Positions 1 through 64,000 of a DNA stretch of 64,000 nt are shown piece by piece. The DNA lies in the NCBI RefSeq assembly GCF_037042905.1, contig NC_087252.1, positions 6,510,001 through 6,574,000 of the forward strand. Direction: 5' to 3'. Positions within the stretch are counted from its first letter, which is position 1, and the number at the start of each line of letters is the position of its first letter. Under the pieces are notes generated by a model. It was given only the letters and a program-made list of their open reading frames with translations. It made no database searches and was not told the DNA's origin. This DNA comes from Lytechinus pictus (Eukaryota). A program made the translations under genes and the position numbers.

Positions 1-408
1 ACCACATCCCTGGACTGTAAGAGTGGTTTTGGTGTCTATCAATCGGCGGTGTTTGATATCCACCAACAGTCCAAATAGGTCAAGAAAATCGGCACCCAAA
101 ATCGGCGTAGGTATGTCTGTCACAACAAATATCCAGCGGAAAACACGCCGTAAACCGAGATCAAGTGTGAAAGACTTTTGTCCGAAAGTCTTGATTGGTG
201 ATCGATTTACAGCCTGTAGTTGGATATTTGTCGCGTCAACCCTAGCCGGTTTTCCCAATTTTGAATGAGGGAAAATGCTCACCTCAGCACCTGTGTCGAC
301 GAGATAGCGTGTACCAGTTGTGTACTTATCGTTGACAAAGAAAAGGCGACTGGGTTGGGTGCTGCCAAGGGGGTTAGTCGCCGCTATTCCTTGGCGGGGT
401 CGTTTCCC
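1..408 (-). CDS. pol: Retrotransposon pol N-terminus: aspartic protease (retropepsin), expressed by -1 frameshift; partial
   Basis: Stop-free frame 438->1: GKRPRQGIAATNPLGSTQPSRLFFVNDKYTTGTRYLVDTGAEVSIFPHSKLGKPARVDATNIQLQAVNRSPIKTFGQKSFTLDLGLRRVFRWIFVVTDIPTPILGADFLDLFGLLVDIKHRRLIDTKTTLTVQGCG. Catalytic Asp codon at 297-295. Absent from the ORF track because it has no stop inside the window. Confidence 0.92.
345..408 (-). promoter_or_regulatory. -1 programmed ribosomal frameshift signal (G GGA AAC + H-type pseudoknot)
   Basis: Heptamer 408-402, then a 6-nt spacer. Stem 1 is GCCAAGG(395-389)/CCTTGGC(370-364); stem 2 is GGCGACT(382-376)/AGTCGCC(351-345). pol lies in the -1 frame relative to gag. 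Confidence 0.88.
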
Positions 409-558
409 TGGGCCTGTCTTGCTGAGAAAGAGCAAGGACTAATGCACTTTTGAGCACTGCTCCCATATTTCCAGTGATACCAGCACTGGGCACCTGCATG
501 CTGTTCACTGCGATGCGGGCTGCGCGAAACTGATTGTGGGCGCTTGATCGAGTCCTTC
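384..558 (-). pseudogene. gag: Truncated gag C-terminus with CHCC zinc-knuckle motif
   Basis: ORF-track 384..572 contains CWYHWKYGSSAQKCISPCSF...QGN. Only about 75 nt separate the PBS from the motif and there is no ATG, so most of gag is missing. Confidence 0.85.
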
Positions 559-559
559 G

Positions 560-574
560 ACGTCGGGGTCACCA
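560..574 (-). promoter_or_regulatory. Primer binding site complementary to tRNA-Trp 3' end
   Basis: Plus strand reads ACGTCGGGGTCACCA, the 3' end of eukaryotic tRNA-Trp including CCA; it sits 1 nt from the inferred LTR end. Confidence 0.88.
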
Positions 575-575
575 G

Positions 576-1446
576 TTTAGGAAATTGGCAAAGCCGATCT
601 CCTAATATTTATATAAAAGTTAGGTCCTACCTTAATTCTTGCTCGCCAGAAGATAGAATGGGATCCAGCCGCTCAGAATCTCAGATAAATTGCACAAATC
701 CGTGAATAGAAATATATACACTTCACAATTTCATATACAGTAGATAAAGGGACAGATGTCACAAAATGTCTCGCGAAGTAATGAGCTCATTAAATATGCA
801 GAGAATATAGACTTCGAAGGAGTGGAAGTGACGGTAAGGAATAAGATTGGAAAATGCAGAGGAATAATTAAGTATAAGTTGATCCTCCACAAGATTTGAT
901 TCAATCCTCACTAGCAGCTGGATGAGATGGTCAGCATGAGTGGACAGGACGAAGGCAGAGAGTAGAGTGATGATGTGGTAGAGAAAACAAGTTGTTTTTA
1001 CCAACATCAGAAAAGATGAGACAAAGAAATAAGCGCCAAAAAGGGGGCATAACACAGTTGAGAAGAACAAAGAAGAGAGAAGCAGACTGTGAGAAAAGCA
1101 AACATGCAAGCATCTCTGTATGATGTTGTATACCTGCAAGTTCATTGCAATAAACAAGGAACAATGAAAGGATGTTTGCTCCAAGTCTAGGAACAAAAGA
1201 AAGGTTGTTTCTCAATATAAGAATGTGTTTGCCAAGTAGATTTGGACAGAAAATGAGTTGGCTTGCTCTGTGAATGTACAGTATTGTAGTACATACACAT
1301 GGCGTGAACAAGTGAGAATATATGAAATTGGAAATAAAAGAAAGAATTTATATACATATACAGAATGTTGAAATATAAATGAAAATATATACAGGGAAAG
1401 AATATATAGATGTAGATATATAAAAAGATATAGTCAAGTCACTACA
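576..1446 (-). repeat. 5' LTR (~871 bp)
   Basis: Begins TGTAG at 1446 and ends CTAAA at 576 (one mismatch from the expected CTACA), directly before the PBS. Confidence 0.7.
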
Positions 1447-2024
1447 AGTATAAGTTGATCCTCCACAAGATTTGAGTCGATCCTCACTAGCAGCTGGATG
1501 AGATGGTCAGCATGAGTGGTCAGGACGAAGGCAGAGAGTAGAGTCATGATGTGGTAGAGAAAACAAGTTGTTTTTACCAACATCAGAAAAGATGAGACAA
1601 AGAAATAAGCGCCAAAAAGGGAGGCAAAACGCAGTTGAAAAGAACAAAGAAGAGAGAAGCAGACTGTGAGAAAAGCAAACATGCAAGCATCTCTGTAGTG
1701 ATGTTGTATACCTGCAAGTTCATTGCAATAAACAAGGGACAATGAAAGGATGTTTGCTCCAAGTCTAAGAACAAAAGAAAGGTTGTTTCTCAATATAAGA
1801 ATGTGTTTGCCAAGTAGATTTGGACAGAAAATGAGTTGGCTTGCTCTGTGAATGTACAGTATTGTAGTACATACACATGGCGTGAACAAGTGAGAATATA
1901 TGAAATTGGAAATAAAAGAAAGAATTTATATACATATACAGAATGTTGAAATATAAATGAAAATATATACAAGGAAAGAATATATAGATGTAGATATATA
2001 AAAAGATATAGTCAAGTCACTACA
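871..2024. repeat. Tandem duplication of ~577 bp (871-1446 and 1447-2024), the 5' part of the LTR
   Basis: Two directly adjacent copies with about a dozen differences counted by eye; both end AGTCAAGTCACTACA on the plus strand. Confidence 0.95.
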
Positions 2025-2195
2025 CTATAAAATGCTGGTTCCATATTGTTTAGGGAGAAATTAATCGTTGTTTCACTTGACAATGAGAAGAAAATTAGAA
2101 TATTTCACTTCTCATATAATAAAATACTATATGTACTCGAGACAAAACTGCAAAACTAAGACCTAATTAACCAACTACAAAACTGAGACACTGTG

Positions 2196-2381
2196 CAGGG
2201 GCCGCGGAACGGGGGGGGGGGGGGGGCTGGGGGGGGGGCTTCAGCCCCCCACTTTTTTTCCAAAACCGTGTACAAAAATGTAAAAATGACCATATGATTG
2301 TGTTTTTTAGCATGGTCAGCCCCCCCCACTTTTGGCTCAGCCCCCCCCCCCCCCACTTTGACAACCGTTCCGCGGCCCCTG
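2196..2381. mobile_element. GC-rich MITE (TIR CAGGGGCCGCGGAA); related copies at 2710-2867 (inverted) and 58921-59110
   Basis: TIR CAGGGGCCGCGGAACGG / CCGTTCCGCGGCCCCTG; CTGTG duplicated on both sides; shared interior AAACCGTGTACAAAA..GTAAAAATGACCATA.GATTGTG. Confidence 0.85.
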
Positions 2382-2709
2382 CTGTGTAATACCCATTGGA
2401 TGAAGCCGAGTCTGTACAGTAACTGGATCACAGACTATAGGCTGCATAACAATGAGCAAGACAAATTAATCAAAATTGACAAAATAGACAAATTAATCAT
2501 GGGCGTAAATATTCATATCTAAATGTGCGTGCCTTATAGAACCCAATATAACAACAACAACAACAAGAATTACCAGGGATTACACAGGGAGTTAGTTTTA
2601 GTTGGTTAGGTCTTAGTTTTGTAGTTTTTTTTGTGATATATGGGTCTTGGGTCTTAGGTCTTCATTTTGTAGACACCCTATGAAAACCCACTTCGAGCAA
2701 GGCGCAAAG

Positions 2710-2867
2710 CAGGGGCCGCGGAACGGTTTTCAAAGTGGGGGGGGGGGGGGGGGGGCTGACCATGCAAAAAATCACAATCATATGGTCATTTTTACGTTTT
2801 TGTACACGGTTTTGGAAAAAGTGGGGGATGAAGCACCCCAGCCCCCCCCCCCGCTTCCGCAGCCCCT
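2710..2867. mobile_element. GC-rich MITE, inverted copy of the 2196 family
   Basis: Reverse-complement similarity to 2196-2381 over its whole length. Confidence 0.8.
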
Positions 2868-3584
2868 TATGTTTAATTCATTTGGATATTGATTTCATTA
2901 TGTTTTATTATCATGATCATATAGTCAATCGGACGTATTGAATTGTGAATGGGTGAATGAAATGTCTCACTGGCTCCAATGGCGTAATGTATACCAAAAA
3001 ATTAAGCGGCTACACATGGCGTATCAGGTAAAATTCTTAAAATTTGTTAACGAGCGAAGCGACCGAGCAAAGATTTTGACAATTTTATTTAAAATCCAAT
3101 TTTGTGATACTTTTTTTCGAAATATTCAGAAAGTGATATCGTATTTTTCCCTTCTCTTTTGTCCTTTCTCTTTTGTTTTTCTTGGTCGTGATTTTGTATC
3201 TATTTATTTATTTATTTTTTTTTTTTTGGGGGGGGGGGGAGCAAGCGTTCGTCCCAAGCCCCCCCCCCCCATCACTGTATTTGTGTCTGTGTTTGGCTCG
3301 ACCGCAAAATGTTGCCCATACTCAATCAGGAATGGATCCAGGACTTGTCCGCTATGGGACGTACAGGCCTGGGAACGATTTCTTCAGAATAAATAAATGA
3401 ATAAACAAGTAATTGAGCAAACATATAAATAAATGAATAGATAGATATATAAATAAATAGATACATGAAAAAATAGATGAAACAATAAATGAATATATAA
3501 AAATGAATAAATAAACTAAAGAAATAAGTTTTTTTGTCATAACTCTAGGATCATACGGCGTCCCATATATTGGTGCTGCATGTT

Positions 3585-3624
3585 GTTGGTATAGTAACCC
3601 ACAACACAAATGATCTTTGTTTAC
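3585..3624 (+). promoter_or_regulatory. Candidate RFX X-box and forkhead (FoxJ1-type) site upstream of CFAP126
   Basis: GTTGGTATAGTAAC (3585-3598) is one mismatch from RTHNYYWTRRNRAC; TGTTTAC at 3618-3624. Both lie 100-140 bp upstream of the ATG of a ciliary gene. Confidence 0.55.
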
Positions 3625-3722
3625 CTTTTCATCAATGCTACCGCGCTCTCGTCCAACTCCACTTAAATAAGGAAGGCCCCCAAATTTTCACTTTTTTGAC
3701 ACACAGGGACTGTCTCATCATC

Positions 3723-6700
3723 ATGTCTTCTCACTTTAGTGCAAACCAGGTAGGCCTTTATGAATTGAATCTTTTAACCGTATGATTTATTTTTGTACAT
3801 TCCGAAATCTTCCACTCGTACACTTCTTCTCACTCAGGCTCAGCTCAGCTCGGCAAGCCCATGCAGTGGCAGTGCCATGCTGGCACTGTGGCAGTGGCAC
3901 CATTGACTACCCTCTCCCGGAGCTACGGCGGCGGAGTTTCGCTGTGAATCGCACTGCCCCTGACCATGTATACTAATTCTACTGGCAAGCAGAATAGCAC
4001 AGGACTATTTTAACAATTAGCTGAATTTAATGAAGACATGTATCTGCTAAATTATCATTGCCAGCTGATGGAAAATTGTAGTAACTTTGCCTTTGGAAAA
4101 GTCTAAAATTAATTTCAGAATTGGTTGTTAATCAATGACATTCAATCATTTCATGTTGTTATTGTTATAAAAATAATCATTGTTACATGTAATTTATTTT
4201 GAATCTCTCTGATGAATGCACTAACAATAGTGTATGGGTGTATTGTAAGCAGCTAGTGCATTATAATTAATAATTTATACCAATATTGAGAGTTTCAGTT
4301 CCATTTATAGCCACACTACCGTAGGCGGCGGAAGTGGGGGGATGGGGGGGACGTGTCCCCCCCTAAATTATTTTTTTTTGCTTGTCAAAAAATTTTGGTT
4401 GATATATAACCTTTTTTTTTTTGCTTGTCAAAAAATTTTGGTGGTCCCCCCCTAAATTGTTCAGCTTCCGCCCCCAATGCACACTACCCCATTTCTATCC
4501 CCCTTTATCTTATTTTTTCTTTCTTTCAACAGTATGAACAAGCATTTGACAGCAGAAGACTGCAGAACTTTCAAATCCCTAAAACGTACAAAGAGGTAAG
4601 TTTTTTCTTCTAAGAATGCAAGGAGAAGAATTTACCGCAAAGGAAGTGTTTATCACTGGGTGTTTTAGGGGGCAGAGAAGTAGCCTAGATTGATTTCTTC
4701 AGAATAATTCACAAGCAACTAAGGAAAACATTTTAAATCTGTTATTAAAGTGCTCCCTGAAAAAGAAAACAGGGCTCGGGCATTTTGAAGCGAGTCACTT
4801 TTCTTACAAAATGGAGTTTCGATTTTTCCTTAGTTGTTTTCATTGGTGCCAGGCAGAAGCACTATAGCTTGTCTGTGAACCAACTTAGGTCTTCATTATA
4901 CTTATAGGCCTATTATGGTAGAAACTCGAAAGTAAAAAAGAAAATCTTTACACATTTCAAAGTCAATGTAATTAGGAGTGGGCTATAAATGGATGATTTG
5001 GGGTTTTACTGTGCCAAAAGTTTTTTTGTATTCCTTTTACCTTATCTCAACATGAAATGATAATATTTTTTGTCTCGGGTCCGAGAATAATGTGTGCCGG
5101 GCCAAAATCCAAAATGGCCGCCAAACCCCCCAAAATTACAGTTTTGGCCACAACTTCTTTATTTGGTGGTCTTTTTTTCTGGTTTTGGTGTCTATTCATA
5201 TGTTTTGGGGGGCAGACAATATGTTTTACCTGAAATTAGTACTTAAAAACCATTATTTGTAGAGTTAAAGGGTTATTTTACCTAATTTTACACATTTTTA
5301 GACCCATTTTCAGCAAAAAATTAGGTTTCATCGTCTTGTGGTTCTTGGATATTGGACAATACGAGTTCCACAATAGCAAGTAGTTTCATATAGCTATATT
5401 GCTCTTATTCCTCTACTTTGGGTTAGATCTACGGATATTTTTGAAATATATCTTATTAAATAAAAAATGTTGTTTATCCATCTATAGGGGCCATACAGTA
5501 TACAATGTATTGTACATACTGCACTGCATACATGTATGTCCATGCATTGGCCACCATGGCAAGGTCTACAGGTAGATATATATATAAACTATAGTGTCAT
5601 GTTGAGATACATTACAAGGAATAGATAAAAACTGTTGGCATATTAAATTGACAAAAAAAAGTATTTTGACCCCTGTATAGCCCACTCCTAATGTAATGGG
5701 GAAAAAATGATGTAATAATCCCAATTAAAGCTGGTTATGTTCATATTGTTTGCGATGTCAGTTGTAACTTTATGTATGGGTTAATGTTCCTCACATATTT
5801 ATACACTTCAGCAGTGAAAGGAGTCAAATAACTCAGAGAATAAAAGGAGAGAAAAAGAAGGGAGAAACATGAGGAAAGATTGAGAGGAAGAAATCAAAGA
5901 TAAAGGAAAAAGAAGAAGAGGAAGAAGGAGGAGGAGACTAAAGAATTAAAAATAAAATAAGAAAGTTCTGAAATGATATTTGGTTGAATGCTAATTTGAA
6001 AGTGTACAAAGACATATGTGTTTTGTAGACTAAAAATGCATAAATTTCATGATGATTACAAATTTCATTCCTTCAGAAATAGTAGTGAGATAATTTGTCT
6101 ATTGATGTACTGAAGGTACAAATAAACCCCATTTTGATTTTTTTTCTGAGAAGATTTTTTTAATTCACGGAACAAGGGAAGCTGCTCTCATTAACGATGT
6201 CACAATAAAAAAATTAAATTCTAAGAAATTTTTGTATCTTTAGTGGATTTACCTCAAAACTTAACAAATTGTAATATTTTGCTCTACTATTTTTACAATA
6301 AACTTTTTTCAGTGTGAACTTCCCCTTTAAGTGCCTTAGAACTAACCAAATTATTAATTAATTCTCCAGATTAATGTTCTCTACTCCTTTTGCCTTGACA
6401 GAGACCTTCATCCTATGAGGGCTTTACCCAAATCATAGCCACTGACCGCGGCCATCTAAAACCAGGCGTACCACGATCTGAAGATTCCCCTTGGGGTAAT
6501 TTCGTCGGGACGTGGGATATGCCAAAGAAGATTCCCGGCAATGTGACTACCTACATGGCTAGAGGTGATCCAGCCGTTGAGAATATCAAGAAGACAAGAG
6601 CGGAGCACAATGAATATATGAGACAAGCGGTTTCACCGGACAAGACTCTGTCACTTGAACCTATGGTATAATAAAGCTTGAATTATATTTTAGGCGGTGG

Positions 6701-7512
6701 CTAGCTAATTTAGTTTAAGTTTATTTCTCATTTCTTTTTAAAAACAGAATGCATTCTAAACAGCTATACATGCTTGAATCATGTTTGAGGTGGTGGCTTA
6801 TTTTTTCCAGTTTGTTTCTCATGTCTTACAAGAAACAAAATCAATGCTTGAATCATATTTTAGGTGTGGACTTATTTAAGTTCATTTTGTTTCTCTTTTC
6901 TTAAAACAATAAGCCCCATGCTGGGAATTAACCCAGGACTTTTCATGCGGAGTCCGATGCCTTAGACCACACGACCATGGCACTGCCACCTTTATTGATA
7001 TTTGAAAGCAGTTATATGATGTTCCCCCCCCCCCCATTACTAGTCATAGCCATTTGACATGCATATTTACAAACAATTTAGCACTCAAGGGCCCGTATTC
7101 TGAAGTCAGGTTTAACTTAGACCATGGTCTAACTCTGTGCTAAAATTATGGGAAGCCAAAAGTGTCAAAATTTTTATTAAGTTGTACGTTTCTTATGTTT
7201 ACTGTGCTCTTTCCTGATCCTTCGATGGTGAAGACAATCATCTATTTAAATACTTCCTAGACAATTATGAATGATTTTAGAGCCGAATGAGCTGTATGAT
7301 ATCTCTACCAGTAGTGATTTATGTAACAATTGGCTATCCATACTTAAACCACAACTTTAAACCTGAGTTCATTAAGTTAAACCCAACTTTAGAATACGGG
7401 TCTCAGTGATTAATATTTTATGTTTCTCTTTACATTTTTACAGCCACAAGTTACTAAAGCTGCAGAAGAAGATAGACCGTATAACCCAAGCCCAGAAGCG
7501 CTAGCATCATAG
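3723..7512 (+). CDS. CFAP126: Protein Flattop / cilia- and flagella-associated protein 126 (4 exons, 140 aa)
   Basis: Exons 3723-3749, 4533-4595, 6402-6665, 7444-7512, all phase 0, GT-AG. Protein MSSHFSANQ-YEQAFDSRRLQNFQIPKTYKE-RPSSYEGFTQIIATDRGHLKPGVPRSEDSPWGNFVGTWDMPKKIPG... matches Flattop motifs SANQYE.AF, TQIIA.DRGHL and PWG.F.GTW.MP. Confidence 0.95.
4320..4479. mobile_element. hAT-type MITE in CFAP126 intron 1
   Basis: Perfect 8-bp TSD CACACTAC (4312-4319, 4480-4487); imperfect TIR ..GGCGGAAG/CTTCCGCC.. Confidence 0.8.
4972..5691. mobile_element. Non-autonomous DNA transposon in CFAP126 intron 2
   Basis: Perfect 16-bp TIR TTAGGAGTGGGCTATA/TATAGCCCACTCCTAA. Flanking duplication is TGTAA (or ATGTAAT if the TIR is trimmed by 1 nt), so the superfamily is unclear. 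Confidence 0.85.
7089..7403. mobile_element. MITE (GGGCCCGTATTCT TIR)
   Basis: GGGCCCGTATTCTGAAGTCAGGTTTAACTT pairs imperfectly with AAGTTAAACCCAACTTTAGAATACGGGTC. Confidence 0.75.
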
Positions 7513-7951
7513 AAATATAATCACTACTTTGCCATGATCCTCATCAATATATTGTATCTCCATTCTCTGATGGTTATCATGTGAAGTGAAAGGATTTTCT
7601 TCTGTTTTGTAAATGTAGATTTGCGAATAATGCCAAATTCTTCTTAAACAGTTACCATAGAGACGCGAATGTGATTTATACCTCATTTTGATTGACACTG
7701 CCAAGCAGAGAAAGTCAAAGATGCTCTGAATATGTTAAAGAGACAAGCATGCTATATGGTGGTCGTGTTGCGGACTGAAATTAATGTAATAGCAAGGATG
7801 GATATTTTAGGTATTGCATGGTGCATGTTACACAAAGAGAAACAATCAATCTTACAATCAATTATGAATCTCAATTTCCTGAATTACTTCCATTGACCAG
7901 TAATTGATCTCATCTGTAAGAGTGATTTATCCTTCAGGTTTCTTGGCCCAG

Positions 7952-8095
7952 GGGTCCGTTGCAGAAAGAGTTGCGTTTAAACGCAAGTAAAAAAATCAAT
8001 CGCAAGTCCCAAATGCGCGCTGTTGATTGGTTGAAAATCAAGTTGCACATGATTTTAGAGTTGCGATTGATTGCAACTCTTTCTGCAACGGACCC
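7952..8095. mobile_element. PIF/Harbinger-type MITE with CAG TSD
   Basis: Perfect TIR GGGTCCGTTGCAGAAAGAGTTGC / GCAACTCTTTCTGCAACGGACCC; CAG on both sides. Confidence 0.85.
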
Positions 8096-10055
8096 CAGGT
8101 GGCATACAAATAAATCATGTACTTTAAAGTTCTAAGAATCAGATATTCATAACCAAATCAATACCTGGTTTATAATATCAGTATCACAGTGTCAATTATT
8201 TTATGTGATACTTGTATTTGTCATTGGCAGTTTTTAATTTTCATGATAAAGACGGTCAAGGATAGTTTTCTTGAAAGCTCTGTCCCCTTCTCTCTCCCTT
8301 TCTCTCTAGAGTTATCAATTTCCTTTAAGTGGTGTGGTAAATGAATCATCTGATTTTTTAAAATCCTTACTTATTAATACTTGAAGATGGATTATATAAA
8401 GTGTTTGGAAAAGATGATTATTTTGCTGTCAAAACAGGCACATTTGCCCTAGTTCACAAAGGAAATTTTGAACCATATAGTGGGAATTTAAACCGTTCCT
8501 AGTTTTCTTTGCAATTAATTGGTCAATGTCCATGTGAAGATCTGAAGAAAATATGTAATTTGATCTGGATCGCGTAACACAAAGGATAGCGATTAATCAT
8601 AAACTTGATTTTCATGATTAATTCTACATTGTAGTCAATGCAATCAATTGTAAAAATATGTTGTATGATGATTGCTAAGCTTTGTGGTACGGGCCTGAGA
8701 GTATGCGTAAATCTCCAAAAGGAATTCAAATCGATTTTGTGCATTTGGGTCACTGTAACATTTCACAATTTTTCATAGTAGTTTTTAGTGGAAAAATTAT
8801 TTGCATATCAATTTTTTTCTTGACAGATATTTTCTAAGAATAATGTGCTTTTTGAATGTTTTTCTAGTGTTGATTTCAGAAGAAAATTTGCACCCCACGT
8901 AATCATGCATAATAACCTATAAATTATCGGTTTGTCCAAGGTTGTGGAATCATTTATTTCATTTTGAAATTATGATGCCATCTGTTTGCCCATGCAACTC
9001 TAACTAAGAGCCAGCTATTGTAAAATTTGATGTAAACTATGATGGCAACATAATTTTAGTGATAAATGCAAATGGTTGAAAGTATGGTATCCTTTCTTCC
9101 TTCAAATATTAAAGCATTTGGTATAAATATTGTGTAGAGAAATAAATGACGAAAAAATTGTTGGTCTATTGTGCATAATATAAGACATTGTCTCATACAA
9201 TATATACCGGTACAAAGAACACCGAGTTATGTGTAAAAAAAATTAAATCATGTAAGTTATGAATTGTCATTAATATATGAATCATTTGTTTCTATTCTAA
9301 CATGCTTTCTGCAATTGTAATATTCGACTTATTTCTTCTTTGGATATTGTAACTGTATATTAGATTGTAAATATATAAATGGTGTAAATTAAATATTAAA
9401 AAATCTGAAATTGATTATTCTGAACACTTATTCTTATTTCATTGATCGTAACATAGGTTTATGAAACTGGCCAACCCCATTATTTGTTGCAAACTTTCCA
9501 ATTAGTGTTTCCTGCAGTAGTTTGCCATTCATGTTTACTCATTCACCCATTATAAGCTACTGAAATGAATGCCTCTGATTGGCTGAGAGTAGATTTGCTG
9601 GAGGAGTATTCATTGATAAAAACACTTCATGAAATGCTATGTATGTTTAGTTTTGCACTGTTCCAATGAAACATCACAAATCTTGGCACCTAGCTGGTCT
9701 GTGATATCATGCCCCCACTCTCCTTTTCTTAGATATTAACGATATATGAAATCCTTTTGTATGCTTGTGTCATATCTTTGTAACAAACTATTTGCACCAA
9801 TTATAATCAGATCAGATTTATTTCCAACAGAAATGACATAAATATTGATACAAATCATTTTCATATATTTATAACAAATATTTACGATACAAATCATTAT
9901 AATTATATTAAAAAACATCAATGATAATTATCATAAAGATATATATACAAAATATGGTGCATTTTGTAGACAAATTATAATATAAAATATATAATTCAAA
10001 TAGAAATCATCTTACATAAGTAGGTGAGTAATCCTACATAATAGATAATACCGTA

Positions 10056-10304
10056 TAGGGGCGGATCCAGGATTTTTCGAAGGGGGGGGGGGCACATTTG
10101 ACAAGCAAAAAAAAAAAGGTTTTCACAAAAAATTAAAGGGATTTCGTCCACGAAAAAAAATTGACCAGCAAAAAAAAAAGGTCTTCACTTACAAAAGGGG
10201 GAGCACACTTCTGTTTTAACGGTATTTTTACATTACAAATTTTAATTGTGCCTCTCAAAAGGGGCAAGGGCCGGCATGTGCCCCCCCCCCTGGATCCGCC
10301 ACTG
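10056..10304. mobile_element. hAT-like GC-terminal MITE
   Basis: TIR ..GGCGGATCCAGG / CCTGGATCCGCC..; degenerate 8-bp TSD ATACCGTA/ATACAGTG. Confidence 0.7.
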
Positions 10305-11240
10305 ATACAGTGAAATTATTGAAAAAAGGGGAAATTGTACCACCAGCTCTAGCCATGTCATACAGAATTGTTTCTGTGCAACAATTCTTAACTGAAATTG
10401 ACTTTGCCCTTTTCCACCAGATTTTAATGAATATTCTCAATGTTATATCATGTATCATTCTGGCAAAAGCGTAACGACCGTCAATTTTTTTTTTTCCATA
10501 AACATTTTGAGAAAAATTTTTATTTTAGGGTATTTTCGCAACATCAAACTTTATATATAGATATATATATATATTAGACGCCCGAACTCTTATCTAAGAT
10601 GCTTGACCCAGTTGTACTAAAAAAATTAATCATCATATTGGCCCCGATATAGTCGTTCATGTTTATGAAATATTTCCCCTTAAGGCCTACTTAATACGAC
10701 AAAACATTATTTTTTCAATATTGAGAAAAACTAAACACACATATAAAGGCTTAAGCCTCATATTTTTATGAAGTAAGAAGAAAGCTTTTTTTCATTCGAT
10801 TTTAGGAACTATATAGACATTTTCTTCTCGTCCTCGATCTCCCCTATTCTTCTTCTTCTTCAGTTCTTTTGAGACGTTTCACTAATATGTGTTTGTGTGG
10901 CTCCGACCTGATAAAGTTTTTAATTTCTTATGAAATAATTTTCTAAGAATGACAATATGGAAAACTGAAAATTATTGACGCCCCGAAGTTAAGAGAGCGA
11001 GAGAGGGAGAAGGGGCCGGCCGGGGGGGGGGGGGGGGGGATTTTTAAGTTTCTTTTATAATTGCAACTATAGAAAGAAAGAAAAAACGTTTGGATTTTTC
11101 CCATCACAAAAGCATGAGTACCAATGTAATATCCGGTGTAATATATGCCATGATAATTTCATATCGATTAATTTTGAGCTGGATTGCAGAATATATAAAG
11201 CTGATAGCCATAACTGGCCACTGAAGTAGCTGTCGTCAAC

Positions 11241-11259
11241 TGACCACTAGATGGCGACA
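11241..11259 (+). promoter_or_regulatory. Candidate CTCF site upstream of CCDC191
   Basis: TGACCACTAGATGGCGACA matches the core CCASYAGRKGGC; ~130 bp upstream of the ATG. Confidence 0.6.
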
Positions 11260-11386
11260 TTTCAAAAATATTTTGTCAGAGTTGAAAAAATAGTGAAGAT
11301 CGTGAAGACTCGAATTCAGTGAAATTTGTGCCGTTGAATTGATTAAATTGATTAAACATGTTAAATGATAATGTAAGTTGATAAGG

Positions 11387-14300
11387 ATGGCTGGAAATCA
11401 AAGTGATCTATACAGATGGAAGCGAATTACGTCGAAGAATAAGCCTGTGGCCTCGGTTACTAAGGTAAACTATCCATTTATTTTTTCATTCTTGTCCCAT
11501 GTACTAAAAATTGTGCTGGCTAAAAATTGCTTCAACAAACTGGCAGAAGAAAAAAAAATTGCGATTTTTGTTTTCCTACTCAGTGAAACAATTAATGATT
11601 AAGTTAGGCACAGTCACTGTAAGTTACTTCTCAAGAAGGATGGGCGATTGAAGCTATACTCTAGTCTCGTGAATCTAGCCCAATTCCTAAATTCCCATTT
11701 TTCAACGGCAATTTCAACTCCATTTTTGTCCACATTTTTCGACATGATGGATTTTTTTAACTTTAAAAAATCCATGAAAAATGTGGGCAAAAATCGAGTT
11801 GAAATTGCCTTTAAAAATTAAAGGTCAAGTCCACCCCAGAAAAATGTTAATTTGAATAAATAGAGAAGAATCTAAATATCTAGCCCGGCCTATCTAGCAG
11901 TACTAGCATAGCATAATGCTGAAAATTTCATCAAAATAGGATGTAGTATTATACTATTAAGTAGTAATAAGAAAGTTATGACAATTAGGATTTAGGGTCT
12001 ATGTCTGACATTTTAAATTGAAAAGTTTCACTTATTTTTCACAAAACAGTGATAACTGATATGCACAGCTCAGTGACATGCAAATGAGACGGTCGATATC
12101 CCCCAATCACTATATCTATTTTGTTTGTTTTTTATTGTTTGAATTATACATTATTTCATTTTTTACAGATTTGACAATAATGGCCAACTTGACTGAATAG
12201 TATTAAACTTTAAACAATACTAATTCCACAGGGAGGAATTACTTGCTTCACTTGACAATGAAGAGAAAATTTGAATATTTCTCTTATTTCATATAATAAA
12301 ATAGCAAAGAAATAGTGAGTTGGTGACGTCATCAGTCTCCTCATTTGCTACCGACCAGGATGTGCACATAACTATCTTGAAATTAAGCAAAAAAGTTTAA
12401 AATGTCATTACTTCTTTACATGTATTTTACATCCGATATTTATGAAATTTTCAGTGTTATGCTTGTTGGATTTTTCTCGTTTTATTTAAATCAACTTTTT
12501 GTTGGGTGGACTTGTCCTTTAAGCAAAAAATTTAAATTGGTTTGCTGAAAAAAAAGAAATGGGAATTTAGGCTGGATAATTACTATATTGATGATACGAT
12601 AATTGATATGTACATGTATAATTGTTGAGAAATAAAAATCCTTTGTTTTTCAATGTCTAGTTCTGAACATCTGTTCAGAGTAAGAAGGCACCAGATTTCT
12701 GGAGGAAAAAATTATGATACGATTCAGTCCTACTCGTTAACCTTGAAAATAGTATTCCATACATGTATTTCTTAACATGTGTTTTCAATGGGAATATTTT
12801 GGGCAATTTACAAAAATGAAGAGTCTTCCTTTCTCATCGTATTTCTTTCTTCCCTTTTTTTTTTAAACAAAAAAACTTCAAAAAGTTCATTTTTTTGTTT
12901 TCCATTTTTTTTTTCATTAAGTTCCCTTGAAAAGAATTTTGGAAAGCACTAAGTATACACATTTTTTTGATGCATTATTGCACATGATACACTGCTGGTC
13001 AATTACAATTACTATATCTCAGAAATTATTTTCTGAATAAATCTCAAGAACAGAGGGTTACCGGTATTCCTACCTATGTGACAGTCTGACAGATTATCAA
13101 GCGTTAAGCGTGCAATAATGTAACAGAATTTAAAGTGCCAAATGTCAAAAGAAATGTTGACCTGATCTAGTTAAGGGTATTGATGTCATAAGTTATGAGC
13201 TATTTTCTCTCTGATTGATATTTTATATTTTGTCTTTATTTTTTTTCTCACAGAAGTCCTCAAAACCAACTGATGATATTCAAGATTGGATCAAGGTAAC
13301 ATCCAAAAGTGCTTTCAAGAAGTTCAACAATGTCATCAATGTATTTGATTAAATTCAAGCTGCATTGTTTTCCACATATTAAAGTATATATTAATTCCTC
13401 ATGGAATACTGGCTTGTGATTGGCTGTTGAGCAACATGCCATCATTGCCATGCTTAATATAAACGGTAATGTACAAATACTGATTAAAAATAGTGGGGAC
13501 CAATGAATAGCGCAACAGGCTTGTTGGAATGGCCCCTGTTAATGTTCATAAATACACATAATATGTAGTGTATGTAATGATAAGTAATGTTCATGATATG
13601 TAGTATATGTTAGTTTAATAATGTTATGTTAATGTTCATAAATGCACATAATGCGTAGTATATACTTATATATACATAAAAACATATAGTGATATTACAG
13701 TAAAGCAGAAGGTAAGAGGTTGGGTAAGATTACTACAAAAGAAAAGGGTTGCTGGATGTACAATTAATGGCATTCGCCAATAAAATGTAAAAATAAATAA
13801 TTTCTCCTAAAATTTTGCAAGAATAGTAAATCAATACTGCTGCCTATTTTAAAATCTTTGAATAGAGTATATACTCCAATAATAGTTCTATTCTAGTACA
13901 TAAGTTCATGTTAAATTTTATTTGCCTGACATGTTTGACAAGAGCTGCATCAGTATGCAAAATTATTACAGTAACTTTGATTAAATATGTTTTAGAAAGT
14001 CGAAGAAGCATCCAACCAAGCAGCAGCAGTGACCTTTGGCCTTCCAGCTAGAGGTCAAAGGTCAAATGGATATCGTACAGTGGAGGCCACTCTAGACGCT
14101 GTACATGATCATGATGAGGCGTACAGTGAAGGTAGAACTTGATTGGTACAGCCAGCTTTGCTGTGGACTTGTGGTTTGGTCTCAAGACCCTGTTTATGAG
14201 TCACAGGGTTGAGGATTCAAAAGTACTTAACATAAGGGGCATTATTGACATAAAAATATTGGTTTCCATGACTGCTCCTGCGGCAATCGCTCCGATGGAA

Positions 14301-16547
14301 AATCTGCATGTGAAACCAAACTTAAAACCTAACCTCCAAAACTAAATAAATCCTTATTTTTGGTCTACATTATTCTGAATCAAAAGCTCTATTGCAACCC
14401 TAACTCTATAGATCTCTATGCCCTCTGGAACATTAAGACTGGAGGAAATGTTGAGGCATTTAAACCTTAAGAGTATGGCAGTATTGGGTCCATGATGAAT
14501 TTATATTAGCTCTCGTGGTATTGTAAAATTGTTTTATTTTCTATGTTTCAGACTTGATATCTACTGTCTTACAGGCTCTGAAAACTAGAGTAATTGTTAA
14601 ATAATGTAAGCAAGGATAATTGTTATGTATTATTTATTTATTTCTTTCCGCTCACCGCAGCACAAGACCTCCTTAGTCAGTGGATGGCTGAGAAATGCAA
14701 CTTGGATGATCCTGTGATGATGTATGATGAGGATGAAAATGAGGGCGCACTTCAAGGGTCAACGGAGGTCAGATCTGCTCTGCGGAGTGAATGGGACGAC
14801 ATGCTAGAGAGGCATGATCCAATGCTAGTCAGCAAGACCAAATATACAACATCAGATGGTATGTAAAAACTGCATACCACAACAATAGTTAACTTCACAA
14901 ACGTTTGTGCATGTTGATATATTTTTATAGGGTTACTCCATTTTTAGCTCATCCGATCTGGAGGGCCTTTAGGCATGTTTAATAAAGACTTACAACTTAT
15001 TGTAAATTTGCCGTTATTGTTCTTACTATGGAAACCTGATATCAATCTTTTGCATTATTTGTTTTATTTTATTGCAGAACTGTATGCTGACATTGAGAGC
15101 AGGGATGACTACAGTACTGTGCAGAATATACTTGGTTCTCTTATGGAGAAAGAATTGATGGCACCAAAACAAAAGAAGAAACTTCAGTTGGCCAGTGAAG
15201 AAAAGAAGAAGACTGACCCAAGAACAACAATGGCTGCCAGGCAACAGAAGGTATTAATAGTGATTATGATGATTACAATAGGGAAAATAAATAAGGAAAG
15301 AAGGAAGGAAGGAAGGAGGGAGGGAGGGAGGAATGATGAGAAGGAGGAGTGGATAAGAAGAAGAAGAAAAAGAATTAGAAAAAGAAGGAGGAGGAGGAAT
15401 CAACTGAACAAACTTTTATTTTTTTAAATATGAATTAATTGATTTGAAAATTATCAAATCGACAAGATTCTACACACATTAGAATAATTGTTTGTAATCA
15501 TATTAATTGGCAAACTTCTAACATTTGAAAATTGTCATTCTATTTTCATTTACTTAGTATTTCAAATATTAGAATATTGAAAAATAAACAAAATTGTGCA
15601 ATTATCAAGAAAAATAATAATGCCAATTTTAAGAATTAAGACTGAATAAGGTTTCAGGTGGTTAATTCTCCTTGATGTGATAACACAGGTTAAAGAGAAC
15701 CGACTGAAGAAGGAGCTGGAACGCAAGCAGCAGCTGGAAACCAGGCAGGCCAAGAAGACGGCACAGTTACAGGCTAGACAGATGGTACAACAAGAAGAGA
15801 AAGAGAAGGCAATGAAGATACAGAGAGAAGAACAGATGATAAGAGAAGAGATGATGAGGATTAGAAAGGAATTACAAGAGCAGAAGAGATTGGAGGAGGA
15901 GGCACGAACAAGGTTAGAAACTGATTTTTTTTTTCTTTCTTTTTTTTTCTTTGTATTCTTCTTCTTCCTCAATTTTTTAAATGATCTTTTTGATAATTAT
16001 GTGGAGCGTTGTGGCCCAGTAGATTAGTCTCCGGACTTTGAAACAGAGGGTCGTGGGTTCGAATCCCAGCCATGGCGTAATTTCCTTCAGCAAGAAACTT
16101 ATCCACACTGTGCTGCACTCAACCCAAGTGAGGTGAATGGGTACTGGGTAGCAAGAAATTCCTTGAATGCTTTGAGCGCCTGGGCAGCCCAGCTGAAGCC
16201 GGGGTAATAATAGCAGGGCCTGCTGGGAGAAGAGTTTTCAGAACTGAAGTGGCTTCCCTGGGTAAATAAACCTATATTATTATTATTATATTTCTGTTTT
16301 CATGCAAACTAACTTGTTCAATGGACTGCATTCTCATTTAATCTCCAAAGCAATAAGCGTTTTAAAAGACATTGTCTTAGTATCCGTTTGTATGAATCAC
16401 TTGATATCCTGGCCAGCTTACTAAGTGTTTCATAAAATGGATAATCATTAGTAGTTATATTGTTGTTTGTTTTGTGTGAATAACGGGCCTAGATCGCCTC
16501 GTATCTGTCTAATAAAATTGCCACTTAGCCTACACCCATCCTCATCC

Positions 16548-16579
<32 letters not shown>

Positions 16580-19500
16580 ACAGTTCTTGTATAGCGCATA
16601 TCACAATTATGAATAATGTCTCTATGCGCTTCCAAAGGACTTGGATATTATTACCCCAGCTGTAGCTTGGCTGCCGTAATTACTAAGATTACAGCGCACA
16701 CGCATTTCAAGGAATAAATTATCTTATCCTAGTTCATATATTACCTGTTTGTCTTCTAAACATTTTGTATAATTGTCATTTACCATTTTGTCCAATATCC
16801 AGTTGCTCTAACACCACTTGGTCTATGTCATTAGATGAACTGATAATGATATATACTAATTTTTTTATTTCTGATAAAGCTCAAAATAGTAGCAAAGTAG
16901 ACAGTGGAAATTAGACCATTCCGACTTTAGACTGAATGGAAATTAGACTTAGTTAATATTTAGACCAAAGGTAGTGTACACTAAAAAGCTATTGGACCAA
17001 ATGGGTTTAGCCCATGTGGTCTGAGAAGTATACCAACTGCTTTCAGACCAAGTGGATATAAACAAAATCTGTATGTATCAAGAGCTGAGGTAGTCATGAT
17101 GTTGTGAGTGTCTGATTCATTGGGTGGCCTCTCTCTAATCCAGTATTTTTTTTTCCACTAGGGATAAAGCAATCTTAGCGGAAGCTCGAAGAGAGGAAGA
17201 CGAGAGACAAAGAAAGGAGGAGCTTGTAATGAGGAAGATAGAGAACGCTAGACAGCAGCAGATAGATGAAGATAGGAGAGCTAAGGAGGAGAGAATGATA
17301 AGAGATGCTCAAGAGGCTCGTAGGCTTACGGTAAGTGTGATCAAGAAATTTATTGGAGATCAGATGCTTCAAAGGTATTTCAACCCATTTTGCAACATTC
17401 TTGGATTAAACTTTAATCAAACCTGAATCGTAGTTTATCCCTCTGACAATATGGATATGTAAGAATGAAAAAATGTCCCGATTTTAAATCGATGGTCTAA
17501 AGAATTTGGATGCAAATATCAGGTTGACAAATACTAAAATTTATAAAAAGGCTGGCAAGAAGATTATGGCAAGCCAAAAGAATCTAGACGGGTAATAGTT
17601 ATAAGAGAGATTGATTTGAGATGTTCTTGAAATAAATCATAAAAGATTTTAATTTATCATATCTCCATCATCAGACCCTTCAGAGTCACTTCCATGCGTG
17701 GTATCGGCTCGTCCAGGACCATCGGCTTCAGCTGGGTAAAGCGAGGGCGCTCTCCGAATGGCGATGTCTCCTGAAATCTTGGAACGCTTGGAGAGCTTTT
17801 GTCAGAGCATGCCGAGCTGAAAGGGAAGCCAAGCAAACTGAAATGGACATTAAGCTTTCCCACAGGTATAAAAAGATAATAAAACATACACGTACATCCT
17901 ATCTTCCATGGCCACCCCCCCTTGTTGTTTTAAAAAAATAAACAAATTAATTTTTCTTCCAGTACTGCATTTTCTGCTTACACATTGAAGATTAGAAATA
18001 AACAGGGGATGATGGAAAATGTTTATAAACAAGGTAACACTGCTTTTAAGTATGTAAAATAAATGATCTTGAGGCTTTGATCGCATTGCCAATATTGATA
18101 TTTTAGTTATTATTTTCATTAAAATAATATACACATTTGAAGGAAAGATACTGATGTATGTATTCAATTTGTGTAAAATTTCTCTCTTTCTTCTTGTGTT
18201 CTTTGCATGATCTTCATGGTTCATATATTGTTTGAAACTGCATCTTTTTGACCTTTTTGTTCCTTCTCTTTTTTCTATCCTGTACATGTATATATGCATA
18301 TATAAATAAGTTGATTATATTTTCTTCATTTCCAAGGGGATCCACACTTTACAAGCTTTGCTTTTTAGTGGACCTCCCTCATTTCCATTTATGCTCAATA
18401 TTATACTGTTTTTTGTTTTACGAAGTAAGAATGCTTGTCTGTAAAATTGTACTCCATTTGTATTACTTTATATTACTTTGTATTATGTTTTGAATGGAAA
18501 TGGAATAAAGAATTGAATCTTTCTATTGCGCAGGAGAAAAATTGCGGCTGAGAATCATTACCGTCACCATCTCCTTCAGAAGACGTTTGTTGCTTGGCAG
18601 GTCTACGGTCATAAAGAAAGCCAAGAGAAGGAATTCAATGAGCAGCAATCGCAGAGACGATCTAAGATGGCTGCCTTCCTTGATGCTGCAGCGTCAGGCA
18701 AGCTTTGGACCAATCGTAGTCAGGAAGAGGAACTGACTCCTCGCTCCGATCGACCGGTCTCTGCCGGTAGGGTGATGGTGAGTGAAATAGGTTTCTACCA
18801 TTTGTTGAAAATAAATTAAAAGTTTTAAGCTAGTATTAATAGATAATATGCAACACTAAACACGGCAATGCGCAGCATAAAAAGTACAAACAAAATAAAT
18901 GGAAATAATGAAAATGTAAGACTTTTTTAAGCCAGGTGGCCGTTTCATAAAGCTGTTCGTAAGTTAAGAGCGACTTTAAGAACGACTGGTGATCCTCTCT
19001 TTGGTAAATGGTATACATGGTACACACCATAGGCAATGGTTTAGCGCGTAAGAAAGGATCACCAGTCGTTCTTAAAGTCGCTCTTAACTTACGAACAGCT
19101 TTATGAAACACCCACCCGGTAAATGTATTAGATGACATAACAAATGAGCAAAAATCCCCAAACTTACAGACATGAGAAGAACCTATATTAAACAAAATAA
19201 AATAAGCTGGAAAATACCCAGCAAAAGTAGAACATTGCTCCTAGAAAACAAGTTTATATAACTGATTGAATTAGGTTTGAAGTCAAGATTATGACAGTGT
19301 TGGTTTTCATAGTTTCTATAAGACTGTGATTGTAATACACATACTTTCACGCGCAGCACATGTTTTGTGTGGTGATCATATAGGGACGTTTGTAAAAATA
19401 TGAAATCGAGTTCTGTGTTTTGAAAGAAGTATTGTCTTGTTTTGTTGTTGTAGGGGGCCAACTTTGATGGTGGAGATGGATCTGATCCCATCTCTAGCCG

Positions 19501-22500
19501 AAGTGATCCTTCTTCCCGACCTGGTTCTACACACACCAGACAGGAGAAAGGGACCAGGCACCAGTCTTCAAGGAAACCTAAACATGCATGGCAGGTTACA
19601 AGGAAACATGTTAATCTGACTGCAGAAGAAATAGCTTCAATTGGAGACAATATGGATGCTGCTTTGGCAGACAATCCAACAGCTGGACAACCTCCCTCTG
19701 GTGTGAAGCACTCCAAGGAAGGCAAAAGGCCTATTCAGTACACAGTGAATAATTTTGAACATCGATATTCTGCACAGCAGAAGCTTCTTGTTGAGCAACA
19801 GGAGCAGTTGAGGGAGCAAAGACGGTTGATAGAAGAGCTGCAACTGGGTCAAAAGCAACAGGCGATGAAGAAGCAGTTGGAGCAGATTCAAGATGGGGAG
19901 TATACACAGGACCTGGAAGAGCACCCTGAAGGACATCCATTGGATAACATGTTTAACAGAGGTCAAAGGTCAGCAAGGTGAGTCTAATCAAGTATTGCAT
20001 ACAAAGCAGCATTAAGTATTGATATTGATATGCCTGCATAATAGATCTGCACAATAATATAGAAATATGGGTAATTTTCCAAAGGCAAATCTCTTAGGAC
20101 CATTTAAATCTGTTTTGACTGATTAGAAATTCAAATTAGAAGAGGTACATGTATATATTATTTACATAATCTGGGGGATGTTTCACAAAGATTAAGTATG
20201 ACTTAGTCGCACTTAAATGGCGACGAGTTAATGATATGCAACGCGCAATCTTATTGATCAATATGCAGTAGTGCGCGTCCTCTTGGCATGATCTGTCCAA
20301 TGATGTCATGCCTTTTATACCGCACGCAACTAGACATTTAAGTGCGACTCTAAGTCATACTTTAATCTTTGTGAAACACCCCCCAGGTCTCAAAATATTG
20401 GACTTACTTATTGTGGTGTAACGTTGAAACTTCAATGAATAGATGATATTGGGTTCATGTCAACAGTGTCATGATATTGTAAACAATATAGGGTTGGATG
20501 TGCTTCAGAAAAGAAATCTCCCTTGAAGTGCATTAAAACTTAGACATTATTCAACTCACAGGGTCCCAAGGAAATACTCATAAAAATGTCATCCCTAATC
20601 AATATTTGATTCCCATCTCCATTCTCGTATAATTCTTAGCTGAAAAAATGGTATGGACAGCATTGTAAAGTATCCCCTGTGTTTCTGTTTATTCATGAAT
20701 CTGTGTAGATCTGACCTCAGTGCTGGGGACTCTACGTCAAGAACAAACTGGAGTGAAGAGTCAGCTTCTTCTAACAGGACAAGGTCAACCTCAAGGTCAC
20801 AACCTCCTATACTCAAAGGTAAGAAAAAAATATTAATTGATAATATTTGCAATTGATTTCAAATTGCAATTAGCAATCTCTAACCACAATTAGAAAAGAG
20901 AGGACTCGAGGCTATTGTAGTTGTGGTAGAAGCAGTAGCATTATTCACTGTCGCCAGTGTATTATTCATAGTAGTCATAGTTTAACTGTAGAAAATGAAG
21001 TAGTTAAAGGAGAATGAAACCCTTGAAACCAGCTGAATCCATATTGTTGAAAGTTTGAGGAAGATTGAATGAATAATAAGAAAGTTATGAGCATTTGAAT
21101 ATTGAGATCACTAATGCCATGTAGATCCTCCCATTGGCAATGCGACCAAGATCTGTGATGTCACACAGGTACAACTCCCTCATTACTTTAATACTTATTT
21201 CACTTATATTCTCACTTTTATAGAGTCTATCACAAGGTGAGGTGTTCTCTTTATGAGAGGACAAGTACAGAGGTTTCACAACATTATATCATTGATGAAT
21301 CGTTTGTCATATGATTAGAATGAGCAAAAAGAGATGTTTTGAGGTATATTTTCAGTGTCCAAAAGGGGAGAGTTGTTCATCTGTGACATCATAGATCTTG
21401 GTCGCATTGCCAATGGGAGGATCTCCATAGCATTAGTGATCTCGACATTGAAATGCTCATAACTCTTCTATTGCTAGTCCTATTTTACTCAAATTTTTGT
21501 TGATCTTATTCTTTGATTTTTCTGCTTTCACAAAAGCTAACTTGCTCCAAGAGTTTCATTCTCCTTTAATAACAATAACAATAATTACTTACAATAATAT
21601 TATTACCCTGGCAGTGGTAAATGTTTACAGCGCACCCAGGTACCCATTTATCTCACCTGAATGCAGCACAATGTGGTTAAATCTTTTGCTGAAGGAAAAC
21701 GCACCATGGCTAGGAATCGAACCCACGCTCCTCAGATTGAAAGATGAGAGTTATAACCACTAGACCACGATGCCCCCATCATTTATAATGTGAGCGGATG
21801 CTCTTGTAAACCAAACTTTTCTATCGTCAGTTGGCTCTTATTAAAGCTAAATTAAAGTAGTTGCAGTAAAACACTAATTTCGTGAGAAAGTCTGTAAAAC
21901 CAAGGTTAAGTATGACTATATCATCGTGGATCTAGATCTGGTACAGTTACATAAACTGAACTTTGTGAAGCTATAAAATCTAAGCTGAAATACGATCACA
22001 CTGAAGATCGCCAACACAGATAGGCACACGTGGGACAGTGTATTATTATTGCTGAAATAAAGACCCAACGGAAGTGACCGAATCCGCGCTTATTTTGCTT
22101 ATTTCTCAGCAATTACACAATTTCTTTCAAAATCCTTTGGCACGTATTTTTTATTCATACAAACAGACACTTGGGTGGTCATTATATTAGATTCTGTAAA
22201 AATTCATTTTGAGATCGTTACCAGAACTGGAATTTACCTTTAACTAGTGATTGTTCAAGCAGTTTTTTTGTAAGGATTTAGAAAATAATATATTTGTGTT
22301 TTTATTTTTATACAGGAATGGAGGATAGAGCAGCTCAAAGGGCAAAATTGAAAGCAGAGCGTGAGGAGAAACATAAACAGAAAGAAAGAAAAAAACTGGT
22401 AATGATCATTTTGAAGAAAACTTCAATCATTTTCATTTAAAAGCATTGGCTAACATTGATTTGTCTTTTAAAAAATTTGAGCTGCGAGGTCCCACTTGTA

Positions 22501-25500
22501 ACATGTGTCTGTAATATGTTACAAAAATGAAGCCCAGAGAAAATCGCGTCTGAAAATTATTATTTAGTGCTTCAAAAAAAAAGTGAAATATAAAGTGACC
22601 GGAAACACCATCTTAATTTCAACACATACACTTATGTGATCTATTATTATCGGCACGATAGAAATCACACAAAATGATGTAGTCGATTATAAGGTATTAA
22701 AAGCATTTCTTTTGATTTTTTTGCTGGTTTCAGAGTTTTTAGGTTGATAGAAAGGCATCCATGTACATATTTCATCCCTCCTTTGTTTTGTTTTTTAATT
22801 ACATGTCTATAACGTTAACTTATGCCTTTAATTAAATCAATTGTTTTGCTTGATTTATTTTTATATGGAATATAGGCCTAATGCAGCAATGTTTATCATA
22901 AAATATAATTGCTTCTTTGATATTTCTGAAATTCATGCTCTACATTTATTATCGTGAAGTATCTTTGATATACATGAAATATATCCATACTTCTTTGATA
23001 TCTATTAAAAATATATTTTTTTGGTATTCATAAAATATATGCAACTTCTTTCATTGATGTTAATAAGTGGAATACTTTACATTCAAAATGCATACAGGTA
23101 TTATTCCATTCTCTTGTATTTGTGAATTTTTTTTTTTCATAAGATATCAATCTTCATCACTTGTACTCCCTATTGCTCATCTACTCCATGCTGCAAGGAT
23201 TTCTCAACTTGTGTTTTCTTCTGCTCCAGGTCATCAATTTTCATCTTGTTTACAGTCCCTTTATGGACTTAAAATTATTTCACGAAACATACTTCTCACT
23301 CTCATCATTCTCATCTTTTAATTGTCATTCCACCATCTAACAGAGTCCTAGTCGTTACTACCTAAATGGTGAACCATAAGCTTATTCTATTATACAATGA
23401 TTCATTTATTATTATTATTTTTGTTTTGTTTATTATGATGATTTTTAGAAAGAGATGCAGGAAGAAGAGGAAAGAAAGGTAGCTGCAGAGGAGGCTGAGA
23501 AGAAAGCAGCAATTGAGAAGAGAAGAGAGGAGAAAAGACTTGCTAAACAGGTATCATGCATTTGTTATGTTCATACCTATCACTGTCATGCAGTTACCCA
23601 TCATCAAGTATTCTGTATTTGATAGTCTATTTGAATTTTGGGATGCTTCGAGTATGTGATTAAATTTGGAAATTACAAATGTAAAAAAAATATTCACATC
23701 TTATTATGTCCTTATTTTTACATTACTAGTGCCGGGGAAGGGGGGGGGGATATCTTCCATTGACGAGTGGATACCATGCGTGACCAAAAAAGCACACAAA
23801 AAGGATATCTTTTTTTTCAAGATAGGGCATGTTACGTACGTAACGTAATAAGGGTGTCAAAAACACTAAAATAATTAAATTTCGCTAGGAAACTACGTGT
23901 TTACAGTCCAATTTGCGAGGGTATAAAAAGAATAAAATACTTTGTAAAGGATGTTATTTTTGCCTAGTGTTTAGGGTTTGATTTGAGCGAGGTGTGTGGG
24001 GTGGTACTAAACCCAATGGAAGTAAAGGTAAAGCCGATGTCTGTGATCATGTCCGTGACAAGATGTAGGGGGTCAATTCAGGGAACACTTGTCAAGGGTA
24101 CCGTTTGTTTCCAATACTTGTTACGGGTAAGGTTTCACACGCCAATACAGGTACATTTTCAGAACATGGAAAATACTTGTTTAGGGTGCTTTTCGAAACC
24201 GCATGGTCTCCATTGTCAATAGAAGTGCCCCCCCCCCCCATTACTAGTAGTGATCAAATTATGAGAAAAAGTGTTTTCCCTTTTATTTGTTTTCAACTCA
24301 TTCTGAGATTTGCTGTGAACTTGTTACCAAAACATAGGACAGACTTTACAGAATAAACTCAATGGGTGATTTCAAGTGCGTTGTTGGCCTTGGTGTTGTC
24401 ACTGTTGGTGTTGGTGTTGAAATTTGGATTGCTTCCCCTACCTCCAAAACTTATTCAAAGTTTGTAAAACTGATCCAGATCACATTATTGACATTTCAAC
24501 AACTAGTGAGTGACTTTTCGGGACCATCTTCATTTTATGTTTGGTGTTATAATCATATAAAAATTGACCAACACCAAAAGGTCAACACTGAACTTGAAAT
24601 CACCCAATGATAGTATTTAGTGGCAGGGCCAAGGGAGATTGCAGGGCAATTGAAAGTTTTGTTGTAAACTTCATCCTTTTACAGAGAGAGCAGGAGAAAT
24701 TGGATCGCATTGAAAAATCACGGCGGCAGATGGCACAAGCAGATGCTCACTATCAGAGTTCGCTGCTCCGTCATTACGGCTTCAAGCCATGGTGTAAACT
24801 GGTACACATGTCAAGACAGAATATGCAGGTAGGTACAGCGAACTGGTAGTGCTCTATAATTTTGTTTTTACAAGAGCATTTTATGTTATTTTTTTCATAA
24901 GCAGACCTGCCAACTTTAATATTAAACTTTCAAGAAGAAGGGAGATCTTTCTCTGTCCCACGCAATCCAACGATGGAAGTCAGTTTATGAATCAGGTTGA
25001 TGTTGAAAATCTGCAGTTTTTCACTGGAAAATCATTCAATTATCAGATAGTTTCCCTTACAATCAGGGAGACTTGGCAGCATTGTATAAGGGGACCTGAA
25101 AAAACAGCCAGCAGATATCAGTGATGACAGATCACATTTCTCCTTGCATTTACTCTGGCTCTTAGCTTTAACAGGCACTTTTGGTACTAAGAGAGGAGCT
25201 GATCTTTGCCAAAGTTTTTGACATTTGACCTGTATAATTCAAAAAATGATAAAATTGATGAAAATCAAATTTTGTCAATTTTGTAGTGCAAAATGATTTT
25301 CATATCAATGTGTGTGTGTTACTTTTGTGTCATATTTGTATTCAAGCATTGGTTTGTGAGCTTTCATGATTAATTTGTTAAGTTTTATATACATTGCAAA
25401 CTCGGGGGTAGATAGGTAATCAGGGCCCCATTTCATGAAAAGTTGCGGTGATAGCAACTCTTGCTGGAATGTCCACTTTCATGGGAAGAGCCAATCAGGA

Positions 25501-27684
25501 AGCAGTATTTTTCTCTGTTATGGTAGTTGTCATTCCAGCAAGACTTTCTCTTATAGCAACTTTTATGAAATGGGGCCCGTCTTACAAAAAGTTACATTGA
25601 TACGATCAACATCAACTATGGACGGCCAGCAACGCCCACATCTGAAATACATATTTGTTTAAATTATTTTCTAGAGATGATGTATATTCATACATTCATC
25701 CCTCTCTTAAATATTCAGTGTGATTCTCTTTGTTTACTGTACTAAGAATTATGGTAAGGATGGATTTCCATACAGTTGAGATTGATTGGATCAATCGTTA
25801 CTCTTTGTAAGACGGGGCCCATGTGATAGTGCTGATAGTAGTTCAAAAAATGAATTCATTTATTCTTGCAGGTTGCAGTGGATCATCACAGTCATAACTT
25901 GCTTCACACAGTACTATTATCATGGCATCACATGACACAGGAAGTAATTCAACGTAAGAATGACCTCGCTGATGTCAGGTTCCAAGAGATTCTTCTAAGA
26001 AGAAGTTTCAATTCGTGGAAGAGGGTAAGAAAATCACCTTAAATTTCTATCACAATGAATAAAAGTGGATGAATGAAGAAATGTTTAATTGTAATTTTCC
26101 AATGTTAGTGATTAGAAAGAAAAAGTGGTTCATAAATGGCTGAAAAATCATAGAAATAAAGTCTTTTGCAATGACATCCTGTAGAAAGTCACATGTTTAA
26201 TCCCGATATTATTTTTGTCTTTTTATGTTAGGTTTTTCCCCCCCCCCCCCTTTTTTGTCAAATTATATTTTTTTCAGCCTGGAATAGTATTAGTAGTAGT
26301 ATGATTTTATTGCAGCAAGAAAAAAAAAATGGGAAAAAGAAAAAGGTTCAAAAAGTGAAAAAATCCAGTGTATAGAGTACAATAATTATCATAATGATTA
26401 TAAATGTGACATCAAATCAATCAAGATTAAGAGTTTTGAATCGTCAATCAAGAGTACTCCTTTAAGAATGATGAAAAAAAATTAACTTGCTTCTGTAAAA
26501 CCTCATACTTTACCCTTGATATCAGAAGTCTCTCGTATAGCATTCTACAATAAATGCAGCGAGGTTACCATGGCTTTATAGGCCAAGTTACTGTTACACA
26601 CTCGGGCGTTTTAAAGAATATATACCTGCTAGGTAGCCATTTACCTCACCTGGGTTGCAATTACGCCATGGCTGGGATTTGAACCCACAACCCTTTGTTT
26701 CATAGTCTGCAGACTATTCTCCTTGGCTACAATGTTTTAATGAACTTCCCATCACTGAATCTCTTAACTTTAATAGTCTTTTAATTTCGTGTTATTTCTT
26801 AACTTTTAATTTCTTATCATGTCTTTAGTTTGGACATTACCAGTCCATACAGCTTCAGAAGGCTAGAAGGCATTATCTCCGCAGACTGAAATCTAAAGCC
26901 TTGTTGCGATGGAGAGATTGGGTGACGGATGAGAGAATAAGGGCGTGGCAAGCAGAGGAGAGAGCCGAGGAACACGATACAAGGTAAGCAAGGCTCTGTT
27001 TTCTTTATATGCCTCTGCCAACCATAGATTGCTGTAAGATGCATATATTTTAGCTGTCCTTCCACTTATCCACCTGTGTCATTTTATTCTTGCGATAATT
27101 AAAGAATTTGATTGAAGTGTATCATTTTAATGCTCATGATCTAAATATTCATGTTTGTTGAAGTTTCGTATAGTGGATTTTAAGGTGGATGATCTTATTT
27201 TTTCTAGTCTTGAATTTATTTTTTTCTAAAAATTTTGACAAGTTGTACATCATTTAAATGCTAAGAAAATGTTTTTTTCAAACTTAGTAAAACTAACTAA
27301 ATAAATAGTAACAACTTCGAATGACTTTCAGTTTTGACATTGTTGGTCACATTAAGTTTTTCTCATCTGTTGTACTTTCCAAGTTTTTTTTTTCCAATTT
27401 TGGCAGGTTATATATCATTTCAGAGCTTAGGATCTGCATTTTTAAACCTTGCAAACAATTTAGAATGTATTTCAGCTGACTCATTGTGGGTTTTGAGGCA
27501 AATGGTCACATTTTTTCTCTCGTGTGTGCTTGTATATTCCACCACCAGCCGGATAATGAAGACAGCATTCCGTGCTTGGAGACGATACCCCAAGATGCTG
27601 AAGGAAGAGAGAGCTAAGGAGATCCGGCGACAGGAAATAAGGAGGAAAGTTGCATCTATTATTCCAGACTTTGGACTTACATGA
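11387..27684 (+). CDS. CCDC191: Coiled-coil domain-containing protein 191 (KIAA1407) ortholog (17 exons, 953 aa)
   Basis: Exons 11387-11464, 13254-13295, 13996-14131, 14661-14858, 15078-15250, 15689-15912, 17162-17330, 17675-17865, 18534-18777, 19454-19977, 20709-20818, 22316-22398, 23449-23550, 24685-24828, 25872-26024, 26829-26983, 27549-27684. Total 2862 nt, phases consistent. Recognised motifs: RWKR, WIKKVEEAS, DHDEAYSEAQ, DPRTTMAARQQKVKENRL, AWYRLVQDHRLQLGKA, PKHAWQVTRKH, plus Sfi1-like F..W repeats. Confidence 0.92.
11818..12522. mobile_element. TTAA-flanked non-autonomous DNA transposon (Kolobok/piggyBac-type)
   Basis: TTAA|AGGTCAAGTCCACCC ... GGGTGGACTTGTCCT|TTAA; a fragment of the same family flanks the LTR at ~2030-2130. 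Confidence 0.8.
16003..16291 (+). mobile_element. tRNA-derived SINE, full length
   Basis: A box TGGCCCAGTAGA, B box GGTTCGAATCC, CORE-like body (CCTTCAGCAAG...AATGGGTAC), (ATT)n tail; further copies elsewhere in the window. Confidence 0.88.
18936..19115. mobile_element. Foldback MITE (Harbinger/CWG type); second copy at 44779-44942
   Basis: ~55-bp arms GTTTCATAAAGCTGTTCGTAAGTTAAGAGCGACTTTAAGAACGACTGGTGATCC and its reverse complement. Confidence 0.88.
20174..20383. mobile_element. MITE (Harbinger/CWG type)
   Basis: TGTTTCACAAAGATTAAGTATGACTTAG..TCGCACTTAAATG inverted at the far end; flanked by CTG and CAG. Confidence 0.82.
21004..21569. mobile_element. TTAA-flanked MITE with long internal inverted repeats
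   Basis: TTAA|AGGAGAATGAAAC ... GTTTCATTCTCCT|TTAA; ~85-bp internal arms containing ATCCTCCCATTGGCAATGCGACCAAGATCT. Confidence 0.85.
21600..21778 (-). mobile_element. tRNA-derived SINE copy (others at ~26630-26755, ~27780-27940; fragments at ~6915-6985 and ~16555-16720)
   Basis: Reverse complement of the head and body of 16003-16291 (TTGCTGAAGGAAA..CCATGGCT.GGA.TCGAACCCAC). Confidence 0.8.
21841..22243. mobile_element. TTAA-flanked ~400-bp non-autonomous element, copy 1
   Basis: High similarity to 28246-28643; TTAA at both ends. Confidence 0.88.
23731..24239. mobile_element. Mutator-like (MULE) MITE
   Basis: 9-bp TSD ATTACTAGT (23722-23730, 24240-24248); G-run/C-run termini with imperfect TIR CTTCCATTGAC.AGTGGATACCATGCG / CGCATGGTCTCCATTGTCAATAGAAG. 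Confidence 0.75.
25424..25821. mobile_element. Two abutting GGGCCC-terminal MITEs
   Basis: GGCCCCATTTCATGAAAAGTTGC..GCAACTTTTATGAAATGGGGCC overlaps the start of GCCCGTCTTACAAA..TTTGTAAGACGGGGCC. Confidence 0.75.
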
Positions 27685-28245
27685 ATGATGATAAAAATTA
27701 ATCTAGCTAATTTGGCATTTTTATCAATCACTTCATCAGATGTTTTGCAGACCAACTGTTACACACCCTGGTTTTAAGGATTGAATTCCTGCCAGGCCCT
27801 CATTTACTTCATCTGGGTCGAGTGCAGCACAGTTTGAATAAATTTGTTGCTGAAGGAAAACTGGCCATGGCTAGGATTTGAACCCATGGCCCTTTGATTG
27901 AAAGACAAGAGTCAGAACCACTAAACCATGACGCACCCACCATGAAAATGATTAGGGCTCCAATTCAGTTTTACTTATTCAATTACTGTAAACTCAGAAG
28001 TATAGATAAATATGAAATATAGATGTCTCGTTAATATGTTATCCCATCATGGTACATGAAGTTCATGGATTCTGTGCCAGTGAGGCCTGCACAAATTTGA
28101 AAACTCACAAAATGTCAGTGGCTTCTTATGGTTATTTATTGCTAATGCAGCTCAATCCATCTGCCATGCCAGCCAAATGGTGACACAACATTATGCTTCT
28201 ACAACAATTGTTCCTGGCTTTAGTTTGCCTTCAGATTTTAATAGG

Positions 28246-28643
28246 TTAAAGCTAAATGAACGTAGTTGCAGTAAAACACTGATTTCGTGAGAAAGTCTGT
28301 AAAACCAAGGTACAGTATTGAAATATCATTGTGGATCTGGTACAGTTACATAAACTGAACTTTGTGAAATCATAATATCTAGCTAAAAAAACAATCACAC
28401 TGAAGATCGCCAACACAGATAGGCACACGTGGGACAGTGTATTATTATTGCTGGAATAAAGACCCGACGGAAGTGACCGAATCCGCGCTTATTTTGCTTA
28501 TTTCTCAGCAATTACACAATTTCTTCCAGAATCCTTTGGCACATATTTTTTATTCATACAAACAGACACTTTGGTGATCATTATATTAAATTCTGTAAAA
28601 AGTCATTTTGAGATCGTTCCCACAACTGGAAAATATCTTTTAA
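28246..28643. mobile_element. TTAA-flanked ~400-bp non-autonomous element, copy 2
   Basis: Direct copy of 21841-22243. Confidence 0.88.
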
Positions 28644-29765
28644 GGGTGAGCGTTGTGATAAGGTGTTATGTTATGTTCAGGGTTAGGTATATGGTACGGT
28701 AAAGTGTTAAATCCAGGGTTGAAGTTGGCCATTCAGCTACTGTGTGGAATTTATAGCTGAACAATTGTTGCCAGAGATGTCATGTATTCAGCCAACACCC
28801 TCATGTACATACGAATATAGCTGATTTTGCACCTAAGAATATGTTCCAGTAGTGTGTAAACTAGTATATAACTTCACAAACCGCTTTATGAAACCTTGTG
28901 ACTCGTAAATAATACTTTGGGCCAAATCAGAATCTTGATCAATATGAATCCTATCGGCGTAAGTTGAAGCCAGGGTCACATTTCATAACACATTAACACT
29001 TTCTATAACAAGTTTACTGTACGCCAATCAGATTGAATGATTTTAGTACATTTAAATCGTGATTGCATATTTGTTATAATAACAAGTTGTTTGAAACGGG
29101 CCCCTTATCTCTGAAGATCTTAATTTTCTTATGCATATGCATGTGAATGCAAAGTTAATAACAATGAAAGTAACTGAAATTAACAAGAATGATAAGAAAT
29201 GATGTGCAATGTGAAATTACATGTATTCCTTCAGTAAATTTAGGGGAAAAATAGATTTGATCTTATTAGACTAAGTGTGTGACATCAACTATTCTCCTTG
29301 ATTTGATTGCCATGAAATGTACTTGATCTTTATATTACATGTATTGGAAAATTTAGATTGTGGGGGAAGGATATTCTAGTGCATATTATATCATGTATCA
29401 CTGCTTTGGGTGTGAACAGGGACAATTTTCCTGTGCCTACAATAATAAGTACTTTCACAGTCCTATGGATAGCTGTACAAATCAGATTATGATAATAAGT
29501 TAATAAAGGCAACATCAATTTATGATTATCTGTTATGTATTGTACTCATTAACCTGTTTTTATTCCAGGTGATGGTATTATGAGAAAGGAGAAGGGGCAA
29601 GAGAGAGAGAATAGGAGCAAATGAGCGAGAGTGGAGGGTGAGAGAGCGGGCGGGGGGATGAGTGCAAATGTTAGAGGGGTACATGAGAGAGACAAGAGCA
29701 AATGAGAAAGAGTGAGAGAGGGAGAAAGACCAAGCAAGTGAGCAAGGCCAGAGAGAGGAGAGTAA

Positions 29766-30078
29766 AGCCCGTCTCACACTATGCGATTCGTTGCGATCCG
29801 AATTTCAAATTAATTGTGACATTTGATATGGATATTTCAACTAATAAAATATTACCTCCCTGAATGAATAAAACAATTTCAATTCTAAATTGTAATGACG
29901 TCATCTGCTTTTCTCCGACCATAGTGCTTGCCGCAAAGTAGAATATGATTTTAGTTTTCCTAACAATATGTCAAACTTTAAATAAAATATTTTTACTTCT
30001 TGGAACTTTCATATTTAATGCAAAATGCGATTTCTTGAAAAATTGCATCGCACCAGATCGCATAGTGTGAGACGGGCT
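29766..30078. mobile_element. PIF/Harbinger (Tourist-like) MITE inserted into a GA-rich tract
   Basis: Perfect TIR AGCCCGTCTCACACTATGCGAT / ATCGCATAGTGTGAGACGGGCT; TAA TSD on both sides. Confidence 0.9.
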
Positions 30079-32163
30079 TAAGAGGGAGGGGGAAAAGAAG
30101 AGGTAAGCACTTAAGAATCTAGAAAGACAGAAAGAGGAGATGGGGTTGAAAGAGAATAGGGATATCAAAATAATCATGGAGAGAGATGGGGCTGTAATTA
30201 TAGAGCACCCGACATAAAGAGCAATTAGAATACAGGACAATGACATGTGAAATATTTCATGAAACGTTTGATCAGTGATTTTTAACTTGCAATTGTTATA
30301 AGCTACTGAAATCCTCGCTTCTGATTGGCTGAAAGCAAATTTCAGTGACAAATCATTTTATAAAAACATTCCCTGATCAACACAAGAAAAAAACGGGAAT
30401 AATTCATACAGATGAAACAATTACCAGAGTCGGACCATTTTATGAACAGTTCATAATCTTGTTTTATTTTAACTGGTTGCTCTTGGGAGCAACCAAATTC
30501 ATTTACAGAATATAAAATACATCCAAAAATGATAGTTTATACACTATAATAGTACACATCATTTGTAAATTAATGATGCTAGGAAAATCGGCTCCAACCT
30601 CACTCATGAATGTAATGTTTCAACTAATAGTAACATTCAAAACATAACACTGAGGTAATGATGGACCTGTTAACAAAACAAATAGCTCCTTATTACCAAA
30701 CATAAAAAATTGAAATGTTATTGTAAAACTCCCCATATTTTAATACATAAAACTCAATCTCTGTGGCTACATGTATAAGGACATGGTCATAGTTGTCTGA
30801 TAATCAAATAACAATTAATATTTTAATGTAAATATTGACCCAATTGGCTCAAGCCGATACAAATACAGCAAATGTTGCTGTGTTGGGGATACAAACTTTA
30901 AAGTGCTCTTAATCTATTTTAATTTTTCTTCACTTTTGTTGACATTTACACGATATTGATAATACTCAATAATTCAAATGATCTGGGTTTTCATTGCATT
31001 TAGTACCCTGAATAGACATAAATAAAGGAAAATGGAAACTCATGAAAGAGGGATGTCATCAGGTGCAATAATTTTCAAATCACACTTCAATTCCTAGCTG
31101 CACAAACAGTTACCTGTATATACACATCATTGGAACGCATGTTAATGAGTGCACCGATGACATCACACACCCACATATTTTCTATCAAATAAGTGACAAA
31201 GTGAAATTTCTGTTACAGGGTGAGCGCTTTTCTTCCAATGACCAACTTTCTTGAATGAGTTTCCAAATGCAAATGATGTAAAAAATATAAATATCAATAT
31301 TAAATAGCCTTAATTATCAATTGATTCAATTTGACACATTTTCACACAATACTGACATAGGGTCATATCAAAATTGAGATACCCATTTGACCTGCAATTA
31401 ATCCCCCCCCCCTTAAAAAAATCATACACATTTTAACAAAAAGGCTCTTTGAAATACCCCCCCCTCCCCCAACCCAGGAAACGTGATGATATTCTCATCT
31501 TATCATGGGCATTCACTGTTTTCGTGACAATTCAGTATGCTTCATTTTGTTTTCAAAGAAAATTGAGCGAATTTCCTAAAAAGAAAAAAATTATGACATT
31601 GATGGATTTCCAGACTTGAGATGGATCGGATCAACTGTGACTCTTCGTAAGACAGGGCCATGGTGAATGTTTTCACCAATATTTTTATTTTTCATCAGAC
31701 AAGTTGTCAGATCTTGATAATGATTGGCCGAGAAGCATTTTTTACCATGGCAACCGTCGGATGAAAAATGTGACAGGTCCTGTCATGAACGCTCCCCAGG
31801 TGACAATAATCATGAATAATTTGATGGAATTGAAATTCAAATAGGAGTAAGGGCTGGAGCTATAACATCCTTTTGCACGGAGCCACAATATAGGAACATT
31901 TGCCAACAGGGTTCTGATTGGATACAACATGGCGGATACGGCTCCAAAAGCCACTCACAAAACAATATAATGGATTCCATATTGTAACTAGATAAACAAA
32001 ATTAGTGAATCTCTAAAGGCTTGTTCAGACATGGCGCAACAAATCGCTGCAACAAACCGATGAAATAATGCGTTCAGACGTGACAAGACATACCACCCTT
32101 CTCAATCAATAAAAGCACATACACATCAAATGTATAAATATTCCATCTGTGATTGCAAACCTG

Positions 32164-32316
32164 GGGCCCGTTTCATAAAGAGTTACAACTGTTGTAACTT
32201 TACCATTATGGCAACTACCATGGCAACAGGGCTCAGCAGCCAATCAAAAGCAAGGTTCCCATGGTAGTCGCCATAATGGCAGTTACAACAGTTTTAACTC
32301 TTCATGAAACGGGCCA
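32164..32316. mobile_element. MITE (CWG type); inverted relative at 44946-45075, related sequence at ~50311-50460
   Basis: GGGCCCGTTTCATAAAGAGTTA / TAACTCTTCATGAAACGGGCC; interior CCATGGCAACAGGGCTCAGCAGCCAATCA. Confidence 0.8.
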
Positions 32317-32471
32317 TAGAACTGAAATATAATTTTGCAATTACACTCTTAAAGCTAACATAACCGACTCCAAATCAACCAACGGTTTGTCATTGAAATT
32401 AATGTAATAGATTTGGTCGGTCTGAAGCAGATTCATTGGTGTGACTATAACATTAGGATTGGTCCAAGCAT

Positions 32472-32886
32472 TTAAAGGAAACCAAAACCCAAGAAGAGAA
32501 GCTCTCCATTTGTTTTGTACACAGATTTTCCTCATTATCCTTCAAATTGCATCTTGCCTCCTTCTGAGCACAACATATGTCATGGGAAAGTATAATTCAC
32601 ACCACATATGTTGAGGTCAGGAGGAGATAATGTGAAATATGTAAAATAAAGGGGAAAATCTGGAAATTTGTGTACAAAACAAATGGAGATTTGTCCACCA
32701 AATCAGCCATTTTGAAGCACTTTTGCCAATTTGAGGATCCCATAGAAAGTAGAACAAGACTTTTTAAACGTCCATAACTTGCTTATTTCATAACCGATTT
32801 TGATGAAACTGTTTTTTGTTATTGTTCCTCTCATTTTACTCTTTCCAATAAGGTTGCTTCTCTTCTTGGGTTTTGGTTTCCTTTAA
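32472..32886. mobile_element. TTAA-flanked MITE
   Basis: TTAA|AGGAAACCAAAACCCAAGAAGAGAAGC / GCTTCTCTTCTTGGGTTTTGGTTTCCT|TTAA, a perfect 27-bp TIR. Confidence 0.88.
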
Positions 32887-32939
32887 ACTTTGACAAAACT
32901 GTCATCTTGTCACTGTCTCTTTAATCTTGTCTCATTGGA

Positions 32940-33478
32940 AACATTTCATGAGGCAAATAGTCATTGATTATTCACTGACTCTTGTTACAAGCTACTAAAA
33001 TCCCTGCAATCTGATTGGTCCAGAGCAAATTTGTCAATGAATATCTCTGACTATATGTTTCATGAAATAAACAATCAATGAAATTGTTATAAGCTACCAA
33101 AATCACTGCAATCTGATTGGTCCAGAGCAAATTTGTCAATGAATATCTCTGACATGTTTCATAAAACAAATAATCAATGATTTTTACTGAATACTGTTAT
33201 AAACTACCAAAAGCCCTGCAATCAGATTGGTTCAGAGCAAATTCGTTTCATAAAACAAATAATAATTTTCACTGACTCTTGTTATAAGCTACCAAAATCC
33301 TTGCAATCTGATTGGCTCAGAGCAAATATGTCAGAGAAAATAATTGACTATATGTTTCATGATTCATCAATGAATTTCACTGAATATTATAAGCCACCAA
33401 AATCCCTGCAATCTGATTGGATAGCAGTATATTTGTCAGTGAAAATCATTGACTATATGTTTCATGAAAAATTCCCGC
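32940..33478. repeat. Tandem array (5 units of ~90-110 bp) of a MITE-derived CTGCAATCTGATTGG unit just downstream of the TOMM40 stop
   Basis: AGCTAC.AAAATCCCTGCAATCTGATTGG.CAGAGCAAATT recurs at ~33003, 33107, 33216, 33302 and 33407; a monomeric relative lies at ~30250-30372. Confidence 0.85.
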
Positions 33479-33578
33479 GATATCGCATACATTTAGTACA
33501 TAAAAACATGGCATTGGTTCGTTGGATCACTTGGTGGCGCCGTGTCTGAGCAAGCCTTGATTAGATGGGGGTGTGCAT

Positions 33579-36500
33579 TCATCCTATCATAAGACCAAAA
33601 CCAAATCTACATTGATTTTTCCACTGGTTGATGACACCACTCAAGATAAAAGAGAACGGCATTGGTTGAAGTCTCTTCTCTAATACTGCTGCTACTGTCC
33701 AATTTGTGTCTACCATGCCTGAAAGGGAGAGAAAGTAAAAAATATATATTTCAATAATCAAGTTAACATCATGGGAAAGAATCTCGATGAAATCATTTCA
33801 AACCATGATTTGCCCAATATGCAAGTCTCTTCTCTTTTAAACTCTGCTGCTAACGTCCAATTTGTGTCTACCATGCCTGAAAGAGAAAGTAGAAAATAGA
33901 TATTTCAAAAATCAAGTTAACATCATGGGACAGAAAATATATATCATTAACAACCACAATGACATCATTTTAAAGCATGATTTGCCCAATATGTAAGTCT
34001 CTTCTCTAGCACCGCTGCTACCGTCGAATTTGTGTCTACGGTACCATGCCTGCATGGGACAGAAAGTGAATGAGATGAAATGCTGTCAAATATCCATGAT
34101 ATGAGCAGATCATTAAATGAAGAATGAAAGAAAATAGATGTAAATAAAATTAGGGAATGTCTTTTACATCACTCTTTCATTGTACCTGCCTATGAATGAA
34201 ATTATGAAAATTAATAATCTTTTAGACGTAATAAAACTTAATGCAGGCTTTGAATGACTTACCTTTGGATTCAATATTAAAACACTACTTGATAAAATCC
34301 TAATAAACCATTCCCTATTGGTAACTGGAATAAGCTGGTTTGTGCACAAAGCCTATTGGAATTACAGAATCTAGAACCTAACTCCTTCCTACCTTTGAAT
34401 ACAACATTTAAAACACTATTTGTTACAGTCCAAATGAACCATTGCATACTGGAATCGGCTGGTTTGTGTACAAAGCCTATGGAAATTACACAATTCAGTA
34501 GGCAACTGATTAATAAACCACTATAGCTTTGTACAACATTTCACTTTGTAACAACTCCAATTATATTGGGAAGCCATTGCCTTTGAATGTTTTTATACAT
34601 ATATGACGCTATAAANNNNNNNNNNNNNNNNNNNNNNNNNNNNNNNNNNNNNNNNNNNNNNNNNNNNNNNNNNNNNNNNNNNNNNNNNNNNNNNNNNNNN
34701 NNNNNNNNNNNNNNNNNNNNNNNNNNNNNNNNNNNNNNNNNNNNNNNNNNNNNNNNNNNNNNNNNNNNNNNNNNNNNNNNNNNNNNNNNNNNNNNNNNNN
34801 NNNNNNNNNNNNNNNNNNNNNNNNNNNNNNNNNNNNNNNNNNNNNNNNNNNNNNNNNNNNNNNNNNNGGTATCGGTTGGTCCTATGGTTATTNNNNNNNN
34901 NNNNNNNNNNNNNNNNNNNNNNNNNNNNNNNNNNNNNNNNNNNNNNNNNNNNNNNNNNNNNNNNNNNNNNNNNNNNNNNNNNNNNNNNNNNNNNNNNNNN
35001 NNNNNNNNNNNNNNNNNNNNNNNNNNNNNNNNNNNNNNNNNNNNNNNNNNNNNNNNNNNNNNNNNNNNNNNNNNNNNNNNNNNNNNNNNNNNNNNNNACC
35101 TTTGATAATAAACAAGTGGAACGCCTCTGGCAGTCTCGCCTGCATCACGCAATTTAATATAGCAGCAGTGCTAACTTTGAAAACTACTATAAAATAATCA
35201 TTCACAAAAACATCATTCATATAATGACATAATACCACGTTCATTGACCATAAATTACATTTGAACGGAGACTTAAGACTGTCAACTACACCCATGTCCA
35301 CATTTCATTCACTCTATCCATAAACTTTCAAAGTTATGATGGCACTTCAACAATTACCCCAACATGGCCTAAGTTTATTGACCTTAACTGACCTTTGACT
35401 TGGTTTTGTGACCTGAAACTCACAGGGGATGTTCAGTGATGCTTGATTACTCTTATATCCCAAGTTTTATGAACTAGATCCATAAACTTTCAGAGTTAGG
35501 ATGGTAATTCAACAAATACCCCCAACACGGCCAAAGTTAATTGACCTTTAATGACCTTTGACCATGGTCATGTGACCTGAAACTCGTACAGGATGTTCAG
35601 TGATACTTGATTACTCTTATGTCCAAGTTTTATGAACTAGATCCATAAACTTTCAGAGTTAGGATGGTAATTTAACATATACCCTCAACACAGCCAAAGT
35701 TCATTGACCTTAAATGACCATTGACCATGGTCATGTGACATGTAACTCGCACAGGATATTCAGTGGTACTTGATTAACCTAATGTCCAAGTTTCATGAAC
35801 TAAATCCATAAATTTTCAAAGTTATGATGGTAATTCAACAAATACCCCCAACTTGGCCAAAGTTCATTGACCCTAAATGACCTTTGACCTTGGTCATGTG
35901 ACCTGAAACTCAGGCAGGATGTTCACTAATACTTGATTAACCTTATGTTAAAGTTTCATGGACTAGATCCATAAATTTTCAAAGTTATGATAGTAATTAA
36001 AAAAATACCCCCAACCTGACCAAAGTTCATTGACCCTAAATGACCTTTGACCTTGGTCATGTGACCTGAAACTCAGGCAGGATGTTCACTAATACTTGAT
36101 TAACCTTATGCCCAAGTTTCATGAACTAGGTCTATATACTTTCTAAGTTATGATGTCATTTCAAAAACTTAACCTTAGGTTAAGATTTGATGTTGACGCC
36201 GCCGCCGTCGGAAAAGCGGCGCCTATAGTCTCGCTCTACTATGCAGGCGAGACAAAAAATCAGTATCAATACTACAAGGGCACCGAGTGGGTGTCCGGCC
36301 CGTTTTAACGGTAGGCCTAGGGGCTCTTTGCATTTTCAGCATGTAAGAGTAGCGCATTTCCCTACACTTTTTAAAGCAAATATACCCTCATAATCTACCT
36401 TTATGTAATTACATATCATTTTTCAATTAAAAGAAGGTCTTTAAATATCACTTTTGTGACAAAAAAACACCCAGTTTCATGCAGGTGTGATTTGTTTTCA

Positions 36501-39500
36501 TTTAAATCTATGAATTTTTCTTGTTCACCAGAGCTCTCAAAAACTATAATTTTGAATATATTTTTGAGAGCCCTCTATTGGTGGAAAGTGAGATTGATGC
36601 AGATCTTCATCTCCGCAGATTCTCTTTTTAATTAGAAAAAATTAATTTCAATAATTCAATTGAGTTATGGGCCAAGGCATAGGCCTATTTTTATGATGAA
36701 TTTAGATCTAAGTTGGGCCTAACTTACTGTATGAAAAACTGACGTGCCAAAAAATCAAACATTTATCCAGCCTATATCAAGAGAAAATAAGCCAAACATT
36801 GACAATCATATTCATGTTATTTCACCGCACAGGGGTTACTGACTGAGGACAAAACCTAAATTGGATAAGTGCTTGTTGGTATAAGAGAGCAGATTTTCAG
36901 CCATGACAAAAACGGAGCTGAAACTAAACGGCTGCATGCGCCCGACCCGCACTGCGCACTTGCGGTGCGCCGGTGAGCTAAGACGGGGAAGCTGAGGCGC
37001 AGCAACTCGGCAGGCGCTGGGAGCTTAGGCAAGCGAAGCAAGTAGATTTGGCGTTCGGCTCCGAAGACTCAACTTGAGATCAAAATTTGATAATCTCCTT
37101 TCTTCCTCAAAAATTTGACAACTATTCAAAAAATAAAGTACAGATCAATGTTAAAATTGCGTTGGGATAGATCTAACTTAGAGTAGCGTCGGTGCGCGAC
37201 GGCCGGGCGGCGCGGGGTATGGTGTGCAGCCGTTCGGCAGCTGCAGCATGCAGGCAGCGCAGAAGCTCAGCAATATACCACTGAAATCACCAAACACACT
37301 AGACATACATGTACACTGCACATTCACTAACTCACTCCAACACTACAAAATCTTCCGGCGACATGGGCAAAACCTCAAATAAAAGGTGAAATTTTCTTAC
37401 CTAAATCACCATATTTCGCGTCAAAAATATCACCACCAGTAATTTTTAACATCGTAGTTAGGAAACAAGGGGTCTAAAAAAATGTATTTTTCACGGTTTT
37501 TCCGATGTTCGTGGATTATGAAAACATGTCCTCACTAAAAACTGGCACTTTCGGGAGCCGATGTCAGCCGCCATTTTTTTCCGGAAGTCAACGCTAAGTG
37601 CGGCCGTAGCGTGTACGCTCGTTATTTTCACATGCATTTGCAATGGAACTGCGCACTTAGCAGTGTTTGCGCGCCGTTTAACGTCGCTCTCTGTGCAAAA
37701 CTAGCGCATTTGCGTAGCCGTGCGCTTCAGTCGCATCTTGATATGAGCCATGCATGCGTTAGTCGCATCATACAGCCGTTTCAATAATTTCAACACTATA
37801 TTGATTAACCCAAAAATCTGAATTTTGTTTTTAAAATTCGGAATACGGAATGGAGGTATAAAAATCGGTATAATTCCGCCAAAATCGGAATGGTTGGCAG
37901 GTATGTCACCACCATCATCATCACCATCATCATCATCATCACAATCATCACCATCACCATCATCATCACCATCATCATCATCATCATCAATAATCATTAC
38001 ATGTACCTACTGGTATCAGGTGGTCCATGCACAGTCTATGGGAATCTAAGGATCCAGAAGTCAACCGGTTAACCTTACCTTTGAATACAACGTTTGCAGC
38101 TGGTAGATCAACCTGGTACCCTAGTGAGACCGATGACTCTCTCCCTCTTAAATTACTCTCAAATTCTACACCAATCTGAACTTCTTTTCCTTTGTGATAG
38201 TAAGCTGCGTGGAATGCGGTTGGTCCTACAGTACTGGAAGCAATCCAATTATCAGCTGAATAATAAAGAGACAAAATGTTAATTTGGGCTACCCGCTATG
38301 TACACCATATTTGATCAATATACTAGATCACCAAACAGTTGTCAAATAGGACAGGTCAAATGTAAAAAAAAAAGAGTCATATCTGCTGTGAGCACTGTAC
38401 AGACAAGCATAAGCTGAACGCATAATTTATTAATCGACCAGGGAAAACTTTTATCTTGCTGAAGTTTTTTGTATTTTTGCTTTTACTTTTCACTATTACT
38501 GTTTTCTCATGCCAACAAAGAGGTTGGGTTTGATAGCCGTAGAAATATTTTTCAAGGGTGTCACTTTGATGATATTTCCATACATGTGAGCTATGCAAAG
38601 CTAAATGCTACCAATTCTCTAACGAAAGTGTAGTCATATAATGTAGTAAATGGTGGTGGTTAATAAAGGCTACTGCCAACTGGCTGTTTTAATGACTTAA
38701 ATCTCATTTCAAAATTCATGTTTGCATTTATACACATACATGCATTTCAAAAAATTTCAGTCGGAATGTATGGGAGCACCTTGCTTGCTGAAAAAAGCAA
38801 CAACTGATAATCAAATACTTACTTGCATATTTGCCTGCTAGTGAGACTACAGTAGCTTGTTGGCCCTGCCCACAATGATAGAGAAGCTCCGCCCCCAAGG
38901 CCAATCTCTTAGTTATACTCTGCATATAATGAAGTACAGCTATACCCGATCCTTCTAATGGATCGACGTTAGCCATGGTTAGTGTTCCGGTGTAGGACGG
39001 GCCTTTGTATTCCAGCTCAGCTTGGTATACACCCCATTTGGTTTGCTGTGTCTGTTGGAGTGATTAGAAAAACATGACAAAAATAAAAATCCTCTCTAAA
39101 ATTGCTTCTGCTTCTAAAGCCAATTAATTGAATTACAGATATGATGGTACCTGTCAAGTTGATGATATGGTTAAAGAAAAATGCACAAATTATTTGTTTT
39201 TTACATTATGCCAAAAAAATAGTATAAAGTATAAAGACACTTCTCCTACACTTTCGTTATCTTTTCACACTTCCTGCCCCCTGTCCACTCGCAACCCCCA
39301 ATACCCCCCTTCCCCAAAGGGGATCATCATGCTTTTTAGTTTCTTCCTTTCACTGGATTGCATTTTTTTCTTTCCTGCTATATTATTTCTTTTTTCTTTT
39401 TCTAAAGTCTTATTTTTTAACACATACAGTAAAGAGTAATATTAACCTTTACACTTTATTTCAATTTATCGTTCAAATTAAAAGTTGAAACAGAGTTGCA

Positions 39501-42500
39501 TCAAATTGACTAAGATGGGAATAGATGTTACCTGTACAACAAATTTAGAGCGTATTCTATCAGCAAGCTGATGGATGATCTGAGCGTTGAGACTCCCTGA
39601 GGTATCTATATCACCAAGTAGAACAGGAAATGCCTGCAGAAAAAATACAAAGTATCCAATCAACATCATTGTTGCATATTCATTTCTTGTATGAGGTTGA
39701 ACAGTAGCCAATCAAAATTGTTCTTTCAAATTTGCAACTGACAGTAATCATTTGTTAAAGAGCCACTTTTTAACACTTATAATTCACGAGAAGTTACACC
39801 CAATAGATGAGGTGATCAGGTGAAAGAAAAGATAACAAAAATTACATCTATAAGTACAGTAAATCCAGTAAATACTGCAGCATTTCATGCCATGACGCCC
39901 ATTTGAAATTGTAGCATATATTATGCAAACAATAATCCTTTCAAATATTCAAATTCACTTGTCTGATTTTTATTGAATTTTTACATTCCGATTCTGTGAT
40001 TTTTTTCTTAATAAGAAGGCCTGCACATTATTCCTGTTATAATAATGAATACTATTCTTGCAAAAATGATAACGAAATTGTCAATGCTGTAATTATTATC
40101 ATCGTCATCATCATTATCATTGTTTTTGCATTTGTTGATACTATTACAATTTTTAGTGCTATAATCAGTATTCATATCATAATCAAATATTTGTCCTAAT
40201 TCAATGATTGTGCATCAAAAAATAATAAATTGAAATAATTACCTCTGTTGGACTGATCTGTTTGCTTCCGACGTATGTCGAACCGAAGTGATATGATGAT
40301 GGATTGAAGGCTGACAATGATAACGTATGACTGACCTGGAAATGGTTACTCAATCCTTTGTTGACTACAAGTTTACATCCCTCCAGAGGTGTGGGAAATA
40401 TTTCTAAATTCAATGAAATATTAAAAGACAAGGTTAAAAATAAAACACAAAAAGTGGTTCCAGTTACTTCATGAGAGAGTATGTATAGTGTAGACTCTAG
40501 ATTGGTGTGGAGTAGATGATAGCCTCACCAATCAGCCGGGCCAACTGAAAATAAACTTGATTTGGTTTTAACTTCAATGTACACTTATAGTAATACAGGA
40601 TGTTTGTTTGGGTTTAGCAATTATGTGGCTATTAAATGTCTAGATCTTAGGATTGTTGAGAATTTTGGCAACCCAAAGCAAATGACAATCTCAAGTTTGA
40701 TCAAATTTATGCTCTCAATTTTTCCATTAGTATGTCGGGCTCGCATGACCTACAGCGACAAAAGAATATTCGATTAGAAATGTTTGAATTTGTTAAAACG
40801 AGGGAGACACTGCCAGGGTAGATTGGGGTCTCAATAGTAATCTTAATAAAATGTGGAAACAGAAATTATGCACTTACCACGATTATATGGATGAAGGTCT
40901 ATCGTGACACACAAATCCTGACATCGAGGCACAGACTGGAACCTAAAAAACCCCCTGAAAAGTTCTGTCGCAATACCTCTCCTTCTTTCAAAATTCAAAT
41001 CAAAATGGCCGATCGAGACCGAGGCTATATTTTGTTTTTTGAGGTTCCAGTCTGTGCCTCGATGTTAGGATTTGTGTGTCACGATAGACCTTCATCCATA
41101 TATCGTGATAAGTGCATAATTTCTGTTTCCACATTTTATTAAGATTACTATTGAGACACCAATCTACCCCAGTCCCGTGTCTCCCTCGTTTTGCACGGTC
41201 GACTCCTGGGCTAACCAAAAATAGGGCCCAAAGTTTTGGTTAGATCCCAATGGATCTACATCTAGGATGCAGCTGCAGAAACAGGACAAAATCACTATAA
41301 AAGACTAACCTAAATAAAGGCATGAAACCAAACCAGGGGCAGTAGATAGAGGTCAATTTTAACTCACAATGCACCATTCATTGTTTTGTCATTCATCATC
41401 ATTTGATATGACTGTCACTGGTCTGGAATTTGTGCAGTATTAATTAGTAAACAATAATAAGTCTCTTTTTAGAAAATTTAGCATGACGCTTGGCTGTGTG
41501 CATCTATAATAGTATAATAGTATAACCGCTTAGAGGCAATTTGCGAATTTGTGGTATATAAAATTGTTATTATTATTAATGCGACTGTGATTAGTCTCAA
41601 AGCAGAAATCTCTACGACTCGGACTCCAACGTTAGTATCTAGCTGACTGATATGATTTTGTTTCAGTAGAGGCGCCGGTCAGCAAATTGGGATCGTCCCA
41701 GTTTACAGGGACTATCTCAGTTTTCAGAATTTAATCATTTATCCACACAAGAAGTCTAGGAAAGTTCATTCATCTGTCAAGTGCCAACACATGAAATGCG
41801 CTGGTCAATGTAAATATATCAGGTTCATAACAAGATTATTGGAAGACGGAAAGTCGTGAAAAATAGACTGTGAACTGGGGGGAATTGAGGTCACTGAGTC
41901 TATTTTTAGCACTCTCCATCCCCGAAATTGCCGTCCATGTCCCGCAGGGGTACTGTAAGTGAAGAAAAACTGTCCCCATAAGGACAATCTCAATGTACGA
42001 TTTGTCTTGGTTAATGTCTATGAGGATACCCTTGTTTTCTGATTCAATTTTTGATTTTGGACAAGCGCTTCGCTCTGTTCTTCGTGCCTTACGTTATTCG
42101 TTAAGGCTATAAAAAAGGAGATTCACAAATAACAACTTGTATGGCAGTGAGTCCAAACTTCGTGTGTGTCCATTCTTCGCTAACGGTCATTATAAAACTA
42201 GCCAATATCTTTAAAATCTAATATCAACGTGAAAAGCGACCTAAAATTACCCTTTGGCGTAAGTTTCTTTAGGATGAGTTCAGTATTCATGAAAATATTG
42301 ACAAAAGATTGGCAAATTTGTCACCGTTTAATAGCGCCTGTTCCAAAGAAATCTGAATCATTTTGCAAGCAGATATAAAAAATATGAGTTCAATGTGCTG
42401 ACTGATTCTATAGCATTTTGTTGTTAATCCGATATAAATATCTCACATTTTGAGCTTGAGTTTTTGTTTAAATCTGCACAAAAACTTTGGTCCACGTAGT

Positions 42501-43059
42501 TAGGTCACACTTTTACAGAACGGTTTTTCAGCAAAGCGTGTATTCGTTGATCGGAACAAAATTTTGAGATTGCGATACCCACGAACTGAAGAAACCCCTC
42601 GAAAGGCTTGATCTACTTCACATTTTCTTCAATGATTTTAGAGTTTACGATCTTGCCGTCAATGTGGTAACTATTTTTTTAATTGGTTTTGTATACATTG
42701 TGAATATTTTGTTTTTGTGAACAAATTTAAGCCTGACGAATATTTATTGAAAATAATGTCCGCGAAGTTTGGACACCTAGCCCCATCACTTTTTTATCAG
42801 ATCATAACTAAGGAACTCCCACCTCTCATGGTACACTGGACATTGAATTGCATGCTCCTCATGCATCATGCTTACCTTTAACTTTCTTGAAAAGATCTTC
42901 AAAATTTCCCGGGTTCGGGAGGTCGTTCCCGGCCTTGTTTGCTGCGGCCAGCGCTGCGGCAGCAGCAGGGGAGATGGGTGGCACAGGCATGCCCATCATC
43001 GGGGGACTACCGGGGACTGGTGTCGATCCAGTTTTCTCAGCTGCAAAGACGTTTCCCAT
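33579..43059 (-). CDS. TOMM40: Mitochondrial import receptor subunit TOM40 (6 exons, 330 aa)
   Basis: Exons 43059-42876, 40403-40243, 39633-39532, 39051-38823, 38255-38079, 33718-33579. Total 993 nt, phases consistent. Motifs [67 protein letters not shown] and C-terminal beta-signal RFGFGLMIG. Confidence 0.97.
33669..34066 (-). repeat. Tandem triplication of the TOMM40 intron 5 / exon 6 junction
   Basis: AG|GCATGGTAGACACAAATT.GAC.GTAGCAGC..GAGAAGAGACTT occurs at the true acceptor (exon start 33718) and in copies starting 33876 and 34049. Confidence 0.9.
34616..35097. other. Assembly gaps (N runs 34616-34867 and 34893-35097)
   Basis: Runs of n. Confidence 1.
35110..36259. mobile_element. Helentron/DINE-1-like non-autonomous element (HINE) with internal ~162-bp tandem array
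   Basis: Starts AAACAAG; subterminal IR GTCTCGCCTGCAT (35133-35145) / ATGCAGGCGAGAC (36241-36253); 3' hairpin GTCTCGC..GCGAGAC; short (GCC)n; A-run end; about 5 tandem units containing TGACCTTTGACC. Confidence 0.75.
37905..37990. repeat. (CAT)n/(CAC)n microsatellite
   Basis: Read directly from the sequence. Confidence 0.95.
40795..41192. repeat. Long inverted repeat / foldback element in TOMM40 intron 1
   Basis: Arms 40795-40950 and 41035-41192 (~155 bp, few mismatches) with a ~85-bp spacer. Confidence 0.92.
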
Positions 43060-43279
43060 GGTGTAGATCAAAATATAATATCTACTATCACTTCTCGGCC
43101 CACTTCTCTTTTAAATGAATTCAAATGTTGGTTCAGTGTGCTTCATAAATCGTTTGATATGTCTTAGAGTGTCATTACACAACCTTTCTCACCACAACTC
43201 CACTTCAGTCCCACAAGTTCAATCTTTTGTCAAGTTTCGCAAAATTTCGCACACGCACTAAAATTTCCAGTCGCACATG

Positions 43280-43335
43280 TATTTCATGCGTGCAGAATTC
43301 GCCCACATTGATTGGCTAGCATGCGTCACGTGGTC
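43280..43335 (-). promoter_or_regulatory. TOMM40 proximal promoter motifs
   Basis: CCAAT box (ATTGG 43311-43315), E-box CACGTG (43327-43332), CRE-like TGCGTCA and NRF1-like GCATGCG, clustered ~250 bp upstream of the ATG. Confidence 0.55.
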
Positions 43336-44778
43336 GTAACTTTGCAAGAGCTCGCAGGTGAATTTCAAGAGCCTCTTCGTCTAATCTTCGAATTCCCATT
43401 TCGTCCAATGATGGGGCGCTTAATTATTGTACGCGGGGGGGGGGGGGGGGGGGACAAGTTTCCCCATGTTACAATAAGCGCCTCTAGGCCTACATCAGGT
43501 TCTTTTCTTTTCTGCTTATATCCTCAAATATACCACCACCATCATTCATCAGGTAGGCCTGATTACCAACTGGTGCTTCAGCAATAACTTGTTGAAGAGT
43601 AAATTATTTTCCTTTGTTAATTTGTGTAAAAATCAAATACTAGTAATTATAACCGTTTAATGATATTTAATGGGAAATTAAAATTTTGAAGAGCAAACGG
43701 TAATTCATTGGATTCATTGAGGAAAAGTGGATGCATGTGCAACTCTATCTTTACTCATTTAGGCCTGTATACAAATTAACCACCAGGGACCAATTTCAAA
43801 ACGTGCAGAATAGGACCCGGAATCGGTAATTAAGTTTAAAAAGGTATCGGGTTTCCTTTGTTTATTAATTCAATTTTTTATTCATACGTACACGGTATAT
43901 TATGCTGGGGTCTTGATGTCGTGCCGATTCCCCCCCCCCAAAAAAAAAAAAAATGGCTGCTTTGAATGAGCGGACTAAAATCAGACAATGTTGACATCAG
44001 ATTTATTCATCAAAATCCAATAAGACAGTAATATCATTTAAAACTTTCGTGTTTTTTTTTTTGCACCAACACCCTGACACTACAAATTAGAGAGTCGATG
44101 ATGTTACACAACATTTATTTCAAATCTAACAAATTGATAAAGAAGTATATTTCTATTGAACCAAATTTGTTAAGATGCTCTAGAAAGAACCAAACCTTTT
44201 TTAATGTAATATTAATAAAAATGAAAATTAACTTCAAACTGAATGAACAGTTGACAAGCAAAAAAAAAGTTTTCCTAACAAAATTTGGAGGTCGTTTCGT
44301 ACCCCCAAAAAATGACGAGCCAAAAAAAAAAGTTTCAAACAAATTTTAGGGGGGGGTTTGTACCCCTGTAACCACCACCCTGCGTACAAAAGGTTCCAAA
44401 AATATTTTAGGGGCCGGGCTGAATCCCTGTAACCCCCCCCCCTGCGTACGCTTCTGCATCATCAATCCCTATCCCTACATCAAAACCTATTGCAAAAGAA
44501 ATAGCGAACTCGTTAGTGATATGCAATCTGTGCCCTCATCTGCATACCAACCATGAAATTTATTCAACATAAAAAAAAATCAAACAACTTTCTTCTTTCA
44601 CATCCGATTTCGAAAAAAAATATATCAGCGCTATGCTTCAGTTTTATTTGTTTATTCATTTAAATAAACTTAATTTTATTGGGGTGGCCTCGCCTATAGC
44701 TTTATCATGCTGTAATGTCGTAGGCAAATTAATATCCAATAAGTTCTGATGCAGATGTATTTGTAATAAAAAATAAAA

Positions 44779-45075
44779 GGGGGTGTTTCATAAAGCTATT
44801 CGTAAGCTAGGAGCGACTTTAAGACAAACTAGTGAACCTTTCTCACGCGCTAAACCATCGCCAATGAACATTTTGGTGTTTACCACTTACCACAAGAAAG
44901 GGTCACCAGTCGCTCTAGAGAACAGCTTTATGAAACACCCACCAGGGGACATTTCATAAAGGACTTGCAACTACCATGTTAACAGGGCTCAGCAGCCAAT
45001 CATAATCAAGGATTCCATGGTAGTTGCCATAATGGCACAGTTACAACAGTTGCAAGTCCTTTGTGAAACGGGCCC
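44779..45075. mobile_element. Two different CWG-type MITEs head-to-tail sharing one CAG
   Basis: 44779-44942 (18936 family), CAG, 44946-45075 (32164 family), CAG. Confidence 0.82.
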
Positions 45076-45679
45076 CAGATTTGGGAAGTAAGTCAGTCGA
45101 TGACATACTTCCATTAATTAACGGGGAGATAAACAGTATTTATCGTAATGTTTCACATGAACACACGTAATTAAAATACGCACACATAAGCATTTCAGTT
45201 CATCGATTTTAATCTATAGATGCAACATGTGTTAATATATGGCAACATTAAAATGTATACCCCTTAATTATTTCAGAGTTGTAAGAAGTGCCGGGAAAAA
45301 AGAAGAAGAAAAGGATGAAGACGAGGAAGAGGAAGGAGGAAGAGGGTCGAAGAGGAGGAGGAAGCGGAAGATTTAGGAATTGAAAATTAGATTTTAAGAT
45401 CAGTTTAACACATTTTCGGCTAATTTGGAACAAGCCATTGTGTAATTCCCCAGTCCGGGCCTTGAAAATTTTAAATTTAATTGCTCACGTAGTTTATAGA
45501 CCGTCATTTCTATTGTGCCACACTTGGTTGGCAGTAGCTAAAAGGCCCAATGAACTCTAATTCATTTTAACAGAGTGCGAGGTTGTGATTTTGAAACTCA
45601 TTTAAACCCTACATTTTCAGAAGAGTGAAATCAAATTCATCGATGACTAAAGTTTCACTTTCGAATATCATCAATCCTT

Positions 45680-48600
45680 TTACGCGGTGACACGGTCAAT
45701 AATTTGCTTCATGAAGTCCATTTGCGGAGCCAGGTTACACGCTGTATCGGAAAATATAATAAAACAAGATGGATGGATTCATGCAATACAGTTATGAATA
45801 AAAAATGATATTCATACTGACATTTCAATACAAATTAAAATATTTGAAATGGTTAATGTGAATATTGGTTCATTAGTTATATTGTGTCTGTCATAGTTTT
45901 ATTTGGAGGAAATGTACCCTTTTTTCAATAAAATTTCCCACAACAAAAGCAAAACAAAGCAAAATAATAACATGGGGGCCTACAAAACATCGATTGATGA
46001 TGGTCGTCAAGTATAAGTTTTGGTTCACATTGACTCGTCATACTATGAAATTCTGCAACGAGTGACGAAGCCCAGTCTGTTGATAATATTCGTTCAGGGG
46101 GGGGGGGGGTGTAGTGTAGGCCCCACTATATGACTGTTGTTTTTGTTTTGTTGCTGTTGTTGTTTGTTACCCCATATCTTCAACATGGATCACACCTTCT
46201 CTGCAATAAAATAATTCACAACAAATTATTTCAACATCAGATCGGTAATAATGTATGTTTTGTTTCTGTTCACGCAGCGAGTGCGGAACCGGGCGGGGTG
46301 CGCAGCCCCCAATTTTTTACTAAACCGTTTGTACAAATACGTGAAAACTATACCATCAAATTGTATTTTTATACATGTTCAGCCACGAAATAACTAGTTC
46401 TTACCGTATGAGATTGAAGCGTATCCCCACCTGTGTTTGAGATATAAGGATAAATGGCTTAGGTTTTGAATATATTTTTTTTACGATTTGATTTTTTTTT
46501 TGTATTGGGCCAACATTTAACGGAATAGATCAAATCAAAGGCGGAAGGGTAGAGGGTGTATGGTTAAAGAGTCATAGTACAAAGGGTTTTTTTTAATAGA
46601 AAGGGCATAAACTCTGAAATCTATATTCTCAAGTTTATAATTATATTTACATTAAATCCTTCTCTTTATGATACTCTAACTTCTTCTTCTCCTTCTGCTT
46701 CTTCTTCTTCTTCCAGAGTAAGTGCTGCTTCAAGGCGATGAAGATAAACGCACTTGTTGTGAGTGTATGTGTGGAACTTTTCACATTCTATTATTGCCAA
46801 ACATATATCTTGGTAAGCTGTGGTCACATCCCGTCGTACTTGCACGTGCGCGCAGTCTACGTGCGAAAACGTGGGCAAAAATCGGGAAATTCGTACGTCA
46901 CGCACGTGGTGAGTACCGACTCGGTACGGATTTGGCAGTGCGCAGACACGACGCAGAACTTTTAGTGCAGGAGGAACTTTCGCTGCGTGCAGGCTACGTT
47001 CGAGCTACGGATTTGCCCCACGTGCGCGCACGCACACCCTCGGTACTGCCAAAGTACGCACAACGCACCGACTCCGTGAGACTTTTTAGATATTCGCCGC
47101 GGCCACCTCCTGTACCGAAGGTGCACTTAGCAAGTGCGCGTTGCCGCACGGATAATTGCGTGACCCGCGCTTACTCGGCACTTTCCCAATGTAATTATTC
47201 AAATGAACGTGAAGAACTCACGTGCACTTGCGGAGTAAGCATGTGATCAGCACTCACAACGCACGTTGTGCTCAAATATAAACAAGAAAACACAAAGTCA
47301 TATTCTATTACCATGTTCCACATAATGACCTTATTCTTATTTATTCACACACTATATAATACATGAATTTCATGAACTATGTCTAAAGTTTATTATCATG
47401 AGTGCTTGAAGAGGTTGTAGAATGTAAAAAAATGAAATAGAATCGTGTATCATGAGTTCAAACAAAGACAGTGGGAAACTGTATTAGTCCGCCAAAAAAA
47501 AAAAAAAAAAAGAATAAAAGTAAAATGATTTGTCATAGATTTCTATGAAATGAAATAATGCTTATTACGAGTTCCTGCGTTCACACAACGAGATCCTGCC
47601 ATGGATATATAGTCAATATCATACTGACTATATATCAATGGTGTAGATACTTTCAATGTTTCAGGAGTCGCCGCGCCTTGGAACCTGGCCTGAAACTCGC
47701 CATCACTCTTCGCTTTTTGGCAACGGGAAGCAAGTCCCTTGCGTATGACTTCCGGATGGCACACAATATGTGTAATCACACGTAAAGACAATTCCTTCTT
47801 TTTTCTAAAAGGAAAGGCAATCCCCCTCCCCATAATGGAGAATATAAGTTGTAATTGGCATTATAATTGGAGTTAGTTTTGCCCAAACCTTTCTAATAGT
47901 ACATGGACCTTTTCTATTCAAGAAGGATTGCTTCAAAACTGTCAATATTCTTTATTACAAAATTAAGGAGTTAGAAATAGCGAATGAAATAATTGTTTAT
48001 AACACGTCAAGTAATATTTGCCGTCCAAGTTATCGATGTTTATAAAGGTGCCACGTCTTGCTCATGCCCTGCCACTTGAAGCTGCTCTGCCAGTATCAAA
48101 AGTATTTGGAGTCTCTGTGGTAGAAGAGGCGGCATTTTGAAGGACGTCAGAAGATCAATCTCTATAAATATACCCCACCACATAGGGGGGGGGGGGCTTA
48201 CGTTCATCGCAAGTGCATGCAGTTGCAAGCTGCGCGTAAGTAAGGACGGCGTACGTGAGCAGCACGTGTAAGTACGGCCTCCATTCCAAAATGTGTCGAA
48301 CGCACGGAGATCGTACGTTGTAAGCAGGTACAACTCACTCCACACGTGCGCGGCGTACAATGCACGCAATCGCTCACTGCAAGGCGTGACACGCGGGCAG
48401 CGCACGCACTACGTACTAACACCTTGCGTAGTCGTACGAGTGACGTGCGTCGACGCACTTGCTCCCTGCGTTCGCCACTTTTCCCTACGTTTTCAGAAAA
48501 ACGCAGCGACCGTAGCCTCCCCCAAAAAACGTACGGCCAAAAAAAACGTACGGCGGCTTGTGACCAGGGCTAGATGAATGAATAGAAGCTATAGCTGATA

Positions 48601-50982
48601 ATTTATGTCCGAATATTAACCGGGAAACAAAATCATACACATTAATCATGATAACAAAGATCTTACCAGTCCCAACATGCATTGGGGTTTCCGCCCATCT
48701 GTTTTGCAATGGTTTGTGGGTAGATAATGATGATATCATTAAGGTCAGCCACTTCGTTATAGCCAGAATATCTGATGTAAGCGTCATTGATTGCATCACT
48801 GTCAAGATAAAAGAAAATCTTGGTGCACTGACAATTCCGGGTGAGAGGGTGGGGAGGGGGGGGGGGGGTTAATCCCCTGTCCTTTGCACAAGTTGAAATT
48901 GTGATGAAGTTGTAATAGGAACTTTTCTTCTCCCCCCCCCCCCACCATCCGCAGACCTAGCCCTATGGGGCTTTATTCTTCCCTATATGTTTTCTAAAAG
49001 TTGTATTTTACGTGAATGGTCCCTTTTCCACTGAGAGCCTCATAATCAGCGAACTTCTACTAATATCTGGCATTCTCTATATACTTTACACAGCAAATAT
49101 AATTAAACGGCATGCACTGGATACGATTGGTTAAAAGTTCCCATATGTAATAACACAGACACCGAATATATTACAAATTTTACTATAGCTGGTATAAAGT
49201 GCACCATCGTCTATAAGGTCCACCCGATTGTGTTTAAGCACATATGACCCACGTTGAGTATTTACGCTCGTCACGCTCTGTATTTTTCAAAATAAAGCTT
49301 TATCATATGTAAAATGCATGGGTAGTGTATTCGGAGCAAATAATCATTATTCAATAATTGATAAACAGGCATACGGGTCTATAGACAAAGGAAATGCAGT
49401 ATAACTTGATCCGGTGACGATCAAATATGGAATGGTATTATAGATCTTATCACTTACTACTGCATTAAACAACCATGGAGGGCTATGTGTATCCTACAAT
49501 CTGAAAGGAAAAAAATAACGATAATAATGAATATCGCTCTGTCGTACAGAGGGGGCCTTGGTGGTAATGGACTCCCAACGATTTTCACGACCAAGGAAAA
49601 AAATTTGAAAAAAAAGAAACAAACGAAATTGATGCAGAAATAAAGAATGAGAGCAAGTTGAACAAAAACTTAAAAAGCGGATGAACATGACCTCATATAA
49701 TTTGAACTTTTGACCCATAGATGACCTTTGATGCCATCATTTTCATGGGGTCACATGTGGTATTATCCAAGGATCAGATATATCAAGTATGAACATAAAT
49801 GATTAAAAAATCAAGAAATGAGAGCAAGTTGAACAAAAACTTTAACATTTTCGAACAGACCAACAGACCGACGGATATGACGGACCAATAGCATGAATAG
49901 ACTAAGAGACTAGCAGACCAACGGGAAAAGTGATTACTAAGTTTCTGCTGAGCTTCGTTTAGGCGAGACAAAAAAGAGAGGAAAAAGGATGAAATGTGTT
50001 TCTATCTCTTTAATATTTTGTCAAAATTTACCACACTCTGTTTTTACGAAGTGAAATACACTGTTTTGTGCCTGAAAATGTATCAAAATTTAATGAATGC
50101 CAATGGAACTTCGAGTACGAACATAATAATGGCGTGAAGAGCCAAATATGTTGAGGGGGTGAGGAATGGCGTGACGTGGACCAAAGTTTTCCATTAAGAC
50201 AAATTTTGGCATTTTTTTTATTTCCCTTTCCTTTTCTTTCTTTTCTCCTCTTTTTAGTCGTGAAACTTCTGGTGTTCTATGCGCCTCAACCACCACGCAT
50301 CTTTACGCCAGGGCCCCGTTGCATGAAAAATTACCATTATGGTAACTTTGCTATCCAATAATGGTAACTTCCCTGAAATCTTTGATTCTGATTGGCTGTG
50401 GATCATCGTTACCATTGTAGTTACTATTGGATGGCAATAATGGTAACTTTTATGCAACTTTTAGGCAATTATGCGATGAAAGAATGCAAATGTTAAGGCG
50501 TAAATTAAAGTACACCCACTGCTCTAAAACTGCTCGAAAATATACTTCCAACAAAAACACAGCGATTTTGAAAACAATGTTAGTTATATCATAAACGATT
50601 ATATGTATATTTGCGAAGCGAACTTAAAAAAATGCATTGTAATCAATTAATAGCAAGAACAGAATAAATGCAAATGTTCAAATGCCGTCAAAACAAGGCA
50701 AAATAGAAATTGTTAATGACGTCCAGACGAAACGATATCAAATATTTGGCATACAAAATGATAGATTAATCATAGTCTGAACGCAAGGGTAAAATGCTTA
50801 CTAGATGCGTCGCCAAGGCAACCAGGTGGTACATAAACAAAGCCAGTATCAGCCACACTCTCCTTTGCTGCGTTTTCGTTTTTGAAAAACTCAGTTTGGT
50901 CGAATTCGAACATCTGTAATCGAGGATTGTGAATATTTTTAAATCAGTTTTTGTCGCAAAAGCTGTTGTAAATGTATAACTT

Positions 50983-51023
<41 letters not shown>

Positions 51024-51309
51024 TTATAAAGTAATCACAAAAGGTTTAGTAAATGCCGTGGAAATAAAATCGTGGAAATAAAATCTGTTTCTGAAACAGT
51101 CGTGAAAAACACGTCTGTTTTCACGACTGTTAGAAACGGATTCTGAATTCTCTTTTTTTTGTCACATCATGGGCACTGACGAAGAGTGTGACTTTACCTT
51201 TCATTTTTGAGAGCTATGCTCCTTTTAAAATCTACGATTTTATTTCCACGGCATTTACTAAACCTTTTGTGATTACTTTATTCCATATGCCGAAGCAGAC
51301 TATTTCTAA

Positions 51310-51371
<62 letters not shown>

Positions 51372-54300
51372 CTTGATATTGCTGAGAGAAAAGTTAATTT
51401 TATTCCCGACCAATCCAGCTCCCACCTCCCCTTAACACTCTAAATTTACCCCCTCTGATATATATATATACACACATACACAGTGGTTGACAAAAGTAAA
51501 AATACAAAATTATGAACTTCATATAGAAACTGCACAGAAATCAGATTGGCTAAACTTTTGAGACACTCAAATAAGAAAGATGATCAAAATTAATCAAGAA
51601 AATAAATTTTTCTCTCATTGTTAAGCACGTGCCGGTTCACTTTGAATTACCTGTAGTTGAAACCTGGACTGAATGGCCCTTTATTTAGACCCGCGATGTA
51701 TATATTGAAGATGACAAAATACTCAGGCAAAATACTTACCTGCCCATTTTGACCAGTGCTCTCTGTCGGGGTCTAGATATATAAAACGGAAAATGAAAAA
51801 TGGTGTGATTAACAGGGCAGGGAAAACAATTCAGATTGTTTTCTCTACCCCCTGTTTAAGTTCCAGTCCAGGTTTGATTAAGATTTTAACACAAATATTG
51901 TATTATTTTCATTATCATTTTTACCATAAAAACAGAACAGATGTCGACTTTATGTTGATCGAATAAAAACACAAATATAAGTTTTGAGCAAGACAAATCA
52001 TGATCTTTATTCATGCAGGGGCGTCAATAGAAGGGGTATGAGGTGTGACCCCCCCCCCCATCCAACTCAGCTGAGGTAATCAAATACAATGGGTTCATGC
52101 ACATGCAATTGTAATCCAACCATAGTAATGATGATAATTGTTATTATAAGGCGACCTATGGTTATTATCATTACTGTCATCATCATCATCATCATCATCA
52201 TCATTATCATCATCACCCCATCATCTCTCATCATCATTACCACCATATCATCATNNNNNNNNNNNNNNNNNNNNNNNNNNNNNNNNNNNNNNNNNNNNNN
52301 NNNNNNNNNNNNNNNNNNNNNNNNNNNNNNNNNNNNNNNNNNNNNNNNNNNNNNNNNNNNNNNNNNNNNNNNNNNNNNNNNNNNNNNNNNNNNNNNNNNN
52401 NNNNNNNNNNNNNNNNNNNNNTATTCCCATTCAATGAGTCAGTAAAATAATAATACCTCAAGTCCTGGTCCATTGTAATGATAATAATTGTTATTATTAG
52501 TCGACCTATGGTTATTATCATTACTGCCATCATCATCATCATCATCATCATCTCTCATCATCATCACCCCACCACCACATCATCACCATCATCATCATCA
52601 TTATCATCATCAACACCCCATCATCTCTCATCATCATTACCACCACCACATCATCACCCCATCATCTCTCATCATCATTACCACCACCTCCACATCATCA
52701 TNNNNNNNNNNNNNNNNNNNNNNNNNNNNNNNNNNNNNNNNNNNNNNNNNNNNNNNNNNNNNNNNNNNNNNNNNNNNNNNNNNNNNNNNNNNNNNNNNNN
52801 NNNNNNNNNNNNNNNNNNNNNNNNNNNNNNNNNNNNNNTTCTCATTCAATGAGTCCGTTAAATAATAATACATCAAGTCCTGGTCCTATATAGTAATGAT
52901 AATAATTGTTATTATTAGGCGACCTATGGTTATTATTATTACTGTCATCATAATCATTATCGTCATCATCACCATCACCCCATCATCTCTCATCANNNNN
53001 NNNNNNNNNNNNNNNNNNNNNNNNNNNNNNNNNNNNNNNNNNNNNNNNNNNNNNNNNNNNNNNNNNNNNNNNNNNNNNNNNNNNNNNNNNNNNNNNNNNN
53101 NNNNNNNNNNNNNNNNNNNNNNNNAATCATCATCTTCATCACCATCTTCATCATCATCATCATCATCATCATGTTTGCGATAATTATTCCCATTCAATGA
53201 GTCGGTAAAATGATAATACCTCAAGTCCTGGTCCATAGAAATGATTCAGCATCTCAAAAGCAGCGTTATATCCACAGTTGTTGATATACGGTTCACCCAT
53301 ATAACCACACGGATTACCGTGCTTATCATGAACCTGTAATAGTAAATACAAAAAAATGTCGAGAAGGAATTAAAGTGATTGGTTAACATTGGTTTGACTT
53401 TTAAAAAATCTGAGCTAGAAGGTCGCACTTGTCACCTGAGTCTGTGATATGTTACAAAAATGAAGCCCAGAAAAAATTGCGTTCGAAAATAATTATTTAG
53501 TGCTTCAAAAATTGAAATATAAAGTGACCGAAAACACCATCTTAATTTCATCCTATACACTTATGTGTACTATTTAGGCGTCTATAAGACGCCTATTTAC
53601 AAAATCGGGGTTTGCCTTGTAGTTTTAGCTTTTCATTCTCAATAATGGTTGTTTTCTGGGTTTATTAGTTCTAACACATGCACTTGTACACATGTTTCAT
53701 CTTGGTTTGAGAATTTTTTAAATCGGCTGCTCACAAAGTTAAACAATACCTTTAATGACCTTTGTTTGTTTATCATGTATGTATTATTCTTTGTTTATCA
53801 TGTATGTATTATTGTATATATTATGAATTGTAAATGAAAACAAGAGTGGAAAAAATAAATTCAAATCAAAATAAATTCAAACATTCTTTCTTAAATTACC
53901 CATGCAGATTAAAGAGCATGACCCTTATATGGCATTGTTTAGATGGATATAAAGTACGTACATATAGGAACGAAAAGTCCGAGCAAAAAATTCAAACAAA
54001 TAGAAAGATCCTTATATTACCTTTGTTTAAACATGTTAAACAGATAAAAAGTATCAACAAACATTATTAAAACACTAAACTCAATTAAAATAAAAATTTA
54101 CTGACTCAAAATCCTCATATCGGCCTATCAGGAATAATGCAAGAAATGAAAAGGCAAAATAAAAACATCAATCAATACAGCAAAAAAAAATATCGAATGC
54201 TGAATCATGATTTATTTCTTCATATAGATTTGAAACAGCTAATTTATGATACAGATATTAAAAATCAATCAAATCTTACCATAGAATGTTCAGCAGGAAT

Positions 54301-57300
54301 CGTGTATTCGGTGAGGTAATTGTTGTCATCATAATTGAAATGGCGATAGTATTCCTCTGCAGCCTTGGCAACATCTATTAAACAAAATTATTAACTTATC
54401 AATATTAGAGTCAGGGGTGGTGCCACTACTGGGGGGGGGGGGTAGAGGTGACTGCCCCGTGATTAACCACGTAGTGAAGACGAAGAAAAAATTGTGAGAA
54501 AAGGCATGAAAGAGAAAAGGAATAGTGTAAAACAGAGAGGTCTGGCCGGTATATTAATACTACATACCCTATTATTCAATCGAAAAATTATCCCTCCAAA
54601 AATACCACGATATGCCCCCCCCTCCCCCCCCCCCATCAGAGTATAAACGTGGAATAAAGAAAAGATTATCCGATAATTTCGCAGCAGTGGCGGTTATGAG
54701 ACAAAATTAATTTATTCAAAATAGATTTATGGAATTAAGAATAGAACACAGCAGTATAAAAAACAGTCCAGTGGAACAATAGTTTTCGTCAGATATCAAT
54801 GGATGTTCAATTGGTAGGGATGATATAATCCTACAACTCGGCATAATATAGAATTGCATGTTTAGGGTCGTTTTCGGAAAATGAACCCCCCCCCAAAAAA
54901 AAAAAAAAAAAAAAAAACGAATGTTAATTATATTTCTTAATGCATTTTCAATATAATCGTGCATTTTTTAAAATAGACTTTATAAATAAAGAGAACGTAA
55001 TTCGTGAAACACACTTTGGTTGACTACGCCATCCCTTGTTCCACCGAAGACGTATATTTTATCGTTGATCATGTTGACTGGGTCATCAATTGTTCTCGTG
55101 CTGAGAGCGTATGAAGTTGGAAATCCAGCCAAGTAGTCTACATTAATGTCCCCGGTCTCCATACATTCACCTAGAGCTTTAAATAGATTAGCCTGAGCAC
55201 ACCAGTAAGGACCTGCGGAGAGTGAGGACACACAAATCACGAACTTACAAACTAAATAATCCATGGCTCTGTGAAGCGGTATGCTGCCTACTGTATATGT
55301 GTTATGGTAGCACGGTACCTCCTGAAAAATTAGGTTATGCTAAAAAGTAGAAGTTTTACCAAAATAACCTTAATTTTTTAAACTTTTTTTGTTGTTGGGG
55401 GGGGGGGGGCTTGTATTTTTTTGTCCAATCAGCACCCCCTCTTCACAAATCGTTCATAGGATCCTGCTCTCAGAACAGATATTGAAAGTAGAAAAAAAAG
55501 TAGGTACCTTTGCACAAATCGAATTTCGAAAACAAAGAAATCTGTCAGACATAGGGGAAAAATCGAGGTAGCTAATATAATGATATTATTTAACAATAAA
55601 AATTTTGCATGGTCCGGTAAAAACAAACCCCGACTTAACATAAAATATTCGACCAATATCAAGTTATGCATTGTTGTAGACGGATTCCCAACTGCATGCA
55701 TCGTGCAGTCGAATTTTTTTGCACACATAGGCCTAACTTATACCCCTTTCATAAACCCATCCTCCAATTAGCCGCCTAAGAGTAATGCGGATAATTCAAT
55801 AAAAATTGTGTTCACAAACTCCAAAAATAATCCGCACTATTTTTACGAGCGCCCGTCCTGAAAAAGGTGGATAATCGTCATGACAACTGCACACGCCCCC
55901 TTATCCGCATTATTTGAAAATGCGTTCATAAAGTCAAAATCTGGTCCCGATGCCGCTATTATGCGGATAATTGCAGCATCAACATACTGCGGATAACTCT
56001 GGTCCTCCTCCGATTTTACGACCAAATTATGCTGCTATTAGCCGCATAATTGGGTTTATGAAAGGGGTATTAAATTTTAGAAAGCGTCTTCAATTACAAA
56101 TATTGATAATCAAAAGGACGATTTTAAATATCACCTGTTACAATAATCATAATGAAGTGTATGTGACAAAAATAACTAATACTGACTTGTCGGCAAAAAA
56201 ATCACATTCTACCAATTAAACAGCAAAAATGTGATGTTAACCGGTGTACACAGAGGACCACACCAATTATTTTACACCGGTGTTAAACTGACAGTGTTAG
56301 TTTAACACTTATAGGTGTTATTACAACACCTTTGGTTGTTATATTTACACTCTTTGGTGTTGTGATCAATCTCTAGGGTGTAATTTTAACACCTCAGGGT
56401 TTGGTCCTCTGTTAACACCAACTGGTGTCAGTTTTATCACCACAGTTTTTACAGTGTACGTGCCATAGAATTCCCTTGATAGGCAGTGCACTTTAACTAA
56501 AGACTTGCCTTATACAGTGACCACACCCATATACTTACCTCCTGCGACCACGCCCACTCCCATGATGGAGGCGGAGTAAGCGACATGCACCTGTACGGCC
56601 ATGAAAGCTCCAGAAGATATTCCACTCACTGTAACCTGATCATTGTTTGCACCATAATGCTCTGTTTAATAAGATAATAATAATATACGAGTAGGTAAGG
56701 ACAGTTTCCATCCATTTGAGCAGTGGTGTTTTATGGTTCCATATGACACTTGGTCCGGCGACAATTGCTCCGATGGAAAATCTGCGCAATAAGCCAAACA
56801 TGAACCCTAACCTCCAAAACTAAATAAACCATACTCCTTCAATTATCTTTACATTATTCTGTACCAAACACTCTAGAAGTGAATTAAAACAAAATCTTAA
56901 GATGTGCAATAATGATGCTCATCTTTTTTTCAATAAAGGAAATCATGATCGCGTAATGTAGAATCATTTGTTATATCATAGTACTATTATATTCTTATTC
57001 TCTGATAAATCCATATTCATAAGAATTTGAAATTAAATGTTATGTTTAATATGCGTCAATTAGGTCGTCGACCTTTTTATCAATTATTTTATCCATATCG
57101 TTTAACTAGTTGTTTGAACAACTATCAAATATTGCTATTCCATCTGTTGGATTTCACACGGGAAAGACCTTATATATAACCTTTCTGTATCTTTATTCAA
57201 ACAAAGTAAGATGAGCCCCTTGAATTCTGGAAGGCGAGCTGGGTAAAAGTGCTCCTTGTGAGAAACTATGTGTCCAACCAACATTGGGCATTTCTTTTGG

Positions 57301-59406
57301 GCATTTTTATATATCCAGTGTCATGAAAATTTTGCCCATTCTAAAGCAATTGCTTCTTATTTTTAAACTTACTGGACAATATGCTTCCCGCATTGGGTAT
57401 AATACTGCCCCAAATTGGTTGGACACATAGTTACCCTCTAATTTCCCCAATATTTTGTTTACAGTGTGTTTATTGGGAAAAAGAATGTATATAAAAAGAT
57501 GAGGATAAGAAAGACAAATTTTTAAAGGCCAATTGGTTAGGTGAAAATCAAGGGGGGGGGGGGAAGGGGAGAGGCATGACCCTGGGAAGGTGAAGCCGAG
57601 GATGCTCGCACCCCCAAGATTTGTAGAAGGCGTTGCGTATTATACACCATAGGCAGCACCCCCTGGATGAAAACCATGTTGGTATGCTAAAAAGTAGAAA
57701 TTTAATCCAAATCACCTTTCTGGAGCGATTTTTTGCTTGTCATTTTTGGGGGACCAAAATTACCTTCGTTTGTAAAGAAAATCTTTTTTTTAACCAGAAT
57801 CCCGCCTCTTAAAAAAATGTTAACAGGGCCCTGGAGGGAGGGACCGAGAGAGGGAAAAGGGAGGGAGAGGGGAGGGGAAGAGGAGGGGTGGATTAAGATG
57901 GAACAAGGAGCGATTGTATATGAACACAAAATTATTCAACCTGATTTACAACTTATGGATTTTAAGGTTTTCTCCAATATCAATCTGTTTTAGTGTACAC
58001 TCTTAAACTTATGGGCGACATACTGTCCACACAACAATATTATTGGTTAAAAAATCCAACTCCGGGTATTTTTCAATTAATATAGTTTCACCCAAAGCAC
58101 ACATTATTGGTTTAAAACTACCCAGAATTTGATAAAATTTTAACCAATTGTTGTGTGGCCAGTATCTTGCCCAACATTTTTAAGAGTGTATACATTGGAT
58201 TGTTAAGTTTCAAATGTAATATAAATTGTCTGTTTGTCCTAATGAATTTGAGATGGGAAAACCGTATGTAATATAGGATTAATTTGGACATAATAACATG
58301 ATGGGTCTTATAAAAAGCTGATGAACTTGTGGGGTAGCCCCTCTGGTAACATGAATAAAGAGAATATCACAATATAGAAGACAGATTTTTTGTTATTTAT
58401 TAAAAAAAGGATTTAGTGATGGATGACTAAAAAAGAATATACTGACGAAAGGAAAAAGGTTGGGAAAGAGCAAAAAGGAATAAAATCGAGAGTCGGAAAA
58501 TCATAGAGAAAGATGATGGTGTGGTTATGTTTATCATATTCCAAAAAATATAAAGCAAACAACATGCAACATTATACTGGGGGAAAATCACGATGGTAAA
58601 ACACGAGGTTACACACGGGAGGGTCCCATGCACCGTAATGATTCGAGATAATAACACCAAATAATATCGATATATCAACACCAATGTGTTACTGTACATG
58701 CTGTAGGGATATTATTAAACTAGCCCCAAAGGGAGTATAATAACATTAACCAAACACCCCTGGTGTAAAATATGCTAGAAGACAGAATGGTGTGATTTAA
58801 AAATGCTGTTGTTTTGCAGTGTATAGGCCTACACAAAAGACAGTCTTAGGTGTTTAATAACATGTGTGCTTGAACAACGCCTTGTTGCCAAGGGAGGGGG
58901 AGGGGCGAACGACCCTGTGTCAGGGGCCGCGGAAGCGGAAGCGGGGGGGGGGGGGGGGGGCTGGGGAGCTTCAGCCCCCCACTTTTTTCCGAAACCGTGT
59001 ACAAAAACGTAAAAATGACCATAGGATTGTGATTTATTGCATGGTCAGCCCCCCCCCCACTTGTGGCTCAGCCCCCCCCCCCCACTTTGAAAACCGTTCC
59101 GCGGCCCCTGTTTGTTATTTCAATAAGTGAAATAAAAGAGGAGAAAAGGGACCAGAGTGAGAAAAGGGGAAGCGAGAAGGGAGAAGGAAAAAAAAGGAGT
59201 CACTGAGCTGAAACTCTATAATACTAATACTTTTAAATTCAATGCCAAAATGACGTCCCTTTTATTCCTCTAACAAAAACCCACTGCCGCCCCTGACATA
59301 ATTATAAAGAAGAAACAATTTATCACATACCTAGGGGAGGAGCGGCCGCCTGGCTTGTTGCAAACAAGATCGTTACAAGGAGAAGGTGAAGAAATTCGTG
59401 CGACAT
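45680..59406 (-). CDS. Secreted poly(3-hydroxybutyrate)/PHA depolymerase, fungal PhaZ-like type-II catalytic domain (11 exons, 337 aa)
   Basis: Exons 59406-59331, 56661-56539, 55212-55015, 54374-54280, 53333-53220, 51772-51740, 50913-50802, 49500-49458, 48798-48667, 46430-46405, 45741-45680. Total 1014 nt, all GT-AG, phases consistent. Protein: MSHEFLHLLLVTILFATSQAAAPPLEHYGANNDQVTVSGISSGAFMAVQVHVAYSASIMGVGVVAGGPYWCAQANLFKALGECMETGDINVDYLAGFPTSYALSTRTIDDPVNMINDKIYVFGGTRDGVVNQNVAKAAEEYYRHFNYDDNNYLTEYTIPAEHSMVHDKHGNPCGYMGEPYINNCGYNAAFEMLNHFYGPGLETPTESTGQNGQMFEFDQTEFFKNENAAKESVADTGFVYVPPGCLGDASNCRIHIALHGCLMQYDAINDAYIRYSGYNEVADLNDIIIIYPQTIAKQMGGNPNACWDWWGYASISYACNLAPQMDFMKQIIDRVTA. Confidence 0.93.
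46817..48570. mobile_element. PIF/Harbinger transposon, internally deleted, in depolymerase intron 9
   Basis: Imperfect TIR GCTGTGGTCACATCCCGTCGTAC / GTACGGCGGCTTGTGACCAGGGC; flanks TAA/TAG; CpG-rich subterminal regions; transposase remnant inside. Confidence 0.8.
47660..47770 (+). pseudogene. Harbinger (HARBI1-like) transposase fragment
   Basis: FRSRRALEPGLKLAITLRFLATGSKSLAYDFRMAHN matches the KLAITLRFLATG.S..SL...FR HTH region, with an apparent small deletion. Confidence 0.8.
51026..51281. repeat. Inverted repeat element between (CA)n/(TA)n microsatellites
   Basis: ATAAAGTAATCACAAAAGGTTTAGTAAATGCCGTGGAAATAAAATCGT and its exact reverse complement; (TA)n at 51311-51366. Confidence 0.85.
52120..53236. 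repeat. Complex (CAT)n-containing tandem repeat (~350-410-bp units, at least 3) with assembly gaps; unit includes the depolymerase exon 5 donor
   Basis: Repeated TAATGAT.ATAATTGTTATTA..GCGACCTATGGTTATTAT and CATTCAATGAGTC.GT.AAAT.ATAATAC.TCAAGTCCTGGTCC; N runs at 52255-52421, 52702-52838 and 52996-53124. Confidence 0.9.
53370..53755. mobile_element. TTAA-flanked MITE; related fragment at ~22437-22640
   Basis: TTAA|AGTGATTGGTTAAC..GTTAAACAATACCT|TTAA; shares ATATGTTACAAAAATGAAGCCCAG with the 22437 fragment. Confidence 0.78.
55741..56070. mobile_element. MITE
   Basis: TACCCCTTTCATAAACCCA / TGGGTTTATGAAAGGGGTA, with internal TGCGGATAA repeats. Confidence 0.8.
57998..58188. mobile_element. TA-flanked MITE (Tc1/mariner-type)
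   Basis: TA|CACTCTTAAA ... TTTAAGAGTG|TA. Confidence 0.7.
58921..59110. mobile_element. GC-rich MITE (2196 family) in depolymerase intron 1
   Basis: CAGGGGCCGCGGAA / TTCCGCGGCCCCTG with shared interior. Confidence 0.85.
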
Positions 59407-62400
59407 CTTTATCTTGATAGGTCTTAATAATTTCTGAAGCCTGTGAGTTCCGAGGCAATGATTATATTCGGATGTTTATTAATTTTTTATTTGACTCGGC
59501 TGATAGGAAGAAACGCTATCTAGTGTTATCTAGTGGAATATTAACTTAATTCAAAGGTAATCTATGTCAGATCCTGAGATCCAAATGCAAAAAGGATGAG
59601 AAGCTATAGGCCTACCATTTGTGTTTAGGTACATAAATTAAAAGTTCGTATTTTTACAATTATTATTTCAGGTTTTAGAAAGTTTATTGTGATTGATGTG
59701 CTTTAATCATATTCTAATATTGTTTTGGTTTCATACGGTGCCATATCGCAATAGTGCAACACTGAGGGCCCTACTATATATATAGGCCTTCTAAGGGGTC
59801 TCACATTTGTTTCGACAACGGGTGTGGGGCGGTGGACTGCGCCGAAAATCGATGGACTGATCGACGATTCCCCCCAATAAAAGATGGCAATTCTTTTTTT
59901 TTTTTTTTTTTTTTTTTTTGGGGGGGGGGGGGGCTGCCCCCGCATCAGTAGCGTATAATGAGCCAAAAGTTTTGAGCGATCAAAACATGGTTGATGCTAG
60001 CTTAATTCTATGGGCAAAATGTCTAAATGCTGTGAGCGATCGAGCAAAAATGTTGACCCTTTTTATATATACATGGCATGAATTTAACTCTCTGATATAA
60101 TTTTTGTACAATATTCAGAAAACACTATCGTAACCATGTTTCATTTCCTTGTCTGCTTTTTCTCCCTTTTTTCGTTGTCATGAAAATATTTGGGGTCCGC
60201 CGGCACGGTCCCTAAGCCTCCCCCATTTGTACATTAGTGCCCTGCGTATTAAACACTCATATGCCTAAGTCGGATAGGCCTATCCAAATTAGGCACTCTG
60301 CAGTTGATTAATGTCTTGCTTTTCGGTCCGGAGAGTAAGTAAAAAATGTTCCTGTCGGCGTGCAATTTCATACCGTGGGTCGAGAGCAGCAAAATGGCTG
60401 CTGAAGGAAATTTATTTTTTTTCTTATTTTTTTCTTTTCTGCTCTTATAGCCTAATAATGATGTAGGTACAAAACTTTCAAATAAATATGAACTGTGTAT
60501 TAAAAATTGCTATAATTGTGGTATTATATAAATCTTCACTACCGGTGAAAAACAGCCCAGTAGGAAAATTTTAGAAACACAAGAAAAGAGTAAAGGTCAA
60601 TCCGATGGTCCTCAATAATCAAACAAAAAATTTAGGCCTATATTTGCCATATTCCCTTTGTATTATTCTTCTTCAGAATTTCATGCGACTTGATTAAAAC
60701 ACATACACACATCTCTATGATACCAGAGAGATGTTAACATAATAATCAACGTACAAGGGATAGTCCTATCATGGAGCTATTATAGCTCATATGGTCCTAT
60801 AATAGCGTGCTCCATCAGTATCAGCGTCTCAGCGAATGTAAATTAAACGTTCAGGTTATTAATGATATATAAAAAAAATATTCACAAACCCATCATAATT
60901 ATCTTCCATTCTTTAATTCGTTCACTTTTCAATCAATATCAAGTTATTCCTTTTAATCCGGCGTGAATATAATTATAATGGGCTTCGACATTCATTCAGT
61001 TGGTTAATGATTTCATATCACAAATATTAATTATTATTCTGGTAGATTAACACTTTAATTATTATTTTTTAATCATACATGCATTTTTTCAATTTCTTTC
61101 TTTATTAATTGCATGGAAATACCCCACGTTCTTATCATTGTCAATTTGTCATCCATTTACAATTAATTTGTTTTCACTGTAAGCTTTCGCGTTTTGGATT
61201 CGGATATTTGGGGTGATTGACCACATCTGCCTAAGTACCGCATCAATTGAATTCATAATTGCACTGCCGACTCCTGCGAAGCTTTGAAAAACAGAGAGGA
61301 AATATGTAAGTTTTAACCTCATAATTGTTTTGAAATTGTTTTGGTAATTCATAAAATCAATGTTCTTATAATTCCATGTTGTTATGGCCGTATACCTTAA
61401 TATCAAACCACTCGCCATTCAGGGTGGAACTTGTCCAGCAATTTCCCGACTTTGACTGACCGTGCCCCACCAACTGAATTTTGTGTGGTGTTTCCTGCAA
61501 TCGGTAAATTGCTGTTCTACGACGTACAGAAAGAGTCCGAGTTAAAGTTAGATATTGAATTTGTTAGGAACCAATTTATGATTTACTCCAAGGGCGTCTT
61601 TAAGTATAGATTGAAGTTTTCAAGCACCTATTTATTATACTTATAGATTCATTATAATACTTTCTTGTAGAGTAACAATTCGACAGTTTAACTTAAAACT
61701 ACTTAAATTAAGCTTTTTTTCTGGCTGCAATATTTTTTGTTCTAACGTTAGAATTTCTTTCCACTAAATGATATTTGCACCCAAGATTAGTTAAATATAT
61801 TTGTCTATTTTTAATTGCAATGTTCATTTTCAAATTCCATCTCAAATAATTCATAAAATCTTGAAATGTATCGCCATGTTTCACGGCTGAGTTTCGACAT
61901 CCCCCGCCCTTCGTTCGACATAGTGCATCGCGAGTTCAAAAGTCAATACGTGCGAGAGCCGCTGAATTGTGCCGCACCGCATACGATGTGCAACCCTGGA
62001 AGTTGATGCGGTCATTCGCTCCCGCATTGCGATTGGGGCCCCTGTCGAATGAAGGTGACCTGCAAGTGCAAGCATGCCTTGACTTGATTTCTGTGCAAAT
62101 TCAATGCAGTTGATTTTTTTTGGTTTTTTATTTGAAGATACGATCCTGAATTTGTGAGAAAGTTATCATACTCAGAACAGAACTAAGAACTTCATTTTTG
62201 CCGACCCCGCTTCTTAAATCTGAGCTAAGCTGCTGCGTGATCTAGATGGCGCATATTCCACTTCTTTGAGGGAAAATTTTGATTTTTTAAAGGGTATTTT
62301 TTGACAGTCTGGTGGTAAGTGATAGTGCCTGTGTATATAAAAATGTGTTTGGTGTGTGTTTTGGTGTTTGACTGTGCTGGCTTGTGAAATAGGTTTGCCA

Positions 62401-62755
62401 TGTCGAATCTCGGCACATGTCAAATTTAGGGTGTGTTACTCTAACTTGTTAACTTTTCATGGCATAATTTGTTGTTGCATGTTGACTAAGAAGAAATAAA
62501 TATGTTGTGAACTCGAGTCATGAACTGTCTGAAAAAGTGTAGTATATTAGTATTGGACAGACTTTCTGTGAATGGTGACTTAAATGTCTCAGTTTGTTTT
62601 ATGCTGATGCACTCACATTTAACATCATAGAAGAGTCTATATTTCAGCTTTAAATCTTAAATAAATGACACCAATTTCATGTCAATACCTCTTGTTTTTT
62701 TCTGAGACAGAGGTCTACTACTATGTTAAATGGAATGAAAATTGAAAAAGCATAA

Positions 62756-62957
62756 TGGGCAATTCCATAAAATGATCAACCTTTTTGTATGTCCAACCCC
62801 CATTTTTCTCAAGTCTTACCTCACTTCATAAACTGACCAAGACATGGTCCTTTGAGAATATTACAGACTGTCAAAAGAATGAAAAATAAGACACAGAAAA
62901 TTTCATGAAGGTCCCACATATAGGAGGCCGGACGTACATATTTTATGAAATTGCCCA
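62756..62957. mobile_element. PIF/Harbinger MITE
   Basis: TAA|TGGGCAATTCCATAAAAT ... ATTTTATGAAATTGCCCA|TAA. Confidence 0.85.
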
Positions 62958-63427
62958 TAACAAAACCACAGAGTGATGCGGAAGTATATAATTTTTACAC
63001 AGCGGAGGTAATGGTATCATGCCAATGCTCCAGACAGTAGTGAATCTGGATAATAAATACACAAAACTTGAATATTCAATGAAGAATATTGCAAATAAAA
63101 GAAAGCTCTGAAAATACTCTAGGAATTATTGCATGGAATAATTCATTCAGCCTTGCATGACATCATTATTGCAAATAGATGAAACAAATTCTATTAAACT
63201 GTATTTTTTTTTTCTTTTGTATAGTATACATTTCATTAGACTTTGTTCTTACTAGGTCAGGAAATTTAGATTTTCAGTATTGAATATTCCCCATTTGCAG
63301 CGATGTTGATGTATAATTTACAAATAATTGTTGTAGACAATGCATACATGTGTGTTCATTAAAGCAAATGTTAATTTCTTTTAAATTGCATACAGAGTAC
63401 AAAAAGGAGATAAAGGAAACAGCTGGC

Positions 63428-63490
63428 ATGGAGTCTACGTCTGATGGTGCTGAGTTGACCTTTGAACCTTGTATCCTTGGGAAGGCAAAG
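63428..63490 (+). CDS. Probable first coding exon of an unidentified gene continuing beyond the window
   Basis: Acceptor TACAG|63396, good Kozak context GGCATGG, MESTSDGAELTFEPCILGKAK, donor AAG|GTTTGG at 63491. Upstream CpG-rich region 61870-62260 and a 5'-UTR donor GTG|GTAAGT at 62315. Confidence 0.5.
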
Positions 63491-64000
63491 GTTTGGCTCC
63501 CCGTTGATCTGATAGAAGATGTGAGTGATATCATATTTTTTCCAACTAAGTTACTCATATTGTCATAAGAACTTTGGCAATGTAACTCTTCTTGAATGTT
63601 GAAGAAATACTCGTCTAAAAATATACATGTAGGGACAGTGAGTTTTTCATTTTAAACAAATGTATTTTTTGTATCTGAAAATCTGTAATTTTGTTTCAAA
63701 GTTAATCTGAAATGGAAATTCCATTTTGTCATAGAAAATGTACACAGCAAAGATATGAATTACATTTTGAAAAGATTTTATTCAATGAATTTTCTTATGA
63801 AAAGACCCAACATAGATTTCCATTTTAATTTCAAACTTAATTAACCAAAGGTCGTTTGCTAATTTACTCTTCTCTGACCTTGAACTGTAAGGAAATACTC
63901 GTCTAAAATGTTGTAGGTTTTGAACAAGGGTGTGTTCATGAAAGGAGTTGTCGGACACTTTATCTGACATTTACCATTATTTGTAGTAGCATTCTTGTTT

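What the first reader, a model, noticed from the sequence alone, without database searches (positions are those of the whole stretch)
45680..59406. Intron-rich animal gene for a secreted PHB (bioplastic) depolymerase with an intact catalytic apparatus
Seen: 11 GT-AG exons splice in phase into a 337-aa ORF with an N-terminal hydrophobic signal peptide (MSHEFLHLLLVTILFATSQA). Knowledge: the motif order VTVSGISSG...VAYS...AGGPY.C, IYVFGGTRD..V, AEH, PYINNC.Y, DTGFVYVP..C, C..HIALHGC, GYN..AD.N.III.YPQ, NPN.CWDW.G is collinear with Penicillium funiculosum extracellular PHB depolymerase as I recall it. That enzyme is a circularly permuted alpha/beta hydrolase with a type-II catalytic domain and an N-terminal lipase box. 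Predicted triad is Ser41-Asp127-His162, oxyanion residues Ser42/Cys261, substrate Trp309. PHA degradation is classically a bacterial/fungal trait; I recall animal homologs being reported only recently (e.g. in a gutless marine oligochaete), which needs verifying. Ten host-style introns full of host TEs, and the position next to TOMM40, argue strongly against contamination. Inference: a digestive or defensive enzyme that lets a grazing marine invertebrate harvest carbon from bacterial PHB granules in biofilm, sediment or gut symbionts, and potentially degrade PHA bioplastics.
Basis: partly seen in the sequence, partly recalled or inferred. Interest (0 to 1): 0.95.

Follow-up and report, generated by a model that had tools for sequence, protein, structure and literature searches.

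The report
Sea urchin PHB depolymerase gene
This is a real, expressed, 11-exon sea-urchin (Lytechinus pictus) gene for a secreted-type enzyme that most likely breaks down the bacterial storage polyester PHB.

Summary
Eleven GT-AG exons on the minus strand (59406 to 45680) splice in phase into 1014 nt, giving 337 aa. That protein is 100% identical to the RefSeq protein 'poly(3-hydroxybutyrate) depolymerase-like [Lytechinus pictus]'.

The three N gaps all lie inside intron 5. Spliced cDNA-type contigs from public runs bridge that intron exactly, so nothing coding is hidden there.

The protein passes the curated NCBIfam model for type-2 extracellular short-chain PHA depolymerases (347 bits, cut-off 280). 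It matches the Penicillium funiculosum enzyme by sequence (PDB 2D80, E 1e-40) and by predicted fold (TM 0.82/0.87). It keeps Ser41/Asp127/His162, Ser42/Cys261 and Trp309. TOMM40 is indeed the neighbouring gene, and intron 4 holds a repeat with more than 1,500 candidate copies in this genome.

All 10 intron positions and phases are shared with another urchin and a hemichordate. Most are shared with a mollusc, a millipede and a tunicate. Every intron of a sponge homolog sits at an L. pictus intron position, and no intron of an amoebozoan homolog does. This points to vertical descent within animals, not recent transfer.

It is not novel. Zeidler et al. 2026 (Nat Ecol Evol) described such enzymes in 66 animal species of nine phyla, echinoderms included, with enzyme assays. 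Activity of this urchin enzyme remains untested.

The parts
59331..59406 (-). Exon 1 (76 nt). Start codon at 59406. Encodes the hydrophobic N-terminus, a putative signal peptide of about 20-22 residues. Ends in phase 1.
   Evidence: The AF2 model shows residues 1-20 as a low-confidence helix outside the fold. The mature 2D80 chain starts aligning at about residue 23-27.
56539..56661 (-). Exon 2 (123 nt). Holds the lipase box G39-I-S41-S42-G43, that is the nucleophile Ser41 and the oxyanion residue Ser42.
   Evidence: An exon of the same 123-nt size occurs in six other animal species.
55015..55212 (-). Exon 3 (198 nt). Holds the G-G-T-R-D127 motif with the catalytic Asp127.
   Evidence: Asp127 is invariant in the 45-sequence alignment.
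54280..54374 (-). Exon 4 (95 nt). Holds the A-E-H162 motif with the catalytic His162.
   Evidence: His162 is invariant. The E4|E5 splice joint is seen in contigs of all four runs.
53220..53333 (-). Exon 5 (114 nt), with the P-Y-I-N-N-C motif. Its last 15 nt and the first 7 nt of the intron behind it are copied again inside the tandem repeat of intron 5.
51773..53219 (-). Intron 5. Contains all three assembly gaps (52255-52421, 52702-52838, 52996-53124), set in a tandem array with a period of about 400 bp, rich in ATG/ATC-type triplet microsatellite.
   Evidence: Spliced contigs bridge it.
51740..51772 (-). Exon 6, a 33-nt micro-exon encoding 11 aa, phase 0 at both ends.
   Evidence: Found by enumerating AG..GT open frames in the intron. 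A 33-nt exon sits at the same position in S. purpuratus, Ptychodera and Patella. It is laid in contigs of the related species, and the exact 33-nt gap appears in the X13 contig.
50802..50913 (-). Exon 7 (112 nt), with the D-T-G-F-V-Y-V-P motif.
49458..49500 (-). Exon 8 (43 nt). Holds H-G-C261, the oxyanion-hole cysteine.
   Evidence: His259, Gly260 and Cys261 are invariant. The 43-nt gap appears in the X13 contig and there are joints in X7.
48667..48798 (-). Exon 9 (132 nt). Holds the Y-P-Q and N-P-N-x-C-W-D motifs, with the Trp309 codon split across the E9|E10 splice.
46405..46430 (-). Exon 10 (26 nt). Completes Trp309 and encodes W-G-Y.
   Evidence: A 26-nt exon sits at the same place in S. 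purpuratus, Ptychodera, Ciona and the millipede.
45680..45741 (-). Exon 11, coding part (59 nt plus the TAA stop). The 3' UTR probably runs on to about 45200, where an ATTAAA signal lies at 45213.
   Evidence: The UTR length is inferred from the 1528-nt contig, which has 570 nt on the low-coordinate side of E9.
53400..53756 (.). Interspersed repeat of about 357 bp inside intron 4. It is a young host repeat and marks the locus as native urchin DNA.
   Evidence: At least 1,596 first-look candidates in the window's own genome. The 40 scored copies are 97-99% identical and lie on many contigs. Contig depth there is very high.

Best explanation
The region is the single-copy Lytechinus pictus gene for a eukaryotic polyhydroxyalkanoate depolymerase (PHAD), a one-domain, type-2 extracellular short-chain-length PHA depolymerase.

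Shown here: the gene has 11 exons, is transcribed and is spliced as modelled. The product has the circularly permuted alpha/beta-hydrolase fold of the P. funiculosum enzyme, with the nucleophile Ser41 in an N-terminal G-x-S-x-G box, Asp127, His162, the oxyanion positions Ser42/Cys261 and Trp309. It has eight cysteines, seven shown to align with cysteines of the fungal enzyme. It has no separate substrate-binding domain. The intron-exon structure is shared across animal phyla.

Inferred: the hydrophobic N-terminus is a cleaved signal peptide. The enzyme is delivered to the gut lumen or to a digestive (phago)lysosomal compartment. There it binds a single PHB chain in its surface crevice and hydrolyses the ester bonds by the Ser-His-Asp mechanism to 3-hydroxybutyrate monomers and oligomers. 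These feed the animal from bacteria eaten with biofilm, algae or detritus.
For: - Gene model: 100% identical to the RefSeq protein P0095.
- Transcription: spliced contigs with 0 mismatches cover E4-E9.
- Family: NCBIfam NF050059 at 347 bits against a cut-off of 280, E 9e-104, covering 26-335 of the protein and 2-305 of 305 model positions.
- Solved relative: PDB 2D80 at E 1.1e-40, with all catalytic positions aligned. The fungal residue numbers are confirmed in PMC5445757.
- Conservation: D127, H162, H259, G260 and C261 are invariant, and S41 and W309 nearly so, in 45 homologs.
- Fold: AF2 pLDDT 93.4 and pTM 0.91. Foldseek gives TM 0.82/0.87 to 2D81, and the next hit has E 0.02.
- Descent: intron positions and phases are conserved from sponge to urchin. 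The echinoid clade has 100/100 support and follows the species order.
- Native locus: TOMM40 is the neighbour and a host repeat sits in intron 4.
- Published activity: PHADs of an oligochaete, a sponge, an earthworm and a springtail degrade PHB and PHB/PHV in assays (PMC13642032).
Against: - No enzyme from any echinoderm has been assayed; activity here rests on homology. The protein is 40-50% identical to the other animal homologs scored here and, by Foldseek's structural alignment, 31-32% to the fungal enzyme.
- The paper reports that substrate-binding residues are only partly conserved among animal PHADs.
- Signal-peptide cleavage was not predicted with a dedicated tool.
- The tissue and stage of expression are unknown, because the runs are coded and their library type is not on record.
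- Pfam's Esterase_PHB model stays below its cut-off (17.1 against 23 bits), as expected for a permuted domain.
Confidence: 0.85

Rival explanations
1. The protein has the PHAD fold but a different natural substrate. It might be another polyester, a lipid or plant-cell-wall ester (the profile of a cutinase, feruloyl esterase or general carboxylesterase), with PHB hydrolysis weak or absent.
For: - Weak secondary matches to a feruloyl esterase (8IY8, E 9e-5) and to other alpha/beta hydrolases.
- The paper reports only partial conservation of substrate-binding residues among animal PHADs.
- No echinoderm enzyme has been assayed.
Against: - The score against the curated type-2 PHA depolymerase model is well above its cut-off.
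- The only strong structural match is the PHB depolymerase itself, and every other hit has TM below 0.3.
- Four animal homologs from distant phyla, plus the oligochaete enzyme, all degraded PHB.
- In the paper's trees PHADs separate from cutinases and lipases.
Confidence: 0.1
2. The gene is a recent horizontal acquisition from a bacterium or fungus, or a contaminant in the assembly.
For: PHA depolymerases are classically bacterial and fungal enzymes. Bacterial and metagenomic homologs score at 40-45% identity.
Against: - The gene has ten spliceosomal introns.
- A host repeat with at least 1,596 candidate copies lies in intron 4.
- The gene sits on a large contig beside TOMM40.
- Intron positions and phases are shared with a hemichordate, a mollusc, a millipede, a tunicate and a sponge, but not with an amoebozoan.
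- The protein tree follows echinoid relationships, and the named animal sequences group together.
Confidence: 0.01
3. The locus is a decaying or misassembled copy. The gaps and the tandem repeat in intron 5 would disrupt the gene, or exon skipping as in the older 284-aa model would yield an inactive product.
For: - Three gaps and a tandem array that re-copies the end of E5 together with its donor site.
- An earlier NCBI model, P0096, lacks E7 and E8, which include the oxyanion Cys261.
Against: - The frame is open for the full length, with all catalytic residues.
- A spliced contig with 0 mismatches contains E5, 33 nt, E7, 43 nt and E9 in the expected register.
- The exon sizes are identical to those of S. 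purpuratus.
- It is the only locus of this family found in the genome.
Confidence: 0.03

Closest known systems
RefSeq 'poly(3-hydroxybutyrate) depolymerase-like [Lytechinus pictus]'
   Same: It is identical to the 11-exon translation of this window over all 337 residues. It is this gene's own public annotation.
   Different: Nothing differs. An older 284-aa NCBI model (P0096) of what is evidently the same gene, since only one locus was found, lacks exons 7-8 and differs at three residues: H27R, M176K and A188T.
Animal PHADs of Zeidler et al., Nat Ecol Evol 2026 (PMC13642032): Olavius algarvensis, Amphimedon queenslandica, Lumbricus rubellus, Folsomia candida
   Same: Same family (type-2 domain, nearest solved relative 2D81), about 330 aa, signal peptide, conserved triad and oxyanion hole, and many introns (10 exons in O. 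algarvensis). The paper's tree already includes Echinodermata, with an S. purpuratus icon.
   Different: Those enzymes were assayed; the L. pictus enzyme was not. I could not check whether L. pictus is in the paper's species table, because no supplementary files are held. In the main text introns come up only for the O. algarvensis gene, so the conservation of intron positions across phyla shown here appears not to be reported there.
Penicillium funiculosum extracellular PHB depolymerase (PDB 2D80 and 2D81)
   Same: Single-domain, circularly permuted alpha/beta hydrolase. The two proteins are collinear over residues 27-314 (E 1e-40), and the predicted fold has TM 0.82/0.87. The pairs Ser41/Ser39, Asp127/Asp121, His162/His155, Ser42/Ser40, Cys261/Cys250 and Trp309/Trp307 align, and seven of the eight cysteines are shown to align.
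   Different: Sequence identity is only 31-32% by Foldseek's structural alignment. There are small loop differences, for instance a shorter loop before the N-P-N-x-C-W-D-W motif. The host is an animal rather than a fungus, and the gene has ten introns.
Bacterial extracellular PHB depolymerases (type-1 catalytic domain, e.g. the Ralstonia pickettii and Paucimonas lemoignei PhaZ enzymes; Pfam Esterase_PHB PF10503, TIGR01840)
   Same: Same superfamily and the same Ser-Asp-His chemistry. Partial matches are seen to PF10503, TIGR01840 and NF050058.
   Different: The segment order is permuted. The protein's C-terminal part (238-335) matches the start of those models, and its N-terminal part (26-139) matches their middle. 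Scores stay below their cut-offs. There is no linker (FN3 or Thr-rich) and no C-terminal substrate-binding domain.

Membership tests
Extracellular scl-PHA depolymerase, catalytic domain type 2 (NCBIfam NF050059; P. funiculosum type) | Full-length match to the curated family model above its cut-off | tested here: met
   347.1 bits against a cut-off of 280, E 9.1e-104. Residues 26-335 match model positions 2-305 of 305.
Extracellular scl-PHA depolymerase, catalytic domain type 2 (NCBIfam NF050059; P. funiculosum type) | Lipase box G-x-S-x-G near the N-terminus, ahead of the oxyanion-hole segment (type-2 order, circular permutation relative to type 1) | tested here: met
   G39-I-S41-S-G43 lies in exon 2, and H-G-C261 lies far downstream. 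Type-1 models match in swapped order: 238-335 to the model start and 26-139 to the model middle.
Extracellular scl-PHA depolymerase, catalytic domain type 2 (NCBIfam NF050059; P. funiculosum type) | Catalytic triad Ser-Asp-His at the positions of Ser39/Asp121/His155 of the fungal enzyme | tested here: met
   Ser41, Asp127 and His162 align to chain positions 19, 101 and 135 of 2D80, which are residues 39, 121 and 155. The residue numbers come from PMC5445757. D127 and H162 are invariant, and S41 is conserved in at least 90% of 45 homologs.
Extracellular scl-PHA depolymerase, catalytic domain type 2 (NCBIfam NF050059; P. funiculosum type) | Oxyanion-hole positions (Ser40 and Cys250 main-chain amides) and the crevice tryptophan (Trp307) | tested here: met
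   Ser42, Cys261 and Trp309 align to them. Cys261 is invariant and Trp309 nearly so. The role of Trp307 rests on my recollection of Hisano et al. 2006 and was not re-read here.
Extracellular scl-PHA depolymerase, catalytic domain type 2 (NCBIfam NF050059; P. funiculosum type) | Three-dimensional fold of the solved member | tested here: met
   The AF2 model has pLDDT 93.4. Foldseek gives 2D81 with TM 0.82/0.87 and E 2e-28, and no other chain below E 0.02.
Extracellular scl-PHA depolymerase, catalytic domain type 2 (NCBIfam NF050059; P. funiculosum type) | Secretion through a cleavable signal peptide | tested here: inconclusive
   The N-terminus is hydrophobic with a small-residue S-Q-A-A-A stretch. 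It forms a low-confidence helix outside the fold, and the mature fungal chain starts aligning at residue 23-27. No signal-peptide predictor was available, and cleavage was not shown.
Extracellular scl-PHA depolymerase, catalytic domain type 2 (NCBIfam NF050059; P. funiculosum type) | Hydrolysis of PHB or PHBV to 3-hydroxybutyrate | not testable with these tools
   This needs a recombinant enzyme assay. It has been published for other animal members, but for no echinoderm.
Metazoan PHAD clade (Zeidler et al. 2026) | Groups with animal sequences, in an order that follows organismal relationships | tested here: met
   The echinoid clade has 100/100 support with the order (Diadema,(L. pictus,(S. 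purpuratus 1,2))). All named animal sequences fall in one clade with 94/87 support, apart from the named protists and the bacterium. That clade also holds three rows of unrecorded organism and a 7-row environmental group. Deep branches are unresolved.
Metazoan PHAD clade (Zeidler et al. 2026) | Shared ancestral intron-exon structure (my own added criterion) | tested here: met
   Of the 10 L. pictus introns, the number at the same alignment column and phase is 10 in S. purpuratus, 10 in Ptychodera, 9 in Patella, 9 in a millipede and 7 in Ciona. All 6 sponge introns coincide with L. pictus introns, and none of the 6 Pelomyxa introns do.
Bacterial multidomain extracellular PHB depolymerase (catalytic domain, linker and substrate-binding domain) | Linker (FN3 or Thr-rich) and C-terminal substrate-binding domain | tested here: not met
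   The catalytic-domain model accounts for residues 26-335 of 337. No FN3 or substrate-binding-domain match was found, whereas bacterial and metagenomic relatives carry PF00041 and PF18370.

The most novel reading that the evidence does not exclude
The most novel reading that my evidence leaves open concerns descent, not the enzyme. [quoted passage not shown] All 6 sponge introns and 7-10 introns in five other phyla sit at L. pictus positions, and none is shared with an amoebozoan. This gives independent, non-tree support for an inference that the 2026 paper could back only with a weakly supported node (43.8% bootstrap). It also makes the sea urchin, an experimentally tractable grazer with transparent feeding larvae, a convenient model for testing PHA digestion in vivo.
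Probability: 0.8. Interest if true: 0.35.

Novelty: already known. Interest (0 to 1): 0.22.

Why it matters
PHAs are a large microbial carbon store and a leading bioplastic. Animal enzymes that digest them change how we think about carbon flow from bacteria to grazers, and about the fate of PHA plastics in the sea. That point has now been made in the literature (Zeidler et al. 2026), and this gene is already named accordingly in RefSeq, so the finding confirms published work.

- an exact, transcript-checked gene model across three assembly gaps;
- evidence that L. pictus probably has a single copy, whereas S. purpuratus has two;
- an intron-position comparison that supports an ancient animal origin of the gene.

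A sea-urchin enzyme has still not been assayed, and L. pictus is a laboratory model in which that and knock-outs are feasible.

Tried and rejected
- Single exons searched alone gave nothing useful. Exon 3 against the PDB returned only chance Kelch-like hits. The six exons tried against Pfam returned nothing significant. One coordinate slip was corrected.
- My first model had 10 exons and was out of frame, because exon 10 was one base too long and the 33-nt exon 6 was missing. It was fixed by comparison with the S. purpuratus homolog and by enumerating AG..GT frames.
- I considered a candidate 'exon' at about 46200 (reading E-G-V-I-H-V-E-D-M-G) and rejected it. It cannot be joined in frame, and the homologs splice E10 directly to E11.
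- Pfam PF10503 does not reach its cut-off for this protein. I treat this as a consequence of the circular permutation, not as evidence against membership.
- A search of the whole genome for paralogs found only this locus. The tool's counts are lower bounds.
- No run is on record as RNA. The contigs are taken as cDNA because they skip the introns exactly, so the level and tissue of expression cannot be stated.
- The supplementary tables of the 2026 paper are not held, so I could not check whether L. pictus is listed there.
- DNA for the Rana temporaria homolog could not be fetched.
- The earlier-findings index had nothing near this place.
Full report
**Observation.** The region holds a minus-strand gene. 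I read the three minus-strand frames between 45000 and 60000 and inspected the splice sites. Eight exons were placed directly.

A HMMER search of 1.84 billion representative proteins with exon 3 alone (65 aa) returned a 337-aa homolog, P0002, in which the exon matched residues 68-131. Guided by P0002, a local tblastn placed the C-terminal exons and showed that 11 residues between exons 5 and 7 had no match. Enumerating AG..GT open frames in that intron gave one 33-nt candidate, 51772-51740, with a good acceptor and a gtaagt donor. Its peptide resembles the missing S. purpuratus segment.

The final model has 11 exons, all introns GT-AG, 1014 nt and 337 aa:
- E1 59406-59331
- E2 56661-56539
- E3 55212-55015
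- E4 54374-54280
- E5 53333-53220
- E6 51772-51740
- E7 50913-50802
- E8 49500-49458
- E9 48798-48667
- E10 46430-46405
- E11 45741-45680

It is 100% identical over its whole length to P0095, which NCBI names 'poly(3-hydroxybutyrate) depolymerase-like [Lytechinus pictus]'. The window is therefore L. pictus DNA.

**Assembly gaps.** The N runs at 52255-52421, 52702-52838 and 52996-53124 all lie within intron 5 (53219-51773). They are embedded in a tandem array with a period of about 400 bp, rich in ATG/ATC-type triplet repeats.

I laid Logan contigs of four public runs on 48600-54400.
- A 1528-nt contig of run X13 (organism A) matches E9, E7, E5 and E4 with no mismatch. Its own coordinates leave exactly 43 nt between E9 and E7 (the length of E8) and exactly 33 nt between E7 and E5 (the length of E6). 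E5 and E4 abut.
- The E4|E5 joint (skipping 946 nt, GT..AG on the minus strand) is present in all four runs.
- Contigs of a related organism B show explicit joints at 51769>53220, 50905>51744, 49498>50803 and 48785>49469.

These intron-free contigs can only come from cDNA. The gene is therefore transcribed and spliced as modelled, and the reading frame passes over the gaps by splicing. An older NCBI model (P0096) also contains the E5-E6 junction peptide. I did not fill any gap.

The 1528-nt length fits the full mRNA: 30 nt of 5' UTR, 1014 nt of coding sequence and about 480 nt of 3' UTR. An ATTAAA signal lies 467 nt after the stop. This last point is inference, because E1-E3 and E10-E11 were outside the stretch that was laid.

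**What the protein is.** P0095 passes the curated NCBIfam model NF050059, 'extracellular catalytic domain type 2 short-chain-length polyhydroxyalkanoate depolymerase'. The score is 347 bits (cut-off 280), E 9e-104, over residues 26-335 and model positions 2-305 of 305.

Against all PDB sequences, the only strong matches are 2D80 and 2D81, the P. funiculosum PHB depolymerase and its S39A mutant. The E-value is 1.1e-40, with residues 27-314 collinear with chain positions 5-292.

Counting along that alignment, and using chain index plus 20 for the published numbering:

| L. pictus | P. funiculosum |
|---|---|
| Ser41 | Ser39 |
| Asp127 | Asp121 |
| His162 | His155 |
| Ser42 | Ser40 |
| Cys261 | Cys250 |
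| Trp309 | Trp307 |

The triad and oxyanion residue numbers of the fungal enzyme were confirmed in PMC5445757. The role of Trp307 rests on my own recollection of Hisano et al. 2006.

In an alignment of 45 homologs, D127, H162, H259, G260 and C261 are invariant. S38, G39, S41, G43, C306, D308, W309 and W310 are at least 90% conserved.

The circular permutation is visible directly. Models of the type-1 family (PF10503, TIGR01840, NF050058, PDB 8DAJ) match the protein's C-terminal part with their N-terminal part, and the protein's N-terminal part with their middle.

An AlphaFold2 model built on the 45-sequence alignment has mean pLDDT 93.4 and pTM 0.91, and only the first 20 residues are of low confidence. 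Foldseek against the PDB returns 2D81 and 2D80 at TM 0.82/0.87 and E about 1e-28. Nothing else scores below E 0.02. The catalytic-domain model accounts for the whole protein, so there is no linker or separate substrate-binding domain, just as in the fungal enzyme.

**Native animal gene, inherited vertically.**
- *Neighbour.* Two Porin_3 exons lie at window 38068-38274 and 38830-39051 on the same strand. One of them matches human TOM40 (7CK6) at E 3e-20. TOMM40 is indeed the neighbour.
- *Host repeat.* Intron 4 holds a repeat of about 357 bp, with at least 1,596 first-look candidates in the window's own genome. The 40 scored copies are 97-99% identical and lie on many contigs.
- *Copy number.* Only this locus matches the protein in the 812-Mb assembly.
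- *Intron positions.* I fetched the genomic loci of homologs from S. purpuratus, Ptychodera flava, Patella vulgata, Ciona intestinalis, the sponge Halichondria panicea, a millipede and the amoebozoan Pelomyxa. I mapped each protein exactly onto its DNA with a spliced-mapping script and projected the intron positions onto alignment A1.

  | Species | L. pictus introns (of 10) at the same column and phase |
  |---|---|
  | S. purpuratus | 10 |
  | Ptychodera | 10 |
  | Patella | 9 |
  | millipede | 9 |
  | Ciona | 7, plus one shifted by one residue |

  All 6 sponge introns coincide with L. pictus introns. None of the 6 Pelomyxa introns does. Even the 33-, 43- and 26-nt micro-exons have identical sizes in several phyla.
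- *Tree.* A maximum-likelihood tree gives the echinoid clade 100/100 support, in the species order (Diadema,(L. pictus,(S. purpuratus 1,2))). All named animal sequences fall in one clade (94/87), apart from the named protists and a bacterium. That clade also holds three sequences of unrecorded organism and a group of seven environmental sequences. Deeper branches are unresolved.

Recent horizontal transfer and contamination are therefore excluded.

**Mechanism.** What is shown is the gene structure, the transcription, the family membership by curated model, the fold and the conserved catalytic positions.

What is inferred is the following. The N-terminal hydrophobic segment is probably a cleaved signal peptide. 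The protein probably reaches the gut lumen or a digestive vacuole. It probably hydrolyses PHB by the classical Ser-His-Asp mechanism, with the oxyanion stabilised by the main-chain amides of Ser42 and Cys261, yielding 3-hydroxybutyrate for the animal.

The activity inference is strengthened by published assays. PHADs of O. algarvensis, a sponge, an earthworm and a springtail all released hydroxybutyrate from PHB and PHB/PHV (PMC13642032). No echinoderm enzyme has been tested.

**Comparison with what is known, and novelty.** Zeidler et al. (Nat Ecol Evol 2026, PMC13642032) report 195 PHADs in 66 animal species of nine phyla, Echinodermata and Hemichordata included, with an S. purpuratus silhouette in their Figure 5. 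They report conserved triads, signal peptides in about 75% of the proteins, and an inferred presence in the metazoan ancestor. The database search here shows the same picture. 'Poly(3-hydroxybutyrate) depolymerase-like' proteins are already annotated in urchins, brittle stars, sea stars, sea cucumbers, crinoids, hemichordates, Ciona, molluscs, sponges and a frog.

But the finding is already known: the exact protein is in RefSeq under this name. The paper's main text does not appear to report that last point, and it supports a node that the paper's tree resolved only weakly (43.8% bootstrap).

**Verdict.** The gene is real, correctly modelled and correctly interpreted. It is not novel, and my interest score is low (0.22).

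Noticed in passing
window 52450-52471 and 52865-52886 (minus strand), against the true site at 53213-53234: The tandem array in intron 5 re-copies the last 15 nt of exon 5 together with the first 7 nt of the intron, GT donor included. One copy is perfect and the other has a single mismatch at the last exon base. Each of the three gaps sits in one repeat unit, so the number of units and the intron length are uncertain. The copies are potential decoy donor sites.
   Followed up: partly
window 53400-53756 (intron 4): An interspersed repeat of about 357 bp has at least 1,596 candidate copies in the genome, and the 40 scored copies are 97-99% identical. This looks like a very young SINE- or MITE-like family. 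Contigs of it have very high depth in all four runs that were laid.
   Followed up: partly
window 38068-38274 and 38830-39051, minus strand: These are exons of TOMM40 (Porin_3; human TOM40 7CK6 at E 3e-20), downstream of the depolymerase gene on the same strand. In S. purpuratus the paralog P0002 is instead followed by an EGF/zona-pellucida-domain gene (L008), so this neighbourhood is not shared by that copy.
   Followed up: partly
P0096 compared with P0095 (the protein of this locus): An older NCBI model of L. pictus (284 aa) skips exons 7 and 8, so it lacks the oxyanion Cys261. It differs at three residues (H27R, M176K, A188T). It is probably another haplotype or assembly with a gap or a model error, though real exon skipping is not excluded.
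   Followed up: partly
P0002 and P0094 (S. purpuratus) in the tree: S. purpuratus has two paralogs that are each other's sisters, which points to a lineage-specific duplication. Only one locus was found in L. pictus.
   Followed up: partly
tree: Seven unnamed JGI/Logan environmental sequences (P0103, P0110, P0114, P0118, P0120, P0122, P0132) form a 100/99 clade nested among the animal sequences. A millipede sequence pairs with one Ptychodera paralog (81/95). The source organisms of the first group, and the reason for the second pairing, are unknown.
   Followed up: no
L013 (Pelomyxa schiedti homolog): The amoebozoan gene has 6 short introns, and none is at an animal intron position. The animal intron set therefore looks specific to metazoans, or at least is not shared with this amoebozoan.
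   Followed up: yes
window 34616-34867 and 34893-35097: Two further assembly gaps lie outside the finding, about 3 kb below the TOMM40 exons located here (38068-39051).
   Followed up: no
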